A stretch of 20,000 nucleotides of DNA, from the sequence record SRR31156797_962, one strand, 5' to 3'. The position numbers and the translations under genes are program-made. The number at the start of each line of letters is the position of its first letter. Within the stretch, counting starts at the first letter, position 1. This document shows, piece after piece, positions 1 through 20,000 of the stretch. The notes below the pieces were generated by a model. That model had not been told where the DNA came from and made no database searches. It worked only from the letters and a program-made list of their open reading frames with translations.

Positions 1-1227
1 ATTGATAACCGGTACCATTTTTATGGCGGTATCAATTTCCGGGTTTGCCCCTTTCTGGTAGGCACCGATGTTGACCATATCTTCCACCTTACGGAAAGTT
101 GCCAGCTGGCCGAGGACTTTGCGACCGGCAGCAACAATGTCACCCTGAACAATATCTCCGCGAACACGGCTGACGCTTTTGAGTACGTCGATACAAGGAT
201 AATGACCCTGGTCGGCGAGGTCTCGGGTGAGCACTATGTGTCCGTCAAGAATAGAACGCACGGCATCGGCAATGGGTTCGGTAAAGTCGTCACCGTCAAC
301 AAGAACTGTGTAGATTCCGGTGATGGAGCCGTGCGGGTTTTTACCTGCGCGTTCCAGTAGCTTAGGCAGCTGTGCAAAGACTGACGGGGTATAACCACCA
401 CGGGTCGGTGGTTCTCCCGCAGCAAGCCCAACTTCACGTCCGGCCATGGCAAAACGCGTAACTGAATCCATCATTAAGAGGACGTCTTTATTCAGGTCAC
501 GGAAATATTCGGCAATGGCTGTGGCGGTATAGGCCGCACGCATACGGATAAGCGGGCTTTTGTCGGATGTTGCGATGACCAGTACGGAGCGGGCTAGCCC
601 TTCGGGGCCGAGGTCGCGTTCTATGAATTCCACAACCTCACGGCCACGCTCACCAACCAGAGCGATAACGTTGATGTCAGCCACTGTGTAGCGGGCCATC
701 ATGGAGAGCAGTGTCGATTTACCGACACCTGATCCGGCCATGATGCCCATACGCTGGCCTTTGCCCAGTGTCAGTAATCCGTTGATAGCTTTTACGCCTA
801 CATCAAGTGGTTCGTTGATGCGCGGGCGTTCAAGTGGGTTGGGTGGATCACAGTGCAGGGGGTTATATGCTTCGGGGATGATTGGCCCTTTGCCGTCAAT
901 GGGTTCGCCAAAGGCGTCCACAGCGCGTCCGAGCAGGCTCATTCCCACAGGGATTTTAGGGGGAGTGCTGGAGTTCTTAATTAAGCTGCCGGGGCTGATC
1001 CCGTGCATTTCCCCGTAGGGCATGAATAAACATGCGCCGTCCCTGAAACCGACAACTTCCGCGGCGATGGGGGCTGCCTCGTCTGGAATGAGATGACATA
1101 CTGACCCCAGCGGGGCTTTGATGCCCTTGCCCTCTGCAATGAGGCCGACGACCTTACTGACCCGGCCATAGCTCCGGCAGGGATCCAGTCCGGCAAGGAG
1201 TTGAGTGCAGCCTTTCATGTCAGCCAT
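1..1227 (-). CDS. fliI: Flagellar export ATPase FliI (3' end truncated by window edge)
   Basis: Absent from the ORF track because no stop falls in the window. Manual translation from ATG at 1227 gives MADMKGCTQLLAGLDPCRSYGRVSKVVGLIAEG..., Walker A AGSGVGKST near 712-738, and ...DMVNIGAYQKG... near the left edge. Lies directly downstream of fliH. Confidence 0.96.
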   Translation of the reverse strand, partial: MADMKGCTQLLAGLDPCRSYGRVSKVVGLIAEGKGIKAPLGSVCHLIPDEAAPIAAEVVGFRDGACLFMPYGEMHGISPGSLIKNSSTPPKIPVGMSLLGRAVDAFGEPIDGKGPIIPEAYNPLHCDPPNPLERPRINEPLDVGVKAINGLLTLGKGQRMGIMAGSGVGKSTLLSMMARYTVADINVIALVGERGREVVEFIERDLGPEGLARSVLVIATSDKSPLIRMRAAYTATAIAEYFRDLNKDVLLMMDSVTRFAMAGREVGLAAGEPPTRGGYTPSVFAQLPKLLERAGKNPHGSITGIYTVLVDGDDFTEPIADAVRSILDGHIVLTRDLADQGHYPCIDVLKSVSRVRGDIVQGDIVAAGRKVLGQLATFRKVEDMVNIGAYQKGANPEIDTAIKMVPVIN

Positions 1228-1229
1228 GA

Positions 1230-1967
1230 CTATTCTCCTGTTCCGGGTGTTAGTTGGCCGAGAATTTCCTGCACGCCTTCCCAACGGGAGGTTACAGTGT
1301 TCTCGATCATGGCGTCGGCGGCTTCAATGATGATTCCGCCGTTGTCGATAGCTGGATCAGGTTTTATCCGCCATTTGGCAAGGTCGGGGTGTTCGGTCTG
1401 GGCCTGCTCCAGCAGGGGACCGATGATTTCGCTGTCAGCCGGGGAAACTTTGATGACCAGCTGGGTCATGGAGTCGATGCGGTTCAGAGCGTCATCCAGC
1501 AAAGATGCAAGTATTTCCTGTCTGCGTGAGTCCATTTCCACAGCCAGTGTTTTTTCGATAACCATGAAAACCAGCGAAATGGCATCAGTGGACTGAGCCA
1601 TCATTACGTTATGGGACTGGTTCTGAATGGTCTGCAGGGTCTGGGCGACATTTTGGCTGAAGCTGATTAAATGCTGTTCGGCTTCCTGGGCAGCCTGAGC
1701 CTGTCCTGCTGCATAGCCTTCCGCCTGCGCATTGGCTTTGATGTCTTCCGCCTCAGCCATGGCTTTGGCAATGATTTCTTTGGCCATATTCTGGGCTTTA
1801 GCCTTGACCCGCTCATAATATTCGCGGTCAGTGTCTTCGTTCCAGGTAGGTTTTTTCTTGCCTTCCATTTCCTGTATAGTCATTTCCTGGGTCTTGTTAT
1901 TGGAATCAAGACCCATGATAACTCTACCGGTGTAGAACTTATTGTCTTCAGCCTTAGACAAAGACAT
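1230..1967 (-). CDS. fliH: Flagellar assembly protein FliH
   Basis: 245 aa with an Ala/Glu/Gln-rich helical segment (AQAEGYAAG) and C-terminal DPAIDNGGIII motif. Sits between fliG and fliI; start overlaps the fliG end by 14 bp. Confidence 0.9.
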   Translation of the reverse strand: MSLSKAEDNKFYTGRVIMGLDSNNKTQEMTIQEMEGKKKPTWNEDTDREYYERVKAKAQNMAKEIIAKAMAEAEDIKANAQAEGYAAGQAQAAQEAEQHLISFSQNVAQTLQTIQNQSHNVMMAQSTDAISLVFMVIEKTLAVEMDSRRQEILASLLDDALNRIDSMTQLVIKVSPADSEIIGPLLEQAQTEHPDLAKWRIKPDPAIDNGGIIIEAADAMIENTVTSRWEGVQEILGQLTPGTGE

Positions 1968-2955
1968 CTCCTGAACCTCTGCTGATCATAATCCGACCCT
2001 CGTCTTCGAGGCGGCGGATGTTTTTAACAATATTCTGCTGTGCTGCTTCCACATCGGAGAGCTTCACAGGTCCCATGATTTCAAGGTCTTCGCGGATCAT
2101 GTTGGAAGCACGCTCGGACATGTTCTTAAAGAAGAGCTCCTGTAAATCGTCGGAGGCACCCTTGAGTGCTGTGGTGAGCTCTTCGTTTGAAACTTCCTTG
2201 AGCAGTTCGCGGATCGCACGGTCGTCCAGTCCCTTGATGTCTTCGAAAACGAACATGAGGTTCCTGATTTCTTCGGCCATCTGGGTGGATTCTTCCTCGA
2301 TTTCTGAAAGAACTTCCTCTTCTGTAGAGCGGTCTACGGCGTTGAGGATTTCCGCTACTGCGGGTACGCCGCCCACTTTCTTTCCTTCCTTGCCGCCCAT
2401 GGCGATCAGCTGGCTTTGCAGCACCCGATCTACTTCCATGAGCATTTCTTCTGCTACAGCTTCAAGTTTGGCAAGTCTCATGAGCACTTCGGCTCTTACG
2501 CCGCCGGGCAGGTTGGATATAAGGTCCGCTGCCTGATCCGGGTGCAGATGGCCGATAATGAGGGCCAGTGTCTGCGGGTGCTCGTTCCTGAGAATCTGGG
2601 CCAGAATCTTGGGGCTGACGTTCTGGAGTTCCTGAAACGGAGCAGGTCCGCTTTCAAGGTCGAGCTTATCCAGAATGTATTTTGCGGTTTCCTCGTCAAG
2701 GGATTTGCTGAGCAGTCTTTTGACCTGATCGGCTCCGCCCATGAGGAGTTCAGCTCCATATGCCAGAGTTTCATTGAACTCTTTGAGTACTTCTAGAACC
2801 TGTTCTTTGGGGACGGAATCCATCTCCAGCATGGCTTTTGATACGTCGGCAATTTCCTGACGGTTCATGCGTTTGAAGGTTTCAGCGGTAAACTTGTCCC
2901 CGAGGGCGAGAAGTACGATTGCTGTTTTTTGATTACCGGTGAACGGCGTTGACAA
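1954..2955 (-). CDS. fliG: Flagellar motor switch protein FliG
   Basis: 333 aa with EHPQ motif, GG linker and MFVFEDI motif. TTG start with AGGAGG Shine-Dalgarno inside the fliF 3' end. Confidence 0.97.
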   Translation of the reverse strand: MSTPFTGNQKTAIVLLALGDKFTAETFKRMNRQEIADVSKAMLEMDSVPKEQVLEVLKEFNETLAYGAELLMGGADQVKRLLSKSLDEETAKYILDKLDLESGPAPFQELQNVSPKILAQILRNEHPQTLALIIGHLHPDQAADLISNLPGGVRAEVLMRLAKLEAVAEEMLMEVDRVLQSQLIAMGGKEGKKVGGVPAVAEILNAVDRSTEEEVLSEIEEESTQMAEEIRNLMFVFEDIKGLDDRAIRELLKEVSNEELTTALKGASDDLQELFFKNMSERASNMIREDLEIMGPVKLSDVEAAQQNIVKNIRRLEDEGRIMISRGSGDVFV

Positions 2956-2956
2956 T

Positions 2957-4564
2957 TTAAGCTGCCTCCTGCTGCTTCAGCCAGCTCTTCAGCACCTGCA
3001 CAGCCTGATCCATATTTTTTTCTGAAAGTTGCAGGGCCTGAGCCTTGGCGTTCTCCAGTCTACGTGCCGTATCAAGAGCCTCTTCGTCAAGGTCGCTTTC
3101 ATCAATTGCGAGTCTTTCGCCTGCTTCAGGCAGACCTGCAACTTCATCAATTTCTTCTTCAGCCACGCGGGGCTTGATCAGAGCCATGATTACCGGACGT
3201 ACAACCAGAATCAGGAAGAGGAAGATCAGGAGACCGTTGAGGAAAGGCTTACCAAGGCGCTGAGCGTATTCAAGCATGGTGCGCATGAGGCCTTCGTCGC
3301 CAAACATATCCTGCATGCCGAAGGACATATTTGAAACCTCAACGATATCACCGCGAACTTCGTCATAGCCTACAGCTGAGCTTACCAGTTCCCGGATGCG
3401 CTGCATTTCCTCTTCAGAGCGGGGTACGTATGTCATTTCCCCTGTTTCAGGGTCCTTAGTGTAGGTTCCGTCAACGATAACCGCTACACTAAGGCGTTTG
3501 AGCTCGCCCACGGGAACGATGATCTGCTGTTCTTCTTTGTTGATTTCATAGTTGGTAGTACGGGTTTCACGGGTAGAGTCCTGAGTGGTTGCTGTCCCTG
3601 TGAAGCCGTCCCCTCTAAAGTTTGCTTCAGGTACGCCGCCGTCCACGTTAGCGGTTCCTCTGGTGTTTTCTTCGCTGGTCTGCTCGGAGCGGGCAACCTG
3701 ACCGTCAGGGTCGTATGCTTCTGTCTTGATGGTGCGCTGCCTGAAATCGAGATCCGCGTTCACCTTGGCAATAACTTTGTTCGGGCCGACGATGGGCATG
3801 AGCAGACGCTGGATGCGCTGTTCAACTTTTGACTCAAGGCCGGATTTGTATTCGAGCTGGCTGTTGGTGATGTTCAGTCCCAGTCCGCCGTCATCTTCAG
3901 GCTGGTAGAGGACCTGTCCGCGCATGTCAGTAATGGTGACATGTTCAGGTTTTAAACCTTCAACAGACATGACTACGAGGTTGAGAACACCCTTGATTTG
4001 TTTGTCTGCAAGCTTTTCCCCGTCCTTGAGCTTAAGTACTACGGAAGCAGAGGGATCAACCTGTTCTTCAATAAAAAGAGATTTTGCCGGCAGCACCAGA
4101 TGGACTCTGGCCCGCTCAACTTGTGGAAATTCGCTGATTGTTCTTGCCAGTTCACCCTGCAGGGCACGCTGGTAGTTGATGCGCTGGATAAAGTCTGTCT
4201 GCCCGATTTGGACCTCATCGAAAATTTCATAACCGATTCCCTGGCCGTGAAGAGCGCCTTCACCGGCAATTTTCAGACGCAGGTCGTACACCTTGTCTGC
4301 TGGAACTAAAATGGTGGAGCCGTTATCTTCAATCTTATATGGCTCTTTGGTGGATTGCAGTATGGAAACAACGCGGGAGGCATCTTCGGCGTACAGCTTG
4401 GTGTAGAGGACCCGGTACTCGGTCTGGTTGAGCCAGAAGACCATAAGGATGAAGGCAATTACGACGGTGGCAGCAAGTCCCCCGATCATGATTCTTTGCG
4501 AAACAGTTCGGTCAGACCAGAAACTTTGAAATTGACTCAGATACTCAGCGATGAAATTAGGCAT
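2957..4564 (-). CDS. fliF: Flagellar MS-ring protein FliF
   Basis: 535 aa with two TM segments and GYEIFD, YQRALQGELARTI, ARVHLVLP, SASVVL and RLSVAVIVDG motifs. AGGAG SD upstream. Confidence 0.97.
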   Translation of the reverse strand: MPNFIAEYLSQFQSFWSDRTVSQRIMIGGLAATVVIAFILMVFWLNQTEYRVLYTKLYAEDASRVVSILQSTKEPYKIEDNGSTILVPADKVYDLRLKIAGEGALHGQGIGYEIFDEVQIGQTDFIQRINYQRALQGELARTISEFPQVERARVHLVLPAKSLFIEEQVDPSASVVLKLKDGEKLADKQIKGVLNLVVMSVEGLKPEHVTITDMRGQVLYQPEDDGGLGLNITNSQLEYKSGLESKVEQRIQRLLMPIVGPNKVIAKVNADLDFRQRTIKTEAYDPDGQVARSEQTSEENTRGTANVDGGVPEANFRGDGFTGTATTQDSTRETRTTNYEINKEEQQIIVPVGELKRLSVAVIVDGTYTKDPETGEMTYVPRSEEEMQRIRELVSSAVGYDEVRGDIVEVSNMSFGMQDMFGDEGLMRTMLEYAQRLGKPFLNGLLIFLFLILVVRPVIMALIKPRVAEEEIDEVAGLPEAGERLAIDESDLDEEALDTARRLENAKAQALQLSEKNMDQAVQVLKSWLKQQEAA

Positions 4565-4596
4565 ACTTAAACTCCTGACGATTTTTCATTTGTTTA

Positions 4597-4612
4597 AGCA
4601 ATTAGTGGGCCA
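4597..4612 (-). promoter_or_regulatory. Sigma-54 (-24/-12) promoter for fliFGHI
   Basis: Minus strand reads TGGCCCACTAATTGCT, an exact GG-N10-GC spacing close to TGGCAC-N5-TTGCW. Lies 32 bp upstream of the fliF start and downstream of a terminator-like hairpin. Confidence 0.8.
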
Positions 4613-4712
4613 CTGAAAAAAAATCCAATAAAAAAATAGTCTTAGGTGGACTGTGTTTGAGATTCTTTTGTGGTGTGACGAGGGGAGGACAAAAAAATGT
4701 CAATGCGAATGA

Positions 4713-4760
4713 TATATGAAAGCTACCACGAGAACCCTCGTAGCAAGGGCTCGTGGTAGC
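4713..4760 (-). terminator. Probable intrinsic terminator after fliE
   Basis: Perfect 11-bp inverted repeat GCTACCACGAG (4722-4732)/CTCGTGGTAGC (4750-4760) plus inner CCCT/AGGG, followed on the minus strand by TTTCATATA (a short U-tract). Confidence 0.6.
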
Positions 4761-4798
4761 AATATTTTGTAGACAGATAAAGGAGCGTTTCTGTCAGA

Positions 4799-5125
4799 CT
4801 AGAAAGGCATTTTCATGACTTCCTGATACGCAGTCATAACTTTGGTGCGTACAGTGCTGGTCATGGTCATGGCAACGCTGGCTTTTTGCAGCGAAATCAT
4901 CAATTCGTGAACGTTCTGGTTTTTGCCGGAGGCAAATTCTTCGATCATTTGTTTTTTCTGGCCCTGAAGTTCGTTAACGCTCTTGATGGAGTCGGTCATG
5001 GTTTCGGAAAAAGAGTTCGGCTGGGCCTTGTTAAGTTCCATAGTCTTATCGAACTTTTTATCGAACTTCTGTTGGTTCTGGATGGCATTGGTGTATGCCT
5101 GCATTGCTACGTTTCTAATAGACAT
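4799..5125 (-). CDS. fliE: Flagellar hook-basal body protein FliE
   Basis: 108 aa with NVHELMISLQKA and C-terminal VRTKVMTAYQEVMKMPF. Follows flgC; AAGGAG SD. Confidence 0.95.
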   Translation of the reverse strand: MSIRNVAMQAYTNAIQNQQKFDKKFDKTMELNKAQPNSFSETMTDSIKSVNELQGQKKQMIEEFASGKNQNVHELMISLQKASVAMTMTSTVRTKVMTAYQEVMKMPF

Positions 5126-5178
5126 GTTTTGCTCCTTTTTCGAAAGTCGGAAATCTATCGGTCTGGGTCAGCCGGTAA

Positions 5179-5622
5179 TTACTGTCCCATTCCTATTCTC
5201 AGTGCGCGGTTGAACATCCTTTTGGCGGAGTCCACTGCCTGCGCGTTGGCTTCGTAAGATCTGCTGATGCTGATCATGTTGACCATTTCTTCAACCACGT
5301 TGATGTCCGGGTATCTGACGATTCCTTTTTTATCCGCATCAGGGTGGTTCGGCTCATAAACTTCTTTGAAAGGGCGGGTGTCGGAGACGATGCCTCGAAC
5401 TGTTACGCCCCGGAGTTGTTGATTGAGCTGTTGGTTCATAGCGGTTTCAAAAGGTGAGAGAACAGGGCTTGACTCCATGGAAACACTTTTGCGGCGGTAG
5501 GCTCCGCCTTCGGCTGTCCGTGTAGTCTTGGCGTTAGCCATGTTCATAGACACAACGTTCAGGTACTCCCTCTGGGCTTTGAGCCCTGAAGCTCCGATAT
5601 CAAGTGCTGTGAAGAAGTTCAT
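5179..5622 (-). CDS. flgC: Flagellar basal-body rod protein FlgC
   Basis: 147 aa with IGASGLKAQR..NMANA, YRRK, YEPNHPDAD, PDINVVEEM and SRSYEAN motifs. TAATG stop/start overlap with flgB. Confidence 0.97.
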   Translation of the reverse strand: MNFFTALDIGASGLKAQREYLNVVSMNMANAKTTRTAEGGAYRRKSVSMESSPVLSPFETAMNQQLNQQLRGVTVRGIVSDTRPFKEVYEPNHPDADKKGIVRYPDINVVEEMVNMISISRSYEANAQAVDSAKRMFNRALRIGMGQ

Positions 5623-6032
5623 TATCTTGCTCCGCTCTGGATAATCTTACTCATGCCCTGAAAATTTTTCCCGATAACCTGAGAGAGGGCATTGTAGTAA
5701 AGAGTGTTCTTGGCCATTGCGACCATTTCTTTATCCATGTCGACTCGGTTTTCACCGTGAATGACTCTGGGTTCGAAGTTGGATAGAACATCCCCTTCAA
5801 ATTTATTTGCATCAAAGGCTGTGGGAATGTGCATCTTGCTGGTTCTTGTCATTTTGCCTTTGGCATCAAGGCCCATTGCTTTCTGAAGGTCGTCTTCAAA
5901 CTCAAGGCGTTTTTCCTTGTAGCCGGGGGTGTTGACGTTTGCCAGATTGGAGGAGACAAGGTTTTGACGCTGAAGTCTGAGGTCGAGTACTTTGCCTGTC
6001 AATTGTATGTGGCTGCCAAAAAGTCCTTTCAT
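5622..6032 (-). CDS. flgB: Flagellar basal-body rod protein FlgB
   Basis: RQNLVSSNLANVNTPGYK and NRVDMDKEM motifs. Start moved from 6068 to ATG 6032 (MKGLFGSH..., 136 aa) because AGGAGG lies just upstream of it. Confidence 0.96.
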   Translation of the reverse strand: MKGLFGSHIQLTGKVLDLRLQRQNLVSSNLANVNTPGYKEKRLEFEDDLQKAMGLDAKGKMTRTSKMHIPTAFDANKFEGDVLSNFEPRVIHGENRVDMDKEMVAMAKNTLYYNALSQVIGKNFQGMSKIIQSGAR

Positions 6033-6109
6033 GTGTATATCCTCCTGCAAAAAATTCCCGGTGCCCATCTGGGTCGGAATGAATTGGTGATTTCGTTTGA
6101 TTTGTAGTT

Positions 6110-6125
6110 AGCAAAAGGCGTTCCA
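6110..6125 (-). promoter_or_regulatory. Sigma-54 promoter for flgBC-fliE
   Basis: Minus strand reads TGGAACGCCTTTTGCT (GG-N10-GC). An IHF-like site TAACAATAGATTG (one mismatch to WATCAANNNNTTR) lies just upstream at 6132-6144. Confidence 0.82.
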
Positions 6126-6251
6126 AGTTTGCAATCTATTGTTATTGTTAAATAAAATAGAGATATTTTAAGTCTGGGGAAACCGAGTGTCGGAAATCAG
6201 GCGCTTTAAAATAGTCTCTTTATATATAATGTAGGATTGGGGTGGCCTTTT

Positions 6252-6267
6252 TGGCACGCTGCATGCA
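6252..6267 (+). promoter_or_regulatory. Sigma-54 promoter for the TPR gene
   Basis: TGGCACGCTGCATGCA has a perfect -24 box TGGCACG and GG-N10-GC spacing; divergent from the flgB promoter. Confidence 0.78.
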
Positions 6268-6349
6268 TAATTTCAGGCAGACCCTCAGGGGTCGAAAAAA
6301 ATGCCGCTTTGGATTGTCCGGTGGTAAATAAAATTTCCGGAGGGGAATT

Positions 6350-6904
6350 ATGAGTCATTTAGATTACGAAATTAACAAGGAACTCGGTGAGTGTTATCTG
6401 TTCATGGGTGAACTGGATAAGGCTGAAGATTACTACAAGAAGGCTGCCGGCTCTAACGGTGTGCATCCTGATCCTTACATCGGGCTTGCCACTATCGCAG
6501 TTCAGCGTGGTGAGTATGATGCTGCCATGTCTCTGTACGAAAAAGCACACACAGTGGAAGCCACTGATAAGAGCTTTGCCGGTATGGGACTGATCCAGAT
6601 GGAAACCTCACGTCAGGATGAAGCTTTTGAAAACTTTTCTCAGGCTCTCGACATCAACATCAGCAACATGGTTGCTCTTTTCGGCATCATCAGAATCGGT
6701 CACGAGGCTGAAAGAATGGCTGAAGCTATTCCTTTCCTCGAGAAGTTTCTCGAAGTTGATCCCGAGAAGCACGAAGTCCGCTACTCTCTTGCAGGTCTTT
6801 ATATCTGCATGGAGCAGAAGGATGAGGCTGTCGAGCAGCTTGAAATGATCCTTGAAAAGGATCCCGCAAATGATGCGGCTAAGGAACTGCTGAGCCAGAT
6901 TTAG
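6350..6904 (+). CDS. Tetratricopeptide-repeat protein, function unknown
   Basis: 184 aa with about five 34-aa TPR-like units (LG..Y...G..D.A..YY.KA; YSLAGLY....Q..EA...LE.IL..DP). GGAGG SD. Confidence 0.88.
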   Translation: MSHLDYEINKELGECYLFMGELDKAEDYYKKAAGSNGVHPDPYIGLATIAVQRGEYDAAMSLYEKAHTVEATDKSFAGMGLIQMETSRQDEAFENFSQALDINISNMVALFGIIRIGHEAERMAEAIPFLEKFLEVDPEKHEVRYSLAGLYICMEQKDEAVEQLEMILEKDPANDAAKELLSQI

Positions 6905-7074
6905 CTCACTCAGATCCTTTATATATAGCCGACTCCCCTCCCGGTTGGTCCCGTTCCTGTTCGTGTGGTTCAGGGACGGGGGCCAGCTACAGGGAAAAAG
7001 GTTCAGTCCGGAAGCTTGCCTTTACGGCATAAATCCGGCACAACTCCACAAAAACAATAATCTGGAGATGTGTT

Positions 7075-7674
7075 ATGGATATGTTGCCTGTAAAGCGTGG
7101 AGTTCTCAGTGTTACTGATAAATCCGGGCTTGCTGAATTTGCGGCTGAGTTGGCTGGCTTCGGTGTGGAGCTCATCAGCACCGGCGGCACAAGAAAAATG
7201 CTTCTTGATGCCGGACTTGAGGTCAAGTCTGTAAGTGATGTTACCGGTTTTCCTGAAATCATGGGTGGCCGTGTAAAGACCCTGCACCCCAGCGTGCATG
7301 GCGGCATTCTTGCGGATAAGGATAATCCGGAACACCTGTCGACTCTTGATGAGCATGGAATCGAGACTATCGATATGGTTTGCGTTAACCTGTACAATTT
7401 TGCCAAGGCTGTTAGCGAAGGGCAGGATCTGAAGAACGCTGTCGAGCAGATCGACATCGGCGGTCCTACAATGCTGCGTGCTTCAGCCAAAAATTTTCAT
7501 TCTGTTCTGGTTATCCCCAGTCCGGTACATTACCCCCGTATTCTTGAAGACATGAAAAAGAACGATGGCAAGGTTTCTCTCGACCTGAGAAAAGACCTCG
7601 CCGCGGAAACTTTTGCGCTTGTTTCCGAATACGATTCCATGATCGCCAAATATCTGGCAGATCACGACGCTTAG
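7075..7674 (+). CDS. Stand-alone IMP cyclohydrolase / MGS-like domain protein (N-terminal half of PurH)
   Basis: 199 aa with LSVTDKSGL, STGGT, TGFPEIMGGRVKTLHP, VNLY and IDIGGPTMLRASAKN motifs of the PurH IMPCH domain. No AICAR transformylase domain; clean stop followed by a terminator. Confidence 0.9.
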   Translation: MDMLPVKRGVLSVTDKSGLAEFAAELAGFGVELISTGGTRKMLLDAGLEVKSVSDVTGFPEIMGGRVKTLHPSVHGGILADKDNPEHLSTLDEHGIETIDMVCVNLYNFAKAVSEGQDLKNAVEQIDIGGPTMLRASAKNFHSVLVIPSPVHYPRILEDMKKNDGKVSLDLRKDLAAETFALVSEYDSMIAKYLADHDA

Positions 7675-7681
7675 TTTTCAA

Positions 7682-7716
7682 AAACGGGATGTCATTTTTA
7701 TGGCATCCCGTTTACT
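7682..7716 (+). terminator. Intrinsic terminator after the IMPCH gene
   Basis: AAACGGGATGTCA-TTTTTA-TGGCATCCCGTTT hairpin with one G-U pair, 7 bp after the stop codon. Confidence 0.75.
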
Positions 7717-7751
7717 ATTGTTATAAGATAAGACAATTCAGTCTCAAAAGT

Positions 7752-7788
7752 GGCGAAGCCTAAATAAAAGGGTTTAAGCCGCGGAGGC
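7752..7788 (-). repeat. Degenerate REP-like intergenic repeat
   Basis: Minus strand reads GCCTCCGCGGCTTAAACCCTTTTATTTAGGCTTCGCC and shares its CCTCCG(G)CGG head with the element at 9483-9520. Confidence 0.45.
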
Positions 7789-7808
7789 AAAATACTTGGA
7801 GAATTCCC

Positions 7809-9452
7809 ATAGCTCTTAAAGCCAAAGGAAACACTCAGGGCCTTAAGCCCAGTGAGTTGAAACGTATCAACCGCCTTGCGGACCGCCGTTACAATGCCCC
7901 CAACGGATTTACCAACGAGCAGGCCCGTGAGCTTTCTTTTCTCAGTCATGAAATCGGACGCCAGATCGGTCTGCTGATCAACAGGCAGGGCAAGCCGGAA
8001 ATGATTCTGGTCGGTGATCCGGGGTCAATTTATATTCCCGAACTGCCTAGATCCCGGCAGTCCGAAGGACGCTTGCGCGGTTTAAGGCTTCTGCATACCC
8101 ATATTTCCGGGGAAAACCTGTCCGAGGAAGACCTTATGGATATGGTTTTTCTGCGTCTGGACAGTGTCAGTGTTATCACTTCCAACCCCCATGGCGAGCC
8201 TGATTTCGTACAATACGCTTACCTACTTCCTCCTGGAGCAGGGACGAAACCGTATGAACAGTTGTCTCCGGTTCGTTGGGATCGTGCGGATATGGATCTT
8301 CCGAGCCAGATTAAAGCTCTTGAAGATGAATTTCGCCGTGCGGATCGTACCCGCGATACCACGGATAAACGTGAGCGGGCTATTGTGGTCAGTGTTTCAC
8401 AGGATCCCAAGTCCGTGCAAGAACGTTCCCTTGATGAGCTGGAAGACCTTGCCGATACCGCAGGGCTGAAGGTTGAAGGGCGTTTGGTACAGCGTATCCG
8501 TAAGCTCAATCCGAAATTTATCATGGGTAAAGGTAAGCTTGCGGAGCTGGAAGTTATTGCCCTGCAGGCTGATGCAGAGGTTATCCTTTTTGATCAGGAG
8601 CTTTCTGCCGCACAGATGCGCAACCTTGCCAAGCTGACTGAGCGTAAAATTATTGATCGCACACAGTTGATTCTTGATATTTTCGCCCAGCATGCCACTA
8701 CCCGCGCTGGTAAGTTGCAGGTGGAAATGGCACAGCTGAAATATACTATGCCCCGTCTTGTGGGCAAGAACCGGGCTATGTCCCGGCTCATGGGTGGTAT
8801 CGGTGGTCGTGGTCCCGGTGAAACCAAACTGGAAATCGACCGTCGTCGCATTAAGGACAAACTGACCAAGCTTGGCAAAGAGCTGAAAAAAGTAAGCCGG
8901 CAGCGAGGATTTACCCGTGAACGCCGCGCCCGTGCCGGAGTTCCCGTTGTATCGTTGGTCGGTTATACAAACGCAGGCAAGTCCACCCTGCTCAACACCT
9001 TGACCAATAGTGGAGTGTTGGCTGAAGACAAGCTCTTCGCTACCCTCGACCCCACCAGCAGACGTATCCGTTTTCCACGTGAGCAGGAATTGATTCTTAC
9101 GGATACCGTTGGGTTCATTCGCCAATTGCCCGTGGAATTGAAAGAAGCCTTCCGGGCTACTTTAGAAGAATTGGAAGCCGCCGACGTGCTGCTTCATGTC
9201 TGCGATTCTTCACATCCTGAAGTTGATGAGCAGATCGCGGCGGTGGATAACATCATTGCTGATATGAAGCTTGGTGATGTGGTGAACATTCTCGTACTTA
9301 ACAAATGGGACAAGCTTGATGATGAGCAGCGCGAACTTATGCGCAACACTTACCCGCAGGGCATTCCGTCCAGCGCAGTGAATCGTCGTTCATTAAATGT
9401 TCTGGTGGAAGAAATTCTTAATGCCATCGATAGACTCGGTCATAAGTTCTGA
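7809..9452 (+). CDS. hflX: Ribosome-splitting GTPase HflX, long form with N-terminal extension
   Basis: GYTNAGKST (G1), LFATLD (G2), DTVGF (G3), NKWD (G4), DRTQLILDIFAQHA and GGIGGRGPGETKLE. The ORF track starts at TTG 7857; start moved to ATA 7809 (547 aa, see findings). Gene identity is more certain than the start site. Confidence 0.95.
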   Translation: MALKAKGNTQGLKPSELKRINRLADRRYNAPNGFTNEQARELSFLSHEIGRQIGLLINRQGKPEMILVGDPGSIYIPELPRSRQSEGRLRGLRLLHTHISGENLSEEDLMDMVFLRLDSVSVITSNPHGEPDFVQYAYLLPPGAGTKPYEQLSPVRWDRADMDLPSQIKALEDEFRRADRTRDTTDKRERAIVVSVSQDPKSVQERSLDELEDLADTAGLKVEGRLVQRIRKLNPKFIMGKGKLAELEVIALQADAEVILFDQELSAAQMRNLAKLTERKIIDRTQLILDIFAQHATTRAGKLQVEMAQLKYTMPRLVGKNRAMSRLMGGIGGRGPGETKLEIDRRRIKDKLTKLGKELKKVSRQRGFTRERRARAGVPVVSLVGYTNAGKSTLLNTLTNSGVLAEDKLFATLDPTSRRIRFPREQELILTDTVGFIRQLPVELKEAFRATLEELEAADVLLHVCDSSHPEVDEQIAAVDNIIADMKLGDVVNILVLNKWDKLDDEQRELMRNTYPQGIPSSAVNRRSLNVLVEEILNAIDRLGHKF

Positions 9453-9482
9453 TGCGCTTTGCGCTTTTGATAAATAATTTCT

Positions 9483-9520
9483 CCTCCGGCGGGCAAAGGG
9501 GATAATCCCCTTTGAAATCC
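9483..9520 (+). repeat. REP-like palindromic element, possibly the hflX terminator
   Basis: CCTCCGGCGGG-CAAAGGGGATAATCCCCTTTG-AAATCC, with a perfect inverted repeat at 9494-9514. Confidence 0.55.
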
Positions 9521-9644
9521 TTAGTTGTTTTACATAAAAAGACAAAGTTCTTTGTTTATTGCATTAATACCTGTTAATTAGTAAAAAAGCTTAAGTAGCA
9601 GTACTAATTTGATTCAGAAGCAGTTGTTGGCGACGGAGGAAGCC

Positions 9645-9863
9645 ATGGCTAAAGAAGAAGGTATTGAGGTAGAGGGTATAGTACAGGAAGCATTGCCCAA
9701 TGCGATGTTCAAGGTAGAGCTTGAAAACGGGCATGTTATTCTGGGACATATTTCCGGCAAAATGCGTAAATATTACATCCGCATTCTGCCGGGTGACCGG
9801 GTCAAGGTAGAGCTTTCTCCATATGACTTGACCCGAGGGCGGATTACTTTCCGCATGAAATAA
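9645..9863 (+). CDS. infA: Translation initiation factor IF-1
   Basis: 72 aa [30 protein letters not shown]...[38 protein letters not shown] 9645 preceded by GGAGGA. Confidence 0.98.
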
Positions 9864-9908
9864 TATTTCGCTGAAAAAACTCAGTCTTGATCAGACTGGT
9901 GAGGTTCT

Positions 9909-10121
9909 ATGAGTTTAAAAGGGGTAGTCAGCTGGTTCAACGATATCAAGGGATTCGGTTTTATTGTAGATGAGGCCGGAAGGGATATCTATGTCCATTA
10001 TTCCGAAGTGCTCCGTGATGGATTCAAAACCCTTAACGTGGGCGAAAAAGTCGTCTTCGAAGTTATTGATGAAGATACAGCACCCAAAGCTACGTCTGTT
10101 CGAATTATAAATTACCAGTAG
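9909..10121 (+). CDS. Cold-shock domain protein (CspA family)
   Basis: 70 aa with GVVSWFNDIKGFGFI (RNP1), IYVHYS (RNP2) and GFKTL..GEKV.F. GAGG SD. Confidence 0.93.
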   Translation: MSLKGVVSWFNDIKGFGFIVDEAGRDIYVHYSEVLRDGFKTLNVGEKVVFEVIDEDTAPKATSVRIINYQ

Positions 10122-10141
10122 ATTGAATTAATATAAATTTT

Positions 10142-10179
10142 AAGCCCGCCTGTTGAAAAACAGACGGGCTTTTTTATTT
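10142..10179 (+). terminator. Intrinsic terminator between csp and the convergent hypothetical gene
   Basis: AAGCCCG-c-CTGTT-GAAA-AACAG-a-CGGGCTT followed by a T-run. Confidence 0.85.
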
Positions 10180-10181
10180 CG

Positions 10182-10508
10182 CTATCTTTGACCAGCTTCA
10201 TTCTTTGTTGGTTCGAGAACCGCATCCACGTTGACGACACGTGAAGTCATTTTGTTGTTTTCGATTTCGTAGCGGATCAGCTGCCAGTCGATGTGGTCGA
10301 TGAAATCAACTTTTGCCCATCCTTCTGGGGGTAACCGTTTGACCATTTCTTCAAGAAAATCATCTATATCAATATAGTGGCCTTCGTAATCAACGTTCAA
10401 AACTTTGTCCTTATAAACAATCTTTTCAAACGGCAATTCCATTTTAATATCTTCGAAGTCTTCTTCGGATAAGCCGTGAACATCTCCGTAAACTCTTACG
10501 TCTTCCAT
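10182..10508 (-). CDS. Small acidic hypothetical protein
   Basis: Start moved to ATG 10508 (MEDVRVYGD..., 108 aa) because GAGGAG lies upstream. Has its own predicted promoter and a downstream hairpin. No family recognised. Confidence 0.8.
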   Translation of the reverse strand: MEDVRVYGDVHGLSEEDFEDIKMELPFEKIVYKDKVLNVDYEGHYIDIDDFLEEMVKRLPPEGWAKVDFIDHIDWQLIRYEIENNKMTSRVVNVDAVLEPTKNEAGQR

Positions 10509-10561
10509 ATTGTTCTCCTCTGTGAAGGGGATATTTTTTTTGAATACCATTTCGAAAAAGG

Positions 10562-10590
10562 ACGATATTGCCACATTTGGATTCATGCAA
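10562..10590 (-). promoter_or_regulatory. Putative sigma-70 promoter for the hypothetical gene
   Basis: Minus strand TTGCAT-N17-TATCGT, directly after the cheV terminator. Confidence 0.5.
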
Positions 10591-10627
10591 CAAAAAACGG
10601 TTCACATAAGTGCAAACCGTTTTTTGT
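10590..10627 (-). terminator. Bidirectional-type intrinsic terminator after cheV
   Basis: ACAAAAAACGGTT...AACCGTTTTTTGT 13-bp inverted repeat giving U-tracts on both strands. Confidence 0.8.
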
Positions 10628-10653
10628 CTTCTTTTCAGAAAATAGCTGTTGCG

Positions 10654-11604
10654 CTAATTGGCTTTACGATTTTCGATCAACCGGATGGCTTTTTCCGGCA
10701 GCAAATGTAAATCCGGTTTGGAAATCTGGTCATCTGCACCAACAGATTCTCCTTTGTGGCGAAGTTCTTTAGTAATGATAGAGGAGTAGAGAATGATAGG
10801 CAGATCTTTAAGATCCTGATCGTCCCTGATCCATTTGGCAAGGCTGAATCCGTCCATAAGTGGCATTTCAATGTCTGAGATAACGATTTCGACGTAATCT
10901 TTTACCGGGCGATTCTCTTGCTTGGCAACTTCTTTGATATTTTGCAGAGCTTTTCGAGCTTCTTCCCCATTGTGAACAATGGTGTGTCTGAAATTAGCCT
11001 TTTGAAGGCTTTTATCCAACATGGCCCGGATAGTAGGCGAGTCGTCGCAGACCAAAGCATTATATGCTTCGGTTGCAACTGCCGAAGGCGCATCAAAGTC
11101 ACCGCCGAGAGTGGGGTCGAGATCAGCGAGTATGGATTCAAGGTCCAACAGTTGGATGAAACGGTCTTCGCGTTCAACTATGCCCACAATACAGCTGTCA
11201 TCGAAGCTGCTCATAAATTTGTCGGGTGAAAGGACCTGTTGCCAGCCGACACGATGGATCTCAGTTACCCCGCTGACCTGAAATCCTGATACGGTCTGGC
11301 TGAATTCAGTTACGATGACGATATCGTATTTCTGTTTCTTGCGTTCCATTCCCAGCCATACAGCAAGATCCAGAACAGGCAGGATGTGATTGCGCAGGGG
11401 AATTGTTCCCATGAAGCACGGATGCTCTGCCGATTCGGGGTGCTCAAGCTCAGGGCTTTCGATTACCTGCATGACCTTGGCGACGTTAACCCCGAAATGG
11501 CATCTCTCTTCCGGTCCGTCTTCCGATTCGGGCAGGTCGATGTAAAATTCAAGAATTTCAAGTTCATTGGTGCCGGTTTCGAGCAGGATTTCTGTTTTTG
11601 CCAT
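10654..11604 (-). CDS. cheV: Chemotaxis coupling protein CheV (CheW + receiver), paralog 1
   Basis: 316 aa with ILLETGTNELEILEF and FGVNVAKV in the CheW domain; receiver with CDDS, SDIEMPLMDG and DQISKP. Confidence 0.93.
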   Translation of the reverse strand: MAKTEILLETGTNELEILEFYIDLPESEDGPEERCHFGVNVAKVMQVIESPELEHPESAEHPCFMGTIPLRNHILPVLDLAVWLGMERKKQKYDIVIVTEFSQTVSGFQVSGVTEIHRVGWQQVLSPDKFMSSFDDSCIVGIVEREDRFIQLLDLESILADLDPTLGGDFDAPSAVATEAYNALVCDDSPTIRAMLDKSLQKANFRHTIVHNGEEARKALQNIKEVAKQENRPVKDYVEIVISDIEMPLMDGFSLAKWIRDDQDLKDLPIILYSSIITKELRHKGESVGADDQISKPDLHLLPEKAIRLIENRKAN

Positions 11605-11747
11605 GATAGTGGCTCCTGAAAAATTATATTAAAGGGGTTTGAGTTCTTATTCTAGTAAGTTACAATATTCGAAAGTTCAGGTCCATAAATTTTGGATGGA
11701 ATGTATTTCTTTTTGATATTGGATAGGTCTTTACAAATACTTCCCAT

Positions 11748-11774
11748 TTAGCTTAGGCAGTACAGAATCGATAA
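11748..11774 (+). promoter_or_regulatory. Possible sigma-28 (FliA) promoter
   Basis: TTAG-N15-ATCGATAA compared with consensus TAAA-N15-GCCGATAA, upstream of a CheY-like gene. Confidence 0.4.
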
Positions 11775-11793
11775 ATAAAATGAAGAGGGGTTC

Positions 11794-12159
11794 ATGTATA
11801 AAATATTGATTGCTGAAGATGATAAGATTTCCCAAAAGCTTGCCGCGCGGTTTGTGGATGATCTGGGGCACATTTCTTTTGTCAGCCCTCATGGTAAGCA
11901 CGCTTATGAAGCATTGAAAGCTGAGAACCATTTTGATGTTCTGGTGACTGACATAATGATGCCCGAAATGGATGGACGCCAACTGGTGCAGACCCTGAGA
12001 GGGGATTCCCAGTTTATGGACATGCCTATCGTGATTATGTCAGCTGTGGTCGGTGTTTCGGATATTTCCAATTTATTGGCTCTTGGAGCGACTTATTTTC
12101 TGCCCAAACCTATTGATAAAGAAGAATTCAACGAGGTAATCACTCGTTGCCTGAAATAA
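11794..12159 (+). CDS. Single-domain response regulator (CheY-like receiver)
   Basis: 121 aa with ILIAEDD, VTDIMMPEMDG (phosphoacceptor Asp), IMSA and FLPKP; no output domain. Confidence 0.92.
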   Translation: MYKILIAEDDKISQKLAARFVDDLGHISFVSPHGKHAYEALKAENHFDVLVTDIMMPEMDGRQLVQTLRGDSQFMDMPIVIMSAVVGVSDISNLLALGATYFLPKPIDKEEFNEVITRCLK

Positions 12160-12187
12160 CAATAAGGTTTTGTTTACTGATTTTATT

Positions 12188-12221
12188 AAGGCTCCGCCAT
12201 ATTTGGGCGGAGCCTTTTTTT
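12188..12221 (+). terminator. Intrinsic terminator
   Basis: AAGGCTCCGCC-ATATTTG-GGCGGAGCCTT followed by a T-run. Confidence 0.9.
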
Positions 12222-12364
12222 GTGGTTTAAAATATCCGGTGTAACGGGCTTGTTACTAAACGTGAATGGGTATAATGAGAACAAAAGCTTTATGAATAAC
12301 AAGGTTATATCTGTGCGTTGTTAGTATAATCTGTTTATGGAAATGTTAACTTTGGGGGTGCTCC

Positions 12365-13459
12365 TTGTCGCTTGAGATTTTGGATAAATTTAATGACCCT
12401 GAACTGTGTAAGGAACTTCTGACTTGTTTGCGGGACGAGCTGGATGGGGAAATACGGTTCATGGAGGTCTGCGGAACACATACTGTTTCCATTTTTCGCA
12501 GCGGGCTGCATTCGGTCCTGCCGAAGGAGGTCGTCCACCTCAGTGGTCCCGGATGCCCGGTATGTGTAACCCATGAATCCGAGGTGAACGCTTTTTTGGA
12601 TCTCGCAGGGAAGGACGGGGTTATAGTTGCGACTTTCGGTGACCTGATCAAAGTTCCCGGCGACAAAGGTCACTGCTTGAAAAATGCGCAGGCCGACGGT
12701 GCCCGGGTGGAAATTATTTATTCCCCCTTTGATGCGTTGGAACTTGCGCGGAACAATCCTGACAGCACGATTGTTTTTCTAGGTGTTGGCTTTGAGACAA
12801 CGGCTCCGACTATTGCGGCCACGGTCCTCATGGCCCAACAGGAGGGGCTTGAAAATTTTAAGGTGCTTTCCTTCCACAAGTTGGTTCCGCCTGCACTTGA
12901 TGTTTTGATTTCCGACCCTGAAACACGCATTGACGGTTTTATCCTGCCCGGACATGTTTCCACTGTTATCGGAATACATCCCTATGATTTTATTGCTGAA
13001 AAATATGGTAAGCCTTCTGTTGTCACCGGATTCGATCCTGTTGATATCCTGCAGGCTCTGCTTATGATGGTCCGGGCATCCCGGGAAGAACACCCGGTCA
13101 TTCAGAACCAGTATGTGCGCGGTGTATCAGAGAATGGTAACCCCAAGGCTGTGGAAGTCATGTATCAGGTCTTCGAGGAATCTGATGCTCTCTGGCGTGG
13201 CATCGGAATGATTCCAGGCAGTGGGCTTGAATTCCGGGCTGAGTTTGAAAAATATGACGCCAAGAAGATTTTTGATCTCAACATAGGTGAATGTCCGCCG
13301 CTCAAAGGTTGTAAATGCGGGGAGGTTTTAAAGGGCAAGATGACTCCTGAAAAATGTCCTCTGTTCGGGAAAGTTTGTACTCCCGCTAAACCGGTAGGTC
13401 CTTGTATGGTTTCAACTGAAGGCAGCTGCGCCGCTTACTTCAAATACAAAGTAGATTAA
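12365..13459 (+). CDS. hypD: [NiFe]-hydrogenase maturation protein HypD
   Basis: 364 aa with MEVCGTHT, GPGCPVC, GFETT, PGHVS and C-terminal CKCGEVLKG...CPLFG..C.P..PVGPCMVSTEGSC. TTG start. Confidence 0.97.
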   Translation: MSLEILDKFNDPELCKELLTCLRDELDGEIRFMEVCGTHTVSIFRSGLHSVLPKEVVHLSGPGCPVCVTHESEVNAFLDLAGKDGVIVATFGDLIKVPGDKGHCLKNAQADGARVEIIYSPFDALELARNNPDSTIVFLGVGFETTAPTIAATVLMAQQEGLENFKVLSFHKLVPPALDVLISDPETRIDGFILPGHVSTVIGIHPYDFIAEKYGKPSVVTGFDPVDILQALLMMVRASREEHPVIQNQYVRGVSENGNPKAVEVMYQVFEESDALWRGIGMIPGSGLEFRAEFEKYDAKKIFDLNIGECPPLKGCKCGEVLKGKMTPEKCPLFGKVCTPAKPVGPCMVSTEGSCAAYFKYKVD

Positions 13460-13460
13460 T

Positions 13461-14468
13461 ATGTCCTCAGATAAAGTTTTACTCGATTACGGTTCCGGTG
13501 GAAGGGCTTCCCAGAGGCTTATTTCTGAACTTTTTCTTAAGCATTTTGCGAACGATGAACTGGACAGGCTTAATGACGCTGCCACTTTGAATTTGAACGG
13601 GCAGATTTCCATGAGCACTGACAGCTTCACCGTTGACCCCATCTTTTTTCCTGGCGGTGATATCGGATCGCTGGCTGTTCATGGAACAGTGAATGATGTG
13701 GCCATGCTCGGTGCTATCCCTCGTTATATGACTTGTGCATATATTATTGAAGAAGGGTTGCCCATGGAAGATCTGGAGAAAATCGTAAAATCCATGGGTG
13801 AAGCCTGTAAGCATGCCGGGGTCAATATCGTTACCGGCGATACCAAGGTCGTACCCAAGGGTATGGTGGATAAGATTTTTATCAATACTACCGGAGTAGG
13901 TGAAATCATCGCTGATCCTGCTCCCAGCGGAGACCGTGCTGCCGTCGGCGATGCCGTGCTGGTCAGCGGAACTATGGGCGATCACGGGTTGACCATTCTC
14001 GGCACCCGGGAAGGGCTTTCTCTTGAATCAAATGTAAAGAGTGATAGCGCTGCCCTGAACCATTTACTGGTCAAGCTGGTGCAGGAAATCCCGGATATCC
14101 ATGTTTTGCGTGACCCTACAAGGGGTGGACTTGCAACCACATTGAATGAAATTACTGTTTCCTCTAATGTTTGTTGCGAGCTTGAAGAGTCGACTATTCC
14201 GGTACTTCCCGAAGTTGCCGGAGGATGCTCATTCCTCGGTTTAGATCCTCTTTATCTTGCAAATGAAGGTAAGTTTTTGTGCATTTTGCCACAAGAGTAC
14301 GCAGAGCAGGCCCTTGAAATTATGCGTGCAGACGAACTGGGTAAGGATGCATGTCAGGTGGGGACCATCACCGAAGCCAATCCGGGAAAGGTTATCCTTG
14401 TAACCCCGCTGGGCGGCAGAAGACTGCTCAATATGCTTGAAGGTGAGCAATTGCCCCGCATCTGTTAA
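13461..14468 (+). CDS. hypE: [NiFe]-hydrogenase maturation protein HypE
   Basis: 335 aa with STDSFTVDPIFFPGGDIG, GTVND, GDTKVV, RDPTRGG, ANEGK and terminal LPRIC. Confidence 0.97.
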   Translation: MSSDKVLLDYGSGGRASQRLISELFLKHFANDELDRLNDAATLNLNGQISMSTDSFTVDPIFFPGGDIGSLAVHGTVNDVAMLGAIPRYMTCAYIIEEGLPMEDLEKIVKSMGEACKHAGVNIVTGDTKVVPKGMVDKIFINTTGVGEIIADPAPSGDRAAVGDAVLVSGTMGDHGLTILGTREGLSLESNVKSDSAALNHLLVKLVQEIPDIHVLRDPTRGGLATTLNEITVSSNVCCELEESTIPVLPEVAGGCSFLGLDPLYLANEGKFLCILPQEYAEQALEIMRADELGKDACQVGTITEANPGKVILVTPLGGRRLLNMLEGEQLPRIC

Positions 14469-14496
14469 AAAAAAGGAAAATTGTTCGGTTATTTAG

Positions 14497-14525
14497 AGGC
14501 TTCTCCAATGGGGGAAGCCTTTTTT
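14497..14525 (+). terminator. Intrinsic terminator after hypE
   Basis: AGGCTTCTCC-AATG-GGGGAAGCCT followed by TTTTT. Confidence 0.8.
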
Positions 14526-14595
14526 GTTACTAAATTGGGGTATGATATGTTTGTTGAACCATGCTATACTTAAGAAAATTTGTAAGGAGTATAGC

Positions 14596-15846
14596 GTGGA
14601 AAGCGATATTAAAAGTTGTATTACAGCCATCAGTAAAGTTGTCACTGAAGATAGCCTTACCATATTATTTCAGCCTGTCGTATCTCTTTTGTCTCGCGCG
14701 GTGGTCGGTTTTGAAGCCTTTGCCCGTGGTGTTGATGAAAGTGGTGAAACCGTTGCTTCTCCCGGCTGTCTTTTCAATTCCTCCCTTCCCATTCAAGCAC
14801 AACTTAAAGTTGAAGAAGTCTGCCTCAAGAAAGGATTTGAAGCTTACAAGCCCCTTTATGAAAGGTATCGGGATATGCTTCTCTTTCTTAATATTAATTG
14901 TGGAATATATTGTTGTGAAGAAAGCAAAGGCCGTAGTCCCCATCAATTGGCAGAGCTGTATAAATATTCCCCAAGAATGATCGTTTTCGAAATGGATGCA
15001 GTGCAGCTTAAGGAGAGTCCCCCATTGGATATGATTCGTTCTGTACGAGATAAGGGCTATCGGCTGTCGATTGATAATATTATCCCGTCAGTGGATTGTA
15101 TGGAATTTTTGCATATAATTAAGCCGGACTTTGTAAAGTTTGACCGCAAATTTTATGAAGGAATTGAAAAGTCTGCTAGGATTAAAAAGAAAGTTTCTTC
15201 GGCTGTGGAGATTTTTGTCCAGTGCAGCGTCCTGCCTGTGGCAAAGGGGGTGGAAACTGAAGCCGAAGCCGTTGCCCTTATGCAAAGTGGTTTTTATCTG
15301 CAGCAAGGTTATTTTTATTCTGATAGCGCAGATGCAGAGGGTAGGGAAGATTCCTTTAAGGACAAGGTTAATCGTATAGGCCAGTCCGTAGGTGGGGACA
15401 ATAAAACAGATGCCGGGCATGTCCGTGAAAGATTCAGGAATTCGCATTTATTGTTGAAAAGTACCATGACCCGTTTGCAGCAGGAAGGGGATCGGGATAT
15501 GAATCGGATTCTTGAAGAACTACTCAAAAAGAATGCTAATATTATCTCAGTTTACGTTCTGGACAGTTCCGGCAAGCAGATGAGTAAACGTCTGGCCGGA
15601 AGGGCCGCCGATCCGTTCGGCTTGCGTATTCTTCCATCTGCCGTGGGGAGTGATCATAGCGGGCAGGATTTTTTTACTTATTTGAATTCAGGGTTTGAAA
15701 AAGCAGCTGGAGTATGCCGTCCTGATGCGCTTTGTCGTGACGGATACAATTATCTTGCAGGTTTTTATTACAAAGAAGGCAGCCGACGTGGTCAGATTTT
15801 GGTGTTGGAATATGTGAATTCACAACAAGAGGATGCAAAAGACTAA
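14596..15846 (+). CDS. Degenerate EAL-domain protein with a C-terminal PAS/Cache-like domain
   Basis: FQPVV..GFEAFARG, LFLNIN, PDFVKFDR, KGVET and QQGYF identify the EAL fold. Start moved to GTG 14596 (416 aa) after AAGGAG. Confidence 0.85.
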   Translation: MESDIKSCITAISKVVTEDSLTILFQPVVSLLSRAVVGFEAFARGVDESGETVASPGCLFNSSLPIQAQLKVEEVCLKKGFEAYKPLYERYRDMLLFLNINCGIYCCEESKGRSPHQLAELYKYSPRMIVFEMDAVQLKESPPLDMIRSVRDKGYRLSIDNIIPSVDCMEFLHIIKPDFVKFDRKFYEGIEKSARIKKKVSSAVEIFVQCSVLPVAKGVETEAEAVALMQSGFYLQQGYFYSDSADAEGREDSFKDKVNRIGQSVGGDNKTDAGHVRERFRNSHLLLKSTMTRLQQEGDRDMNRILEELLKKNANIISVYVLDSSGKQMSKRLAGRAADPFGLRILPSAVGSDHSGQDFFTYLNSGFEKAAGVCRPDALCRDGYNYLAGFYYKEGSRRGQILVLEYVNSQQEDAKD

Positions 15847-17615
15847 ATTGAGGAAGAGAGGATTTTGTTTTTGAATCTTTTCTGGCGGAAAATTTTCATG
15901 GCGTCTTTGGATTTGATTATTCCTGCTACCGTGCCGTTCTGATTGACCAGTGGTAAAAAGGACACCCCGGTTCTTTCAAATTTAATAATGGCTTCTTTGA
16001 GATTGGATTCTACAGGAAGTGATACAACTGTGCGGACCATCAAGGTGTCTACAATCTCAGCTCCGCCTTTTAAGTCTTGCGCATTTTTGAGGAAAGCTCG
16101 CATGTCACGTAAGGTAAGGATTCCGGCAAGTCTTTTGTCTTCATCCAGTATTGGAAAATGAGGGAATTCGGAGTTTAGCACCATGTCGGCGGCCTTGCTT
16201 AGGCTGTCGGTGGTTAACAGGTAGTCGAATTCTGTTTCCATTATATCCTGCAGTGAGACATTTACCATGACCGATTCATCATGTCCGCGTAGAATATTTA
16301 TGCCTTGACGTAATAATTTAGCTTCATAAACAGAGTAGCCCTTAAGTATGCGGACTACCAGTGCACTGGTGATGCAGCCTACCATCATGGGCAGGATTAT
16401 CTTGTATGAGTATGTCAGTTCAAAAACTGTGAGTACTGCGGTTATTGGTGCAAGGGTGGTGCCTGCCACAACTGTTCCCATGCCCACCAGAGCATATTGG
16501 CCGTGGGTGAGGGCTAGCTCCGGGAAAAGCATATTGATGGTTGAGCTGACCGAGACCCCCAGTGTGGCCCCCAAAACCAGCGAGGGAGCGAAAATACCGC
16601 CGCTCATTCCTGAACCGATACAAAGAGAAGTGGCAACTAATTTGGCTACAAGCAGAAGTAATGCCAGATCAAGGGGCAGTACTCCGGTCAAGCCCATGTT
16701 AACGGCTTCATAGCCCACTCCGAGCACTGCCGGAATCTTAAGAGCCATTGCACCCAGAATTAATCCGCCAAGACCGGGCTTAACCCAGCCAGGAATAGGT
16801 ATGTGGTCAAAGGTGAATTCGCAGAGTCTGATCATTTTTACAAAAGCAATGGAAACCAGTCCGGCGAGAATTCCAAGCATGAAGAATATGATCAGTTCTT
16901 CAAAATTGCTGAAAACAAATTTAGGTGCGTCGAAGGTAGGGAAGTCGCCCCAGAAAAATTTGGAAAGGGCGGATGCTGTTACCGAGGCTACGATGATGTG
17001 GCTAACGTAAGACATCTCTGTATCCAGAAGCAGAATTTCAATGGCAAACAAGGTCCCGGTGAGCGGAGCATTGAAGGTTGCTGCAATTCCTGCTGCGGCT
17101 CCGGAGGCCACACATACCGGAAGCATGCCGGGATCAAGACGGAATACTCTTGCTGCGGAGGAACCTAGCGAGGCTCCGATCTGCACAACCGGCCCTTCTC
17201 GACCGACAGAAGCACCGCAGCCGATGAGCAAGCTGGTAACTAAAGCTTTAAGAAAGGTAATGCGGTGGCGAATTACCCCGCCCCGAACCGCCAGTGCTTT
17301 GATCACTTCGGGAACTCCCGGACCTTGAGCTTCTGGAGCCCAGTTGGTGATGATTATCCCGGCGATCAATCCGCCTATGCAGGGTAGGAAAAGAACAAGC
17401 CACCACGGCGAATTGGCCGTCATATCAAGAAAGGAATTGCCTCCGGCCCAGAATAGGTGCTGGAAATTTTCAATCAGCCAGCGAAAAATGAAGGCCCCAC
17501 CTGCCGCGGCCATACCGATGGCTACGGAAAAGGACATAAGTAAAACGTACTGGACCCTAGGATTAAATGAGGTTCCAGTACGTTCTTTAGTTTTGGGGTT
17601 GGAAGAGGAAACCAT
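15843..17615 (-). CDS. CLC-family anion channel/transporter with C-terminal CBS pair
   Basis: 590 aa, highly hydrophobic, with GPGVP, GREGP, AAGIAATFNAPL and GGIFAP motifs; CBS pair (HFPILD..LAGILT.RD; FLPLVN..VAGII...D). Confidence 0.94.
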   Translation of the reverse strand: MVSSSNPKTKERTGTSFNPRVQYVLLMSFSVAIGMAAAGGAFIFRWLIENFQHLFWAGGNSFLDMTANSPWWLVLFLPCIGGLIAGIIITNWAPEAQGPGVPEVIKALAVRGGVIRHRITFLKALVTSLLIGCGASVGREGPVVQIGASLGSSAARVFRLDPGMLPVCVASGAAAGIAATFNAPLTGTLFAIEILLLDTEMSYVSHIIVASVTASALSKFFWGDFPTFDAPKFVFSNFEELIIFFMLGILAGLVSIAFVKMIRLCEFTFDHIPIPGWVKPGLGGLILGAMALKIPAVLGVGYEAVNMGLTGVLPLDLALLLLVAKLVATSLCIGSGMSGGIFAPSLVLGATLGVSVSSTINMLFPELALTHGQYALVGMGTVVAGTTLAPITAVLTVFELTYSYKIILPMMVGCITSALVVRILKGYSVYEAKLLRQGINILRGHDESVMVNVSLQDIMETEFDYLLTTDSLSKAADMVLNSEFPHFPILDEDKRLAGILTLRDMRAFLKNAQDLKGGAEIVDTLMVRTVVSLPVESNLKEAIIKFERTGVSFLPLVNQNGTVAGIIKSKDAMKIFRQKRFKNKILSSSI

Positions 17616-17632
17616 ATTGATTTCCGCCCGGA

Positions 17633-18580
17633 TTATTTTTCAATCAGGGCAATAGCGCGCTGAGCCAATTCGGTTACTTCAGGTTTTGAAATCTGGTCGT
17701 CAGCACCAACAGATTCACCTTTATGGCGAAGTTTATCGGTAATGATAGAGGAAAAAAGGATTACAGGCAGTTGCTTCAGCACTTCATCAGCCTTGATGCG
17801 TACGGTAAGGTTGTGCCCGTCCATAACCGGCATTTCAATGTCGGAGATAACTACGTTGACGAAGTCGGTAATGGGACGTTCTTCTTCAATGGAGCGTCGC
17901 TTATGTTCCAGCAGTTTATCCCAACAGGAGCGCCCGGTATTGGCCATTTCAACTGAGAATTTGGCTCGGACCATCATTTCGAAGAGCATTTCCCGGATCA
18001 GGGTGGAGTCGTCCGCAATGATGGCTTTGTAACCTGCATGGTTGGTCCAGTCGATGGAATCGTCCAGTTGCAGTCCGAGGTCGGGGTTAAGCTCGGCAAC
18101 GATTTTTTCAAGGTCGAGAATCAGAGAGATTCTGTCTTCAAACTTAACGACCCCGGTAATGGAGTCTTCGGAGAGTGTGGACACATAATTGGAGGGAGCT
18201 TCAACCTTTTCCCAGCTGATCCTGTGGATTCTGGTTACCCCGGAAACGAGGAAAGCAGAAGAGACATTGTTGAATTCAGTAACAATTACTTTGGGAGGTT
18301 CTGTTTCAACGCGCGGCTTTTTGAGCCAGTGGCTCAGGTCCACAAGGGGAATTACTTTGTTGCGCAGGTTGAAAGTTCCCATGATAGCCGGGTGTGCAAC
18401 CTTGGGAAGTTTTGTTATTTTATCAGGAATTCTGATGATTTCCAGAACCTTAGCAACGTTAACGCCGTAAAATCCGCGATAGTTGCCTTCGCCTTCTTCG
18501 CGCGGTTCTTCTTCAAGCCAGAATTCAACGATTTCAAGTTCATTAGTACCGGCTTCAAGTAAAATATCAGTCTGAGCCAT
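17633..18580 (-). CDS. cheV: Chemotaxis coupling protein CheV (CheW + receiver), paralog 2
   Basis: 315 aa with ILLEAGTNELEIVEF, YGVNVAKVLEII, ADDS, SDIEMPVMDG and DQISKP. Confidence 0.93.
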   Translation of the reverse strand: MAQTDILLEAGTNELEIVEFWLEEEPREEGEGNYRGFYGVNVAKVLEIIRIPDKITKLPKVAHPAIMGTFNLRNKVIPLVDLSHWLKKPRVETEPPKVIVTEFNNVSSAFLVSGVTRIHRISWEKVEAPSNYVSTLSEDSITGVVKFEDRISLILDLEKIVAELNPDLGLQLDDSIDWTNHAGYKAIIADDSTLIREMLFEMMVRAKFSVEMANTGRSCWDKLLEHKRRSIEEERPITDFVNVVISDIEMPVMDGHNLTVRIKADEVLKQLPVILFSSIITDKLRHKGESVGADDQISKPEVTELAQRAIALIEK

Positions 18581-18627
18581 AAGTCTCTCCGATTAAATTC
18601 AGATTCTGTAATTCGATTACAATACGT

Positions 18628-18657
18628 ATATTACGCTTTAAACAGTGTTATCGTCAA
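18628..18657 (-). promoter_or_regulatory. Putative sigma-70 promoter for cheV-clc
   Basis: Minus strand TTGACG-N18-TAATAT. Confidence 0.4.
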
Positions 18658-18681
18658 CAATCGCTTAAAAAAAATAAATGA

Positions 18682-19653
18682 TTAGCAACGGTCACGGGTA
18701 AGGGTGGATACCTCACGTGCAGCTTCGATGAGTTCGTCCCAGTCTTCGCAGGCGGTGAGCTTTGTTCTGATAGCCCGAATGCCGTCCATTCCTTTGGCGT
18801 AGCGTGGCAGTATGGATCTGATTTTTCTGAACGAGCGATTGCTGCCGTCAAATGCGCGGGTCATATGAATATGCTCTTCCATGGTCTTGCCGAGATCGAA
18901 GGGTGGCAAGTCAGCACATTGAGGATCGTTGAGTGACTTCAGGTAGCGCGCGAATATTTCGGGATCGAAAAGGGCGCCTCGAGCAAACATGATCCCGTCT
19001 ATCCCAGTCTGTTTGATGCACTCCATACCATCTTCTGCAGTGAAAAGGTCTCCACTGCCTATTACAGGGATGGATACATTCTGTTTCAATATAGCGAGCT
19101 TGGACCAGTCTGCTTCACCGGAGAACATCTGTTTGGCATAACGCGGATGCATGGTGATCCAAGCCACTCCGGCATCCTCAAGCCTTTTGGCGATTTCAAG
19201 GTAGTTGTCTTCACCGTTCATGAAACCGAGTCTGATTTTAACCCCGATTTTACCTTCACCTGCCACGCGAACCATCGTTGATGCTGTTTCAACCAAACGG
19301 TCAGGATCAAGGTGAAGAGCTGATCCGCCCCCTGTTTTGAGCACTTTCTTTACTGGGCAGCCTGAGTTTAAGTCAAAAAAAGAGTAGCCCTCATCTATCA
19401 GTTGGGGCATAGTATCTGAATAGTCCTGAGGCTCCCCGCCGAAGAGCTGGACCACCAGCGGATTGTCTTCCGGGCAGGTAGCGAGCAGGGCTTTGGTTCC
19501 TTTGCCGTCATATTTCAATCCCTTGACGCTGACCATCTCTGTGCAGGCAACGGCGCATCCTCGTTTGCGGCAGAGCATGCGAAAGGGCAGGTCTGAGTAT
19601 CCGGCAAGGGGCGCCAGCCATGGTTTATCTGGGCTTATTGGAAGTGATTTCAT
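18682..19653 (-). CDS. tRNA-dihydrouridine synthase (DusB-like)
   Basis: LAPLAGYSDLPFR, TEMVS, VQLFG, DLNSGCP (catalytic Cys), VKIRLG, GSGD and DGIMFARG. Start moved to ATG 19653 (323 aa); the longer ORF overlaps the predicted promoter. Confidence 0.92.
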   Translation of the reverse strand: MKSLPISPDKPWLAPLAGYSDLPFRMLCRKRGCAVACTEMVSVKGLKYDGKGTKALLATCPEDNPLVVQLFGGEPQDYSDTMPQLIDEGYSFFDLNSGCPVKKVLKTGGGSALHLDPDRLVETASTMVRVAGEGKIGVKIRLGFMNGEDNYLEIAKRLEDAGVAWITMHPRYAKQMFSGEADWSKLAILKQNVSIPVIGSGDLFTAEDGMECIKQTGIDGIMFARGALFDPEIFARYLKSLNDPQCADLPPFDLGKTMEEHIHMTRAFDGSNRSFRKIRSILPRYAKGMDGIRAIRTKLTACEDWDELIEAAREVSTLTRDRC

Positions 19654-19714
19654 ATTATTAGTACCTGAGAATCTTGTGTTCTTTGTTTGTGCGGCAATAA
19701 GTGCCGAGGGCAGT

Positions 19715-19743
19715 GAATTACGTCCAAACGTCCGCAAAGTCAA
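19715..19743 (-). promoter_or_regulatory. Putative sigma-70 promoter for dus
   Basis: Minus strand TTGACT-N17-TAATTC. Confidence 0.55.
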
Positions 19744-19786
19744 AACCTGCCTGTGTTTGTAGCATATATAACTCAGGTTATTTTCG

Positions 19787-19850
19787 AAAAAATTTAAAAA
19801 AATTTAAAAAAGGTGTTGACTTCAAAGGCGATTTCCATTTAAACCCCGCT
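19787..19850 (+). promoter_or_regulatory. Stable-RNA-type promoter P1 with UP-element-like A-tracts
   Basis: Phased A-tracts, then TTGACT (19816-19821), an AT-rich -10 region near 19838-19845 and a GC-rich discriminator CCCCGC. Confidence 0.6.
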
Positions 19851-19902
19851 TCGTTGCTTCGGCGGATCTCGAGTTCAACGAAGTTTTCAAGCCGAGAACG
19901 GA

Positions 19903-19962
19903 TTTGAAAAAAGTTCAAAAAAGTTCTTGCAATTTGAAAACAGAGCTTGTAGAAAGGTTCGC
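19903..19962 (+). promoter_or_regulatory. Stable-RNA-type promoter P2
   Basis: AAAAAAGTTC twice, then TTGCAA (19927-19932)-N17-TAGAAA (19950-19955), 15 bp before the tRNA. Confidence 0.55.
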
Positions 19963-19970
19963 TCACAAGG

Positions 19971-20000
19971 GCTGGCGTAGCTCAATTGGTAGAGCAGCTG
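19971..20000 (+). tRNA. 5' part of a tRNA, probably tRNA-Thr (anticodon outside window)
   Basis: GCTGGCG-TA-GCTC-AATTGGTA-GAGC-A-GCTG gives a 7-nt acceptor strand, U8A9, a complete D-arm and the start of the anticodon stem. Thr is inferred from the GCT 5' end only. Confidence 0.88.

Follow-up and report, generated by a model that had tools for sequence, protein, structure and literature searches.

We propose that hflX in this Maridesulfovibrio-type sulfate-reducer genome is very probably translated from a non-canonical ATA codon at position 7809, and that the start codon of the gene is likely to be under selection against AUG. Judged by comparison across relatives, an Ile-type start (ATA, ATC, or ATT, here ATH) behind a well-spaced and usually strong Shine-Dalgarno (SD) sequence is an old and selected feature of hflX, as it is found in ∼98% of the sampled Desulfovibrionales and in about three quarters of the phylum sample. 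In the mechanism we envisage, the 30S subunit would dock on GGAG at 7798-7801 and the initiator tRNA would then read ATA 7809, giving a 547-residue long-form HflX whose first 16 residues would lie within a conserved, folded N-terminal domain. From what is known of IF3, the Ile-type codon would lower HflX synthesis relative to AUG and expose it to the start-codon proofreading of this factor, and such sensitivity would place hflX under the control input that also acts on infC. Our search of the open literature, with subscription journals and supplements outside its range, found no paper on a non-canonical start of hflX or on a link between hflX and infC or IF3.

The hflX reading frame and its product

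The window, a stretch of 20,000 nucleotides from sequence record SRR31156797_962, carries hflX downstream of a purH-like open reading frame that ends at 7674 (Table 1). An earlier note on this DNA had claimed that the hflX frame contains no ATG, GTG, TTG, or CTG between the in-frame TAA and the TTG at 7857, and direct reading confirmed this for all 31 codons (ATA AAA GGG TTT AAG CCG CGG AGG CAA AAT ACT TGG AGA ATT CCC ATA GCT CTT AAA GCC AAA GGA AAC ACT CAG GGC CTT AAG CCC AGT GAG), among which the in-frame ATH codons are ATA 7764, ATT 7803, and ATA 7809. The GGAG does lie 7 nt before ATA 7809, as the note had it (the gap is aattccc, and the spacing counted by alignment is 6), and TTG 7857 is equally without a well-spaced SD, as its positions −16 to −4 (ccttaagcccagt) hold no GGAG, GAGG, or AGGA. 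The region ahead of and into this TTG translates as IALKAKGNTQGLKPSELKRINRL, in agreement with the 16-codon translation given previously, and ALKAKGNTQGLKPSE is the stretch ahead of Leu17 that is present in a product from ATA 7809 and missing if the start is TTG 7857. The length of 547 residues proposed for HflX from AUA is also right, with the stop codon following directly (7809-9452).

Table 1. Coordinates of the features discussed, with the observations attached to each.
Feature	Position	Strand	Observation
In-frame TAA closing the hflX frame upstream	7761..7763	+	16 codons ahead of ATA 7809; canonical starts absent from this interval
Shine-Dalgarno core GGAG	7798..7801	+	SD at the matching place in 76/80 orthologous loci; G at −10 in 50/60
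ATA, proposed hflX initiation codon	7809..7811	+	Aligned codon is ATH in 79/80 loci; conserved and 3-periodic from this codon on
hflX coding sequence, 547 aa plus stop	7809..9452	+	TIGR03156 match; predicted fold like that of solved HflX/HflXr chains
Clade-specific N-terminal domain, residues 1-189	7809..8375	+	Covered by no Pfam or NCBIfam model; JAMM/MPN-like predicted fold
TTG, first canonical in-frame start, read here as internal Leu17	7857..7859	+	Used by ORF calling and several RefSeq models
Terminator-like hairpin after the purH-like gene	7682..7713	+	14-pair stem; marks the start of the hflX intergenic leader

Several other elements of the leader were considered and set aside. ATT 7803 as a start codon would be only 1 nt after GGAG and is not conserved in relatives. 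A second GGAGG (7783-7787) is followed after 8 nt by TTG 7796, which is out of frame and begins an ORF of 7 codons (MENSHSS, then a stop), and this upstream mini-ORF was rejected as it is absent from the related loci L003 and L001. A structured leader or RNA thermometer was looked for by folding 7725-7850, which gave z = −1.93 with 8 of 200 shuffles equally good, in a leader whose upstream sequence is unconserved.

By family match the encoded protein is the GTPase HflX in its long form, and ribosome splitting would be its function. TIGR03156 is matched with 450.7 bits, against a cut-off of 216.75, over residues 190-538 of the 547, and PF13167 (103.6 bits), PF16360 (102.3 bits), and PF01926 (79.3 bits) follow one another in that order, all above their cut-offs. 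In a Foldseek search the model matched 8uua_v (E 3e-34, target-normalised TM 0.73, 362 columns) as well as 5ady, 7yla, 8vk0, and GTPBP6, and it superposes on 8uua, 8a57, 7yla, 8vk0, and 5ady with TM 0.67-0.74 (target length) over ∼360 columns at 38-46% identity. The core, residues 190-538, is thus shared by both TIGR03156 and fold with the HflX and HflXr proteins of E. coli, Listeria, and Mycobacterium that have been solved on ribosomes, whereas the window protein has ∼189 extra N-terminal residues that form a domain of their own. The N-terminal extension of mycobacterial HflX, described in PMC12493154 as only 39-58 residues long, is not the same element.

Start codons among the relatives

The pattern that the earlier note suggested looking for in orthologs, an SD followed by ATA, ATC, or ATT before the conserved motif, is the one that was found. 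Of the 80 Desulfovibrionales loci compared (79 and the window), 45 have ATC at the aligned codon and 33 have ATA, while ATT and ATG occur once each. An SD 4-mer lies at −16 to −4 of this codon in 76 of the 80, as compared with 186 of 1944 (9.6%) Ile codons lying in frame within these genes and with 12.7% of positions overall. SD spacing falls between 5 and 9 nt in 143/149 ATH loci, and the match is at least 5 nt long in 119/150. Between the upstream in-frame stop and the aligned codon, 53 of the 79 loci have no ATG, GTG, or TTG, with the stop at times no more than 2-8 codons away, and 26 of the 79 have an in-frame stop 2-10 codons ahead of the Ile codon. In 60 loci the information content is ∼0 bits upstream of −14, peaks at the SD (−12 to −9), and then rises sharply with a 3-base periodicity exactly from the start codon, with codon 2 being GCN in 60/60. 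Both conservation and codon periodicity thus begin at the ATA, and nothing in the comparison maps initiation to TTG 7857, which would have counted against the note.

The same picture is seen at close range. Three close congeners (L001-L003), whose N-terminal 95 residues are 96-98% identical at the protein level, all have ATA, and so the ATA is not private to the window, as would be suspected had close orthologs carried ATG; their DNA is unalignable upstream of the SD and differs downstream of the ATA only at synonymous third positions. The GN..GLKPS segment, on whose conservation the start proposed in the note depended, is indeed conserved: across alignments of 15, 61, and 41 sequences, G7, G11, L12, and K13 never vary, and conservation of N8 and P14 is 90% or more.

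Beyond the order, a phylum sample of 100 further loci contains 73 ATH starts, 3 cases of an SD with ACG (probably the start), 15 ATG, 4 TTG, and 2 GTG. An SD is present at 72/73 of the ATH starts vs 7/15 of the ATG starts, and 56 of the 73 ATH loci have no canonical start upstream of the conserved coding residues. Lineages with ATG place M where the others have the Ile-type start (MSYTVYGN is one example), and among Desulfuromonas-type relatives 93 of 120 gene models begin with M or V three residues before the motif. The 21 of 100 phylum loci with canonical starts, together with the M or V starts of the Desulfuromonas type, therefore indicate that the HflX protein itself needs no weak start. 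A tree of 80 proteins requires at least 17 changes of the start codon, ∼15 of them between ATA and ATC and 1 to ATG. An ATG would leave the protein unchanged, and yet only one of the at least 17 changes was to ATG, and it is on this that the probable selection against AUG rests. ESM Atlas searches also pointed, as leads only, outside this phylum to Nitrospirota (0.87), Vulcanimicrobiota (0.86), and Cyanobacteriota (0.79).

Comparison with infC and the possible role of IF3

To our knowledge, very few bacterial genes keep an Ile-type start over long evolutionary distances, with infC being the textbook case; pcnB of E. coli is the other classical gene with an AUU start. Like hflX, infC is a gene of the translation apparatus with a conserved Ile-type start behind a good SD, and in three relatives of the window genome (G001, G002, and G003) it begins with ATA, 8 nt after GGAGG. 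The two genes differ in that infC encodes an initiation factor and hflX a ribosome-splitting GTPase, and IF3 control of hflX would be in trans and not autoregulatory. Where hflX has an ATH start (13 genomes), infC also starts with ATH in 10, has an ambiguous start in 2 and possibly CTG in 1, and is clearly canonical in none. Each of the 8 genomes in which infC is canonical has a canonical hflX as well. The 8 genomes in which both are canonical are small (1.5-2.3 Mb), appear AT-rich in the stretches examined, and probably represent one or two clades, and hence the match in start type between infC and hflX is confounded by phylogeny. A linkage of hflX to infA as part of the mechanism was rejected: the window shows it and so does G002, with its two copies of infA, while G001 and G003 have a single infA that lies elsewhere.

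By analogy with infC it is plausible that synthesis of HflX is sensitive to IF3, the ATA starts of infC in relatives and the partial agreement of the two genes in start type being circumstantial evidence for this. In section 23 of PMC5499595, the AUU or AUC start of infC is given as the target of IF3 autoregulation and the discrimination of IF3 against AUU, AUC, and AUA is described as general. That the hflX start has a real regulatory role in sensing IF3 is a more tentative proposal, which we place somewhat short of an even chance. The direction of such control also has to be considered, since if idle 70S ribosomes lowered the amount of free 30S subunits, the ratio of IF3 to 30S would go up and hflX would be repressed, not induced. 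Moreover, AUA may not be weak: PMC5499595 describes an AUA mRNA whose initiation region was optimised as behaving like AUG and UUG mRNAs in vitro, and for another construct efficiencies of 5-7.5% with AUA, AUU, and AUC are cited there.

The main alternative accepts initiation at ATA 7809 and takes the codon to be a fixed throttle, in which a weak codon combined with a strong SD would set a low and constant level of a potentially harmful ribosome splitter, with no regulation by IF3 or ribosome status. We consider this possible, although we would not favor it outright. It would account for the avoidance of ATG, and the near-universal SD at ATH starts, as compared with about half of the ATG starts, fits compensation for a weak codon. 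In addition, infC retains ATA or ATC in 7 of the 15 genomes in which hflX is canonical, which argues that the two genes are not strictly linked. On the other hand, the generality of IF3 discrimination against these codons, as stated in the section of PMC5499595 noted above, means that some IF3 sensitivity would be hard to avoid, and infC uses the same type of codon in the same genomes and is clearly canonical in none of the 13 with an ATH hflX. An extended form of the IF3 proposal is that hflX and infC make up a small start-codon regulon in the Desulfovibrionales and much of the phylum, in which IF3 proofreading would set together the supply of the 70S splitter and of the subunit anti-association factor, and that in addition an undescribed JAMM-like metal-site domain of HflX links the splitting of ribosomes to hydrolysis of a substrate bound to them. 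We regard this combination as unlikely.

The N-terminus, its gene models, and its domain

The residues at stake between the ATA and the TTG also bear on where translation begins. Residues 1-16 are modelled with a pLDDT of 89-97 and contain a strand at 5-7 and the beginning of a helix (14-25), and TTG 7857 (Leu17) falls inside this confidently predicted helix. TTG is conserved at this place in the five closest sequences, that is, in a genus-level group, while in other orthologs the next canonical start is 4 to 55 codons further on or is lacking within 60 codons, and this variation in position means that there is no homologous downstream start. One could suppose that the gene yields two isoforms, with ATA 7809 giving a minor long form and TTG 7857 a short one lacking the first 16 residues, given the conserved TTG and the capacity of a weak start to let ribosomes load at a later one. 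This is very unlikely, however, as the TTG has no SD, most orthologs have no counterpart of it, and a folded domain would lose part of its structure in the short form.

That TTG 7857 is the sole start, giving a 531-residue HflX behind a conserved but non-coding leader, is most improbable. It is the first canonical start in the frame, its codon is identical in the five closest sequences, and three NCBI/RefSeq models (P0003, P0004, and P0007) begin with MKRINRL, so that a minor second start there is conceivable. However, in addition to the missing SD and the lack of a homologous downstream start, the 16 codons before it show only synonymous third-position changes among congeners and 3-periodic conservation in 60 loci, they encode the invariant G7, G11, L12, and K13, and the TTG itself is within the helix. 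A start still further upstream, with the Ile codon internal, reached from a near-cognate codon or by a frameshift from TTG 7796 with its GGAGG 8 nt before it, can practically be dismissed even though 60 of 120 database models extend beyond the motif, as the frame of TTG 7796 stops after 7 codons, L003 and L001 lack the element, an in-frame stop falls 2-10 codons before the Ile codon in 26/79 loci, there is no sequence conservation beyond the SD, and the database extensions differ in length and sequence.

Initiation at ATA 7809 thus remains our preferred reading, and it bears on how these proteins are annotated. Among the 120 nearest database models, the conserved N-terminal motif has been cut off in 45 and a spurious upstream extension added in 60, while the NCBI model P0025 corresponds to the ORF of locus L029 read from the homologous ATC. 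Baudet and colleagues reportedly confirmed non-canonical starts in Deinococcus deserti by proteomics in 2010. Those cases resemble hflX in that they concern housekeeping genes with starts other than ATG, GTG, or TTG that gene finders mis-called, although the organism and the genes differ.

The domain to which these residues belong was matched by no family in Pfam or NCBIfam, and a profile search of PDB sequences was also blank. Its AF2 model (pLDDT 88.9) was compared by two independent fold searches, and both match JAMM/MPN proteins. The scores are middling for PfJAMM1, AfJAMM, Rpn11, CSN5, RadC, and AMSH: VIA gave 5ld9_A with Z 7.0 (rmsd 3.0, 105 aligned), RadC 6.1, AMSH 5.9, AfJAMM 5.1, and Rpn11 5.0, where Z values under 8 may reflect only a common arrangement, and Foldseek gave CSN5 with E 2.4e-4 but with a TM of only 0.25-0.38. 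The domain contains a conserved pattern, E41...H96-x-H98-x6-S105-x2-D108. An alignment of 61 sequences shows E41, H96, H98, and D108 without exception and S105 in at least 90%, and one of 41 sequences has H96, H98, and D108 throughout, with E41 in at least 90%. The metal-site motif of JAMM proteins is E-xn-H-x-H-x7-S-x2-D, with 7 residues between H and S as compared with 6 between H98 and S105. None of 41 members matched the JAB, Prok-JAB, or RadC models of Pfam even at E values up to 10. The N-terminal domain therefore looks JAMM/MPN-like in its predicted structure, and we do not assign it as a member of the JAMM/MPN+ family.

Many of the available gene models mis-cut the N-terminus of a domain that has a conserved His-x-His...Asp site and is as yet uncharacterised, and structural or biochemical work on long-form HflX that is based on such models would have the wrong N-terminus. 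More generally, hflX would be a second gene of the translation apparatus that keeps an Ile-type start, and does so across a phylum, which makes it a clean candidate for control of a ribosome rescue factor by IF3 at the level of the start codon.

Start region of hflX in the window

We consider it very likely, from the sequence evidence described here, that hflX initiates at ATA 7809. Direct reading of the window bears out what the earlier note had claimed for this region, namely that the 31 codons from the in-frame TAA (7761-7763) to TTG 7857 include no ATG, GTG, TTG or CTG, that a Shine-Dalgarno (SD) core stands 7 nt ahead of the ATA while TTG 7857 has no well-placed one (our reading: no SD 4-mer at -16 to -4), and that HflX read from the ATA has the proposed length. 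The ATH codons (ATA, ATC or ATT) in this frame ahead of TTG 7857 are ATA 7764, ATT 7803 and ATA 7809, and the frame translates as IALKAKGNTQGLKPSELKRINRL. ORF calling on the window takes hflX from TTG 7857 (531 aa). Because a terminator-like hairpin follows the upstream gene, hflX has its own leader, which measures about 95 nt from the hairpin on.

In the protein, Pfam recognizes GTP-bdg_N, GTP-bdg_M and MMR_HSR1, in that order, and residues 190-538 score 450.7 bits with the NCBIfam HflX equivalog TIGR03156 (cut-off 216.75); residues 1-189 are covered by no Pfam or NCBIfam family model. The AlphaFold model (pLDDT 82.8) fits onto structures of HflX and HflXr bound to the ribosome, for example 8uua (E 3e-34, target-normalised TM 0.73), and the nearest proteins are HflX-named proteins of Maridesulfovibrio and Desulfovibrio with 86-94% identity. 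The ORF upstream, which also matches the AICARFT/IMPCHase model over its first 59 positions (of 311), is by its domain matches a short purH-like gene, mainly the N-terminal part. The flagellar, TPR and CheV-like neighbors in the window have no evident connection to hflX.

Features of the hflX region
Feature	Position	Strand	Description
Flagellar rod proteins (FlgB/FlgC-like), TPR protein, CheW-plus-receiver (CheV-like) protein	5179-6068, 6350-6904, 10654-11604	-, +, -	
purH-like short ORF	7075-7674	+	199 aa, MGS-like domain
Terminator-like hairpin, strong	7682-7713	+	3' of upstream gene, which ends at 7674
SD core GGAG	7798-7801	+	7-nt gap, then ATA 7809
hflX CDS (predicted)	7809-9452	+	547 aa from ATA
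HflX N-terminal domain	7809-8375	+	residues 1-189
infA	9646-9863	+	IF1, 72 aa; ~190 nt 3' of hflX, same strand

Conservation of the start codon and probable selection upon it

Profile A1, built on the first 95 residues, picked up 331 relatives in species genomes, and the best 80 loci, all from Desulfovibrionales, were retained, of which 79 (L061 left out) enter the codon counts together with the window. The codon aligned to ATA 7809 is ATC in 45, ATA in 33, ATT in one and ATG in one, and an SD 4-mer lies at -16 to -4 in 76 of 80 loci; the same holds for 186 of 1944 in-frame Ile codons inside these genes and for 12.7% of positions overall. The arrangement that the earlier note had proposed to look for, a conserved SD and then ATA, ATC or ATT ahead of the GN..GLKPS motif, is thus found (79/80 with ATH, 76/80 with SD). 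From the upstream in-frame stop to the aligned codon there is no ATG, GTG or TTG in 53 of 79 loci, the other 26 having some canonical codon, and the stop can be only 2-8 codons upstream (e.g., L007, L006, L069, L038, L040, and L004).

Among 60 loci sharing the same register, information is ~0 bits upstream of -14 and peaks at the SD (G at -10 in 50/60), and conservation, clearly periodic over 3 bases, has its abrupt onset exactly at the ATH codon. All 60 have GCN as codon 2, and C precedes the start (-1) in 46. Three close loci (L001-L003) share 96-98% protein identity with the window over the N-terminal 95 residues. When the window is set beside four close relatives, the DNA 5' of the SD is not alignable, and all differences in the ATA-to-TTG interval are synonymous third-position changes. 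On comparative grounds this pattern is a start-codon signature at the ATH codon, and it excludes a private mutation, a sequencing error and a non-coding leader. One locus, from a MAG of an uncultured Pseudodesulfovibrio (L070, nt 1501-2085), has one in-frame stop in the first 195 hflX codons, which may reflect a misassembly or a gene that is no longer intact.

On a FastTree phylogeny of the 80 proteins, with the start codon excluded from the input, the start-codon state changes at least 17 times, compared with 26-31 for shuffled labels; about 15 of these changes are ATA-ATC exchanges, with one to ATT and one to ATG. The initiator tRNA puts in formyl-Met regardless of the start codon, so a change from ATH to ATG would be silent in the protein, and the rarity of ATG therefore points to selection on initiation itself. 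Within Desulfovibrionales ATA is strongly over-used at the start (33/80, versus 133 of the 1944 internal Ile codons) and ATT is nearly missing (1/80, versus 452 internally, where ATC accounts for 1359), unlike elsewhere in the phylum, where an ATT start is common.

That wider distribution comes from 401 genomes sampled evenly across the phylum, 315 of which match the A1 profile. The sample is 100 loci out of 150 matches listed, with a further 165 matches beyond these; the 13 best by score, apparently Desulfovibrionales already sampled, were left out, and 10 more, mostly loci close to the end of a contig or with a short open frame, were passed over. Assigned by script and by eye, the start is an ATH codon 5 or 6 codons ahead of the motif glycine in 73 loci (ATC 35, ATT 29, ATA 9); 72 of them have an SD, and in 56 no canonical start follows the upstream stop. 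ATG (15 loci, SD 4-mer in seven), TTG (four) and GTG (two) account for most others, and six have no assigned type: L105 is cut, L106 and L161 were not parsed, and L135, L166, and L172 contain neither ATH nor a canonical codon. The last three have an SD (AAGAGG or AGGAAG) and then ACG four codons ahead of the glycine, where they probably start. Taking the 150 ATH loci together, 143 of 149 have an aligned SD spacing of 5-9 nt, and 119 have an SD match of 5 nt or more. The ATG-start loci place M at the homologous position (e.g., MSYTVYGN, MSKTLHGN). With a full-length query from an ATA-start lineage (L209), which retrieved relatives under the names Desulfuromonas, Desulfuromusa, Geoalkalibacter, Syntrophotaleaceae, and Pelovirga, M or V begins the protein three residues ahead of the glycine in 93 of 120 models compared. 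Judging by these genomes, the non-canonical hflX start is widespread and old, yet not universal.

The 120 database gene models closest to the window's HflX (P0002-P0121) are for the most part extended upstream by variable, unrelated sequence (60) or truncated without the motif (45), with five starting between anchor and motif and 10 at the anchor; most RefSeq models from the genus start MKRINRL or MKPSE. One anchor-position model, NCBI P0025, coincides exactly with the L029 ORF when that is read from ATC, and hence the NCBI pipeline has already called such a start at least once.

The HflX N-terminus

Conservation of the GN..GLKPS segment, proposed in the earlier note, is borne out by alignments of 15, 61, and 41 sequences, in each of which G7, G11, L12, and K13 never vary and N8 and P14 reach at least 90% conservation. 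The first 20 residues have pLDDT 80-97 in two models, with a strand at 5-7 and the beginning of a helix at 14-25, into which a start at TTG 7857 (residue 17) would cut.

The N-terminal domain is confidently modeled as residues 1-195 from 41 orthologs (pLDDT 88.9, pTM 0.84). Two fold searches bring out a resemblance to JAMM/MPN proteins, and the domain has no sequence-model match (Pfam, NCBIfam, PDB sequences). Foldseek against the PDB gives CSN5, Npl4-MPN, Prp8-Jab1, Rpn11, and PfJAMM1 (E from 2.4e-4, TM just 0.25-0.38), and an independent all-against-all search places PfJAMM1 first (Z 7.0, rmsd 3.0, 105 aligned), with RadC (6.1), AMSH/Sst2 (5.9), a bacterial Ubl-deubiquitinase (5.2), AfJAMM (5.1), and Rpn11 (5.0) behind it. 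H96, H98, and D108 are invariant in both the 61- and 41-sequence alignments, E41 is invariant in the former and at least 90% conserved in the latter, and S105 reaches 90% or more in the former. The resulting pattern, E41...H96-x-H98-x6-S105-x2-D108, resembles the JAMM metal-site motif, with a spacing one residue shorter. We therefore describe the modeled domain as JAMM-like and do not assign it as a JAMM member; possibly it represents a metal-site domain not described before, joined here to a GTPase that splits ribosomes.

Comparison with infC and a possible role of IF3

At the level of sequence, the comparison of loci shows an SD-led ATH start of hflX that is conserved and kept non-AUG. As described in PMC5499595, IF3 destabilizes 30S initiation complexes on AUU, AUC, and AUA, which is the basis of infC autoregulation. 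Given such discrimination, HflX output from the ATH codon would lie below the AUG level and HflX synthesis would respond to IF3 activity. Two things speak against a simple reading of the AUA-type codon as a weak start: in the same source, an AUA mRNA whose initiation region had been optimized performed in vitro like AUG and UUG (PMC5499595), and any feedback on hflX could have either sign.

In three relatives (G001-G003) infC itself has an ATA start, 8 nt after GGAGG/AGGAGG and in the context GCT ATA GCT (L141, L142, and L143), and in G002 no canonical start was found before the conserved core of infC. The infC start was read in 25 more genomes (L184-L208), 28 in all. Where hflX has an ATH start (n = 13), infC is ATH in 10, ambiguous in two, possibly CTG in one and clearly canonical in none; where hflX is canonical (n = 15), infC is canonical in eight and ATA or ATC in seven. 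Every genome that has lost the infC ATH start (8 among 28) has also lost that of hflX, and these eight are small, AT-rich-looking in the stretches read and probably of one or two clades, so that the match is a lead confounded by clade and not a test. IF3-sensing synthesis of HflX is a plausible hypothesis, with circumstantial support from infC. The infA gene 3' of hflX has ATG 9646 behind GGAGG, and ORF calling uses TTG 9609; G002 has two infA copies, one at the position downstream of hflX, and G001 and G003 have a single copy elsewhere.

A full-text literature search, with most subscription journals and supplements outside its reach, found no paper tying hflX to a non-canonical start. We regard hflX as a new case, unusually well conserved, of the infC-type AUH start led by an SD; its predicted ATA start matters in practice for annotation and provides a clear entry point for experiments.
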